Shown piece after piece: positions 1 to 46,555 of a stretch of DNA of 46,555 nt. The notes beneath the pieces were generated by a model. The model was given only the letters and a program-made list of their open reading frames with translations. It made no database searches and was not told where the DNA came from. Where the stretch lies: assembly GCA_036229005.1 (NCBI GenBank), contig JAZAMN010000074.1, positions 1-46,555 on the forward strand, given 5' to 3'. Numbering within the stretch: position 1 is the stretch's first letter; each line of letters starts with the position of its first letter. The translations under genes were made by a program, and so were the position numbers. The stretch comes from Myxococcota bacterium. GTDB taxonomy: Bacteria > Myxococcota_A > UBA796 > CAJQPC01.

Positions 1-160
1 TGTCAGCGACGATGAACTCCCCGAACTCCACGGAGCCGGGCTCGGCGGACAGGACGCAGACGGTGGTGTCATCGACACCGCCGACGTTGTTGTCGGCCTC
101 GATGAGCTCGAAGTCGCTGCAGCCGGTCAGCATTCCGGCCAAGACGAAGAGGGTGGGCAT
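1..160 (-). CDS. Putative lipoprotein, partial (runs off the window start); possibly begins an Ig-like domain
   Basis: Not in the ORF track. ATG at 160 with GGAG upstream; translates MPTLFVLAGMLTGC-SDFELIEADNNVGG...AEPGSVEFGEF, lipobox LTGC, open to the window edge. Confidence 0.65.
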   Translation of the reverse strand, partial: MPTLFVLAGMLTGCSDFELIEADNNVGGVDDTTVCVLSAEPGSVEFGEFIVAD

Positions 161-311
161 GGAGTGTCTCCGGTGGGTTCAGGAATCGGGTAGACGGAGG
201 AGGCGCGCTGCTGACGCAGAGGCGCCTCAGACCCAGCAAGGGTACACCTATTGCGGGCGTCTGCAAAGAGAGCTTTACAAAGATCCCGTGACGAAGCTTG
301 AACGGGCCAGT

Positions 312-2330
312 TCAGGCGATGCGGGTGCCCGGAGGGACGTCCTCGAGGGCGCTCGCCATGCTCAGGATCTTCTTGCCCTGTGACGCCGCCAGCAACATCC
401 CCTCGCTGGTGATGCCCCGCAGAGGCCGAGGCGCCAGGTTCAGGACCGCCAACAGGGTCTTGCCGACCAGCTCGTCCGGGGAGAAGCGGGAGGCGATGCC
501 AGCAACGATGGTCCGGGGCTTGCTCTCGCCGGCGTCGACCTTGATGACCAGCAGGCGGTCGGCGTCGGGGTGGGGCTCCGCCGAGAGCACCTTGACCGCC
601 CGGATGTCCACCTTGGTGAAGTCCCCGAACTCGATGGTGCCGTACTCGGGCTCCTTGGCCTTGGACTTGGACTTGGACTTGGACTTCTTGGCGGGCTTGG
701 CTGCGGGAGCAGGAGCCTGACCCTCCAGCGACTTGAGGCCGGCCCCGGTGACCTCGCTTGCGGACTGAAGCGCCGAGGAGATGGAATCAGGCAGCTTGTC
801 CAAGCGGGGGAAGAGCGGATCTGTGTTCACCAGGGATCCGCCCTCGACCAGACCCTGCAGGGTGTCCGTGCCATCGAAGGAGGCGTCGGTGACAGCGAGG
901 CGCTCCAGGAGCTCGGCGGCCTTGGTGGGGGAGAAGGGGCGCAGGAGCACGCCGACCACGCGGCAGACCTCCAGCGTGTGGCGCATCACGGTCGCGAGGC
1001 GGTCCATGTCCCCGGCCTTGTTCAGGGCCCAGGGCTTCTCGGTGTCCAGGTACTTGTTGCCGGCCTTGCCGATGTTCACGAGGGCTTCCAGGGCCTCGGG
1101 GAAGGCCAGCTCGGCGAGCGCTGCGTGGTAGCGGACGACCAGCTCGGAGACCTCGGCCTGGAGGGCGGCCTCGGCGTCGGTCAGGGTGCCGAGGGCGGGG
1201 ACCACGCCACCCAGCCACTTGTGGCTCATGGTGATGCCGCGGTGGAGCAGGTTGCCGATGTTGTTGGCCAGATCGGCGTTGTAGCGGAGCTGGTAGGACT
1301 TGTGGGAGAAGTCGCCGTCGCCGCCGAAGCGCTTCTCGGCCATCAGCACGTAGCGCACGGAGTCGGCCCCGTAGGCGTCGACCAGCAGGTTGGGGTCCAC
1401 CACGTTGCCCAGGGACTTGGACATCTTCTGGCCTTCCACCGTCCACCAGCCGTGGGCGTAGAGCAGGTCGGCGGGGTCCAGGCCCAGCGCCAGGAGCATG
1501 GTGCCCCAGTAGAGGGTGTGGGTGGTCAGGATGTCCTTGCCGAGGAGCTGCACGTCGGCGGGCCAGCGATCCTGGAAGGCGGCGTCGTCGCGGCGGTACC
1601 CGATGGCGCTGATGTAGTTGAGCAGCGCGTCGAACCAGACGTAGGTGACGTACTGGTCGTCCCAGGGGATGGGGATGCCCCAGGGCATGCGCTCGACCGG
1701 GCGGGTGATGCAGAGGTCGGCGACCTCCTTCTTGAGGGCGCCCAGCAGCTCGTTGCGGCGCGCCTCCGGGCGGATCCAGTCGGGGTGGCTGTCGACCCAG
1801 GCGCGGAGCTGGTCCGCGTACTTGGACATGCGGAACCAGTAGTTGGTCTCCTCCAGCCACTCGACCTCCTGGCCGGTGTCCGGGCAGAGCTTGCGGCCGT
1901 CGTCGGCGACGATGACGTCCTTCTCGGTCCAGAATCGCTCGGCCGAGGTGGAGTACCAGCCGGCGTAGGACTCCTGGTAGATGTCCCCGCGATCGTAGAG
2001 CTCCTGCAGGACCTCCTGGACGATCTGGGTGTGCCGGGGTTCGGTGGTGCGGATGAAGTCGTCGTGGGTGATGTCCAGGCGCTCCCAGAGCTTCTGGAAG
2101 GCGACCACCAGCTCGTCGACGTGGGCCTGGGGGCTCAGGCCGCGCGCCTGGGCCTTGCGGTAGACCTTCTGGCCGTGCTCGTCGGTGCCGGTCAGGAAGT
2201 GGACCTTGCGCCCCATCAGCCGCTGGTAGCGGCAGGTCACGTCGGCGGCGACCTGGGTGTAGGCGTGCCCGATGTGGGGCGCGTCGTTGACGTAGTAGAG
2301 CGGGGTCGTCAGGTAGAAGGTCTTGGCCAC
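312..2330 (-). CDS. metG: Methionine--tRNA ligase with C-terminal tRNA-binding (OB-fold) domain
   Basis: TTPLYYVN..PHIGH, GTDEHGQK, YVWFDAL and KMSKS motifs; C-terminal HPDADRLL...SEGMLL domain. GTG at 2330 has GGAGG 5 nt upstream (ORF track starts at 2363). Confidence 0.97.
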   Translation of the reverse strand: MAKTFYLTTPLYYVNDAPHIGHAYTQVAADVTCRYQRLMGRKVHFLTGTDEHGQKVYRKAQARGLSPQAHVDELVVAFQKLWERLDITHDDFIRTTEPRHTQIVQEVLQELYDRGDIYQESYAGWYSTSAERFWTEKDVIVADDGRKLCPDTGQEVEWLEETNYWFRMSKYADQLRAWVDSHPDWIRPEARRNELLGALKKEVADLCITRPVERMPWGIPIPWDDQYVTYVWFDALLNYISAIGYRRDDAAFQDRWPADVQLLGKDILTTHTLYWGTMLLALGLDPADLLYAHGWWTVEGQKMSKSLGNVVDPNLLVDAYGADSVRYVLMAEKRFGGDGDFSHKSYQLRYNADLANNIGNLLHRGITMSHKWLGGVVPALGTLTDAEAALQAEVSELVVRYHAALAELAFPEALEALVNIGKAGNKYLDTEKPWALNKAGDMDRLATVMRHTLEVCRVVGVLLRPFSPTKAAELLERLAVTDASFDGTDTLQGLVEGGSLVNTDPLFPRLDKLPDSISSALQSASEVTGAGLKSLEGQAPAPAAKPAKKSKSKSKSKAKEPEYGTIEFGDFTKVDIRAVKVLSAEPHPDADRLLVIKVDAGESKPRTIVAGIASRFSPDELVGKTLLAVLNLAPRPLRGITSEGMLLAASQGKKILSMASALEDVPPGTRIA
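661..684. repeat. (TTGGAC)x4 tandem repeat encoding the KS-rich linker of MetG
   Basis: ttggac x4 read directly; encodes SKSKSKSK on the minus strand. Confidence 0.85.
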
Positions 2331-2355
2331 GTCGGCCTCCAGGAGGGGTCGTTCG

Positions 2356-3564
2356 CTATTCACCGCCGGTGGGAGCGTCCACCGGTGCGGTCAAGCGGGC
2401 GGTCGCGCGGAACGCCAGGAATGTGCAGATCAGCAGCACGCCGGCGCTGAGGAAGAAGGGGAGCCGCTCGCTCACGCGCTCGAAGGCCAGCCCGGCGATG
2501 GCGGGGGCCACGGCGCGGGCCAGGGCGCTCAGGGACTGGTTGGTGCCCAGCACGAAGCCCTGCTCGCTGTCCGGGGTCTGGCGGGAGATGAGGGAGAAAA
2601 GGCTGGGCTGCGCCAAGGATTGGAACACCGCCAACAAGAAGCCCACCGCCAACAGCGGGCCCCAAGGGGGGGCATAGGCGAGGCCGATGAGGGCCAGTCC
2701 CAGCCCGGGGATGCCGATGCGGACCAGGGCGCCTTCGCCAAAGCGCTTGGAGAGCCGGCCGATGAGGCCACCCTGGATGACGATGCCCACGATCCCGATG
2801 ACGCCGAGCACGTAGCCGACCTGTCGGGCGCTCAGCTCGTGCTGGTGCTCCTCGAAGAGGGCGAAGGTGGACTCCATCATGGAGAAGGCCAGGGTCATCG
2901 CGAAGCTGAGGATGATGAACGCGCCCACCTTGGGGTGGGACATCACGCGCATCCAGTCGGCGGGCTTGAGGGTGCGCTTGCGGTCGCGGGGGGCCTTGCG
3001 CTCCGGCTCCTTGACCAGGGCCAGGGCGAGCACGAAGTTCAAGGCGGAGAGCCCCGCCGCGATCCAGATCGGCAGGGACAGGCCCAGCTCGGTCTCGGCG
3101 AACACGCCACCGATGACCGGCCCCAGGGTGAAGCCCAGGCCGAAGCCCGCGCCGATCATGCCCATGCCCTTGGCCCGGTCCTCCTTGGAGGTCACGTCGG
3201 CCACGTAGGCCTGCGCGGTGCTGATGTTGGCCGCGAACACGCCGTGCAGGGAGCGGAACACAAAGAGCAGCCAGAGCTCGCTGGCCCAGGCGAAGCCCGC
3301 CAGCATCAGCGCGGTCATCGCGATGCTCATGAGCAGGATGGGGCGGCGCCCGAAGCGGTCCGAGAGGCTGCCCCAGAGCGGCGCGAACAGGAACTGGGCG
3401 GCGCTGTAGCTGGCCATGAGCAGGGTGACCTGCAGGGGGCTGGCGCCGTAGTCCTCCGCGTAGAAGGACAGCAGCGGGATCACGATCCCGAAGCCCACCA
3501 GGTCCAGGACCACGGTGAGGAAGATGACGCCCAGGGCGCGCTTGTTGGTCTGGGTCTCGCTCAT
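2356..3564 (-). CDS. MFS transporter, TetA/DHA1-like
   Basis: DLVGFGIVIP, motif A GSLSDRFGRRP, motif C GLGFTLGPVIGG, about 12 hydrophobic segments. Confidence 0.92.
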   Translation of the reverse strand: MSETQTNKRALGVIFLTVVLDLVGFGIVIPLLSFYAEDYGASPLQVTLLMASYSAAQFLFAPLWGSLSDRFGRRPILLMSIAMTALMLAGFAWASELWLLFVFRSLHGVFAANISTAQAYVADVTSKEDRAKGMGMIGAGFGLGFTLGPVIGGVFAETELGLSLPIWIAAGLSALNFVLALALVKEPERKAPRDRKRTLKPADWMRVMSHPKVGAFIILSFAMTLAFSMMESTFALFEEHQHELSARQVGYVLGVIGIVGIVIQGGLIGRLSKRFGEGALVRIGIPGLGLALIGLAYAPPWGPLLAVGFLLAVFQSLAQPSLFSLISRQTPDSEQGFVLGTNQSLSALARAVAPAIAGLAFERVSERLPFFLSAGVLLICTFLAFRATARLTAPVDAPTGGE

Positions 3565-3618
3565 GAGGGCAGCCCCCTAACCCAGCGCGTTACAGCCGGG
3601 GCCCCGCCCGGAGAGGAC

Positions 3619-4416
3619 ATGGATCTGCAGATCGCTCATGACGCCGCCGTCGCCGCTGCTCTGGAGGCTGGCGCGGCCATCGCTGGCTTCTACAAGGACG
3701 AGTACACCGTCCGCGACAAGGGGGAGGACAACCCCCTCACCGACGCGGATCTGGCCGCCGACAAGATCCTGGAGCAGCACCTCAAGGGCCGCTTTCAGGA
3801 CACCGGCTGGCTGAGCGAGGAGACCGGCGACGACAAGAGCCGCCTGGAGAAGGGCTACTGCTGGATCGTCGACCCTCTGGACGGCACCCGCGAGTTCACC
3901 CTGGGCATCCCCGAGTTCTGCGTCTCCGTGGCCCTGATCAAGGGGGACGAGGCGGTGGTCGGCGTGCTCTACAACCCGATCACCCAGGAGCTGTTCTCCG
4001 GGATCGTGGGGGTGGGCGCCTGGTACACCAAGGCCGGCGAGCGCCGCGACGCCAAGGTCACCAGCCACGCCAACCTGGACGGCGCCAAGGTCGTCTGCTC
4101 GCGCTCCGAGATGAAGAAGGGCTGGTTCGACCCCTGGAAGGACCAGCTCGACCTGCGCCCCGTCGGCTCCGTGGCCTACAAGTTCGGCCTGGTGGCCGCG
4201 GGCCTGGCCGAGAGCACCTTCACCAACAAGCCCCGCAACGCCTGGGACATCGCCGGCGGCGTCGCCATCGTGGCCGCCGCGGGCGGGCGCAGCAGCAACC
4301 GCCACGGGCAGCCCTACCGCTTCAACCAGGACAAGCCCCTCAAGGACGGCGTCTGCGGCACCAACGGCGTGCTGCACGAGCAGATCCTGGAGGTCATGGC
4401 GCAGCAGGCTGGGTGA
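3619..4416 (+). CDS. cysQ: Inositol monophosphatase family protein, CysQ-like 3'(2'),5'-bisphosphate nucleotidase
   Basis: PLTDADLAA, LSEE, WIVDPLDGTREF and WDIAGG motifs; ATG at 3619 preceded by GGAGAGG. Confidence 0.8.
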   Translation: MDLQIAHDAAVAAALEAGAAIAGFYKDEYTVRDKGEDNPLTDADLAADKILEQHLKGRFQDTGWLSEETGDDKSRLEKGYCWIVDPLDGTREFTLGIPEFCVSVALIKGDEAVVGVLYNPITQELFSGIVGVGAWYTKAGERRDAKVTSHANLDGAKVVCSRSEMKKGWFDPWKDQLDLRPVGSVAYKFGLVAAGLAESTFTNKPRNAWDIAGGVAIVAAAGGRSSNRHGQPYRFNQDKPLKDGVCGTNGVLHEQILEVMAQQAG

Positions 4417-4425
4417 GGCCAGGGG

Positions 4426-4607
4426 CAGGTATCAGAGGTCAGGTATCAGAGGTCAGGACTCGGGACGCCGTGCTGAAACCCGATACCGGCCGCCCTCCCA
4501 TCCCGTCGGCTGCCCCGGCATCTCTCCCCGGCCCTCCGTCATCGCCGGTCCCCGGTCGCCAGTCGCCGGTCGCCGGTGTCCCCGACACCTGACGCCCGAT
4601 ACCTGAC
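4426..4607. repeat. Intergenic heptamer-periodic repeat cluster with terminal inverted repeats, between convergent genes
   Basis: CAGGTATCAGAGGT x2 (4426-4453); five TCGCCGG-like units (4542-4576); 4438-4457 matches the reverse complement of 4588-4607 at 17/20. Confidence 0.7.
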
Positions 4608-4610
4608 TTC

Positions 4611-5387
4611 TCACCCCTGTCGCGGGTTGAACACCACCCAGCTCCGCTCGCTGTAGCCATGGTCCTCGCAGGTCTGGGGGACCTCGACTGCGTTGATGTT
4701 GCACAGGGTCAGCGTGCGCCCATCGGCGTCGACCTGCAGCGGGGTGTCCTCGCCGGGGCCCACCTGCGCCGAGTCGCCGGAGTCGGTCTCGAAGTCCATG
4801 GTGCGGACCGCGATCCGGCCGCAGTCCAGATCCTCGCTCCCGACGATCTCACCGGGGGTCACGGACAGCTCGGGGACGTCGTCGGGCTCAAGCCCCGGGG
4901 TGCCGCGCCCGCTCTCCATGGCGTAGAGGAGCCCTTCGTCCTGGTTGTGGACGGCGAAGCCGGCGGAGCCCTCCATGGAGCCGCTGCGGTAGGTCAGGGT
5001 GACGGTCTCGCCGGGGCTGACCTTGATCGCCGGGGTCGTGTCGCCGATGGAGTTGGACTCCCAGCGGTAGCCCACCATCCAGGTGTGGCCGTCCTGGTCC
5101 TCGATCGCGAGGGCGCGAGAGGGGGCGCCCCAGCAGGCGTCGACGTTGGAGAAGTCCGACTCGGGGGCGGGGCCCTCGGAGAGCACGGTGCCCGAGATGC
5201 GGTAGCTGCCGTCGCTCTGGGCGGCGCTCGCGGCGTCCTCTCCCAGATCCGAGCCCAGGCAGACGACAGAGGTGCCGATGTGGCCGAAGCCGGTCTCGCT
5301 CACCCACTGGAGCATTGCGCCCCCGGGCATCGAACAACCGGTCAGGGTGCAGGCGAGGACAACAGCAGGCAGGACGGACGCGCGCAT
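4611..5387 (-). CDS. Hypothetical lipoprotein
   Basis: MRASVLPAVVLACTLTGC lipobox; acidic, Cys-containing mature region; GGAG RBS; GC3-rich frame. Confidence 0.75.
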   Translation of the reverse strand: MRASVLPAVVLACTLTGCSMPGGAMLQWVSETGFGHIGTSVVCLGSDLGEDAASAAQSDGSYRISGTVLSEGPAPESDFSNVDACWGAPSRALAIEDQDGHTWMVGYRWESNSIGDTTPAIKVSPGETVTLTYRSGSMEGSAGFAVHNQDEGLLYAMESGRGTPGLEPDDVPELSVTPGEIVGSEDLDCGRIAVRTMDFETDSGDSAQVGPGEDTPLQVDADGRTLTLCNINAVEVPQTCEDHGYSERSWVVFNPRQG

Positions 5388-5457
5388 GGGGACTCCGGGG
5401 CAGCGACAGTCTGACCCATGAGCGCAGCGTCGTCGAAAGGCGAGGGAGGGAAAAGCT

Positions 5458-6147
5458 TCAGCGGCGGGAGTTTCCGCTGCCGACGCTCTTGAACTCCATG
5501 GCCTCCATCAGCTCGGAGCGGGCGCAGGCCTGGCCTTCGCACTCGCCCAGCAGGGACTCGAAGAGCTCGGGGTTGGCCAGGGGGCCGGCGCGCACCACGA
5601 CCTCGCACTCGGTCTCCTCGGGGCAGGTGGCGGCGCAGAGCTCGGCGCCCTCATCCGCGTCCTCCGGCAGGTAGCAGGACATGGCCGGAGGGGGCTGGGG
5701 GGGCTCCACCAGGGTGACGGGGCGGCTGATGGTGGCCTCGGCGGCCTGGCCCATCTCGGTCACCGGGGCGTCCTCGGCGACGGTGCTCACCATCTTGGTG
5801 GTGGTGAAGGCGTTCAGGGCGATCATCTTCACCTCGTAGGTGCCGGCCTTGAGGCCGTGGAGGATCGCGGGGGTGGCCGGGTGCATCATCCCCACCTTGA
5901 CCCCGTTGACGTAGAGGTCCATGGGGGAGGAGGTGCGGTTGTAGACCACCAGCTTGCCGATGCCGTCTGCGGCCTCCTTGGGGGCGACCTGGCCGGCGAA
6001 GGCCTCTGCGTCCACGTAGAGCTCGCGGAAGTCCTCGAGCTTGCCTTCGGTCAGGGCGGGGTTCTCCTGGTAGAGGTTGCGGCTCTCCTGGGCGAGGGCG
6101 GCGGGGCTCAGCAGGGTGGCAAGCAGAATCAGCACAGGGGCTCCCAT
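5458..6147 (-). CDS. Secreted hypothetical protein with a PEGA-like beta segment and Cys-rich C-terminus
   Basis: Signal peptide MGAPVLILLATLLSPAALA; GKLVVYN...LYVNG...GLKAGTYEV resembles PEGA/Ig. The upstream part of the long track ORF is the antisense shadow of hutI. Confidence 0.65.
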   Translation of the reverse strand: MGAPVLILLATLLSPAALAQESRNLYQENPALTEGKLEDFRELYVDAEAFAGQVAPKEAADGIGKLVVYNRTSSPMDLYVNGVKVGMMHPATPAILHGLKAGTYEVKMIALNAFTTTKMVSTVAEDAPVTEMGQAAEATISRPVTLVEPPQPPPAMSCYLPEDADEGAELCAATCPEETECEVVVRAGPLANPELFESLLGECEGQACARSELMEAMEFKSVGSGNSRR

Positions 6148-6249
6148 TGGGGAAGTCTGGTGTGCGCGATGGGGCCCCCGGTAAAGGGGGGCCTGCGCGA
6201 GAGGGGGTCGGCTATAGCATGGGGGCCACCGCACAGGCCAGGAGGGCAC

Positions 6250-7452
6250 GTGGTCGATTTGGCTGTCATGCACATCGAGCAGCTCTGGACCATGGCGTCC
6301 GGGCAGGGGCCCATCGCGGACGGGGCCGTGTGCTTCCACGGGGGGCAAGTGGTCTACGCCGGCCCCAGTGCGCAGGCGCCGCAGGCCCTGGAGACCCGCT
6401 CCGGAGCGGGGATGGTCGGGCTGCCCGGGCTGGTCGACTGCCACACGCACACCCTCTACGCCGGGTCCCGCAGCGTGGAGTTCCAGCGGCGGCTGGCGGG
6501 GGAGGCCTACTCGGCGATCCTGGAGGCGGGGGGCGGCATCCTGAGCACGGTCCGCGCCACCCGCGCCGCCCCGGAGGCCGAGCTGCGCCGTCTGCTGCAG
6601 GCGCGCCTGGAGGGGATGCGGGCCCTGGGGGTCACCAGCGTCGAGGTCAAGAGCGGCTACGGCCTGGATCTGGAGAGCGAGCGCCGCTGCCTGCGGATCC
6701 TGGCGGACGCCGGCTGGCCGGTGCGGGTGCTGCCGACCTTCCTGGGCGCCCACGCCTTGCCGCCGGAGTTCAAGGAGCGCCGCGAGGACTACGTGGAGCA
6801 CCTGGTGCAGCAGGTGCTGCCGGAGATCGCGCCCTACGCGGCGATGGCCGATGTCTACTGCGACCGGGGCGCCTTCACGCTGCAGGACACGGAGCGGATC
6901 CTGAGCGCGGCGAAGGCGGCCGGCCTGGGCCTGCGGGTGCACGCCGAGCAGGTGGTCCACACGGGCGCAGCGGCGCTGGCGGCCACGCTGGGGGCGAGCT
7001 CCGCGGACCACCTGGAGCGCCTGGATGCGGCCGGGGTGCAGGCAATGGCGGAGGCGGGAACGGTGGCGGTGCTGCTGCCGGGGGCGATGCTCTACCTCAA
7101 GGACACGCCGCCGCCGGTCGCCGCGCTGCGGGAGGCCGGGGTGCCGCTGGCGGTGGCCACGGACTTCAACCCGGGGAGCTCGCCGATCCGGGATCTCTGG
7201 ACGGCGGCCACGCTGTCCTGCCTGACCATGGGCCTGTCGGTCACCGAGGCCCTCGCTGGCATCACGAAGGTGGCTGGGCAAGCGCTGGGGCGCCCGGATC
7301 TTGGGTGGTTGGGTCCCGGGTCCGCGGCGGATCTGGCCCTCTTCTCGCCCCCCATCGGAGAGCCGGCGGAGGCGGCGAGCCTCATCCAGTTCATGGGGGG
7401 GCACCGGGCCGCGTTGGTGGTCCAGGGAGGCCGGATCACTCTGGAGGCGTGA
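6250..7452 (+). CDS. hutI: Imidazolonepropionase
   Basis: PGLVDCHTH, GGGILSTVRATR, EVKSGYGL, HAEQ, ADHLE and ATDFNPGSSP motifs; GTG at 6250 with GGAGG upstream. Confidence 0.95.
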   Translation: MVDLAVMHIEQLWTMASGQGPIADGAVCFHGGQVVYAGPSAQAPQALETRSGAGMVGLPGLVDCHTHTLYAGSRSVEFQRRLAGEAYSAILEAGGGILSTVRATRAAPEAELRRLLQARLEGMRALGVTSVEVKSGYGLDLESERRCLRILADAGWPVRVLPTFLGAHALPPEFKERREDYVEHLVQQVLPEIAPYAAMADVYCDRGAFTLQDTERILSAAKAAGLGLRVHAEQVVHTGAAALAATLGASSADHLERLDAAGVQAMAEAGTVAVLLPGAMLYLKDTPPPVAALREAGVPLAVATDFNPGSSPIRDLWTAATLSCLTMGLSVTEALAGITKVAGQALGRPDLGWLGPGSAADLALFSPPIGEPAEAASLIQFMGGHRAALVVQGGRITLEA

Positions 7453-9385
7453 ACACCCGCAGGGCCCCGCGGTCCATCTCGGTGGCGATCAGGCGCTCGC
7501 CCCAGGCGGTCTGGAGCCACTCGGGGTTCGCGTCCGGAGACATGCCGGTCTCCAGGGCGGTCTCGGTGCCATCGGGGGCCACGCGGAGCAGGGTGCTGTC
7601 GGTCCAACGCCACGCCAGTGTGTCCTCGCTGGTGACGCCGAAGGCGAAGCTCCAAGGGGCCTCCTGCTCAGGCAGGTGCGAGAAGGTTGAGGTCGCGATC
7701 GCGTAGGGGCCCACGAACAGCGTCTCCTGGTCCTGGGAGAGCAGCGAGAACTGCATGTGGGAGCGGGACTCCAGGGTGCCGGTGAGGGGGCTGTGGGTCT
7801 GCACGTCACCGCCTTGGCCCACGACGCTGAGCCGGCCGTCCCAGGTGCGCGCGGCGATCACACCCTCCCCATAGGCGAGGAGCTCGAGGCGTCCGGCGCT
7901 GTCCTTGTCCAGGGGATCGGGGCCCAGGGAGACCCGCTGGAGGAGCTCGCGGGCGCTGGGATCGACCTCGACGAGCTCGTCCGCGAAGCCGGAGGACACC
8001 CACAGGCGGCCGGTCTCGGGGTGCAACAGGGCGTCGGAGAGGGTCAGCGAGTCGGCCTCGGACCAGCCAAGATCCAGCTCGTAGAGGTGCTGCAGGTCGG
8101 CGGCGGCGAAGACGTGCAGAGTGCCGCCGAGCTGGTCGAGGACCCAGAGCTCGTCGCCGATGACCACGGGGGCGACGGGCCAGCGGAAGCCGATGTCGGC
8201 CGATTGGATCTCCCCGCTCAGGAAGTCGGCCCGGGCGATGAGGCCGGAGAGGCGGCCGGTCACGAAGACCACGCCGCGCTCGCTCCCGGCGGCCAGGGAC
8301 TCCAGGTGGAGGCCCAGGGGGAGGCTGTCCCGGAGCTTGCCGGTGGCGGGGTCGTAGGCGCGGAGCTCGGTGGTGCCCTCGCTGTTGACCCAGAGCAGGC
8401 CGGTGGTGCTGTCCCGGCCGCCGCGGCCGGAGTTCTTGCCGGTGGTGAAGGTCGAGGAGAGCTCCAGCGTGCCGGTGGCGGTGCTGTAGCGCCGGGCCAG
8501 GCTCCAGTTGGGGTCGTCTTCGCCGACGCGGTCCAGGACGATGACGCCCTCGGGGGTGGCGATGACCTCCATGTTCTCGTGGCCGACGGTCCACTCCTGG
8601 GGATCGCGGGCCTCCAGGGTGGTGGAGCAGGGGGCCAGGCCGATGCGGCCCTCGGTGGCCAGGACGAGGTCGCCCTGGGGGGTAAAGGCGGCGGCCCGGG
8701 CGCCGAAGGGGGCCTCGCAGCTTCGGAGCTGGCTGAGGTCGCTGCGCTGGTGGAAGCTGACGCTGCCGGCGTCCTGGGCGGTCCCGAGCACCACGGCGAC
8801 CTGCTCGCTGCCCACGGAGAGCAGCGCGCGGGGCACGTCGGGGAGAGCGGTGAAGGCGAGCTGGCTGTAGTCGCTGTCCAGGACCTGGAGGATCCCGCCG
8901 CCGTCGACGGTGGTGCCCGCGACCAGGAGCTTGCCGTCGGAGAGGGGGAGCACGCCGGCCACCGAGGGCATGCCGGCCTCCACGGACTCCAGGGCGCCGG
9001 TCTCCAGATCCAGGCGCTGGAAGGCGGGCTTGCCGCGGCGGGCCAGGTAGAGGCTGCTGTCGCCGCCGTCGAAGAGCTCCACGGAGGTCCCGGTCCCGGT
9101 GAGGGGGAAGAGGCGCAGGAGCTCCTGGGAATCCAGGTCCACCTCCGCCAGCGTGCCGGAGCCCAGCGCGTGGCTGTAGGCCCTGCGGGTGCGCCCGAGG
9201 ACGAGGAGCTCGGTGGGGAGCAGGTGGTTGCCCTCGGGGCCGTCGTAGAGCTGCAGGGAGTCCAGCTCCCAGATCTGGCCGGTGTCCGCGGAGTCCTGGG
9301 TGTCGAGCCCGCCGGTCTCCTGGCTGTCGTCAGAGGGGGCCTTGCCGGGGCGGCAGGCCAGGGCACAGAGCAGGGGCAGCAACAT
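7436..9385 (-). CDS. Lipoprotein with YncE/YVTN-like beta-propeller repeats
   Basis: MLLPLLCALAC lipobox, DT-rich linker, repeated blade-like motifs (LWVNSEGTTELRAYDPATG, LWVSSGFADELVEVDP). Confidence 0.7.
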   Translation of the reverse strand: MLLPLLCALACRPGKAPSDDSQETGGLDTQDSADTGQIWELDSLQLYDGPEGNHLLPTELLVLGRTRRAYSHALGSGTLAEVDLDSQELLRLFPLTGTGTSVELFDGGDSSLYLARRGKPAFQRLDLETGALESVEAGMPSVAGVLPLSDGKLLVAGTTVDGGGILQVLDSDYSQLAFTALPDVPRALLSVGSEQVAVVLGTAQDAGSVSFHQRSDLSQLRSCEAPFGARAAAFTPQGDLVLATEGRIGLAPCSTTLEARDPQEWTVGHENMEVIATPEGVIVLDRVGEDDPNWSLARRYSTATGTLELSSTFTTGKNSGRGGRDSTTGLLWVNSEGTTELRAYDPATGKLRDSLPLGLHLESLAAGSERGVVFVTGRLSGLIARADFLSGEIQSADIGFRWPVAPVVIGDELWVLDQLGGTLHVFAAADLQHLYELDLGWSEADSLTLSDALLHPETGRLWVSSGFADELVEVDPSARELLQRVSLGPDPLDKDSAGRLELLAYGEGVIAARTWDGRLSVVGQGGDVQTHSPLTGTLESRSHMQFSLLSQDQETLFVGPYAIATSTFSHLPEQEAPWSFAFGVTSEDTLAWRWTDSTLLRVAPDGTETALETGMSPDANPEWLQTAWGERLIATEMDRGALRVFTPPE

Positions 9386-9466
9386 GGGCGGCAAGCTACC
9401 CGGTTTCGGGTGGGATCGCGCCCCGCGGTGCTTTGCGTTAGCTTGAGGGGACTACGGAGTCCTGCC

Positions 9467-9703
9467 ATGCGACTGATCGCTGCCGTCCCCGCCATCATGA
9501 ACCTGGGGACCCAAGAGCTGATCATCATCCTGGTGATCGTCGTGATCCTCTTCGGCGTGGGCAAGCTGCCCTCCGTCCTCAAGCAGCTCGGCTCGGGCGT
9601 CAAGGAGTTCCGCGACGCCGCCACCGGCGACGGCGAGAAGAAGTCCGAGGACGGCGACAAGGCCGAGGCTGCGGCCAAGCAAGAGGTCGAGAAGAAGCTG
9701 TAG
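9467..9703 (+). CDS. tatA: Twin-arginine translocase TatA/TatE subunit
   Basis: ELIIILVIVVILFGVGKLP..LGSGVKEFR motif; alternative start at the second Met (MNLG). Confidence 0.92.
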   Translation: MRLIAAVPAIMNLGTQELIIILVIVVILFGVGKLPSVLKQLGSGVKEFRDAATGDGEKKSEDGDKAEAAAKQEVEKKL

Positions 9704-9715
9704 GGGCTCCCGCTC

Positions 9716-10600
9716 TCAGCTCTCTTCGACCCCCAGGATCTCCCCGGCGGGCCGTCCCCTGAGGATGGCGCCGGGCTTTTTCTTGGGCGCTGCGGGCTCG
9801 CCGCCGGGCAGCTCCTTCATGGCGCGCACCGCCTCCGCCCGCACCCGCTCCGGCAGGTTGGAGGTGCCGGCGATGAAGGCGAGATCCTGCCGCATCAGCG
9901 TGCGCATCAGGCGCTCGGCGATGGGGTGGGGCGTGCGGGGGTTGCAGGCCAGCGCCTTGCGCACGTGGTAGCGCTGGGCCCACTTGGGGTGCTTGGCGAC
10001 GACCTCCAGGCAGTCGGGGTTGGCCGGGCGCATCGCGGAGATGCGGACCACGTCCCGCTCGGTGATCACGCCGTTGTTGAGCAGCAGCGCGATGACCTGG
10101 GGGTTCCGGTCCCGCATGAGCCGGTCCAGGGTGTCCCGATCGCGACCCCTTGCGGCGGCCTTGCGGCGGCCCAGGGAGACCTCCAGGTGGGGGTTCTCGG
10201 GGCCGGCCTCCTCGGCCAGGATCCCGCGCGGGTCGTGGGGGCTGCTCAGGAAGAGGGCGCAGATCTCGGGCTGCCCGGCGCCGTGGGCGATGGCGTGCAG
10301 ATCCTGGATGCGCTCGTAGGGCATGCGCGCGAAGAGCTGGGCGTTGAGCGCGAGCTCCATGGCCACCCGGCGGTAGCGGGCGTTGCCGCCGCGGCCGCGC
10401 TTGGAGAGCAGCGCCAGGGTGGCCACGAGGGTGGCGTCGTCGACGCTGCGGAAGAAGGTGTCCAGCACCTCGGGCAGCAGGCTGCGGTCCGGCTGGGCGG
10501 CGATGCGCCGGCTGAGCACATCCGCGAGGACCGAGGCGGGGCCCTGCTCCTGGGTCAGGAGGGCGCGGGCGCGGGCGGTGGCCTGTTCGATTCCCTGCAT
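9716..10600 (-). CDS. Hypothetical protein with LRV/HEAT-like helical repeats
   Basis: DRNPQVIALLLNN and YHVRKALACNPRTP resemble leucine-rich-variant repeats; GC3-biased frame. Confidence 0.6.
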   Translation of the reverse strand: MQGIEQATARARALLTQEQGPASVLADVLSRRIAAQPDRSLLPEVLDTFFRSVDDATLVATLALLSKRGRGGNARYRRVAMELALNAQLFARMPYERIQDLHAIAHGAGQPEICALFLSSPHDPRGILAEEAGPENPHLEVSLGRRKAAARGRDRDTLDRLMRDRNPQVIALLLNNGVITERDVVRISAMRPANPDCLEVVAKHPKWAQRYHVRKALACNPRTPHPIAERLMRTLMRQDLAFIAGTSNLPERVRAEAVRAMKELPGGEPAAPKKKPGAILRGRPAGEILGVEES

Positions 10601-10619
10601 CGGCGCTATTGTAGGGGGG

Positions 10620-10853
10620 ATGAGCGCCTCTCCGCAGTCCGGATCCAAGACGGGTGTCCTCGCTGGCGGCGGGGTGGCGTTGCTGTTGTTGGTCGGCCTT
10701 GGGGTCTGGTTGGTGTGGCCGAGCCCGCCAGAGGAGCCCGAGGTCCTCCCCGACGGAGACACCGGCATGAGCATCGAGGCGCAGGAGCGCCTGGCCTTCG
10801 AGATCGGGTACCTCAAGCAGGAGGCCCCGCCGGCAGAAGAGGGCAGCGACTGA
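10620..10853 (+). CDS. Small single-TM hypothetical protein
   Basis: ATG at 10620; TM segment GVALLLLVGLGVWLVW and acidic tail; stop abuts the next gene start at 10854. Confidence 0.6.
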   Translation: MSASPQSGSKTGVLAGGGVALLLLVGLGVWLVWPSPPEEPEVLPDGDTGMSIEAQERLAFEIGYLKQEAPPAEEGSD

Positions 10854-11777
10854 GTGGAGCGCGTGTTCTGGTTCCTCTTTGGGGGGATCTCCACCGCCCT
10901 GGTGGGGGGCGTGCAGCTCGCGATGCTGGAGCTCCCGGAGCCCCCGCCGGCCCCTGAGGTCGCGGTCGAGGCCGAGGTGATCGCCGTTCCCCCCAAGCCC
11001 CAGGGCGCCGAGTCCGAGGGAGAGGGGGAGGGCGCTCGCTACACGGAAGAGGCCTGCCGCAAGCACCAGGGCGACTACCGCGAGGCCTGCTTCCACGGAC
11101 TGGCCCTGCAGAGAGCGGAGCGGGACCCCGAGGGCGCACTGGCGGCCTGTGCGGAGCTGCCCGAGGGCGCCGCGCGCTGGGAGTGCCAGTCGGACGTGGC
11201 CGAGATCCACAGCCGCATCGAGCCGGTCTGGAGCGAGACGCTGTGCCCGACCATCCCCTCGCGCAAGTGGCGGGACCAGTGCTTCTTTGGCATCGCGCTG
11301 GCCTGGTCGGTCCACGACTTCGACTACGCGCGGGACACCTGTGAGCAGGCCGGCCAGTTCAAGAACTTCTGCCGCCACGACGTCAACGGCGAGATCGCCC
11401 AGGTGGCGCCGCAGGCGGCCCTGCAGTGGTGCCACGAGCCCCACGACTTCCCCCGCAAGTGGTGCTACCACGGGCTCGGCAAGTACCTGGGCCGCACCGA
11501 CCCGCCCGTGGCCACCGCCACCTGCCTGGAGGTCCCCGAGAAGGAGGGCTGGCGCGAGCAGTGCTTTCACGGGCTGGGCTGGGCCCTGGCCGAGCAGGAC
11601 GCCGACGACGCGCTGCTGAGCTGCCGTGAGGCCCCCTCCGAGATGCAGGACTCCTGCTACATGGGCGTGAGCGCGAACATGCGGCGCTTCGACGCCCAGC
11701 GCTCCCTGGAGATCTGCGAGCTGGTGCGCGACCGCGACGACCACCGCGGCTGCGTGCACTTTGCGCGGGGCGGATAG
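10854..11777 (+). CDS. Membrane-anchored Cys-rich helical repeat protein (CxHGL/CxxGxA repeats)
   Basis: N-terminal TM; about 7 repeats such as ACFHGLA, QCFFGIA, WCYHGLG, QCFHGLG, SCYMGVS. Confidence 0.75.
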   Translation: MERVFWFLFGGISTALVGGVQLAMLELPEPPPAPEVAVEAEVIAVPPKPQGAESEGEGEGARYTEEACRKHQGDYREACFHGLALQRAERDPEGALAACAELPEGAARWECQSDVAEIHSRIEPVWSETLCPTIPSRKWRDQCFFGIALAWSVHDFDYARDTCEQAGQFKNFCRHDVNGEIAQVAPQAALQWCHEPHDFPRKWCYHGLGKYLGRTDPPVATATCLEVPEKEGWREQCFHGLGWALAEQDADDALLSCREAPSEMQDSCYMGVSANMRRFDAQRSLEICELVRDRDDHRGCVHFARGG

Positions 11778-11786
11778 CCCGGGCCG

Positions 11787-14777
11787 CTACTCCGCGGTGA
11801 GCGCGCGGATGTGGACGTCGGCGACCAGCCAGGTGTGGTTCGATGAGAAGGTCTGGAACCAGACGCGCAGTCGGGCCCCGACGCCGTGCTCTTTTGCGGC
11901 CATCAGGACGCTGCGCGGGAAGCGGGGGCCGCCGGGGCGGAGCTGTCTTCCGGAGATCCAGTCCGGCAACTCCTGCGGCCAGCTCTTCTCTCCGAGCCGC
12001 GCCGCGCCGGGCGTGCCGTTGGGGTACCAGACCACAAAGTCCAGCTCCACCTGGGCCGCGTCCTGCAGCAGCAGCGCCGGGTCGCCGGGCTCCAGGACCG
12101 TGATTGCGAGCTCCTCGTCCAGCAGCTCCGCGGTCAGCGGCGGGCCACAGCGCTCTACCGGTGCCATTGCCTGCCAGGTGCTCTTCCAGGCCTCGTACTC
12201 CGGCGTCTCCAGCCGGGGGGGGTCTGCGGGCAGGCTCTCCGGGAGGAAGAAGGGCGAGGGGGTGTCCACGCTCAGTCGGCCCACCTTCTCAAGGCCGCTC
12301 TCCTTCAGCACCCGCGCCTCACAGCTCTGCGTCGGCGAGGACAACAGCAGCCGCTCCACAGTCCACTCGCCGCGCCCGGCCAGGGGCTCGCCGCAGAGCT
12401 CGACCAGGGTGTCTCCCTTCTCCAGCCAGTGCTCCTCGATGCAGACCCCGGCGACCACCTGCAGACCGTAGGGCGTCGGCTCCAGGATGGCGTTGATGCC
12501 GCGCTGTTCGTGGATGGTGGGCCCCTGCTGGACGATGTGGTGCTCGCCGGGGGCCACCCGCTGCATCCAGCCCTGCCCCCAGACCCAGAGCGGCCAGCCG
12601 GGGTCGGGGATCTGCACGCGGCCGGCAAGGTCCGTCTCCAGGTACAGCGTTCGGGTGTAGTGGGGGAGCTCGCCCCACACAGGCTCCTGGCCGTCCAGCG
12701 CGACGCTGATCTGGGCCCCGACGACGGGGAGCCCGTCTTGGCCCAGGACCCGGACACTGCTGGTCGCGGGCTGGGGATCGGCGGTCAGCCAGATCACCTG
12801 TGGGCTGTCGTTGTCGATCCGAATGGGGGTCGCGTGCTCGGAGGTCAGCACTGCGCCCTCCCAGGTCCCTGGGCCCAAGTGGAACCCGGCATAGTCCCCT
12901 CGGATGTCGACGATCTCGGAGGCGCTGCCCTGGCGAAGGACCAGCATCTCGTCGGGCTCGGTTCCGGCGACTTGCCGGTAGCGGTGCCGGCCGACCTCGG
13001 TTGTCTGCCCGTCGACGTCCGTCCAGGCCAGGACCCCCCGGCTGTAGGTCTGCGGGGCTCCGGAGAAGTCGAGGCCAGCCGCGCCCCTGGGCTCGCCGAG
13101 CGTCTCCAAGACGACCGCTCCGGACGCGGGGACGCTCTGTTGGGACCTCCACTGACGGGTGATGGGGACCTCTCGGGCGTGGAAGGTCACCTGGGCGCCA
13201 ACGAGCAGACCGGGAACCGCCACGCTGCAGTCGGGGTGCAAGGGGGTCCAGTTCGGGTGGCGGTACAGGGCAGTGGCGGCGGTCTCCACAGCGCCAGCGC
13301 AGCCGGGGAGGGTGAGCGGAACCGAGCGGACCTGGGGGGTCAGGCTCAGGCTCTCACCGGGCCGGGGGGCGGGGACAGTGTATGTCTGGAACCTCGGGAC
13401 CCCAGGCACGGTGTCCTCGCTGATGAGGGTGATTGCGAGGAACTCCACGTGGTCACCGACCCAGACGGTGTGGGTGGATCCGGGGGAGCCGAGCGGCCTT
13501 GTGTGCCCGGAGGAGGAGAGTCGGGACGACTGGAGCTCCAGGGACTGGCCCTCCAACAGCTCGGGCACCGTGATCTCCACCCGCCCGTAGGCCTCCCAGC
13601 CGCCCGGGGGCGTCATCTCCCTGGGGGCTCCGGCGGGGTGGGGGTGGAAGAGGAGGCCGGCGGAGCTGAAGCAGTAGGCGCCGCCCTCACCCCAGGACAC
13701 CCGACTGCAGCGCAAGGGGGTGTCAACGCTCGCCTCAAGCGAGGACAGGTCAATCAGGACCTGGTCGATCAGCAGAGTGCTGCCGTCGGGGGACAAGGCG
13801 GCAGGCCCGGTGACCGGGAAGGTCGCCAGGAATTCGCCGTCCGCGCTATAGAGCCAGCTCTTGCTGCGGTTCTGGACGAGGACGCGCTCGGCGCTGAGGA
13901 GGGTGAGCTGGCCGTGCTGCTCCAGGACGCGGTCGGGCGTGTCGGCGCGGAGGACTCGGATCTCGCCTTGCTGGGTGATGGCGCCGGTCTGGCGGTCGCT
14001 GCGCTCCGCCCGGTTGAGCCAGATGGACTCGCCGATCAATCTGACGTAGCTGTAGCTCTCGGTGTAGTCGGCCAGCGCGCGCACCAGCCAGCTTGGGTCG
14101 GTGGGCGCGGGCGCGTCCGGGGCGCAGACCAAGGGCTCGGGGCACCAGTCCTGGGGCGGCGTGACCTCGCCGGTGTCGATGTGCCACAGAAAGGGCTGTC
14201 GATCGAAGGTCTCCATCAGCCGCCCGGTCTGCCCGGCTGAACTTCCGGTGTAGGCGCTGAGCCAGACCGACTCCGCACCCCGGTCCAGGCTGGTACCGGC
14301 GTGGACCCGCTTGACGCTCCAGCGCCCGACGGGGTCATCCTGGAGGTGGCCCATCCACGGCTCTTCCAGCAGCGACCAGCCTGGGGGCAGGAAGAGGGCC
14401 TCGTCCACGCTGCAGCCGCGCTCCTCGCAGTGATTCTGGGCGTCCTTGATCGCCGAATCCGCCGGGACATTGGCCTGCACCCAGGCGCAGGTCTCCGCCC
14501 CACCCGCCACACAGCCCTGGACCAGGGGGACTGTGTCCTCCCTCCGGGGGCGCTCGGGCAGGGCCTGGATCAGCGCGGAACAGGCCGGATCGTGGCCCAG
14601 CGTGCAGCCCTCCAGGCGCAGGCTCTCGGCCCGGGCGCTCAACGCGCCGTCCTCCAACGGGAGGCTCTGGGTGAGCTGCCAGCAGGCAGCCCCGTCTCCG
14701 TCCGCGCAGGCGTCCCAGGGGGCGGAGTCGAAGGCGAGCGCGGCGGGCGTCAACAGGCTCAGGAGGGTGGGGATCAC
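11787..14777 (-). CDS. Large secreted multidomain protein (Sel1/Hcp-like Cys repeats, propeller-like region, possible PDZ-like segment)
   Basis: GTG at 14777 overlaps the upstream stop (GTGA); signal peptide MIPTLLSLLTPAALA; CADGDGAAC, CTLGHDPAC and CVAGGAETC repeats; LEKGDTLVELCGEPL resembles PDZ. Confidence 0.6.
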   Translation of the reverse strand: MIPTLLSLLTPAALAFDSAPWDACADGDGAACWQLTQSLPLEDGALSARAESLRLEGCTLGHDPACSALIQALPERPRREDTVPLVQGCVAGGAETCAWVQANVPADSAIKDAQNHCEERGCSVDEALFLPPGWSLLEEPWMGHLQDDPVGRWSVKRVHAGTSLDRGAESVWLSAYTGSSAGQTGRLMETFDRQPFLWHIDTGEVTPPQDWCPEPLVCAPDAPAPTDPSWLVRALADYTESYSYVRLIGESIWLNRAERSDRQTGAITQQGEIRVLRADTPDRVLEQHGQLTLLSAERVLVQNRSKSWLYSADGEFLATFPVTGPAALSPDGSTLLIDQVLIDLSSLEASVDTPLRCSRVSWGEGGAYCFSSAGLLFHPHPAGAPREMTPPGGWEAYGRVEITVPELLEGQSLELQSSRLSSSGHTRPLGSPGSTHTVWVGDHVEFLAITLISEDTVPGVPRFQTYTVPAPRPGESLSLTPQVRSVPLTLPGCAGAVETAATALYRHPNWTPLHPDCSVAVPGLLVGAQVTFHAREVPITRQWRSQQSVPASGAVVLETLGEPRGAAGLDFSGAPQTYSRGVLAWTDVDGQTTEVGRHRYRQVAGTEPDEMLVLRQGSASEIVDIRGDYAGFHLGPGTWEGAVLTSEHATPIRIDNDSPQVIWLTADPQPATSSVRVLGQDGLPVVGAQISVALDGQEPVWGELPHYTRTLYLETDLAGRVQIPDPGWPLWVWGQGWMQRVAPGEHHIVQQGPTIHEQRGINAILEPTPYGLQVVAGVCIEEHWLEKGDTLVELCGEPLAGRGEWTVERLLLSSPTQSCEARVLKESGLEKVGRLSVDTPSPFFLPESLPADPPRLETPEYEAWKSTWQAMAPVERCGPPLTAELLDEELAITVLEPGDPALLLQDAAQVELDFVVWYPNGTPGAARLGEKSWPQELPDWISGRQLRPGGPRFPRSVLMAAKEHGVGARLRVWFQTFSSNHTWLVADVHIRALTAE

Positions 14778-16030
14778 TGGGCACCTCCGGCGAGGCCTGG
14801 GGTCTTGAGGGCGCGGACGAAGCCGTCGTGGCTGGCGACGACCAGCTCCACGCGGCCGTTGCCGGTCAGGTCGGCGGCGAGCACGGGGGCCTCGATGGCG
14901 GCGGGGGCGCTCCAGGACCAGAGGAGCTGGCCCCGCTGGTCGAGCGCGAGGACCTGTCCGCCCTCCGTGGCAACGATGACCTCGCTGGCGCCGTCCCCGT
15001 CTACGTCTGCGAGGGTGGGGGTCGAGCTGATGCGTTGGGCCAAGATGGGGACGGACCACACCACCTCTCCTTCCAGGCTCACGCAGCTCACGTTGGCGTC
15101 TGTGCGCGAGCGAGGAATGACCAGGCACTGGGCCTCCGCCCACCAGGTGAAGGTGTGGACGCGGCCGTTGAGTGCGCCGGGTGTGCTGTAGAGCAGCTTC
15201 GGCTTGCCGGTGGCGCCGTCGGCGATGACCACGGTGGAGCCGAAGGCGCTGAGGACCTCGGGCTGGCCGTCGCCGTCGACGTCGACGATCTGCGGGCTGG
15301 CCTCGTAGTAGTACGATTTGTGGCGCCAGAGTTCGGTCTGGGTGGCGCCGTCGAGCGCGATGAGCAGGTGGCTGTGGCGCCCGGCGACCACCAGATCCTG
15401 GACGCCGTCGCCGTTCAGATCCCCGGAGGCGACCTGGGAGAAGGCCTTCTCGAAGTCCCGCGCGGGGGTGAGCTGGGAGACGCCGGAGCCTTCGACCGGT
15501 GGATAGGGCTTGAGGGTGCCCGTGGCGACGCTGGGGTCGACCACGCTCAGGTGGCGGCTGCGCTCGGGGGCGCCCAGGATCCGGGGGCCATCGGGGCTCT
15601 CCCAGAGCGTGGGGGGAAACTCGATGTCGGCGCTCTGGAACACCTGCCAGAGCAGCTCCCCGTCGCGGTTCCAGCTCAGCATCCCGTTCTGGTCTGTGCT
15701 GACGGTCCAGCCGGCGTCGGTGACCAGCACGCCGTTGACGTCGGACTCCTTGGCCGCCTCGGAGGGGGGCACGGTGAGCTGCTGGAGCGGGCGCCCCTTG
15801 GCGGCGTCCAGGACCCAGAGGCCGTCGAGGGGATCGGGGCCTTCGCCCCAGGTCTCGCCGTTGGAGGGGACCAGGAGCTGGCGGCCGTCCAGCACCATGG
15901 GAGAGCGCCAGCTCAGGCGGCCGACCTGGGCCTCCCAGAGCACGCGGGGGCCGCGGATGAGGGCGTCGCCGGGGTCCCCGGGGGGGAGGGCGGTGGTGGT
16001 GGGCGCGCAGGCCAGGGTGAGCAGCAGCAA
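14774..16030 (-). CDS. Lipoprotein with PQQ-like/FG-GAP beta-propeller repeats
   Basis: MLLLTLAC lipobox; GDLNGDGVQDLVV, DVDGDGQPEVL, DVDGDGASEVIV, DLTGNGRVELVV; G-x-x-x-W blade motifs; TTG start with GGAG RBS. Confidence 0.85.
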   Translation of the reverse strand: MLLLTLACAPTTTALPPGDPGDALIRGPRVLWEAQVGRLSWRSPMVLDGRQLLVPSNGETWGEGPDPLDGLWVLDAAKGRPLQQLTVPPSEAAKESDVNGVLVTDAGWTVSTDQNGMLSWNRDGELLWQVFQSADIEFPPTLWESPDGPRILGAPERSRHLSVVDPSVATGTLKPYPPVEGSGVSQLTPARDFEKAFSQVASGDLNGDGVQDLVVAGRHSHLLIALDGATQTELWRHKSYYYEASPQIVDVDGDGQPEVLSAFGSTVVIADGATGKPKLLYSTPGALNGRVHTFTWWAEAQCLVIPRSRTDANVSCVSLEGEVVWSVPILAQRISSTPTLADVDGDGASEVIVATEGGQVLALDQRGQLLWSWSAPAAIEAPVLAADLTGNGRVELVVASHDGFVRALKTPGLAGGAQ

Positions 16031-16109
16031 GGGAGACTCCAGGGCCGCTGAGGACGGACCACGCAGCCCTTTATTCGTCTAAACTGCCAGGACCTCCTTG
16101 AGGATGCCG

Positions 16110-16553
16110 ATGCCCAAGTACCGCCAGTGCCCAAGCTGTCTCCGACACACCGCGCGCGAGCAGAGCGCCTGCGCCCACTGCGGGGCCGAGGGAGCCCAGA
16201 GCACCGGGAGCCTGTCGCTGGGTGGGCGCTCGAGCGCGCTGGCTGCGGCGCTGGGCGTGTCGTTGGCCCTGGGGGCCTGCGGAGCCAAGGAGGAGCCCAA
16301 GGGCACTCCCGCGGCTGAAGTCCCGGCCCCGGCGCCTGAGACCGAGGATGAGGCGGCACCCGAGACCGAGGATGCCGCCCCCGAGGAAGAGGCCGAGGAC
16401 GACAAGGCACCGGAGGACGACGAGGCCCCCGAGGACAAGAAGCCCGAGGAGGACACCATCGAGGTCGGCGAGATCCAGCCCGCGGTCTACGGTGGCCCCC
16501 CGGTGGACCAGCCCGAGCCCGCTCCGGCGCCCCCGACCCCGCCCTCGGAGTAG
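16110..16553 (+). CDS. Zn-ribbon/lipobox protein with a C-terminal VYGGPP motif; candidate substrate of the adjacent radical SAM enzyme
   Basis: CPSC-x10-CAHC, then hydrophobic SALAAALGVSLALGAC, an acidic low-complexity linker and QPAVYGGPP; GAGG 6 nt upstream of ATG 16110; 9 nt gap to the rSAM gene. Confidence 0.75.
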   Translation: MPKYRQCPSCLRHTAREQSACAHCGAEGAQSTGSLSLGGRSSALAAALGVSLALGACGAKEEPKGTPAAEVPAPAPETEDEAAPETEDAAPEEEAEDDKAPEDDEAPEDKKPEEDTIEVGEIQPAVYGGPPVDQPEPAPAPPTPPSE

Positions 16554-16562
16554 CCCCCAGCG

Positions 16563-17864
16563 GTGGCGCGCTACGCACGAGAGGTACGCAGCGGCGAGCC
16601 GGTCCACCCGGTCTACTGCGTCTGGGAGATCACCCTGGCCTGCGATCTGGGCTGCAAGCACTGCGGCTCCCGCGCGGGTCAGGCGCGCCCCCAGGAGCTC
16701 AGCACCGAGGCCTGCCTGCGGGTGGTCGCGGAGCTGCACGAGATCGGCGTCCGCGAGGTCACGCTGATCGGCGGGGAGGCCTACCTGCGCGAGGACTGGG
16801 ACCAGATCGCCGCGGAGATCACCCGCCTGGGGATGCGCTGCAGCATCACCACTGGGGCCCGGAACCTGGACCAGGAGCGGGTGGACCGGGCTGTCGCTGC
16901 GGGCGTCGGTGCCGTCTCGATCTCGGTGGACGGTCTGCAGGCCACCCACGACGCCCAGCGCGGGCCCAAGGGCTCCTTCCAGGCCGCCATCCAGGCCGCG
17001 AGGCGGGTCGCCGCGTCCAGGATCCAGCTCGGCTTCAACACCCAGGTCAACCGCCTGTCGCTGCCCGAGCTCCCGGCCATCGCCGACCTGCTCGTGGAGA
17101 CCGGAGGCCGCGCCTGGCAGCTCCAGATCACCACCCCCATGGGGCGCGCCGCCGACCGCCCCGACCTGCTGCTCCAGCCCTACGAGCTGCTGGAGCTCTT
17201 CCCGCTGCTGGTCTGGATCAAGCAGGCCAAGCTGGACCCCAACGGTGTGCGCCTCTTCCCGGGCAACAACATCGGCTACTTCTCGCCCTACGAGGCCCTG
17301 CTGCGCCACAACGGCGACCAGGGCGTGCACTGGAACGCCTGCTCCGCCGGCAAGTGGACCCTGGGCCTGGAGGCCGACGGCAAGATCAAGGGCTGCCCGT
17401 CGCTCCCCAGCGGCCCCTACACCGGCGGCATCCTGGGCCAGGACCGCATCCAGGACGTGCTCGACCACGCCCCCCAGCTCACCCACCTGCGCGAGCGCGG
17501 CGTCGAGGACCTCTGGGGCTTCTGCCGCGGCTGCTACTACGCCGAGACCTGCAAGGGCGGCTGCTCGTGGATGGCCAGCACCCTGTTCGGGCGCACGGGC
17601 AACAACCCCTACTGCATCCACCGGGCCCTGGACTTCGAGCAGCGGGGCCTCCGCGAGCGCGTGGTCCGCGTGCAGGCCGCCCCCGGGGAGCCCTTCGACT
17701 TTGGCCGCTTCGAGATCCGGGTCGAGGGGCTCGAGTCCACCTCCGAGCTGGAGGGCCCACCGACCCTGCTGGGGATCGACCCCGGACAGGCCGTGACGCT
17801 GGATCCCACCAGCGAGGGACTCTGGGCGCAGACCGAGCTGCGCGCGCGCCTCAAGCGGAGCTGA
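16563..17864 (+). CDS. Radical SAM/SPASM-domain peptide/protein maturase, splicease (PlpX)-like
   Basis: VWEITLACDLGCKHCGSRAG (CxxxCxxC), IGGE; SPASM CSAG...DGKIKGCPSL...CRGCYYAETCKGGC...NNPYC. Confidence 0.9.
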   Translation: MARYAREVRSGEPVHPVYCVWEITLACDLGCKHCGSRAGQARPQELSTEACLRVVAELHEIGVREVTLIGGEAYLREDWDQIAAEITRLGMRCSITTGARNLDQERVDRAVAAGVGAVSISVDGLQATHDAQRGPKGSFQAAIQAARRVAASRIQLGFNTQVNRLSLPELPAIADLLVETGGRAWQLQITTPMGRAADRPDLLLQPYELLELFPLLVWIKQAKLDPNGVRLFPGNNIGYFSPYEALLRHNGDQGVHWNACSAGKWTLGLEADGKIKGCPSLPSGPYTGGILGQDRIQDVLDHAPQLTHLRERGVEDLWGFCRGCYYAETCKGGCSWMASTLFGRTGNNPYCIHRALDFEQRGLRERVVRVQAAPGEPFDFGRFEIRVEGLESTSELEGPPTLLGIDPGQAVTLDPTSEGLWAQTELRARLKRS

Positions 17865-17874
17865 GCCGGTCGGT

Positions 17875-18321
17875 TCAGAGGCTGCTGCGGCTCACCGTCA
17901 CCACCGTCACCTTGTTCTTGCCGGCCTGCTGCGCGGTGAACAGCGCCTTGCGGGTCAGGGCGTAGGGCAGGCTGCCGTCCGCGCGGATCTGGACCTGCTC
18001 GCCGGGGAGCTGCTGCAGGGCGCCGTGCAGCTCGGGGATCAGGGTGTCCGGGTTGTTCAGGTAGTAGCGGGTGCCCGCGATGCGCTGGCCCTCCAGGTAG
18101 AGCCCGTGGGTGGTCAGGTCCACGCTGATGTGGCTCTGGACGGGCTGCTCCGAGGTGCTCATGGGGAGCGAGAACGCGCTGTCCCCGGGGCGCACGGGCG
18201 CGTCCGTCGAGTAGGACTTGAGCAGGAAGACCAGCAGGATGGTCATCAGGTCGACCATCGGGGCCAGCGCCGCGGTGCCCAGCGCGCTGGCGCTGCGGGT
18301 GGGGGGGAGCAGGCGCTTCAC
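17875..18321 (-). CDS. ExbD/TolR family protein (AglS-like)
   Basis: LAPMVDLMTILLVFLLKSY TM with the conserved Asp; IRADGSLPY motif; GTGA coupling to the upstream gene. Confidence 0.88.
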   Translation of the reverse strand: MKRLLPPTRSASALGTAALAPMVDLMTILLVFLLKSYSTDAPVRPGDSAFSLPMSTSEQPVQSHISVDLTTHGLYLEGQRIAGTRYYLNNPDTLIPELHGALQQLPGEQVQIRADGSLPYALTRKALFTAQQAGKNKVTVVTVSRSSL

Positions 18322-18863
18322 GGGGTCGGCTCCAGGGTGTCCTCGCTGGCGGGGGAGGGGGGCACGGGCTGCTGAACGCCCAGGGTGACCAGAGGGTAGA
18401 GATCGCCGCTGCCGTCACGCCGCATCGCGTCCATCAAGTCGACCACCTGGCTGTTGCTGAGGCTGTCAGCGGGGATCAGCGTGGCCCGAGTGCGCTCGGG
18501 ATCCAGCTCCTTGTAGCGGCGCAGGACGCTCTGGAGGGCGACCAGATCGAGCCGCTCGCCGCTTGGGACGATGCGCTCGCTGCGGGCTTCGGTCTCGCCT
18601 TGGCCGGCGCCGAGATCGCTGCGGCGGACCTGGGCGGTGACGCGGAGGCTGGCGTCTTCGTCCACCCAGACGCTGAGGTTCTCGACGGCGCCAGGGGGCT
18701 CGGGGGGCAGATCGGCGGCGCTCCCTGCCAGGCGCAGGTCGATGCCGGCCAGCTTCTGTACCGAGGTGGTCAGCAGCAGAAAGGGCAACAAGAGCAGCAT
18801 CAGCGCCACCACCGACAGCAGGGCGGGGCGTGCGTCGGCGGTGCGCGAGGCCGGGCGGGCCAT
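18318..18863 (-). CDS. ExbD/TolR family protein, divergent
   Basis: TM LLLLPFLLLTT; C-terminal LIPAD....VVDLMDAMR..LYP pattern; sits between exbB-like and exbD-like genes with overlapping start/stop codons. Confidence 0.75.
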   Translation of the reverse strand: MARPASRTADARPALLSVVALMLLLLPFLLLTTSVQKLAGIDLRLAGSAADLPPEPPGAVENLSVWVDEDASLRVTAQVRRSDLGAGQGETEARSERIVPSGERLDLVALQSVLRRYKELDPERTRATLIPADSLSNSQVVDLMDAMRRDGSGDLYPLVTLGVQQPVPPSPASEDTLEPTP

Positions 18864-19459
18864 CAGCCGTCGGATGCGCGTCTCCTAAGGCCCAGAGCGA
18901 GCTTTCCGGCGGCGGCCTCGAGCTCGGCGACGCGGCTGCGGGCGACGCCTTCGAGCCAGGCGTGCAGGCCCAGAGCGGGGATGCCCACGAGCAGGCCGAA
19001 CGCGGTGGTGGCCATGGCAGTGGAGATGCCCTCGGAGAGGCGGGCGGCGCGCTCACCGGCGGAGGCGTCGCCGAGAGCGGAGAAGGCCAGGATCAGGCCG
19101 TACACGGTCCCGAGCAGGCCCAGCATGGTGGAGATGTTCCCGGCTGCGGCCAGGTAGGCCACGCGCTTGGAGATGCGCGCTTCGGCCTCGACAGCGGCTG
19201 CGGACATCGCCTCCCAGGCCAGAGTGGGATCGGACTCGGCCAGGCCCGCGCCCACAACCTGGGACACCGGGCTGTCCTTGAGCTCCTTGGGCTGCTCTCC
19301 GCGGGCGAGGACATCGTTCAGGTCCTTGGGCGCCCGCCACATGAGCAGCAGGGCCGCGCGCTCTGTGGCCACGGCCAGCGTGAACGCCAGCAAGACCAGG
19401 ATGGCGTACATGAAGCCCGCGCCCGGACCGGAGAATGCTTTGAGCAGATAGTCAATCAT
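18863..19459 (-). CDS. MotA/TolQ/ExbB proton channel family protein
   Basis: STMLGLLGTVYGLILAF and GISTAMATTAFGLLVGIPA motifs; ATG at 19459 with GGAG RBS. Confidence 0.92.
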   Translation of the reverse strand: MIDYLLKAFSGPGAGFMYAILVLLAFTLAVATERAALLLMWRAPKDLNDVLARGEQPKELKDSPVSQVVGAGLAESDPTLAWEAMSAAAVEAEARISKRVAYLAAAGNISTMLGLLGTVYGLILAFSALGDASAGERAARLSEGISTAMATTAFGLLVGIPALGLHAWLEGVARSRVAELEAAAGKLALGLRRRASDG

Positions 19460-19506
19460 GTGCTCCCTTTGTTGCACCCGTCGGGCCGTGGTGCAAGGTT
19501 GCTCCC

Positions 19507-20055
19507 ATGTGGATCCTGCTGAATCTTTGGGCGTGCACCAGCGCCGACACCGAGTGGACCGAGCCTTCGCAGTGCGAGGCCCAGAGCGGACAGGCCGCGG
19601 ACGAGTGCTACGCCGCCGTCGCCCAGCTCGTGATCGCCACCGATGAGCCCGCGGGCATCGCCCTGGTCGAGAAGATCCAGGACCCGCTGACCCGGGACTA
19701 CACCTGGTACGCCATCACCCGCGATGTCTTCCCCAACCGGGGGGATCTGTGTGAGCGCATCGAGGGCGAGGAGATCGCCGAGCGCTGCAAGGTGTACGTC
19801 AAGCGGCCGCACCTGAGCCGCGGAAAGCAGACCGACGGACCGGGACCTGGGGGCGCTGGTCGTCCGGGGGCACCTCAGCCTGAGGGCGGTCCGGGCACCA
19901 AGCCGCCTCCTCCTGGTGGGATGAAGCCGCCGCCCCCGGGTGGGATGAAGCCGCCGCCGCCCGGTGGGATGAAGCCGCCGCCCCCTGGTGGGATGAAGCC
20001 GCCGCCCCCCGGGACCGAGGGTGTGCAGCCGGCGCCCGAGGGCAGCCCGGAGTAG
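19507..20055 (+). CDS. Hypothetical lipoprotein with a Cys-bridged helical domain and Pro-rich repeat tail
   Basis: MWILLNLWAC lipobox-like start; (GGMKPPPP)x4 tail. Confidence 0.7.
   Translation: MWILLNLWACTSADTEWTEPSQCEAQSGQAADECYAAVAQLVIATDEPAGIALVEKIQDPLTRDYTWYAITRDVFPNRGDLCERIEGEEIAERCKVYVKRPHLSRGKQTDGPGPGGAGRPGAPQPEGGPGTKPPPPGGMKPPPPGGMKPPPPGGMKPPPPGGMKPPPPGTEGVQPAPEGSPE
19900..20013 (+). repeat. 24-bp tandem repeat (4 full copies plus a partial) encoding GGMKPPPP
   Basis: ggtgggatgaagccgccgcc.. units start at 19915, 19939, 19963 and 19987; variation only at synonymous positions. Confidence 0.9.
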
Positions 20056-20407
20056 GTCGCCAGGGGGGAGACCGCGACGAGAGCACGGCGGCCGGACCTC
20101 CGTTGGCCCGTCGCGCAACGACCACGCCCGCGACGGCGATGCCGCTGCGGGTCCAAAGCGCCTGGGGGCGCACCGAGAACCTCCCCCGCACAGCTTCCCT
20201 CACCGCAAGAGATGGAGGAGACGCTTGTCGTTTGCCAGTTTGGGTCCGGCGGGGGAGGTCGGCTCGTTTGTCCACCGGGTGCCACCGGTTGACTCTCAAA
20301 CCATAGGCACGGATCCCCCCACCCCGCAAGCGGAAGTTGTCAGCGGCGTGTCACCCCCGCCTTTGGACACCGCAGCGCCCGGTCTCCGTTAGCAGAGGGA
20401 GGCGGCG

Positions 20408-22066
20408 ATCCCACCTCTGAGCGTCGGAGGCCCTACGCAGACCCTCAGCCAAGCCCTCAGCCCCTTCGGGAGGCACCTCCGCAGCGCCCGCGCGCTGCGC
20501 TGGGGTGGGGGTGCGCTCCTGCTGTCTCTGGGGGTCATCCTGCTCTCTCCCTGGCCCGCGGGCCTGGGGGCGCTTGCCCTGGCGCTGGTGGCTGCAGTGA
20601 CAGCCTTTCTGTGGCCCCTCGAGCCGGCGGCGATCGCGCGCTTCGCGGATCAGGCCGCGGGGCTCCACGGCGCCGCCGACACGGCCTTGCACCTGCGTGC
20701 CCAGGATCACCCGGCGGCCGAGGCCGTGGCCCTGGACGCGGTGGATGCGCTGCAGGGCAAGGCGCCGCCGCCTCTGGAACGGCCACCCCGGGCCTTCTGG
20801 GCGCTGCTGCTGCTCCTGCTGCTGGGGATCGGGGCGCGGGCGCTCTGGCCGGAGCCCCAGCCCGAGCCCACCCCGGAGCCCACCCCGGACGAGAAGCTGG
20901 CGGAGATCGAGGCGGAGGCCCGCCGTCAGGGGCAGGATGACCTCGCCGAGGCCACAAGGCAGCTACGGAGTCGTCTGGCGCAGACCCAGCCCGCGATCGG
21001 TGTGCAGCGCCATGAGAAGCGGGACGCAGCCCCTCCTCCCCCCCCTCCGGAGATCCAGGAGCTGCCCCCCCGCCCGCCGCAGCTCCCCCAGGAGATGGAG
21101 ACGCCCGAGGAGTACGAGCAGGCGCTGGAGCTGGCGATCGACACCATGGCCAGCGACGACGCGCTGCTCGCCGCGATCGCCGAGGACATCTACAACCAGC
21201 TCACCGACATCTCCTTCGAGTCCGAGCTGGGCATCAACTTCCTGGAGCAGGGCCTGGCCGACCAGGAGCTGGGCGTGCTCACGGCCCAGGAGTACCTGGA
21301 GGGGGAGGGCGGCGACAAGGTCAACGACAAGCCCCTGGAGTCCTTCGAGATGTTCGGGCAGCAGATGGAGTCCCTGAACAACCAGTTCATCGAAGAGGGC
21401 GCCATGATGCAGACCAACGTGGATCCGCAGGTCGAGGGGCGCGACGTGGGGACCGAGGCCCACGAGACCAAGGCCAACCTGATGCAGTCCTACCGGGACT
21501 TCATGAAGGAGTACTCCGAGGCCCTGCGCGATGAGCTGATCAAGGCCATCCAGGAGGCCGCCGACCCCGACGCCTGGAAGGAAGAGGGGGAAGACGCAGA
21601 GGAGGGGGAGAAGGGCAGTGGGCCCTCGATGCCGGGTGGCCCACCGCCTGACAAGCAGGACGCCCAGCAGAGCGCGCAGCTGCGACCCAGCGGCGGCGAG
21701 GTCCCCGAGGGCGCCCAGGCCATGGCGGCGCCGGCTGACGCTGCAGGGGGCAAGCCCTCCGGGCGAGGACAGGCCAGCACGGGGGGAGGGGACTCCGCTG
21801 GTCGACGCACGGGCGGGGGCGCGCAGGCCGCCGGGGAGCTGGCGCAGGTGCAGGGCAAGCTGGAGCCCGGCAACCTGGGGGACGAGCAGCGCGAGGCGGT
21901 GCTGGACGGCGTGTCCAGCCGCTCGGTCCAGACGGGGCCCGGTCAGGAGTTCGACCAGGCCTGGGGCGGCTACTTCGACGAGGTCGAGGCCACCCTCTCA
22001 GAAGAAGACATCCCGCCCCAGATGGAGGGCATGGTCCGCGCCTACTTCGCGGGCCTGCAGGAGTAG
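20408..22066 (+). CDS. Membrane-anchored coiled-coil/acidic protein heading the MoxR operon (start uncertain; first canonical start is 20588)
   Basis: Frame is open from 20393; hydrophobic segments at the N-terminus; C-terminal IPPQMEGMVRAYF resembles the ends of proteins found next to MoxR-vWA clusters. Confidence 0.7.
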   Translation: MPPLSVGGPTQTLSQALSPFGRHLRSARALRWGGGALLLSLGVILLSPWPAGLGALALALVAAVTAFLWPLEPAAIARFADQAAGLHGAADTALHLRAQDHPAAEAVALDAVDALQGKAPPPLERPPRAFWALLLLLLLGIGARALWPEPQPEPTPEPTPDEKLAEIEAEARRQGQDDLAEATRQLRSRLAQTQPAIGVQRHEKRDAAPPPPPPEIQELPPRPPQLPQEMETPEEYEQALELAIDTMASDDALLAAIAEDIYNQLTDISFESELGINFLEQGLADQELGVLTAQEYLEGEGGDKVNDKPLESFEMFGQQMESLNNQFIEEGAMMQTNVDPQVEGRDVGTEAHETKANLMQSYRDFMKEYSEALRDELIKAIQEAADPDAWKEEGEDAEEGEKGSGPSMPGGPPPDKQDAQQSAQLRPSGGEVPEGAQAMAAPADAAGGKPSGRGQASTGGGDSAGRRTGGGAQAAGELAQVQGKLEPGNLGDEQREAVLDGVSSRSVQTGPGQEFDQAWGGYFDEVEATLSEEDIPPQMEGMVRAYFAGLQE

Positions 22067-22072
22067 CCGCAG

Positions 22073-23068
<996 letters not shown>

Positions 23069-23959
23069 GTGGCGCTCCCCTCCGAGCTGCTGGCCAAGCT
23101 CGAGTTGCTCCGGATCGCCACCCGTCGGGTGCACTCCGGGCGCTTCGCTGCGCGTACGCGCTCCCGCCGTCTGGGGGCCGGCATCGACTTCGCGGACCAC
23201 CGGCCCTACACCCCGGGGGACGACCTCAAGCACGTGGACTGGACGCTCTACGGGCGCCTTGAGCAGCTCATGATCCGCCTCTCCGAGGAGGAGACCGAGC
23301 TGCCTGTCCACCTGCTCGTGGACCTGTCCCGCTCCATGGACACCGGCGTCGGCGGCGAGCGCAGCGACCCCAAGTCCCGCATCGCCCGGACCTCCGCCAC
23401 CGCGCTGGCCTACGTCGCGCTGTGCAACCTGGACCAGGTGCGCGTCTGGCCCTTCTCCAGCGAGCTCGCGCCCCCCTTGGTGCTCCCCCGCAAGCGCTCC
23501 CAGGTCGTGCGCGTCTGGGACCACCTGGAGCAGCTCCAGCTCCCCCCGGGCACCGACCTGCTGGCCGCCGTCCAGAGCTGGGTCGCCATGCCCCACCAGC
23601 GCGGCGTGGTCGTGCTGATCTCCGATCTGGCCGCCCCCGACTGGGACAAGGCCATCGACCTGCTGCTCCACGACCGCAACGACGTGGGCGTGGTGCACCT
23701 GCAGACCCCCGGCGAGCACAGCCTGCCCCTGCGCGGCGACCGCTTTGACATCGAGGACGCCGAGACCGGCGAGATCCTCCGGGGCGTCTCCCGCGCCGAG
23801 CTCTCCGCCGTGCGCGCCCAGGTCCGCCAGGATCACGTCGAGCTGGAGTCCTGGTGCCGTCGCCGCGGCGTCGCCCTGGTCAGCACCGTCACCGGCGAGC
23901 CCACCGATCTGGAGCACCTGGTCCTGACCCTGTTCCGGGGCAAGGGGCTGCTGCGTTGA
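23069..23959 (+). CDS. DUF58 domain protein
   Basis: G.GIDFADHRPYTPGDDLKHVDW, LLVDLSRSM, VVLISD. Confidence 0.92.
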   Translation: MALPSELLAKLELLRIATRRVHSGRFAARTRSRRLGAGIDFADHRPYTPGDDLKHVDWTLYGRLEQLMIRLSEEETELPVHLLVDLSRSMDTGVGGERSDPKSRIARTSATALAYVALCNLDQVRVWPFSSELAPPLVLPRKRSQVVRVWDHLEQLQLPPGTDLLAAVQSWVAMPHQRGVVVLISDLAAPDWDKAIDLLLHDRNDVGVVHLQTPGEHSLPLRGDRFDIEDAETGEILRGVSRAELSAVRAQVRQDHVELESWCRRRGVALVSTVTGEPTDLEHLVLTLFRGKGLLR

Positions 23960-25677
23960 GCCTGCTCAGTCTCCCTCAGGCCCTGCTGGCCTCCGCCGTG
24001 GTCACCGCCCTGTTGGTGGTGCTCTTCCTGCTGCGCCGCAAGGCCCGCCGCGTGGTCGTCCCCAGCCTGATGCCCTTCCGCAAGGTCGTGCGCCGCCGCG
24101 TGAACCCCCTCTGGCGCGCGCTGATCGCCCTGGCCCTGCAGATCCTGGGCAGCCTGCTCTGCATCTGGTCGCTGCTGGCGCCCCCCCAGGACACCGCGGA
24201 GACCCCCGAGATCCCGCAGGTCTGGGTCGTGGACACCTCGGCCTCCATGGCCGGTCGGCTCCCCGCTCTGGATGCGCAGGTGCTCGGACAGCCGGTGGGA
24301 TTGATGGCCGCCGGCGAGGAGACCCGTCTGATCTTCGGCCCGGGATCTTCCCGCGCCCAGCAGGCCGCCGGCCTCGCGCACCTGGGGCCCTCGGGCAGCG
24401 GGGCGGATCTGGCGGGGGCCGTGCAGCTCGCCCAGTCCATGGGCGCCGAGGTGCTGGTGCTCACGGACCACGACCCCGAGCTGGGTGTGCCTTGGCGTGT
24501 CCTCGGGCCGGCCCAGGGCGCCGATGTGTCCCTGCAGTCCCTGAGCGCGACGGCGGGCCCCGGGTTGCCGCCGGAGATCCAGCTCTCTCTCACCCTCCAG
24601 AACCATGGGACCGAGCCCGTGGAGCTGCAGCTCCGCCTGGAGACGGCCAGCAGCGTGGTGGGCGAGGACCGCTTCACCCTGGAGCCGGGCGCGCCGGTCA
24701 TCAAGGGCTACAAGATGGACCCGGTGGCCGACGGGAGCCCTTGGATCCAGGCAACCCTGGTGAACCACAGTGACGCACTCTCGGCGAACGATGTGGCCTT
24801 TGGGCTGCTGCCTCCGGTGCGGCCCGCGCGCGTCTGGATCGTGGGCGATGCCCCCAACCGCTACCTGGAGGGGGGCTTTGGCGTGATGCCCGGCGTGCAG
24901 GTGGAGCGGGTGCGGGCGGGCGCCTACCGCGACCCCGGAGACAGCGTGGATCTGGTGGTGTTCGACCGCGTGGTCCCCCGCGTGCTGCCGCAGGTCCCGG
25001 CGCTCTACGTGGACCCGCCAATGGGCGCCGGACCCTTCCCGCCAGTGCAGGCCGCCCAGGACCCCGAGTTCACGAGCTGGGACTTCTCGCACCCCCTGCT
25101 GGACGGCGTCGCGCTGCGGCACCTGGAGGTCGAGCGCCTGCACCTGCTCAAGGGCGGCCCCGGAGACCGCATGCTCGCTGGCGCCGCCGAAGGCCCGGTC
25201 GCGCTGGTCCGGGACGACGCCCCCCGCGCCGTGGCCCTGGGCTTTGACCTGACCCGCAGCGACTGGCCGCTGTCGGTGGCCTTCCCGCAGTTCCTGTACC
25301 GCCTGCTGATCTGGGCCCGGCAGGGGAGCGACCTGGACCGCGCGCCCGCGGTGGATGCCTGGGAGGGCGTGCCTCTGGATCCCGGAGCCCCCGCCCGCGT
25401 ACAGCGCCTGGACCAGCCCGGTCAGTGGGAGGTGCAGGCCGGGACACAGCGCCTGCGTGGCCTTCCCGCGGGCGTCTACGAGGTGGACCAGGGGGAGCAG
25501 CCCCGCCAGATCGCGGTGAACCTGCCCGCCGCCGAGTTCGCCACCGCCCTGGCCGGGGACCCGCTCCCCGCCGCCCCGGAGCCCGCCGCCCCCAGCGACT
25601 CCCGACCCCGCTGGGTGTGGCTGGCCCTGGGCGCCGCCGTCGTCCTGCTGGTCGAGTTCGGAGTGGCGGAGCGATGA
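23956..25677 (+). CDS. BatA-like N-terminus plus vWA domain membrane protein
   Basis: TTG overlapping the DUF58 stop; LFLLRRKARRVVVPSL (BatA-like), VVDTSASM MIDAS, LTD, C-terminal TM. Confidence 0.82.
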   Translation: MSLLSLPQALLASAVVTALLVVLFLLRRKARRVVVPSLMPFRKVVRRRVNPLWRALIALALQILGSLLCIWSLLAPPQDTAETPEIPQVWVVDTSASMAGRLPALDAQVLGQPVGLMAAGEETRLIFGPGSSRAQQAAGLAHLGPSGSGADLAGAVQLAQSMGAEVLVLTDHDPELGVPWRVLGPAQGADVSLQSLSATAGPGLPPEIQLSLTLQNHGTEPVELQLRLETASSVVGEDRFTLEPGAPVIKGYKMDPVADGSPWIQATLVNHSDALSANDVAFGLLPPVRPARVWIVGDAPNRYLEGGFGVMPGVQVERVRAGAYRDPGDSVDLVVFDRVVPRVLPQVPALYVDPPMGAGPFPPVQAAQDPEFTSWDFSHPLLDGVALRHLEVERLHLLKGGPGDRMLAGAAEGPVALVRDDAPRAVALGFDLTRSDWPLSVAFPQFLYRLLIWARQGSDLDRAPAVDAWEGVPLDPGAPARVQRLDQPGQWEVQAGTQRLRGLPAGVYEVDQGEQPRQIAVNLPAAEFATALAGDPLPAAPEPAAPSDSRPRWVWLALGAAVVLLVEFGVAER

Positions 25678-28208
25678 CCCAGAGCCTCTTCGCGATGCCC
25701 GGTGAGCTGCTCTCCGGGAGCCCCATCCTCTTCCACGAGCCCCAGTGGCTGTGGGGCCTGCTCCTGCCGCCCTTGCTGGTCCTGCTGCTGCCCCGAGGTG
25801 TGCCCGCGGTGGAGCGGGTGCGGAACTTCCTGGGCCTGGGCCTGCGCATCCTGCTGCTGTGGGCGGTGGTGTTGGCCGTGGCCCGGCCCTACCAGGTCAA
25901 GCGCCTGCCGGACCTGTCCCTGACGGTGGTGCAGGACGGCAGCGAGTCCATGTCGGCGGGCCGGGTGAGCGAGCTGCAGGCCCTGGCGCAGCGCTACGTC
26001 GACCAGGCCCAGGTGCCCGTCCGCAGCGTGGTGACCTCGCCGAGGGACGCGAGCGCTGGGACGGACCTGACGGCCCTGATCGCGCAGGGGGTGGGGGCGG
26101 CACCTCCAGCACGCTCCCGCCGCCTCCTCCTGCTGACAGATGGCGCGGACACGGTCGCGGAGGCCGGGGGCAACGCGGTGATCCAGGCGGCCGCGATGGC
26201 GGGCGCTGCGGGCGTGCGGATCTACCCCCTGGCGCCGGCAGAGGACAACCGGAACCTGGGGATCCACGGGCTGCAGTGGCCGGTGGAGGTGCGGCGCGGG
26301 GAGACGGTCCAGGCCGTGGTGCACCTCTACGCATCGGCCCCCGGTCCCACCGCGTTCACCCTGCGCGCAGGCGAGGACACGCTGGCCACATTCAGCGGCG
26401 ACATCGCGGCGGGCACGACAGAGATTCCTCTTGAGTTCCGGATGCTTGAGGCCGGGGACTTCAAGCTGGAGTTGAGCCTGGATGCGGCCGATGCCTACCC
26501 CCAGGATGACCGCCGACAGGGCTGGATCCGGGTGCGCGCGCCGGGCCCCGTGCTGGTCAGCGGCCCCCACGCCGAGACCCTCCGCGGCCTGCTGCGCAGC
26601 CAGGGCCTCCCCGCCCGGAAGGTCGAGGGCCTGCCCAAGAGCCTGCCCGCCAACGCGACCCTGCTCTACCTGGGCCCGGACATGGCCCGCTGGCGCAAGG
26701 GCGAGGGCGACCGGCTGGCGCAGTTCGTGCTGGACGGCGGAGACCTGATCCTGGGCGGCGGGCCCTCGGGGCTGGGCGGCGACGACCCCAGCCTGGAGCG
26801 CTTCAAGCGGGCGATGCCCGTGGAGTTCCCCAACAAGCGCAAGCGCCAGCCGCCCCCGCTGGCCGTGGTCTACGTGGTGGACCGCAGCGACTCGATGGGG
26901 CGCGAGAACAAGCTGTCGCTGGCGGTGGCCGCGGTGGAGGCGAGCGTCGAGATGCTCTCCCCGGAGGCCCGGGTGGGCGTGGTCGCGTTCGCGGACCGGC
27001 CGCAGTGGGTGGTGCCCCTGACCCGAGCGCGCAACCAGGCGGCGATCGTCGATGCGGTGGCGGGGCTGGGTGTGGCCGGCGGCACGGAGATCTACCCCGC
27101 GCTGGAGGAGGCCTGGATGGCGCTGCAGGCCACCGACGCCACCCTCAAGCACATCATCCTGCTCACGGACGGGCGCGGCACCAGCCGCTTTGAGCAGAAC
27201 AGCGACCTTGTCGCCAAGATCGCCGCCTCGCAGGTCAGCGTGTCCACCGTGGCGCTGAGCGCGGAGGCCGCCCGGGACGAACTGGAGAAGGTCGCCGCGG
27301 CCGGCGGCGGGCGGGCCTGGTACACCGAGCGCTTCTCGGACGTGCCCAAGATCTTCATCGACGAGACCCTGAACCTGCTGCGCAAGAACGCCAAGCAGGA
27401 GGACACCGCCGTGCGCGCCATCCCGGGCAGCCGCCTGGTCGGCAGCGTGGACTGGAGCGGGGCGCCGCAGCTCGCCGGGCACAACCCCTCCAAGCCCAAG
27501 GCGGCGGCGGATCTCGGGCTGGTGCTGGGCGACCGCAGCAAGCCGCTGCTGGCGAGCTGGCGCTACGGGCGCGGCTCGGCCACGGTGTTCGCCTCCGAGC
27601 TGGGCGGCGGCTGGTCGGCCTCGTGGAGCGAGTGGGGGCCCCAGGCGCGCTGGCTGGGCGAGCTGGTGCGGGCGGTGCGCGAGCGCCCGGAGGCCCTGCA
27701 GGGCTCCCGGATCGAGCTGGTGCCGAGCGCTCAGGGACTCGGTGTCCTCGTTCGCGCCGAGGATGCGATGGGGCAGCCCCGGGCGGGGCTCCAGCTCCAG
27801 GCGGTGGTCCACGGGAGCGCGCAGACCACGCAGCCCCTCGTCGAGGAGGTCCCTGGGCTGTATCGGGGGCGGATCCCCTGGGACGGGGCACTGATGGTGC
27901 AGGTGCAGGTGCCCTCCGGGCCGGGGACACCCACCCAGGAGCTGTTGGGTCAGGCCGCGCCGCCGGTCCCGCAGGAGCTCTCCGGTCGCATCCTGGACAT
28001 GGCCCTGCTGGAGCGCATCGCCCAGGCCAGCGGGGGACAGGTGCTGCCGTCCGTCCAGGCGCTGCTGCACGACGACATCCGCGAGCGCCAGGAGCAGCGG
28101 GAGCACTGGCCCTGGCTGCTGGTCGCCGCTGTGGTGCTTCTGCTGGGGGAGATCGGCCTGCGCCGGCTGCGGCTGCCAGAGCGTCACGAAAAGGTCAACG
28201 CGGGGTGA
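25674..28208 (+). CDS. Double-vWA membrane protein with Ig-like and glutamine-amidotransferase-like segments
   Basis: ATGA overlap; F.EPQWLWGLLL; DGSESM and VVDRSDSM MIDAS motifs; GGTEIYPAL, ILLTDG, PLLASWRYGRG; C-terminal TM. Confidence 0.87.
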   Translation: MTQSLFAMPGELLSGSPILFHEPQWLWGLLLPPLLVLLLPRGVPAVERVRNFLGLGLRILLLWAVVLAVARPYQVKRLPDLSLTVVQDGSESMSAGRVSELQALAQRYVDQAQVPVRSVVTSPRDASAGTDLTALIAQGVGAAPPARSRRLLLLTDGADTVAEAGGNAVIQAAAMAGAAGVRIYPLAPAEDNRNLGIHGLQWPVEVRRGETVQAVVHLYASAPGPTAFTLRAGEDTLATFSGDIAAGTTEIPLEFRMLEAGDFKLELSLDAADAYPQDDRRQGWIRVRAPGPVLVSGPHAETLRGLLRSQGLPARKVEGLPKSLPANATLLYLGPDMARWRKGEGDRLAQFVLDGGDLILGGGPSGLGGDDPSLERFKRAMPVEFPNKRKRQPPPLAVVYVVDRSDSMGRENKLSLAVAAVEASVEMLSPEARVGVVAFADRPQWVVPLTRARNQAAIVDAVAGLGVAGGTEIYPALEEAWMALQATDATLKHIILLTDGRGTSRFEQNSDLVAKIAASQVSVSTVALSAEAARDELEKVAAAGGGRAWYTERFSDVPKIFIDETLNLLRKNAKQEDTAVRAIPGSRLVGSVDWSGAPQLAGHNPSKPKAAADLGLVLGDRSKPLLASWRYGRGSATVFASELGGGWSASWSEWGPQARWLGELVRAVRERPEALQGSRIELVPSAQGLGVLVRAEDAMGQPRAGLQLQAVVHGSAQTTQPLVEEVPGLYRGRIPWDGALMVQVQVPSGPGTPTQELLGQAAPPVPQELSGRILDMALLERIAQASGGQVLPSVQALLHDDIRERQEQREHWPWLLVAAVVLLLGEIGLRRLRLPERHEKVNAG

Positions 28209-28232
28209 TAGCGTGGGGCCATCGGAGGCCCA

Positions 28233-29573
28233 ATGTCCTGGCTGCTGCTGTTGCTCGCGTGCACTGAGAACAACCTCGTCGTGGAGGAGCAGCCCACCCC
28301 CGCGGGCGATGACACCGCGCCGGTGGATCTGCCGGGCGCGCTGGAGGCCTCGCCGGAGCGGGTTCACCTCGGCGAGCTCTGCCCCGAGCAGACCGCCAGC
28401 CAGACCATCACCCTGACCAGCACCGGCCCCGGTCAGGTGGAGGTCTTCTCGGCGACGGCGGAGAGCTGGCTTGTGGATGCCCCCGACCTGCCGGCCCAAC
28501 TTCCGGTCACCCAGTCCGTCGAACTCACCGTCACCGGGACCGCCGGCGAGGACACACTGGTCGTCGAGAACGACGGCGCCAAGCCGCTGCTGGAGATCCC
28601 TCTGGCCGCGACGCTGAACCCGGCCCCCGCGCTCACCATCCAGGGCCCCAACGACGACACGGTGCTGGACATCGGCCAGGACGTCAGCCTGCTGGCCACG
28701 GTCAGCGACGGCGCGGACTCGGCGGGGCGCCTGGTGGAGTGGAGCTCCGACGTGGACGGGGTGCTGGGCACGGCCACCACGGGCAGCGATGGCAGCTCGG
28801 AGCTGGTCTGGCTGGCCTCTGCGCGCAGCCCGGGCCCCCACGCTCTGACGGCGCGGGTGGTGGATGACTGCGGCCAGGAGGACAGCGTGGAGCTGGGGCT
28901 CTGTCAGCAGGCCGGCTACGACGCCGAGAGCCTGGACCTGAGCGGCTGGCACTTCGAGGGCAGCGCCCGCTACGACAGCAGCAATGGCTGGGTGGAGCTG
29001 ACCAACACCGGCGGCAACCTGGTGGGCGCGGCCTGGCAGACCGGCGCGGTGACCCGCGGCAACAACGTCACCCTGAGCTTCAAGTTCTACATGGGGGACG
29101 GCAGCGGCGCCGACGGGTTCGCAGTGACCGCCCTGGACACCGACCGCATGACCGGCTGGCTGGGGGGCGCGGGCGGCTGCCTGGGCTACGGCGGCGCCTC
29201 TGGCTGCCCGAACGCGGCGCCGGGCCTGCCCGGATGGACCCTGGAGGTCGACGGCTGGTACAACTCCGGCCACGGCGACCCCACCGAGGCCGACCACCTG
29301 GCCTTCTCCTTTGACGGCGACTTCGAGAGCCCGGCGGTGTGGGCCGCGCTGCCCGAGATGGAGAACACGGGCTGGCACGAGATGGAGGTCACCGTCAACG
29401 CCCCCCGAGTCACCGTCAGCATCGACGGGGTCGTCTACATCGACCAGGACATCCCGGGCACCTACGACTTCCCGGCCTACGTGGGCTTCACGGCGTCCAC
29501 GGGCGGCTCGACCAACAACCACCTGATCGATGCGCTCACGGTGACGGAGTACATCTGCGAGGGGGATGGCTGA
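28233..29573 (+). CDS. Lipoprotein with Ig-like domains and a C-terminal L-type (legume-like) lectin domain
   Basis: MSWLLLLLAC; VEWSSDVDG.LG Ig motif; ELT...GAAW, GADGFAV, LEVD.WYN and YVGFTASTGG lectin motifs. Confidence 0.85.
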   Translation: MSWLLLLLACTENNLVVEEQPTPAGDDTAPVDLPGALEASPERVHLGELCPEQTASQTITLTSTGPGQVEVFSATAESWLVDAPDLPAQLPVTQSVELTVTGTAGEDTLVVENDGAKPLLEIPLAATLNPAPALTIQGPNDDTVLDIGQDVSLLATVSDGADSAGRLVEWSSDVDGVLGTATTGSDGSSELVWLASARSPGPHALTARVVDDCGQEDSVELGLCQQAGYDAESLDLSGWHFEGSARYDSSNGWVELTNTGGNLVGAAWQTGAVTRGNNVTLSFKFYMGDGSGADGFAVTALDTDRMTGWLGGAGGCLGYGGASGCPNAAPGLPGWTLEVDGWYNSGHGDPTEADHLAFSFDGDFESPAVWAALPEMENTGWHEMEVTVNAPRVTVSIDGVVYIDQDIPGTYDFPAYVGFTASTGGSTNNHLIDALTVTEYICEGDG

Positions 29574-29642
29574 TCCCTCAGCGGAGCGGCGAGAGTCCAG
29601 TTAGGGTGGGGACAACGCCGGTGTAAACTGACAGGGGACAAT

Positions 29643-31493
29643 ATGCCGCTCGCCCTCGCTCTCCTTGGCCTCCTCGCCTGCGCAACGGATCTGGACACCG
29701 GCGAGGACACGCGGCTGGAGGACACCCAGGCCCCCTGCGAGGACCCGCAGCGCTGGTACCCGGATCAGGATGGGGACGGCGCTGGGGACGCCTCGGATCC
29801 GGGAATCCTGGCCTGCGAGGCCCCAGCGGGCATGGTGGCCGACAACAGCGACTGCGATGACACGGATCCGGCGTCCACGACGGCCCTGCAGGACCCGGAG
29901 TGCGACGGCTTCTACCTGCACGAGAACGGGGTGACGGTGCTCTGCCCGGAGGCGGCCATCGGCGCCACGGGGCAGGTGGGCACGCGCAGCTACACCCGGC
30001 TTGATGAGGCTGGGCTGCGGGCACTCTCCGAGTTCTCCAAGGACTGGTCCCAGGTCTGCACCAGCGGGGTCTCGGACACCTCGGGGCTCTTCGCGCACTT
30101 CGACGACTTCAACCAGGACATCGGGAGCTGGGACACCAGCAGCGTGACCGACATGTCCTCCATGTTCCAGAGCGCCGATGTGTTCGACCAGGACATCGGG
30201 AGCTGGGACACCAGCCGCGTGACCGACATGTCGTCCATGTTCCAGTACGCGCGCTGGTTCAACCAGGACATCGGGGGCTGGGACACGAGCCAGGTCACCA
30301 GCATGCGGAACATGTTCCGGTCCACCTGGTCCTTCGACCAGGACATCGGGGGCTGGGACACGGGCAGCGTCACGGACATGCTCGGCATGCTCGGTGGCAC
30401 GGAGGCCTTCAACCAGGACATCGGGGGCTGGGATACGGGCAGCGTCCAGAACATGGCCTACCTCTTCCACGACGCCGAGAGCTTCGACCAGGACATCAGC
30501 GGCTGGGACGTCAGCGAGGTGACCGACATGACCTGGATGTTCCACAGCGCCGGCGCCTTCGACCAGGACCTTGCCGCCTGGGACACGGGCGCGGTGGTCA
30601 CCATGTCCGGGATGTTCCAGGACGCGGACTTCAACCGGGACATCAGCGGCTGGGACACGAGCAGCGTGACCGACATGTCCTTCATGTTCTACCGGAACAC
30701 CGTCTTCGACCAGCCCATCGGGGGCTGGGACACCAGCGCTGTCAGTCAGATGGGCTCGATGTTCCGCTTCGCCTCCGCCTTCGACCAGCCGCTGGGGGAC
30801 TGGGACACCGGCGCGGTCACCGACATGTCGGGGCTGTTCGCCGGGGCCAGCGCGTTCAACCAGGACCTCGGCGGCTGGGACACCCACAGGGTGGTCTCCA
30901 TGCGCTTGATGTTCTACGAGGCGAGCGCCTTCGACCAGGACCTCGGGGCCTGGGACGTCAGCGGGGTGCAGGACTTTGTGGGCATGTTCAGACAGAGCAC
31001 CTTCAACCAGGACATCTCCGGGTGGGAGCTGGACAGCGCCACCGACATCCGGTGGATGTTCCAGGACAACCCGGCGTTCAATCAGGACCTCGGGGGCTGG
31101 GACGTCAGCGGTGTCACCCAGCTCTCCGGGGTGTTCGACGGCGCCAGCGCATTCAACCAGGACCTCGGGGGCTGGGATCTGAGCAGCGCCACGTCAACAG
31201 CGGCCATGTTCCGGAACGCGGCGGCCTTCAACCAGGACCTCGGGGGCTGGGATGTGGGCGCTGTGACCGACTTCTCCAGCATGTTCCAGGGGGCGTCTGC
31301 CTTCGACCAGGACCTCAGCGGCTGGGATGTCAGCAGCGCGACGGTCATGCAGGAGATGTTCCAGGCCGCAGCGCGCTTCAACCAGGACCTCAGCGCCTGG
31401 TGTGTCTCCAACTTCGAGCGGGAGCCCTTGGACTTCGCGGATGCCGCCTCCAGTTGGACTGAGCCGCAGCCGGTGTGGGGGACCTGTCCCTGA
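29643..31493 (+). CDS. DUF285/BspA-like surface lipoprotein with 25-aa repeats
   Basis: [25 protein letters not shown]...DCDDTD metal-binding-type motif; 18 repeats of F(N/D)QDxxxWDxSxVTDMxxMF. Confidence 0.93.
30108..31400 (+). repeat. Coding tandem repeat of about 75 bp x18 (DUF285)
   Basis: Recurrent ttc(a/g)accaggac(a/c)tcggg.gctggga units, in frame within the CDS. Confidence 0.88.
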
Positions 31494-31574
31494 GCGGGGC
31501 ACTGCGGATGCAACGGGCTTGTGACGGCAGGCCGCCTGGGGCAGGATGCAGGTCCAACCCTGGAGACAAGCCCC

Positions 31575-32942
31575 ATGTCCCTGTCTACGCCCCTTCTCGT
31601 CCTGGCCCTGTGGGGCTGCAAGGACGGCGCCACCGATGACACCGCCACCACCACCGGCTGCGAGGCCTACCCCGAGCCCTGCGTGTTCGTGGACCCCCAG
31701 GACCCAGACGCCGACCTGCTGGAGGTCGTCAACGATCTGAGCGACGGCACCACCATCGTGCTGGGCGTGGGCACCTTCAACCTGCAGAACGAGGTCGCCA
31801 TCAACGGCGTCACCGACATCACCCTGACCGGGCAGGGGATGGATCGCAGCATCCTGGACTTCTCGGAGATGGCCGTGCAGGGCAACGGGGTGTTCGCCGT
31901 GGGGGACGGGTTCACCATCCAGGACCTGACCATCTCCAACCCCATCAAGGACGGCCTGCGGATCGAGGACAGCGAGGACATCACCATCACCCGCGTGCGC
32001 GCCACCTGGGACAGCGCCAGCTCCGAGAACGGGGGCTACGGGCTCTACCCGGTGCGGGTGCGCAACGTGCTCCTGCAGGACTCCGAGGCCTTCCACGCCG
32101 CCGACGCGGGCATCTACGTGGGCCAGTGCACCAACGCCGTCGTGCGCAACAACCTGGCCAAGGGCAACGTGGCGGGCATCGAGATCGAGAACACCCAGTA
32201 CGCCGACGTCTACGGCAACACCGCCACCGACAACACCGGCGGGCTGGTGGTGTTCGACCTGCCCGGCAACCCCATCGTGGGCCACGACGTCTACATCCAC
32301 GACAACACCATCGTGGACAACAACCGGGCCAACTTCGCGCCCGGCGGCACCGTCGCCGCCATCCCCGCGGGGACCGGGACCTTCGCCATGGCGTCCCGGC
32401 GGGTCGTCATCACCGGCAACACCTACGAGAACAACGACAGCGTGGACATCGCCCTGATCAGCGGCCTGATCATCGAGTCCGACCCCGAGGTCTGGGCCCT
32501 GGACCCGGCCGAGCTCGTCGGGGACGCGGGCAAGCTCAGCTATGACGAGGCCGACGGCAAGGTCTACAACTTCCGCACCCACGACGTCTACATCCACGGC
32601 AACAGCTACTCGGGCAGCGGCACCAACCCCGACACCAGCGACGCCGAGGTCCGCGAGCTGGGCTTCCTGCTCAAGCTGCTCTTTGGCGATGACCCCGTCT
32701 CCACGGTGCTCTACGACGGCATCGGCGAGAGCGCGTTCTCGACCACGGAGGCCTCCGGGAACTCCAACGACAACGTGATCTGCGTGGGCGCCGACACCCC
32801 CAGCTTCATGAACTTCTACATCGAAGGCCAGGGCGCCATCCCCAAGGCCGAGAACACCTACCAGCCGACCTCGCCCTTTGAGCCCTACAACTGCAGCGCC
32901 CTGACCGGCGGCGAGATCGACCAGCCGGACATGGTGTACTGA
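31575..32942 (+). CDS. Parallel beta-helix repeat lipoprotein (TIGR03805-like)
   Basis: LALWGC lipobox; NGGYGLYPV, ADAGIYVGQ, GNVAGIEIEN, NTGGLVVFDLP, NFAPGGTV..IPAGTG; paired with the downstream diheme gene. Confidence 0.88.
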   Translation: MSLSTPLLVLALWGCKDGATDDTATTTGCEAYPEPCVFVDPQDPDADLLEVVNDLSDGTTIVLGVGTFNLQNEVAINGVTDITLTGQGMDRSILDFSEMAVQGNGVFAVGDGFTIQDLTISNPIKDGLRIEDSEDITITRVRATWDSASSENGGYGLYPVRVRNVLLQDSEAFHAADAGIYVGQCTNAVVRNNLAKGNVAGIEIENTQYADVYGNTATDNTGGLVVFDLPGNPIVGHDVYIHDNTIVDNNRANFAPGGTVAAIPAGTGTFAMASRRVVITGNTYENNDSVDIALISGLIIESDPEVWALDPAELVGDAGKLSYDEADGKVYNFRTHDVYIHGNSYSGSGTNPDTSDAEVRELGFLLKLLFGDDPVSTVLYDGIGESAFSTTEASGNSNDNVICVGADTPSFMNFYIEGQGAIPKAENTYQPTSPFEPYNCSALTGGEIDQPDMVY

Positions 32943-34078
32943 TGTGGCTGGCCCTTGTTGTCCTCGCTGGTGGGTGCAAGTCCGGGGGAGACGCGGTGGA
33001 CTCGAGCCCCGGGAGTTGGACCCCCAGCGTGCCCCAGGCCGACCAGCCCTTCGAGACCCTGGACGCCTACGGAATGGTGCGCTGGGACCCCCAGACCAGC
33101 GCGCTGGAGTACAACGAGGGCGTGCTGCCCTACACCCTGAACACGCCGCTGTTCTCGGACTACACGACCAAGCGACGGGCGGTGTACCTGCCGCCAGGGG
33201 AGAGCGCGGGCTTCGTGGACGAGGGCGTGCTGGAGTTCCCGGTGGGCACCGTCATCCTCAAGCACTTCCTGCTCCCGGCGGACCTGCGGGCGCCCGACAC
33301 AGAGCTGCGCCTGCTGGAGACCCGCGTGCTGATCCGCCAGGCCGAGGGCTGGGAGCAGTGGCCCTACACCTGGGCCGAAGACGGCAGCGGCGCCGAGCTG
33401 GACAAGGGCGGAGAGGTCCTGTCCCTGAGCACCATCGACCTTGAGGGCGCGCCCCTGTCGTTCACCTACCTGGTCCCCCAGAAGAACCAGTGCGCCGAGT
33501 GCCACCTGATCGCCGACTCCCCCGGGGACACCGCCGCCGAAGCCCACACGGTCGTGCCCATTGGGCCCACGGCCAGGAATTTGAATCGGGACTTTGGGTA
33601 TACGGACGGCGTGGCCAACCAACTCGAGCGCTGGGCTGAGCTGGGCCTCCTCGCCGATCTCCCCGCAGTCGAGGACATCGGTGCCGCGACCGTGGACGCC
33701 GCCGACCTGGACCTGGAGACCGCCACGCCGGAGCAGGTCGAGCAGGCGGCGCGGGACTACCTGGACATCAACTGCGCGCACTGCCACCGGCCCGAGGGCG
33801 TCAACGGGGTCAGCTCGCAGCTCTTCCTGAACCACGACAACCAGGACCCGCACTCGCTGGGGGTGTGCAAGAAGCCGGGCTCGGCGGCCGGGGGGACCGG
33901 CGGGTTCACCTACGACATCGTGCCGGGCAAGCCCGAGGAGTCCATCCTGATCTACCGGATGGAGACGGACGATCTGGGCAGCATCATGCCGCTGCTGGGC
34001 CGGAGCCTGGTGCACCAGGAGGGCAACGCGCTGGTCTCCCAGTGGATCGCGAACATGGAGCCCGTCCCCTGCGAATAG
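32942..34078 (+). CDS. SO2930-family (TIGR03806-like) diheme c-type cytochrome lipoprotein
   Basis: Two CxxCH motifs (CAECH, CAHCH); PYTLNTPLFSDY, LLETRVL, DIVPGKPEESIL, MPLLGRSLVH; TGATG coupling. Confidence 0.9.
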   Translation: MWLALVVLAGGCKSGGDAVDSSPGSWTPSVPQADQPFETLDAYGMVRWDPQTSALEYNEGVLPYTLNTPLFSDYTTKRRAVYLPPGESAGFVDEGVLEFPVGTVILKHFLLPADLRAPDTELRLLETRVLIRQAEGWEQWPYTWAEDGSGAELDKGGEVLSLSTIDLEGAPLSFTYLVPQKNQCAECHLIADSPGDTAAEAHTVVPIGPTARNLNRDFGYTDGVANQLERWAELGLLADLPAVEDIGAATVDAADLDLETATPEQVEQAARDYLDINCAHCHRPEGVNGVSSQLFLNHDNQDPHSLGVCKKPGSAAGGTGGFTYDIVPGKPEESILIYRMETDDLGSIMPLLGRSLVHQEGNALVSQWIANMEPVPCE

Positions 34079-34079
34079 G

Positions 34080-34180
34080 CCGGCAGAACGCGAGCCCGAG
34101 TGGGCCCGCGGAGAACCAGTTCTGCCGGGCAAGAGTTCCAAACAGGCCCGTCCGGCAGAACACGGGCCCGAGTGGGCCCG
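34080..34180. repeat. REP-like intergenic element: two 29-bp direct repeats, the first closing a hairpin
   Basis: 34080-34108 vs 34152-34180 match 27/29; CCGGCAGAAC (34080-34089) is perfectly inverted at 34119-34128; lies between convergent genes. Confidence 0.7.
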
Positions 34181-34292
34181 AGTGGGCTGCGCCGCAAGGC
34201 GCTTTTCCGGGGGTGTCCCCCGGAGAAGACAATAGTTCTCTGGAGCATGAGTTCCGGCACGCGAAGAGTGTCGGCCCTCATGCTTCGGAGAA

Positions 34293-35813
34293 CTACTCGC
34301 AGTCCTGGGCCTCGGTGTACTCGACGCGCAGCTCGTCGCCGATGTCCAGGCCGGCGCTCAGGCCATCCACGATCAGCACCTGCTGGTGGTCATCCCAGGT
34401 CCACGCGCTCAAGCGGCGGCTGCCTTCGTAGACCTCCAGGGTCTCGGGCACGGGCTCGCGCGCCAGGACGATGCGCTGCTCCTGCTGGGAGCGGGCGGCG
34501 GAGAGCTGCGCGAGGGCCTGGAAGAAGGTGTCCCAGTCCTGCAGGCAGGCATCCAGGTTCACCCCGCCGCTGGCGGAAGCCAGCTCCTCCAGGACCTCCG
34601 GGGTCTCACAGTTCGGGGTCCGTCCCGCCACCGAGGACACCATCAGCTCCCCCGACGCGGCGTGGGCGGACAGGGCGCTGTACCACTGGCTGGCGTTGCC
34701 CTCGCTGCTCTCGCCGTCCGCGCTGATCACGACCACGTGCAGGTGGGCGTCGGCGCGCAGGAAGCCGTCCAGGCACTCGCCGGGGTCGCTGCGCTCCAGG
34801 GTGGCGTTGGCCAGGTCCAGGAGCTGCCGGGTGCCTCCGCCCGCGGGGTTCAGCCCGTAGGCCAGCGCCAGGCCCGCCGCGTCCGCGGGCCACCCGGCGG
34901 CGCTCAGGTAGGGAGCGTAGGTGCTGTGGCAGTCGGCCTCACCGTTGGCCACCGACACCTGCCAGTCCACGTTGCCGGCGTTGAAGGCGTCAAAGAGGCT
35001 CTGGGTCCACGGCTGGGCCAGCAGCAGGGTGTTCTGGTTTGTGGGGCCCGAGTCCACCACGAACAGCAGGTCCACTCGGGAGCCCGGGAGGTAGTCGTGC
35101 TGCTCCTGGAGCGCCGCGCCAGCAACGCCCAAGCCCTGGACCGTGACCCCCGTGCTGGGGTGGAGGGGATCGTTGCTCTCGACGCGGATGGTCGTACCGC
35201 GCTCGCCGGCGCTCAGGGGGCTGAACTCCAGGTCCAGGGTGAGCTGCTGGCCAGGGCCCAGGGTGTCGACGCTGGGGTGATGCAGGCTGAAGCCCAGGCC
35301 CTCGTCCAGGGTGATGGCGTCGATCTCCAGGGCCTCGCTCCCGTCGTTGAGCAGGGCCAGCGAGGTGGTGGCGTCGCAACCCACGGCGACGGCCCCCAGG
35401 TGCTCCTGGGTGGGGAGCAGGCGGGCGACGGGCGCGGTGGCGTTGCCCTCCAGGCTCAGGGTGCCGTCGCGCCAGGCCAGCGCGGCGGAGTGGGTGCCCT
35501 CGGTCTCGGGGGCGTAGCGCAGGGTGAGGTCCAAGGACTCACCGGGGCCCAGCTCGATGATGGCGGGGGCGTCGTGGGAGAACGCCGGGTCGTCGACCAG
35601 CCACACCAGCGAGGCCGCGCGGGCCTGCTCACCGTCGTTCTCCAGCCGAACGCTGAGCTCCTGGGGGCCGTCCAGCAGCACGGAGCGCTCGCCAAAGTCC
35701 AGGTGGCTGCGGTCCGCGGAGATCACCCCGGGCTCGGTGACGACGTCCACCGGGTCGGGGCTGAGTTGGATGGGCCCGAAGGGCTCACACGCGGCAAAGA
35801 GGAGCAGGAGCAC
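34293..35813 (-). CDS. Lipoprotein with two ASPM/Hydin-type (choice-of-anchor D) Ig domains and a vWA-like domain
   Basis: MLLLLFAAC; LDFGE..V.LENDG, L.NDG...L.I, ESNDP; VDLLFVVDS, GFLRADAHLHVVVISAD.E. Confidence 0.78.
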   Translation of the reverse strand: MLLLLFAACEPFGPIQLSPDPVDVVTEPGVISADRSHLDFGERSVLLDGPQELSVRLENDGEQARAASLVWLVDDPAFSHDAPAIIELGPGESLDLTLRYAPETEGTHSAALAWRDGTLSLEGNATAPVARLLPTQEHLGAVAVGCDATTSLALLNDGSEALEIDAITLDEGLGFSLHHPSVDTLGPGQQLTLDLEFSPLSAGERGTTIRVESNDPLHPSTGVTVQGLGVAGAALQEQHDYLPGSRVDLLFVVDSGPTNQNTLLLAQPWTQSLFDAFNAGNVDWQVSVANGEADCHSTYAPYLSAAGWPADAAGLALAYGLNPAGGGTRQLLDLANATLERSDPGECLDGFLRADAHLHVVVISADGESSEGNASQWYSALSAHAASGELMVSSVAGRTPNCETPEVLEELASASGGVNLDACLQDWDTFFQALAQLSAARSQQEQRIVLAREPVPETLEVYEGSRRLSAWTWDDHQQVLIVDGLSAGLDIGDELRVEYTEAQDCE

Positions 35814-35882
35814 CCGCGCACTTTACACCCCCTGGACGCGCTGTGCAGGGCGCAGGCAGGCCCTCCGCGAGCTCCTGGAGGC

Positions 35883-37493
35883 TCAGCGCTGGCCGTAGCC
35901 CAGAGCCAGCCCGTGCTGCCAGTAGCCGGGGAGCTCGGAGATGGCGGGGGTCGCGACGTAGCGGCTGTCGGCGCGGAGCACCAGGTTGCGGTCGCCCAGG
36001 GGAACGCGCCAGGCGACGCGGGCGCCCACGGGCATGAGCAAGGTGGCCTGCCGCTGTACCCGCTGGGTGCTGCCGTCGTAGCCGGAGGCGTAGCGCCAGC
36101 CCAGGCCGACCTCCGCCGCGGGGCCCACGCTCAGAGGGACGCGCTGGGCCTGCCAGGCCAGGGTGGGGCCGAAGGCGACCACGCCGGAGCTGGGGGTCAC
36201 CTGGTCGTCGAACGCGGTCTGACCGTGGCCATAGGTGGCCTGGGTGTGGAGGTCGAGGAGGAGCCAGCGCGGACCCCAATCGGGGCGCACCCACGCGGCC
36301 TCGAGCTGGCCCGCCATCTGTGAGACCGGCGCCGCCTGCGAGGACACCACGAGCCCGCCGGACAGCTCCCAGCTTGGGCGCAGATCCGGGAAGAGGTCTT
36401 CGACCATGAGGGTCTCGCCGGCGCGCACATGCACGGTCTTGCGCACGAGCTGTCGGCCGCTGTCGTCCTGTACCTCGATGGTGTGGATGCCGGGCTCCAG
36501 GGGGACGACCTCGGGCAGCACGCCGCGGGCCTGGCCGTCCACCAGGACGCTGGCGCTGGCCAGCAGGGAGTCGGTGGCGGCCAGTAGGGCGCGCTCGGCG
36601 GCGGAGCGGGTGGCCTGGTTGCCGGCCAGGTAGATCTCCTCGCGCCCCACGATGCGGTACTCGGCGCGCGGGGTCTGCATGCCGCCGGTGTAGGTCATGG
36701 TGTGGTCGCGGGCCCAGTCGTGGGCCTCGTGCACGTCCACCAGCCCGTCCCCGTCCAGGTCGGCCTGGCCGGCGGCGCTGGAGATGGCCTGGATGAGGAA
36801 GTGGGTGTAGACGCCGTTCTCCAGCTCGGGGGTCTCCATCGCGGGCTGGTAGTACTCGGCGGCGAAGAGCCGCACCTCGGACTCGGAGACCTGGCGCAGC
36901 TCCCGGGGGGCGGGGGGCTCGCCGCGGAGCTGGCTGAGGGTCTGGGCGGTCTGGGGGCTCAGGCTGGAGCGGGCGCCCTCGGCCGTGCGCCCGTTGTGGC
37001 AGGTGTCCATGATGAGCACGCGGCGGCGGGCCTCGACGTCGCCCACCTCCTGCTCCAGCCAGTCCACGGCGATGCCGGTGCCGTCGGGATCCGCGAGGGC
37101 GCCGTCCGAGGGCAGGAACCACAGCTCGGTGCCGTCCTGGGCGTCCAGGGTCAGGGTGCCGTGGCCGGAGAGGTAGAGCACGAAGGTGTCGTCGCGCTGC
37201 AGGTCCGCGGTGGCCAGGGCCAGGGCCTTGAGGATGCCGTCGCGGGTGGTGGCGTCGCTGCCGGTGACGGTGTGCACGCGGTCGAAGGCGCCCAGGCTGG
37301 GGTCCTGGAGCACAGCGCCAAGGTCGGTGGCGTCCTTGGCGGCGAACTGCAGGGTGCCCAGGGCGGGGTCCTGGTACTGGTCGACGCCGATCAGCAGGGC
37401 CACGCGCTGGGGGGCGTAGACGGCGTCGAGATCCACGTTGGCCGTCCCCAGGCTGCCGGCGACGGCGGCGCTGTTCAGCAGGGCGAGGATCAT
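35883..37493 (-). CDS. Secreted caspase-family (peptidase C14) protein with a PEGA domain and possible beta-barrel C-terminus
   Basis: ALLIGVDQY, L.FAAKDA, YLSGHG (catalytic His), IMDTCHNG (catalytic Cys), GVYTHFL, Q.P; VDG..RG...LEPGIHTIEV PEGA. Confidence 0.88.
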   Translation of the reverse strand: MILALLNSAAVAGSLGTANVDLDAVYAPQRVALLIGVDQYQDPALGTLQFAAKDATDLGAVLQDPSLGAFDRVHTVTGSDATTRDGILKALALATADLQRDDTFVLYLSGHGTLTLDAQDGTELWFLPSDGALADPDGTGIAVDWLEQEVGDVEARRRVLIMDTCHNGRTAEGARSSLSPQTAQTLSQLRGEPPAPRELRQVSESEVRLFAAEYYQPAMETPELENGVYTHFLIQAISSAAGQADLDGDGLVDVHEAHDWARDHTMTYTGGMQTPRAEYRIVGREEIYLAGNQATRSAAERALLAATDSLLASASVLVDGQARGVLPEVVPLEPGIHTIEVQDDSGRQLVRKTVHVRAGETLMVEDLFPDLRPSWELSGGLVVSSQAAPVSQMAGQLEAAWVRPDWGPRWLLLDLHTQATYGHGQTAFDDQVTPSSGVVAFGPTLAWQAQRVPLSVGPAAEVGLGWRYASGYDGSTQRVQRQATLLMPVGARVAWRVPLGDRNLVLRADSRYVATPAISELPGYWQHGLALGYGQR

Positions 37494-38242
37494 GGGGTCA
37501 CCTGGATGGTTCGGGCATCACAGTAGCGGCCCCTGGCCAGGGCCGCGCGACAGAGGGCGTCGGGGTCGTCCGCGCTCTGCAGTTCGAGCTGGAGCTGCTC
37601 GGCGCTGAGGGGGGACTCCGCGCTGATCAGGGCGAAGGTGCCGCTGGGGTCCCCGGCGTCGATCTGCCAGTAGAGCGGCTCGCCGTCCAGGCGCAGGTCG
37701 TCGCTGCCGGCGGCCACGCTCTGGGTGTGCAGCAGCTCCAGCCCACTGGGGTCCACGTGGATCAGGTGCACGTGGGCGGCGCGGTCGGCCTTGTAGCGGA
37801 AGAAGAGGCGGTCCCCGGCGCGCAGGCTGCGCTGGGTGGAGAGGCGCTCCAGCTCGCCGTCGCGCCAGGTGGACATCTCCATGTGCACCGGGGGGGCGTT
37901 CAGCTCGGAGCCGCGGGGGGTGAACTGTGCGGGGTCGCCGACCTCGGGCGGTCCGAGCTGCACGACCAGCAGCGCAGCAGCGGCCGCCGCGAGGCCAGCG
38001 AAAGCGAAGGGGCTGCGCCACCAGGGGCGGGTGTCGTTGGCGGGGGCCAGCGGCTCCGGGGGCGGCGCGGTGGGGGAGGGCATCGTGAGGCCCGAGGCGG
38101 CGTCGCGCTCGGCTTGGATCAGGGCCAGGGTGTCCTCGCCGAGACCGGGGGGCAGCGAGATGTCCGCGAAGTCCTGGAGCTCGGCGGTGGGGCAGGGAGC
38201 GTCGTCCTCCAGCAGCCACTCCATCAAGGGATCCTGGCTCAT
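37490..38242 (-). CDS. Putative anti-sigma factor: single TM plus DUF4384-like extracytoplasmic domain
   Basis: Coupled by ATGA overlaps to both the ECF sigma and caspase genes; TM FAFAGLAAAAAALLVV; RG...LRAGDRLFFRY....HVHLIHVD..G. Confidence 0.7.
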   Translation of the reverse strand: MSQDPLMEWLLEDDAPCPTAELQDFADISLPPGLGEDTLALIQAERDAASGLTMPSPTAPPPEPLAPANDTRPWWRSPFAFAGLAAAAAALLVVQLGPPEVGDPAQFTPRGSELNAPPVHMEMSTWRDGELERLSTQRSLRAGDRLFFRYKADRAAHVHLIHVDPSGLELLHTQSVAAGSDDLRLDGEPLYWQIDAGDPSGTFALISAESPLSAEQLQLELQSADDPDALCRAALARGRYCDARTIQVTP

Positions 38243-38784
38243 GCGGCCCCCCCGTCGCGGAGGTAGTCGCGGAGGAATGCGCGGGCCCTGGAGATCCGAG
38301 CGCGGGCGTTGGCCGGGCTGATGTCGAGCTGGGCGGCGATCTCGCGGTGGTCCATGCCGTGCACGACGCCCAAGAGGAAGGCGTCCTTGAGGGTGTCGGG
38401 GAGGGCGTCGATGGCCTTCTCCAGGGTCAGGCGCTGGGCGTGCTCGGCGGCCGGGACGCTGCGCCCCAGGGGGCGGTCGGGCTCGATGGCGACGGTGTCC
38501 ACCTGCCGCTGCTGTTTGCGCCCGCTGTCCCGGAAGGTGTTCACGGCGATGCCGAAGAGCCAGGGCTTGAAGGGCTGCCCGGCCTGGTAGCTGTCGGAGA
38601 AGCGGTGCACCTTGAGCCAGGTGTCCTGGAAGAGCTCGGAGGCCCGCTGCTCGTCCCCGCTGCGGCGCCGCAGGTAGCCGAACAGACCCTTCCCGTGCCG
38701 CTGGAAGAGCAGCTCAAAGGCCTGGGCGTTGCCGGCTTGGACCTGGACCATCAGCTCCTCGTCGGTGAGGGAGAGCAGTGACAT
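38239..38784 (-). CDS. ECF-type RNA polymerase sigma-70 factor
   Basis: DEELM..VQAG...AFELLF.RH, ELFQDTWLKV, F.PWLFGIAVN, EIAAQLDIS...RARISRAR. Confidence 0.93.
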   Translation of the reverse strand: MSLLSLTDEELMVQVQAGNAQAFELLFQRHGKGLFGYLRRRSGDEQRASELFQDTWLKVHRFSDSYQAGQPFKPWLFGIAVNTFRDSGRKQQRQVDTVAIEPDRPLGRSVPAAEHAQRLTLEKAIDALPDTLKDAFLLGVVHGMDHREIAAQLDISPANARARISRARAFLRDYLRDGGAA

Positions 38785-38794
38785 TCGACTGCCT

Positions 38795-40372
38795 CTACGC
38801 TGAGGGCTCCTTGGGTGTGACAGCCTGCTTGGAAGATTCCCGCCAGTCCCACCCGGCGTGCAGGACCATGCCCGCCACGGCGGCCAGGCAGAGGTAGGAG
38901 AAGAGATCGCCGATCACGGCGTAGAGGGCGAACACGCGGCCCACCGGGGTCTCGACGACGCGGGCGACCTGGGTGAAGGGCTCGGTCTCGTTGCTGATGT
39001 CGCCGGCGGGGCTGACGTGCATGGAGACGCCGGTGTAGGCCAGGCGCACCATGGGGACGCCGTTCTCGATGCTGCGGATGGCCGAGAGCATGGCGTGCTG
39101 GTGGGGGGCGGCGGTGTCGCCGAACCAGCCGTCGTTGGTGACGTTGACGAAGAGGCTGGCGTCCGCGAGGTTGTCCCGGACGAAGGGCGCCAGGATGGCC
39201 TCGTAGCAGATGGGGGTGGTGACCTCGATGTCGTTGCCGCCGGCGTCCTGGACGATGAACTTGACCGGCACGGTGCCGGCCTCGAAGTCGCCCGGACCCT
39301 TGATCCACTCCTTGAGGATGGGGAAGGTGTCGGCGAAGGGCAGGTACTCGCCGAAGGGCAGGGGGACCATCTTGTCGTAGCGCTGGACGATCTCGCCCTG
39401 CTCGCTCATCAGGTAGATGGAGTTGCGCTGCTCGGTGTACTGGCGGCCGGTGACGGGGTCGACCATCTTCTCGGCGTAGCCGCCGCCAAAGAGGATGGGG
39501 GCCTCCAGGTTGCGGGTCAGGTTGCCCATGAGGTTCATGACCCGGGCGCCGCGGGGGTCGTAGGGGGTCGCGCCCTCGGGCCAGATCACCAGGTCGATGT
39601 CCTGACCGTCCAGCTTGGTGGAGAGCTGGTACCACTCCAGCATGGCTTGGCGGGCGGTCCCGCTCATGCGCTCCTCCATCGTGATGGACTGCTGGAGCTG
39701 GGTGACCCGCAGGGTGGGCTTCTCGGCCATCTGCGCGCGGACGCGCTGGGTGCGCACGGCGCCGAAGCCCAGGTTGGCCACAAAGAGCGCGGCGACGATG
39801 CCCAGGACCTTGACCGGGAGCTCGCGGCCCTCGCGCTTGGAGTAGATGAGCTCGGCGACCGCGGCGTTCGTGAGCAGCAGCAGGTAGGTCACCCCGCCGA
39901 TGCCCGTGACGCTGGCGAGCTGCACGGCCCAGGTGTTCCGGTACTGGGAGACGCCCTGGTAGTAGGGGAACAGGGCGGGGCCGGCGAACTCGACGGCGAC
40001 CATCAGCGCGGGCACGAGCGCGACCCACCAGCGGCCGTAGCGCTGGCGGATGGGGTGCACGAGGGTGAACACGATGGCGTAGGGGAGCGCGAAGGCCAGG
40101 GCGAAGAGCGCCAGGCACAGGTACGCGATGCCCACGCCCAGGTTCGAGAAGCGGATGATGCTCTCGGTCAGCCAGAAGAAGCAGCTCCCCACGCCGAAGA
40201 AGCCGGTGAGGTAGGCCAGCTTGAAGTTGCGGGGCCCCTCGCCCTCCTTGAGCGCCCAGAACATCGGCACGAAGGAGAGCCAGTGCAGCCAGGGGAGGCC
40301 GATGGGCGGGGAGATCAGGAGCAGCAACATCCCCGAGAGAACGGCGGCGAGCACCCTCAGCAGCCTATGCAC
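38795..40372 (-). CDS. lnt: Apolipoprotein N-acyltransferase
   Basis: Multiple TMs; WPEGA, YDK..PLPFGEY, ICYE and NVTNDGWFG (E-K-C triad); GTG at 40372 with GGAGG 5 nt upstream. Confidence 0.95.
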   Translation of the reverse strand: MHRLLRVLAAVLSGMLLLLISPPIGLPWLHWLSFVPMFWALKEGEGPRNFKLAYLTGFFGVGSCFFWLTESIIRFSNLGVGIAYLCLALFALAFALPYAIVFTLVHPIRQRYGRWWVALVPALMVAVEFAGPALFPYYQGVSQYRNTWAVQLASVTGIGGVTYLLLLTNAAVAELIYSKREGRELPVKVLGIVAALFVANLGFGAVRTQRVRAQMAEKPTLRVTQLQQSITMEERMSGTARQAMLEWYQLSTKLDGQDIDLVIWPEGATPYDPRGARVMNLMGNLTRNLEAPILFGGGYAEKMVDPVTGRQYTEQRNSIYLMSEQGEIVQRYDKMVPLPFGEYLPFADTFPILKEWIKGPGDFEAGTVPVKFIVQDAGGNDIEVTTPICYEAILAPFVRDNLADASLFVNVTNDGWFGDTAAPHQHAMLSAIRSIENGVPMVRLAYTGVSMHVSPAGDISNETEPFTQVARVVETPVGRVFALYAVIGDLFSYLCLAAVAGMVLHAGWDWRESSKQAVTPKEPSA

Positions 40373-40480
40373 CAACACCTCCACCAATCTGGGTTGGCAC
40401 CCTAACCACTCCCTGGGGGGGATGGGCTGGCCGAGCGAGGACAGGCGGAGTACGCTCACTCTGCCAGGGCCCCGAGGCGA

Positions 40481-41647
40481 ATGATGTGGACACTGTTGTT
40501 GTCGCTGGGGGGCGCTGCTGCGCTCGCTCAGCAAGCCCCCGCCGCTGACGCCGCCCCGGCGGTCGCCGGCCCCACCGACGCGGAGCTCCACGAGCTGGAG
40601 GCCCGCGCGCTCTACCAGGTGGGCCTGGAGCTGGTGATCAGCCGCCAGTACAGCGAGGCCAAGGCGGTGTTCGAGCGCATCCAGCGCGACTACCCCGGCA
40701 GCTCGGTGGCCACCGACGCGGCCCGGCAGCTCGAGGACTTGGCGATGCTGGAGACCCGTCGGCGGGGCCTGCAGAACCCGGCTGCCGCCGCCCGCGCGGA
40801 GCTGGTGATCGAGCAGACGGTGATCGGCGGGCTCTTCCTGGGGGCGCTCGTTCCGGGCAGCACCTGGCAGCCCTCCGAGCCGGGCCCGCCGGTGCTCCTG
40901 GGGCTGACGGGCGCGACCGCGGCTGGCGTGGGCAGCGCGCTGTTCGCCAAGAAGTACGAGCCCTCCACCGGGCAGGTGATGTCCCTGTTCACCGGCGAGC
41001 TGCTGGGGGCGGCCAACGGCTTCGCGCTCTCCGCGCTGAACCCCCCGCGGGACTACCGGGGGCTCTACCGCGAGACCCTGGGCGGGACCGTGCTCGGCGC
41101 GGCGGCCGGCAGCGCGGCGGCCTACTACCTGGATCCGGACGCGGGTCAGGTCGCGATGGTCAACTCCGGCATGCTCTGGGGCGGCTACTACTCGGCGTGG
41201 ACCTTCGCGTTCTGGGAGTCCAACGATCCCCGCTGGATCACGGTGCGCACGGTGGGCGGCATGGACGCCGGCGCGGCCATTGGCGCGGTCGCGGCGCACT
41301 ACTTCCCGGTCTCCCGCTCCCGCATGAACGTGATCAACCTGGCGGGCATGGCGGGCACGGCGGTGGCGGGTGGCGCGGCGATCCTGGCCAACTTCTACGG
41401 CAGCCTCTACGAGCCCGAGCCCACGGCGGCGGTGTTCCTGGCGGGCACCACTGCGGGGCTGGTCGCGGGCGCGGCGCTTACTCGGAACATGGACGCAGGA
41501 GACGACGCGCAAGCGGGCATCCCCGGCGGCGTCCTGGTGGGCGTGTACGGCGACAAGGTGGGCTTCGGCGTGCCGCTGCCCGCGGTCGTGGTCGGCCCGA
41601 ACGGGCAGGTCTCGGCCTCCATGCAGCTCGCGGCCGGGCGCTTCTGA
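40481..41647 (+). CDS. Secreted/membrane hypothetical protein: TPR-like helix pair plus Gly/Ala-rich hydrophobic helices
   Basis: Signal peptide; ARALYQ.G....QYSEA...FERI..DYPGS TPR-like; many GxxxG segments; C-terminal GRF. Confidence 0.7.
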   Translation: MMWTLLLSLGGAAALAQQAPAADAAPAVAGPTDAELHELEARALYQVGLELVISRQYSEAKAVFERIQRDYPGSSVATDAARQLEDLAMLETRRRGLQNPAAAARAELVIEQTVIGGLFLGALVPGSTWQPSEPGPPVLLGLTGATAAGVGSALFAKKYEPSTGQVMSLFTGELLGAANGFALSALNPPRDYRGLYRETLGGTVLGAAAGSAAAYYLDPDAGQVAMVNSGMLWGGYYSAWTFAFWESNDPRWITVRTVGGMDAGAAIGAVAAHYFPVSRSRMNVINLAGMAGTAVAGGAAILANFYGSLYEPEPTAAVFLAGTTAGLVAGAALTRNMDAGDDAQAGIPGGVLVGVYGDKVGFGVPLPAVVVGPNGQVSASMQLAAGRF

Positions 41648-41648
41648 G

Positions 41649-42641
41649 TCAGCCCGGGTTGTGCACGAACAGGGCCTCGAGCGCCGGCTTGAGGGCCCGC
41701 ACCTGCTCCCAGACCTTGGGGAGCTGCAGGGTGCGCTGGACCTCGGAGAGGTGTTCGGGGCCTCCCAGGGCGAGCGCGGTCTGGACCTCCAGCAGGGTGA
41801 GCCCGACCCCCGCCGGCACGCTGCCCACGGCGGCGAAGCGCTTGGCCAGCAGGTCGTTGCAGAGCACCGCGCGGAAGTAGGGCAGCCTGTCCTCGCCTTC
41901 GGGCAGCAGCGCAGAGATCTGCTGAGCGGCCTTGGGGAGCAGAGAGGTGGGGGCGGTGTTTCCGAGCACCCCGACACACCCCCTCAACCCCTTGATGAAC
42001 GCGGCCTCATCGGGCTCGGGCAGCGCCCGCGAGGTCACCTGGGTCAGCACGGAGCGCAGCTTGGCGGCGGCCTGGTGGGCACCTCCGTCCTGGAGCTTGG
42101 AGAGCAGGGGGGCCTCGAGCTGCAGCCAGTTGTCGGCGCCGATGGCCACGCCGGGGAGGATCTCCACGTGCGGCGCGGAGAAGCGCGGGTAGGGCACCGG
42201 CCGGGGGAGGCTCAGGGCGGCCTGGATCTGGGCATCCAGGGGGGCGCCGTCGGCGTGGCTCTCGTGGAAACCGCCGCAGTCGGCGCGCACGGTGGCGGTG
42301 ACTCCAGCGGCGTCCTGCACGATGCGGATGGGGTACTCGCGGCAGAACCAGGGCTTGGCGGATTCGCCGAGCAGGGCGTGCACGGCGCAGAGCTTGTCCT
42401 CGCGCAGGAAGACGCAGTGCCCGTCCCGGTGGGCCAGGGAGTAGATGGGCTGCTCGCCGGGGCCGGGGTGCTCGTGGAACCAGGGGCCCTCGGCGGCGGG
42501 GGGCCAATGCTGCTCGATGCCGGCGTCCTGGAGGCCCTGGATCACCTGGGGCTCGACGGGGCCGAAGGAGAAGCCCTGGCAGCAGCGCCCGCAGCCGCGG
42601 CAGGAGAAGCGCGCCTCGGGGAGCTGTCGGAGCTGGGTCAC
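41649..42641 (-). CDS. YkgJ/CxxCxxCC family cysteine-cluster (putative Fe-S/Zn) protein
   Basis: FSCRGCGRCC, GHCVFL...LCAVH, KPWFCREYP; GTGA coupling. Confidence 0.85.
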   Translation of the reverse strand: MTQLRQLPEARFSCRGCGRCCQGFSFGPVEPQVIQGLQDAGIEQHWPPAAEGPWFHEHPGPGEQPIYSLAHRDGHCVFLREDKLCAVHALLGESAKPWFCREYPIRIVQDAAGVTATVRADCGGFHESHADGAPLDAQIQAALSLPRPVPYPRFSAPHVEILPGVAIGADNWLQLEAPLLSKLQDGGAHQAAAKLRSVLTQVTSRALPEPDEAAFIKGLRGCVGVLGNTAPTSLLPKAAQQISALLPEGEDRLPYFRAVLCNDLLAKRFAAVGSVPAGVGLTLLEVQTALALGGPEHLSEVQRTLQLPKVWEQVRALKPALEALFVHNPG

Positions 42642-43612
42642 TCGGCCACGCTGGGCAGCGGGGGCTGGCCGGGGCCCATGTCCTCGGCCTCCATCATCCC
42701 CAGGATCTCGTCCCGGATGGCGCGGTTGTGGCGGATGGCGGCGTCGGCCGCGCCGTAGATGTTGCCGGAGTAGAAGCCCAGGCCAAAGAACGCGGTGGTC
42801 CCCAGGGCGGCCCAGTTCTCGTTGCGGGCGGCGTACACGCTGCCGGCGATGAAGAGCCCGTTGACGAACGCGGCGGAGAAGGCCTCCTTGGGCTGTCCGG
42901 CGTAGAGCTGCCCGGCGCCGGGGACCGCGCCGCTCAGGAAGGTGGCCACCACGGGGCGCTTCCACGCTGGCGGATCGGCGAGCATCGCGGAGAGCTCGGG
43001 CGAGGTCGGCACGCTGTGGCCCTCGAGCTGGGAGAGCGCCATGGAGAACTGGCCCTCGCTGGCCAGGCCGTAGGCGGCGCGGGCGGCGGCGTGGGCGGCG
43101 TAGCTGGAGTCGGGGTGCTGCTCCAGGAAGGCCTGGTACTGCACGACCCCCAGGCGGGGCGCGACCTCCAGCCAGGCGTTGGCCAGGGCGAGCTGCGCGA
43201 GCTCCCCGATCTCCTGGTCGGCGTACTCCCGGGAGAGGGCCTCCAGCTCGCTGTGGGCGCGGCCGCGGTCTCCACTCAGCTTGAGCTCGGCCAGGGCCGC
43301 CAGGTAGCGCAGCTCGGCCTGCTGATCGCCCTCGGACTCAAAGGCGGCCTCCAGGGCCTCGGTGCGCACGCCTTGGTAGTCGCCGTTGGCGTACAGGTGC
43401 AGCAGCAGGGGGAGGGGATCCTCCTGCTCGGGGGGGGAGATCTCCACCTCCTCCCAGGCCTCGCTCTGCGCGCCGGGGGGCTCACCCGGATCCATCGGCG
43501 AGGTGCTGCTGTCCGGCTCACCGACCTGTTCAGAGGCAGGCTTCGGCTCCGTCGTCTCGCTGGCTGCGGCAGTAGGAGCCAGAGAGCAGAGCGCCAGGAG
43601 CAATGTGATCAT
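42638..43612 (-). CDS. TPR-containing protein with a C-terminal TM2-like membrane domain
   Basis: Signal peptide MITLLLALCSLAPTAAA; Y..FLEQHPDS TPR-like; KRPVVA..LS..VPGAGQLYAG motif. Confidence 0.75.
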   Translation of the reverse strand: MITLLLALCSLAPTAAASETTEPKPASEQVGEPDSSTSPMDPGEPPGAQSEAWEEVEISPPEQEDPLPLLLHLYANGDYQGVRTEALEAAFESEGDQQAELRYLAALAELKLSGDRGRAHSELEALSREYADQEIGELAQLALANAWLEVAPRLGVVQYQAFLEQHPDSSYAAHAAARAAYGLASEGQFSMALSQLEGHSVPTSPELSAMLADPPAWKRPVVATFLSGAVPGAGQLYAGQPKEAFSAAFVNGLFIAGSVYAARNENWAALGTTAFFGLGFYSGNIYGAADAAIRHNRAIRDEILGMMEAEDMGPGQPPLPSVAE

Positions 43613-43931
43613 CGAGGGGATCCAGGAAGTGCAGGCCATCGGGGGCGCGCTCGAAGCCTTCGGTGTTGCCGTCTCGCAGCAGCCGATCGAAGGTCATCAC
43701 GAAGCCCCCCACGCCGTAGGTGGTGAAGGATTCCAGGGCGTAGGCCGAGCAGGTGGGCCGCATCGGGCAGCGCGGGCCGTCCCCCGGAGAGATCAGGTTG
43801 CGCCACCCCCAGTAGGCGACGTGCAGGCTGCCGCTGAGCAGGCCCTCGGACAGGTGCCGGTCGTCCTGGAGCATGCGCTCGGGGTCGGGCTCGGCGTTGG
43901 CGGTGCTGAGGGTGGCCAGGAGAAGGAGCAT
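43530..43931 (-). CDS. YidD (membrane protein insertion efficiency factor)-like protein with a signal-like N-terminus
   Basis: ISPGDGPRCPMRPTCSAYA....YG.......DRLLR, plus D-P near the C-terminus. Confidence 0.75.
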   Translation of the reverse strand: MLLLLATLSTANAEPDPERMLQDDRHLSEGLLSGSLHVAYWGWRNLISPGDGPRCPMRPTCSAYALESFTTYGVGGFVMTFDRLLRDGNTEGFERAPDGLHFLDPLDDHIAPGALLSGSYCRSQRDDGAEACL

Positions 43932-44000
43932 GGACCCAGGCTAACGCGCGGACCGGGCGCTGTGTTCCTTGGCCGGGCCTTGGGACCTGGGGCCCCAGAG

Positions 44001-44036
44001 CACGACAGCCCCGACCCGAAGGCCGAGGCTGCTGTG
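44001..44036 (-). terminator. Stem-loop 3' of groEL (C-UUCG-G tetraloop), probable terminator or stabiliser
   Basis: Minus strand CAGCCTCGGCC-TTCG-GGTCGGGGCTG, 11-bp stem with G-U pairs; weak U tail. Confidence 0.6.
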
Positions 44037-44053
44037 AGGGGGAGGGGAGGGGC

Positions 44054-45709
<1,656 letters not shown>

Positions 45710-45771
45710 TCAGACCTCCTGTAGGGGTTCGCCGAGCCCGTGCCCGGCGGGATGTGATGAAGAAGGGGTGT

Positions 45772-46059
45772 TCAGCCGATCACGGCCAGGATGTCCTTCT
45801 CGCGCAGCACGATGTGCTCGGTGCCGTCGAGCTTGAGCTCGTCACCGGAGTACTTGCCGAAGAGGATCTTGTCGCCGACAGCGACGCTCATCTCGGTGTA
45901 GCCACCGTCCTTCTTGCGGCGGCCGGGACCCACGGCGACCACCTCGGCCTCCTGGGGCTTCTCCTTGGCGGACTCGGGGATGAAGAGGCCGGAGGCGGTC
46001 TTCTGCTCGGCGGTCACGCGCTTGACGAGGACGCGGTCGTAGAGAGGGCGGAAGGACAT
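45772..46059 (-). CDS. groES: Co-chaperonin GroES
   Basis: [33 protein letters not shown] at 46059 with GGAG RBS. Confidence 0.98.
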
Positions 46060-46109
46060 GAAGACTCCATTGGGACCCGCGGGGTCCGTGAGGGGTTGGA
46101 ACGTTCGGG

Positions 46110-46137
46110 CAGGTAGGCACGCCCCTACAGGCGTCAA
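46110..46137 (-). promoter_or_regulatory. Putative sigma70-type promoter of groES-groEL
   Basis: TTGACG-N16-TACCTG about 50 nt upstream of groES; the -10 is imperfect. Confidence 0.4.
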
Positions 46138-46204
46138 GCAGCGATCGCGCAAGTGGGACAGAGATGGCGTGGTTTTTTTGCCCTCCCAGAACCCGGTTCA
46201 ACGA

Positions 46205-46217
46205 TTTCAATTGGTTG
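46205..46217 (+). promoter_or_regulatory. Putative IHF-binding site
   Basis: TTTCAATTGGTTG matches WATCAANNNNTTR with one mismatch, immediately upstream of the -24 box, in a locally AT-rich patch. Confidence 0.45.
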
Positions 46218-46223
46218 CACGTG

Positions 46224-46239
46224 TGGCACGGGGGTTGCA
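46224..46239 (+). promoter_or_regulatory. Sigma54 (RpoN) -24/-12 promoter
   Basis: TGGCACG-GGGG-TTGCA is an exact match to TGGCACG-N4-TTGCW; predicted TSS about 46250. Confidence 0.8.
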
Positions 46240-46249
46240 TCACTCCCAG

Positions 46250-46386
46250 GCGAGGACACCACGGGTCTGATTCCCTGCCCTGACCTGGCCCGTGTTGAAC
46301 TCCGAGGAGCCCCGTCGAAATGGTTCGGCGGCTGTTCCTCGAAGCTTTACGGCGCGCACACCCTGGTGGGGGTGCGCGCTTTCTTT
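46250..46386 (+). ncRNA. Candidate sigma54-dependent small RNA (about 137 nt, three stem-loops)
   Basis: Bounded by the sigma54 box and an intrinsic terminator; SL1 46260-46294, SL2 46303-46341, SL3 46352-46379; no convincing ORF. Confidence 0.6.
46351..46386 (+). terminator. Rho-independent terminator
   Basis: GCGCGCAC-ACCC-TGGT-GGGG-GTGCGCGC followed by TTTCTTT. Confidence 0.8.
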
Positions 46387-46555
46387 GTATGGGGGTCTCG
46401 CGACCCCCCTGAGCCCCGGCGGAGCCGGGGCCACCCCCCGCGGGGAGTTCGGTCGGACGGGTGCGAGGCGTTCGGTCCTGCGCGTCGGCGCGGCTTTGCC
46501 GCTTCTTTGGCTTGGACCGACCGCCTCGGCCGCCCGAACTCCCGGGTCTCGGGCG

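Follow-up and report, generated by a model that had tools for sequence, protein, structure and literature searches.

A predicted zinc-ribbon lipoprotein as the candidate substrate of a splicease-like radical SAM enzyme in a Myxococcota bacterium

The excision of tyramine from proteins is known chemistry. Pleurocapsa has type I spliceotide systems, PlpX/PlpY/PlpA and PcpXYA (described in the available part of PMC11414181), which share with the locus reported here an enzyme of the same radical SAM/SPASM group and an XYG target. The binary type II systems of Rheinheimera, RhaX/RhaA, RcsX/RcsA and RasX/RasA, have two components only, as here, according to the available parts of PMC11414181 and PMC11626197. 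In such spliceases, which work without a Y protein, a leader helix has been modelled on the enzyme as its activator, and types III and V are also named, in supplement figure titles (PMC11414181, available part). Peptides inhibit proteases in their spliced form but not in the unspliced one, and the DYG site in RcsA is unmodified, such that some YG sites in precursors stay unspliced (PMC11626197, available part). The natural roles and native products of spliceotides are still described as unknown in the accessible text of PMC9811515. Separately, modification in the cytoplasm followed by Lgt/LspA processing has been demonstrated for RiPPs made by MNIO enzymes (PMC13056109, available part).

The locus comes from a Myxococcota bacterium (assembly GCA_036229005.1, contig JAZAMN010000074.1); the window, meaning the whole stretch of DNA that was analysed, is 46,555 nt long and was read on the forward strand. 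The features of interest are as follows.

16100..16104, + strand: GAGGA, resembling a ribosome-binding site, 5 nt upstream of the precursor ATG; putative function, read from the sequence
16110..16553, + strand: precursor, the candidate substrate protein P0001, 147 aa; ORF translation
16128..16181, + strand: putative zinc ribbon C7-x2-C10-x10-C21-x2-C24; from the Cys alignment and complex model
16224..16280, + strand: hydrophobic, signal-peptide-like stretch (residues 39-56) closing in the lipobox L54-G55-A56-C57; from hydropathy, alignment and model, with lipidation presumed
16281..16484, + strand: acidic, Pro/Ala-rich low-complexity linker; from composition
16485..16502, + strand: putative splice site V126-Y127-G128, then G-P-P; from YG conservation among relatives
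16563..17864, + strand: splicease-like radical SAM/SPASM enzyme P0002, 433 aa; from NCBIfam, alignment, model and tree
16641..16664, + strand: CxxxCxxC radical SAM cluster motif (C27, C31, C34); from the 119-enzyme alignment
17340..17615, + strand: auxiliary cluster region of SPASM type with seven Cys (C260 to C351); from the 119-enzyme alignment and model fold

An earlier, sequence-only reading of this DNA proposed a two-gene unit with a 9-nt gap, and this is what the coordinates give, the precursor ending at 16553 and the enzyme starting with GTG at 16563. No small ORF was found between or beside the two genes, nor any sigma-70 promoter-like or terminator-like site within 15900-18100. The flanking genes, for a beta-propeller protein upstream and ExbD/ExbD/ExbB downstream, all lie on the opposite strand, and were not taken to belong to the system because related loci have differing neighbours when compared by eye.

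The precursor proved to have the composition first ascribed to it. Its Cys residues (7, 10, 21, 24 and 57 of the 147-aa translation) form the CxxC-x10-CxxC and LGAC motifs; Tyr occurs just twice, as Y4 and Y127, making Y127 (codon from 16488) the sole Tyr beyond the lipobox Cys; and the linker is indeed acidic, with 30 Asp/Glu and 20 Pro against 5 Lys/Arg in the mature part (90-91 aa), although its sequence is not kept among relatives. Hydropathy peaks at 2.07 over residues 43-57 (15-residue window). As judged from pattern and conservation, a probable lipobox Cys precedes the core, as in DAG-RiPPs. Lipoprotein signals do not usually have, ahead of their hydrophobic part, as much as 42 residues holding a folded domain. 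Curated family models gave no meaningful match to the precursor, with no Nif11 match on it and no DUF1843 match on it or on 25 relatives. The nearest Atlas clusters (scores 0.88-0.89, leads only) contain unnamed Myxococcota proteins, and a metagenome-contig search with the precursor alone, a low-complexity and fast-evolving query, found nothing.

The enzyme carries WEITLACDLGCKHCGSRAG, the radical SAM motif region that had been claimed for it. The same reading described a full SPASM domain ending in GNNPYC: seven further conserved Cys are present (260, 278, 321, 324, 330, 334 and 351), the last within GNNPYC, but 82 more residues follow. These seven and the radical SAM residues C27, C31 and C34 are invariant among 119 aligned enzymes. 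The Pfam SPASM model gave no match to the enzyme at E<=0.1, while many close homologues do match. The best NCBIfam scores were 468 bits to TIGR04103, a family that we take to be linked to PlpX via IPR026482, and 438 bits to TIGR03913, with the next at 151 or less. The enzyme falls under every curated cut-off (725 for TIGR04103, 591.75 for TIGR03913), and its two scores place it in the cross-family range, because genuine members of these families score 415-439 on each other's model; a Nostoc TIGR04103 member scores 853 on its own. Comparison was with annotated family members, rather than the PlpX, PcpX or RhaX sequences themselves, and on that basis the enzyme is homologous to the PlpX-type radical SAM/SPASM group, with 49% identity to the Nostoc TIGR04103 member and 43-46% to three GDL/DUF1843-type enzymes. 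In a tree built by a quick method, with long outgroup branches, all 30 splicease-like rows formed one branch (SH-aLRT 99) apart from the seven other radical SAM enzymes of the genome; another quick tree includes a spurious row, L012_x1, and a row with a frameshift, L020. The modelled fold resembles SkfB, PqqE, ChlB, SuiB and anSME. The family scores and the tree thus bear out a splicease-like enzyme. TIGR04133/TIGR04134, cited in the earlier reading, does not fit as the family of this locus: the enzyme scored 151 bits against a cut-off of 425, and no TIGR04134 match was found in the genome or among 26 aligned precursors, while a Bacteroides thetaiotaomicron control genome was positive.

The pairing of this enzyme with this kind of protein recurs. 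An adjoining protein with zinc ribbon and lipobox was found at 28 of 33 related loci, and contained YG in 25 of those 28, as did 83 of the 84 mature proteins of leader-profile matches; hence zinc ribbon, lipobox and YG are co-conserved with the enzyme, and the loss of YG from the neighbours of homologues, named in advance as counting against the idea, was not seen. The features of the precursor exceed chance, because 154 of the 203 Tyr in the 84 mature proteins precede Gly, against a mean of 26 and a maximum of 44 in 2000 shuffles. Pro stands two positions past the Gly at 123 of the 154 YG sites, and in a background control of 40 crude lipoprotein-like ORFs from the genome, five had YG and none YG-x-P. 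Both the four zinc-ribbon Cys and the lipobox Cys are invariant in 28 aligned leaders, rows that had been picked by that motif and with a lipobox pattern.

Across 151 genomes, which are related and hence not independent, the enzyme was present in all 35 with a strong leader (E<=1e-6), and no strong leader occurred in the 104 enzyme-less genomes; 12 of the 47 enzyme-bearing genomes had none at that threshold. Strong leaders lay within 3.5 kb of an enzyme in 55 of 87 cases. The nearest enzyme in this sample (70%, genome G131) has no adjoining partner within about 2 kb, the best leader match in that genome having an E of 7e-4. The system appears to be a widespread myxobacterial variant of the known spliceotide pathway, apparently unnamed.

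Structure prediction suggests how the two proteins could meet. The complex of leader and enzyme scored 0.66, against 0.02 for the best of three controls; the mark applied is reached by 116 of 157 solved complexes and two of 215 mismatched pairs, counts that are rough here owing to our own alignments and the zinc riding along. Contact agreement between runs was at least 76%, with a partner pLDDT of at least 68. Sequence and fold searches of the PDB turned up no splicease structure, which makes it less likely that the predictor merely reproduced a known complex. In the model the ribbon docks through residues 2-6, 11-13 and 22-23 on the SPASM-side surface of the enzyme, and precursor residues 39-52 pack on enzyme helix 207-221, such that the leader is predicted to bind via both zinc ribbon and hydrophobic helix. 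The earlier suggestion that the zinc ribbon serves as the recognition leader therefore stands in part: the ribbon does dock in the model, but the signal helix docks too, and the ribbon is reduced in some relatives (L105, L106). The enzyme residues touching the ribbon (F240, Y325, Y326 and H353) provide no clear ribbon-specific signature, because they are largely common to GDL-type enzymes without such a partner. A Tropicibacter plasmid enzyme has a zinc-ribbon leader fused in frame at its N terminus (27.5 bits on the leader profile); no more fusions were found among 122 proteins. The phosphotransferase next to this fusion has a YG early in its sequence, which was not counted as a substrate.

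These observations are probably best explained by tyramine excision at V-Y-G in the cytoplasm, followed by export and lipidation through the general lipoprotein pathway, yielding a ketoamide product at the envelope. Firstly, the N-terminal 57 residues are predicted to bind the enzyme in the cytoplasm, through zinc ribbon and hydrophobic helix, in place of the PlpY/RRE helper of type I. Secondly, by homology and motif, the enzyme would excise C8H9NO at the YG site. Thirdly, the hydrophobic helix would then act as a signal peptide, with Lgt lipidating C57 and signal peptidase II removing the leader; were these to handle the precursor, no dedicated peptidase or exporter would therefore be needed. 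Fourthly, the product would be an envelope lipoprotein of 90-91 residues with one ketoamide at the tip of an acidic tether. The genome contains four Lgt matches and two signal peptidase II matches. There were no PqqD matches in this 94% complete genome, a weak test given that PlpY is only distantly PqqD-like.

The least certain step is what the ketoamide does. By analogy, its most likely target would be a Ser/Cys protease or similar nucleophilic enzyme at the envelope, an inhibitory role to which we give a little under an even chance. It is a serious though lesser prospect that the ketoamide instead offers a reactive handle for covalent attachment in the envelope, binds a metal or acts as a signal for a receptor, an alternative that concerns this last step only. 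In many relatives the low-complexity tether bears several YG sites that are nearly identical, and many have acidic double-Cys repeats at the end (two with a Pfam PF11617 match), as might befit such functions. In 16 of 84 relatives YG immediately follows the lipobox Cys; such a site has no tether and is badly placed to reach a protease. Nevertheless, the position ahead of YG takes many different residues (L 31, A 24, V 19, C 17, M 13, D 12, P 12 and E 9 among 154 sites) and paralogues form arrays with about 14 members (L074), as would suit a panel directed at different targets, and the spliceotides tested inhibit proteases only once spliced, as reported in the available part of PMC11626197.

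A second alternative, which we regard as improbable, accepts the pairing but supposes other chemistry at the YG Tyr, whether a cross-link, backbone cleavage freeing a C-terminal peptide, or another radical modification. Radical SAM/SPASM enzymes readily change chemistry; this one lies under all family cut-offs with identity to reference members only in the range 43-49%, and partners without YG exist, having YT at two Sorangium loci, YR in L018 and YA in one L045 protein. However, the enzyme sits inside the group that holds both type I and GDL-type enzymes, and the core motif is the same as in a type I-like Nostoc precursor. Furthermore, 27 splicease-substrate pairs have been confirmed among YG-associated PlpX homologues (PMC10849128, available part).

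Slightly less probable still is that splicing occurs as proposed on a substrate that is not lipidated, the hydrophobic stretch being an uncleaved anchor or merely an enzyme-binding helix, with the ribbon staying on the product. This would suit the long N-terminal region (42 aa) before the hydrophobic stretch, the burial of the helix on the modelled enzyme, and the zinc-ribbon proteins with a membrane anchor and no YG in this genome (C34) and the Atlas. It would also suit the partners that lack the lipobox Cys yet keep YG (five members of the L074 array, and one in L103); but by eye these close in small residues of the kind seen at signal peptidase I sites, pointing to export too. Moreover, a lipobox-like Cys ends the hydrophobic stretch in nearly all relatives, though the profile favours such proteins, and a stretch of about 14 residues is short for a stable anchor. 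Lipid anchoring of these substrates hence seems usual, not universal. Finally, chance adjacency of an incidental YG protein to a non-peptide SPASM enzyme of Ahb/NirJ type, for which weak AhbD, NirJ and other SPASM matches (119 bits or less, against cut-offs of 500-650, so the clustering with heme d1/Ahb enzymes flagged beforehand as a refutation was not seen) and the 21 of 61 enzyme matches without a strong leader inside 3.5 kb might be cited, is effectively excluded by the family scores, partner conservation, YG enrichment, docking model, genome co-occurrence and tree, and by the fact that this single genome has three paralogous enzymes and three leaders bearing YG.

Returning to cytoplasmic splicing followed by lipidation, a broader scenario can be sketched, although as a whole it is unlikely. 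The N-terminal tag may be both activator or handle for the splicease and export signal, masked by the enzyme until the YG sites are rewritten; the three paralogous pairs may have separate substrate classes; and the product could be a diversified coat of ketoamide proteins, lipid-anchored or secreted, some with the ketoamide on the lipidated N-terminal Cys, acting as envelope protease traps in predation or defence, within a large unnamed Myxococcota system. If the preferred reading is true, RiPP-lipoprotein hybrids would extend from MNIO enzymes to radical SAM spliceases, with a signal peptide doubling as the enzyme-binding leader. A lipid-anchored substrate remains attached to the cell that makes it, and should therefore be isolable from membranes, with its target open to pull-down. 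Spliceases for many X residues (Leu, Ala, Val, Cys, Met, Asp, Pro and Glu), together with a natural leader-enzyme fusion, would be useful in protein labelling.

What seems new here is the candidate zinc-ribbon lipoprotein substrate, as spliceotides and lipoprotein-RiPP hybrids are already published, and Scott et al. 2022 (Chem) may already classify the type. Literature searches, with subscription papers mostly outside their reach, found no work uniting a splicease with a lipoprotein and no myxobacterial report on radical SAM tyramine excision, YG or zinc ribbons, including in the splicing literature from 2023 on, and for DAG-RiPPs led only to the work in PMC13056109, in whose main text "radical SAM", "rSAM", "splice" and "zinc" do not occur.

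Among described systems, the Bacteroidota TIGR04133/TIGR04134 pairs resemble this locus, by their family names, in having a radical SAM/SPASM enzyme adjoining a putative lipoprotein, in which YG motifs presumably also occur. The GDL-motif/DUF1843 maturases of TIGR03913 belong to the same enzyme group (438 bits, 43-46% identity), whereas their partners are DUF1843 peptides of 55-70 residues, rather than a zinc-ribbon lipoprotein. The DAG-RiPPs DybA and NedA undergo cytoplasmic modification and then Lgt/LspA/Lnt processing, as proposed here, and likewise have related substrates with signal peptidase I signals, but their enzymes belong to the MNIO type and their signal peptides are short and ordinary, in place of a splicease-like enzyme and ribbon leader (PMC13056109, available part). 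The leaders aligned in the available part of PMC11414181 are cut at a double-glycine motif, whereas the leader here has a zinc ribbon and a lipobox end; the RhaX-leader fusion engineered in that work, C-terminal where the natural Tropicibacter fusion is N-terminal, is otherwise parallel. Type I systems rely on a Nif11 leader and a separate Y/RRE protein, neither of which was found here, and lack the zinc ribbon, lipobox and long acidic tether of this precursor. Nevertheless, the type I-like Nostoc precursor ends in L-Y-G-L-P-P, such that a YG-x-PP core is common to both.

The precursor and enzyme genes have the anatomy of a splicease-like system, are assigned to that family and are conserved together. 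Every motif named in the sequence-only reading was found in its place when both ORFs were translated and read. The region has a G+C content of ~71%, and comparison of the 10 ORFs spanning 9.7-20 kb of the window with Pfam and NCBIfam models identified an upstream beta-propeller FG-GAP protein, and downstream ExbD, ExbD and ExbB homologues, all on the opposite strand (-).

Features around the gene pair
11787-15143, - strand: 1118-aa open frame, true start probably farther inside; no Pfam or NCBIfam match
16110-16553, + strand: precursor gene, ORF of 147 aa
16563-17864, + strand: enzyme gene, ORF of 433 aa, 9 nt after the precursor gene
17875-19477, - strand: ExbB and two ExbD/TolR homologues, convergent with the enzyme gene across a 10-nt gap; no connection to the splicease system found
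19507-20055, + strand: 182-aa ORF, lipoprotein-like at its start, with proline-rich repeats of ~9 residues in tandem near its end; no Pfam or NCBIfam family match

Against NCBIfam, the enzyme scored 468 bits with TIGR04103 (cut-off 725) and 438 bits with TIGR03913 (cut-off 592), followed by TIGR04133 (151 bits) and heme-synthesis models (≤119 bits). As genuine members of TIGR04103 and TIGR03913 score 415-439 bits on each other’s model, the enzyme falls beside both families as their sister and belongs to neither. PlpX, which one review lists under IPR026482, we take to be a TIGR04103 member. The enzyme shares 49% identity with a Nostoc TIGR04103 protein, and 43-46% with three GDL/DUF1843-type enzymes; its named relatives are mainly Myxococcota, which makes a myxobacterial host probable. 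In a quick tree of 37 rows, with long outgroup branches and partly unresolved branching inside the splicease-like group, all 30 splicease-like rows shared one branch (SH-aLRT 99), apart from seven other radical SAM proteins of the same genome. Hence the enzyme clusters neither with the heme-synthesis families nor with the genome’s other radical SAM proteins, and the comparison to TIGR04133/TIGR04134 drawn from sequence alone did not hold, the gene pair falling outside these families as well as TIGR04103 and TIGR03913. Ten cysteines are invariant among 119 aligned homologues, and the AlphaFold model (pLDDT 93.9) resembles SkfB, PqqE, ChlB, SuiB and anSME at 14-23% identity; neither sequence nor fold comparison retrieved a splicease structure.

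The zinc ribbon, lipobox and YG site proved to be conserved alongside the enzyme. Partners were sought upstream, downstream and divergently in 33 loci retrieved with the enzyme as query, and a zinc-ribbon and lipobox protein was present in one of these arrangements in 28 (27 by scripted search, after removing two false matches in L026, and L005 by reading). The partners in 25 of these 28 loci carry 1-4 YG sites, the others having YT (L015 and L017, Sorangium) or YR (L018). A partner at L045:867-1457 has Tyr followed by Ala (YA), not Gly. Of the remaining five loci, L023 and L031 hold almost no upstream sequence, YG precursors of another kind occur at L012 and L026, and no partner was present within 3 kb at L008. 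A leader-only profile of 28 rows, searched against 151 genomes of the phylum, gave 92 proteins in retrieved loci, of which 84 were kept (removed were four without a located Cys, one mis-parsed, one frameshifted, the query itself and one duplicate). In this set, which includes a few rows identical to training rows as well as non-independent relatives, and is biased toward 16 proteins with YG directly behind the lipobox Cys (the C-Y-G class) by a profile spanning two residues past the Cys, YG occurs in 83/84 proteins. Tyr precedes Gly in 154/203 cases, whereas 2000 composition-preserving shuffles averaged 26 and never exceeded 44, and Pro stands two positions past Gly at 123 of the 154 sites; the Cys-less rows (the four plus the mis-parsed one) had YG in 5/5. 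As a crude background, 5/40 lipoprotein-like ORFs of the same genome contain YG, and 0/40 YG-x-P. A type I-like Nostoc precursor terminates in a YG-x-PP core, a motif that the window precursor shares. The precursor family gave only weak generic zinc-ribbon matches to Pfam and NCBIfam, neither of which has a model describing it.

Across genomes, the enzyme (E≤1e-70) was found in 47/151, and the leader (E≤1e-6) in 35, all 35 of them enzyme-bearing and none among the 104 lacking the enzyme. In twelve enzyme-bearing genomes no strong leader was found: several contain weaker or reduced leaders beside the enzyme (L103-L106) or YG peptides of another kind (L108), and the enzymes of five belong to a more distant branch. 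The precursors of L105 and L106 (G081, G007), encoded immediately upstream of the enzyme, have a reduced ribbon with one Cys pair, a lipobox and several YG-x-P sites. Elsewhere YG is attached to larger, folded-looking domains: at L103:1055-2038 (G096) to a helical one that follows a zinc ribbon and a signal lacking Cys, and at L102:3374-4060 (G037), in an ORF interrupted by the contig end, to a compact one flanked by two VYGG sites. Of 87 strong leaders, 55 lie ≤3.5 kb from an enzyme and 32 are orphans, including about 14 in one G050 array (L074, G050:C128:72000-80000). This tandem array of zinc-ribbon-led YG proteins has its enzyme on another contig; five members lack the lipobox Cys, and an acidic double-Cys repeat closes most of the sequences.

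Related features elsewhere
L039:5716-6033 (G000:C59, source genome): orphan YG precursor
L040:3689-4030 region (G000:C18:83688 onward), L013, L014, L016, L022, L033: loci of the C-Y-G class
L036:1722-3344 (NZ_CP124618.1): Tropicibacter fusion enzyme, WP_282302620.1

The source genome has three enzymes (contigs C74, C18 and C22) and three full leaders (C74, C18 and C59), all with YG. The C18 pair belongs to the C-Y-G class (16/84 proteins), in which splicing would affect the lipidated Cys itself because YG directly follows it, and the C18 enzyme groups with other such loci. This precursor and enzyme are separated by two extra small lipoproteins that have neither zinc ribbon nor YG. The C22 enzyme (L041, G000:C22:74897-76168) is partnerless and groups with loci that have substrates similar to the C59 orphan, on which it likely acts in trans.

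The suggestion that the zinc ribbon serves as the recognition leader stands in part: the ribbon docks in the complex model, but the hydrophobic helix makes contacts too. Modelled with zinc and precursor residues 1-59, the enzyme gave a score of 0.66, the best control reaching 0.02, with ≥76% contact agreement between runs and partner pLDDT ≥68; the complex-score mark is reached by 116/157 solved complexes and 2/215 mismatched pairs, counts only roughly applicable here. Modelled ribbon contacts set precursor residues 2-6, 11-13 and 22-23 against enzyme residues 240-246, 325-329 and 352-356, while hydrophobic residues 39-52 meet enzyme helix 207-221. The prediction supports a leader that would bind through both elements. 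A model-independent sign of this link may be the plasmid-borne Tropicibacter oceani enzyme (540 aa), to which a zinc-ribbon leader is fused in frame at the N-terminus, a single case that could be a deletion product. It lacks a lipobox Cys and YG tail, branches within the myxobacterial enzymes in the quick tree, and neighbours a phosphotransferase, a trypsin-like peptidase and an M23 peptidase. Counting against a ribbon-specific surface, the ribbon-contact residues are mostly common to GDL-type enzymes. His nevertheless replaces Tyr326 in three close enzymes with no adjacent ribbon partner seen (L012, L101 and L102, of which L102 is truncated where its contig ends). Within the genomes sampled, the closest enzyme (70%) is that of L101 (G131:C61); no precursor lies next to it, and it departs from the predicted patch at residues 325, 326 and 353.

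In the proposed mechanism, the enzyme would excise tyramine at V126-Y127-G128, and the modified precursor would then be exported and lipidated through Sec, Lgt and signal peptidase II; the source genome has four Lgt and two signal peptidase II matches. This order is plausible because MNIO RiPPs demonstrably undergo cytoplasmic modification and then lipoprotein processing (PMC13056109), and such general processing would serve without dedicated peptidase and exporter genes. Extending the earlier absence of an adjacent RRE, no PqqD-type RRE was found in the source genome. The product may act in protease inhibition, by analogy with other spliceotides (PMC11626197) and given the varied X residues and gene arrays here.

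The system is real, and a variant of the known splicease kind. No description of a zinc-ribbon lipoprotein splicease substrate was found in the papers searched, although the survey defining splicease types (Scott et al. 2022), which reportedly spans 189 genera and confirmed 27 pairs (PMC10849128), stood outside the comparison and may already include the clade. In PMC11414181, a leader helix occupies the PlpY site in models of binary spliceases, and its fusion to the enzyme gives leader-independent splicing; the hydrophobic helix here is likewise predicted to contact the enzyme. In its proposed mechanism the gene pair works like a binary spliceotide system, with a precursor resembling a DAG-RiPP in its putative cytoplasmic modification and lipoprotein processing.

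Follow-up and report, generated by a model that had tools for sequence, protein, structure and literature searches.

A predicted sigma-54-dependent small-RNA family in one order of uncultured Myxococcota-like bacteria and its likely link to a lipoprotein-rich regulon

The window analysed here, 46,555 nt long, is the whole of contig C74 of genome G000 (6.4 Mb, 70% GC, 94% complete). Towards its right end, two ORFs on the minus strand span positions 44054-46059: groEL (44054-45706) and groES (45772-46059), both named from their sequences. A groES promoter-like element (TTGACG, then GTGCCTACCT) was recognized by eye on the minus strand at 46110-46138. Beyond it, a degenerate CRCGACA-N4-TGTCGYG palindrome at 46154-46171 is a predicted enhancer, that is, a bEBP site, 70 nt upstream of a sigma-54 -24/-12 box. 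This box is on the plus strand at 46224-46239 (TGGCACG at 46224-46230 and TTGCA at 46235-46239), and the exact TGGCACG-N4-TTGCA arrangement occurs once in the 6.4-Mb genome. Between enhancer and promoter lies a plus-strand IHF-like site (46205-46217), with one mismatch to the IHF consensus WATCARNNNNTTR. The box precedes a predicted small RNA of ~137 nt (46250-46386, plus strand), the start of which was placed from the box and the end from a T tract.

The predicted RNA is comprised of three stem-loops. SL1 (46260-46294, arms 46260-46267/46287-46294) presents a pyrimidine-rich loop of 19 nt, which holds a conserved motif, CCCUGCCCUGACC (46273-46285), with the order-wide consensus UCCGUGCCCUGACC and the core (G/C)UGCCC; this motif is likely a seed or a protein-binding site. 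SL2 (46303-46341) is a long stem, and the A-A-U-N-N-N hexaloop of the family is degenerate in this copy. SL3 (46352-46379), followed by TTTCTTT (46380-46386), is by its fold and by eye a likely intrinsic terminator (46352-46386). Its stem is bulged, and it is absent from the list of a simple terminator scan; a GC hairpin with a U-rich tail, the equivalent of SL3, is visible by eye in homologues of the same family. The remainder of the contig (46387-46555, the contig end) is a genome-specific palindromic repeat outside the RNA, of which BLAST found 24 pieces on 7 contigs, at most 98% identical. The repeat often occurs in tandem pairs and breaks this contig; contig C62 starts with its last 64 nt.

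When 46250-46390 was folded, the three hairpins formed with an energy of -68.8 kcal/mol (z -4.37), and none of 200 shuffles was as good. The first-pass annotation had proposed an IHF-like site, a sigma-54 box and three hairpins for an RNA of no known family, and each of these elements was recovered where it had placed them. Compared with Rfam 15, region 46250-46386 obtained chance scores only and was matched by no family. The earlier claim that the unit holds no credible ORF also agrees with the gene caller, which finds no gene past groES on the contig. A small peptide was rejected as a candidate product, since by inspection the families share no start/stop pattern. Four metatranscriptomes, sparse and available as assembled contigs, left 46092-46351 uncovered and barely covered this organism's groES, and are uninformative on expression.

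The same stretch might be read as chance hairpins, or as a piece of the adjacent repeat, with no gene at all: DNA of 70% GC folds readily, the palindromic repeat abuts the T tract, and no metatranscriptome contig covers the RNA. This reading has to contend with the copy number of the two parts, since the genome has one copy of the RNA part and the repeat begins at 46387, right behind the T tract. It must also contend with order-wide conservation, covariation and a phased enhancer, each of which is described below, and we consider it hardly credible.

Homologues were collected by several routes. Twenty loci, one of which is the window itself, were fetched by groES similarity; 15 of them contain the exact 10-mer TGCCCTGACC, preceded at 37-58 nt by a sigma-54 box, and as groES alone was used to pick the loci, this count is not circular. 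A pattern scan of a genome collection returned at least 119 loci, mostly chance matches; among 139 loci, 28 distinct elements had groES, groEL or dnaK in their flank. In total, 60 homologues were collected. They represent six or more families within a single order of uncultured, Myxococcota-like genomes; several of these 60 curated copies are near-identical relatives, and two of the family labels are guesses. The gene is mostly single-copy, and two genomes carry two copies (L231/L232 and L239/L449). Six of the loci (L029, L032, L037, L041, L067 and L076) bear the titles Proteobacteria, Enterobacterales or Cognaticolwellia, yet hold this order's groES-sRNA locus, and look mislabelled.

Searched against 150 genomes of the class, a sequence-only model built from 25 copies had matches in 73 (E<=0.01). 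By family, matches were found in 18/19 genomes of f1, 6/9 of f2, 11/36 of f3, 2/2 of f4, 9/20 of f5, 1/9 of f6 and 17/26 of f7, and weakly in 8/28 genomes of other orders. On inspection, the borderline matches within the order were real, having the box, the enhancer, the motif and SL2, except for L244. Of the weak matches outside the order, six were inspected: L204, L246, L313 and L314 were coding or were without motif and enhancer, and L205 and L247 had no box. In a sample of the phylum the model matched 14 of 150 genomes, four of them weakly and outside the order, and no true match outside this order was seen in the samples searched. We also searched the open literature, mostly titles and abstracts, together with the accessible part of the review PMC8538405; neither the RNA nor the enhancer was described in this material. 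No regulatory RNA earlier described for this lineage turned up in the literature searches. We regard as real a predicted sigma-54 small-RNA family that is order-wide and absent from Rfam.

Next, we sought to determine which parts of the RNA are conserved. Over the 60 copies, the loop core is (G/C)UGCCC, with G in 43 and C in 17, its invariance being by construction, as the script required the core. Conservation of the flanking positions, C at -2 and -1 and UGACC after the core, ranges from 78 to 97%, and the C form of the core occurs in f1 alone (17/60). The unpaired probability of the loop core is 0.98 here, and its family mean is 0.70 versus 0.40 for whole RNAs. When the motif was held unpaired, an enclosing stem of at least 8 pairs was obtained in 57 of the 60 homologues. 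Because the length of the SL1 loop varies from ~11 to >50 nt, SL1 is missed by plain alignments; in six close homologues it has 13 consensus pairs, three of them with compensatory change. In SL2, ten f1 copies show compensatory change at 11 of 13 pairs and eleven f3 copies at 12 of 16. The SL2 loop is 6 nt long in 49/60 copies, with A43/A35/U41 at its first three positions; it is mostly an A-A-U-N-N-N hexaloop, closed by a G-C (27) or a C-G (11) pair. The AAU-hexaloop stem is likely a protein or nuclease contact. In several families SL2 itself bears the U tail and SL3 is missing, and many homologues in other families have two hairpins only; a terminator-like hairpin is present in most copies. 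The conserved promoter and covarying stems that the first-pass annotation had proposed to look for are found in relatives, in the box and in the pair changes of SL2 and SL1. We conclude that the locus is very probably a real ncRNA gene, with a +1 predicted from the box, and that it would be transcribed from the sigma-54 promoter.

The genomic position of the gene differs between lineages. In 39 of the 60 copies it lies between groES and a divergent dnaK, oriented toward groES; in two more, one of the groES/dnaK neighbours is visible. Four copies, all of this genus, are inverted along with promoter, IHF-like site and terminator, and 15 (f3 and part of f7) are found away from groES/dnaK, with promoter, loop motif and SL2 intact. 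Divergence from groES, which the first-pass annotation had presented as a trait of the unit, is therefore a genus-level inversion seen in 4/60 homologues of one genus. The groES synteny it had proposed to check holds for the 41/60 copies that adjoin groES and/or dnaK and does not hold for the 15/60 located elsewhere. Since the gene is inverted here and relocated in 15/60 copies, it is an independent gene that moves as a unit and not a leader; a leader or attenuator of groES or dnaK is ruled out by the inversion and the relocations. The RNA gene has groES/dnaK or unrelated genes as neighbours, with no bEBP gene seen among them.

The frequent proximity to chaperone genes raises an alternative in which the locus acts in cis: sigma-54 transcription, the bound activator or read-through would modulate groES/dnaK, and the RNA would be secondary. 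The 41/60 copies in the ancestral layout are what it would predict; three copies (L009, L012 and L038) have no clear U tail and stop immediately ahead of the groES promoter, and in the window 15 nt separate the predicted enhancer from the -35-like hexamer of groES. An activator site near the groES promoter had been foreseen by the first-pass annotation, and 46154-46171 is such a predicted site. The inversion and the 15 relocations, however, leave promoter, loop motif and SL2 intact, most copies have the terminator-like hairpin, and groES and dnaK retain their own promoters. The groES promoter-like element of the window is distinct from the promoter of the RNA, and, judged by eye, most of 20 loci have the same element ahead of groES. 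Action in cis would also leave the conservation of the loop unexplained, and we judge it improbable. Apart from this question, groES and dnaK have a common promoter type, TTGACG-N16-TA(C/T/G)CT with a GTGCC extension, and by eye no CIRCE element was seen.

To evaluate the enhancer, we used a matrix trained without this genus. It gave 46154-46171 a score of 7.1, the best in the stretch, at -70, the commonest enhancer distance in the family. CACGAC-N6-GTCGTG, allowing 2 mismatches, is present upstream of 18 of 28 copies, while shuffles gave a mean of 0.13 and a maximum of 2. The enhancer score exceeds 7 in 54/60 homologues, 19 of them used to train the matrix, and at 2/30 sigma-54 promoters of a control gene. 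Enhancer-box distances cluster at 58-62, 68-71, 79-82 and 89-95 nt, about one helical turn apart. An IHF-like site with at most one mismatch was found in 16/60 homologues, among them 10/17 in f1, the window's own family (shuffle mean 1.2, maximum 5). The genome encodes 23 bEBPs, and none of the 23 was assignable as the cognate one by gene adjacency.

The enhancer is not confined to the RNA. In this genome, the matrix score exceeds 11 at 9/82 sigma-54 promoters versus 5/2070 other upstream regions. With a rough gene caller and a rough lipobox rule, a lipobox was found in 8/12 genes behind sites scoring >7, compared with 5/48 at other sigma-54 promoters and 655/5344 genome-wide. The pattern of enhancer plus box had 29 matches in 31 genomes, versus 2 for the reversed pattern. 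Order-wide, 37 distinct full-box sites were left after removal of 6 rows without a -12 element; ORFs follow 30 of the sites, 20 of these ORFs with a lipobox, and non-coding RNAs follow the other 7, three of this family and four of a second family, RNA-B. The RNA gene thus shares a predicted enhancer with mostly lipoprotein genes, a predicted envelope regulon. A Pfam family was assigned to 5 of 26 regulon proteins (a beta-propeller, vWA twice, a carboxypeptidase-regulatory and an Ig-like domain). Because these matches are few and none of the five is a classic envelope-stress protein, the inducing signal is a guess.

A conserved group-2 sigma factor gene, the control gene above, was rejected as a conserved regulon member, having the box in 29/30 genomes and the enhancer in only 2/30. 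This RpoS/RpoD-like gene (G000:C50:60867-61745, minus strand; L250-L279) nonetheless points to a conserved cascade from sigma-54 to a group-2 sigma factor. A separate observation concerns murA (G000:C31:25716, plus strand; L359-L388), the first gene before dnaG/rpoD-like genes, which has a sigma-54 box in about two-thirds of 30 genomes from the order.

Two further sigma-54 RNAs resemble the one described here. RNA-B (G000:C11:249830, minus strand; L140) is ~90 nt long with its terminator and lies upstream of a YegS-like kinase gene. Its copy of the enhancer is the strongest. Conservation of RNA-B extends over f1, f3 and f4; its homologues (L216-L221, L442, L444 and L446) have a conserved CCUCACCGCAUC stretch in f1, and GUGCC is present in 6/9 RNA-B copies. 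RNA-C (G000:C71:116480, minus strand; L155) is ~175 nt long, with a four-hairpin junction plus terminator, and occurs in 15/101 genomes, of f1 and f5 (homologues L389-L403). It has GUGCC in a loop in 15/15 copies, a hexaloop like that of SL2 and with the same variants, and an upstream palindrome that is related to the enhancer and low-scoring. Neither RNA-B nor RNA-C has an Rfam match. AAU hexaloops are rare among the intergenic hairpins of this genome (6/287). GUGCC is a short 5-mer spotted post hoc, and the sibling link is therefore suggestive only. We also observed a purine-rich sigma-54 non-coding region of >450 nt (G000:C24:183752, plus strand; L154 and L320-L324), which is conserved in f1 and has no Rfam match; a second copy of its 5' part is found in the same genome at G000:C8:97287 (plus strand).

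Our target searches revealed no conserved mRNA partner among the candidates. In this genome, no perfect complement of the 13-nt loop motif exists outside the RNA gene, and the best leader duplexes (-31.4) are no better than those of shuffled seeds (-30.0 to -34.5; single genome). Leaders of groES, groEL and dnaK have sites in 0/44, 0/42 and 4/41 genomes, respectively. Likewise rejected were ffh, whose site is not kept among 30 loci; murA, with a leader site in this genome alone among 30; the leader of the group-2 sigma factor (1/30); and DUF2330, whose site looked promising in 3 genomes and was then found in 4/49, the gene family itself being absent from f2 (0/7), which has the RNA. No conserved complementary site was detected in 23 gene clusters of the fetched loci. 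A search for patterns overlapping the Shine-Dalgarno sequence gave mostly coding noise in the 30 of ~260 matches inspected. Seed complements precede 15/84 lipoprotein genes, which ranks 8th of 42 permutations and is no clear enrichment. The proposal that the loop pairs with Shine-Dalgarno sequences was not borne out: the complement of (G/C)UGCCC is GGGCA(C/G), which is no such sequence, and no conserved target was found. One candidate target is an 81-aa HTH-like protein (G000:C6:130865-131110, plus strand; L543), 76% identical between f1 and f2; in two genomes, stretches complementary to the loop lie at similar positions, 30-40 nt ahead of its start.

Base-pairing trans sRNAs usually, though not universally, have Hfq or ProQ as chaperone. 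Neither was found in this 94%-complete genome, in a search in which the positive controls worked, and CsrA and RapZ were not found in it either. As GUGCC loops recur in two other sigma-54 RNAs, recognition by a protein fits as well as pairing does. The RNA would then be a decoy or scaffold, with the GUGCC loop and the AAU hexaloop recognized by an RNA-binding protein or nuclease adaptor, as might be expected from the 15/15 GUGCC loops and the same hexaloop in RNA-C, the 6/9 copies in RNA-B, the rarity of AAU hexaloops and the target searches above. We hold this possible, though on the unlikely side. CsrA and RapZ were not found, and each RNA has one copy per motif, unlike multi-site sponges. 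Moreover, f1 changed the core G to C (17/60), and a conserved single-stranded stretch of 10-14 nt in a loop of variable length resembles a seed; such a stretch is the usual picture of an sRNA seed. The stronger version, in which three sibling sigma-54 RNAs, with the GUGCC loop and two with the AAU hexaloop, are all read by one undescribed RNA-binding protein, is doubtful; it would amount to a new post-transcriptional circuit between an exported-lipoprotein regulon and its outputs, in a lineage in which Hfq, ProQ, CsrA and RapZ were not found.

The explanation we prefer is a base-pairing trans regulator within the envelope regulon, to which we assign a probability of about one in two; the pairing with mRNA is itself an inference. 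That the exposed loop is under selection while the stems vary freely supports it. An activator bound to the palindrome, aided by IHF bending, would likely open the sigma-54 promoter, and one enhancer-binding protein would likely switch the RNA on together with the lipoprotein genes. The ~137-nt RNA would end at SL3, and its exposed (G/C)UGCCC(UGACC) loop would probably pair in trans with short mRNA sites, with no involvement of Hfq or ProQ. The RNA may then be the non-coding arm of the predicted envelope regulon, induced, we presume, by envelope or export stress. By analogy with sigma-E sRNAs, the sign of regulation would most likely be repression.

The family is order-wide, its promoter, enhancer and regulon were mapped by sequence, and its lineage is known from metagenomes only. 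A sigma-54 activator would be tied to a regulon that is rich in lipoprotein genes and includes two or more small RNAs, resembling envelope-stress regulons under other sigma factors. With C in the core of f1 and G elsewhere, candidate targets could readily be examined for covariation, and the loops common to the RNAs could serve as bait for an RNA-binding protein in this genome, where Hfq, ProQ, CsrA and RapZ were not detected.

The closest known system in appearance is Pxr (RF01812) of Myxococcus xanthus (Cystobacterineae). In the available part of PMC5568312, Pxr is a sigma-54 sRNA of Myxococcus with three predicted stem-loops and a C-rich first loop, and its sigma-54 promoter requires a bEBP (available parts of PMC5568312 and PMC5684412; PMC11928866 was also used for the Pxr comparison). 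The sigma-54 box, the three stem-loops, the C-rich first loop and the U-tailed last hairpin are common to both RNAs, and the lineages are related (PMC5568312, same part), as would be expected if the new RNA were a distant homologue of Pxr. We consider this highly improbable, given the model score, the loop, the enhancer and the synteny. The Rfam Pxr model (gathering threshold 80 bits) has no match in the window at E<=10, while in the positive control it found 9/9 Pxr loci at 111-129 bits; it matched 0/61 genomes of the phylum sample, in a run without a control match. Conversely, Pxr loci score no more than 8.5 bits with the model of the new RNA, and this through the promoter. The Pxr loop is UCCCCCCCA, as against (G/C)UGCCC(UGACC) in the new family, and the enhancer of the new family is absent upstream of nine pxr genes (best score 1.3). 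Pxr follows pxrK-pxrR, whereas the new RNA is not beside an activator gene, belongs to another lineage and would be part of a multi-gene lipoprotein regulon.

Other systems are comparable in organization. CsrB/RsmY-type sponges have multiple GGA loops; the new RNAs have, apart from the terminator, at most one GGA-bearing hairpin top each, and CsrA was not found. MicA and RybB are sigma-E-dependent and Hfq-dependent, with known omp targets; the new RNA is under another sigma factor, and its likeness to them is one of analogy. GlmY and GlmZ are sibling RNAs with a common hairpin, in which GlmY mimics GlmZ. In the sigma-E system, too, an envelope regulon has a small RNA for its non-coding arm (available part of PMC1804206). 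For Desulfovibrio vulgaris, the accessible portions of PMC4641369 and PMC3333781 give four sigma-54 ncRNAs, and in that of PMC4641369 the bEBP DVU1419 controls envelope-stress genes plus an ncRNA; this regulon likewise combines a bEBP, envelope genes and an ncRNA in a deltaproteobacterium, a likeness by description and not by sequence. In Flavobacterium, sigma-54 controls quality-control and exported proteins (PMC9723704, in part). GlmY/GlmZ of enterobacteria are sigma-54-driven and envelope-linked (PMC4152352, in part). The new RNA differs from them in that it has no Rfam match to them and that RapZ and Hfq were not found in its genome; it is like them in being a predicted sigma-54 sRNA with a likely tie to the envelope and putative siblings that share a common hairpin.
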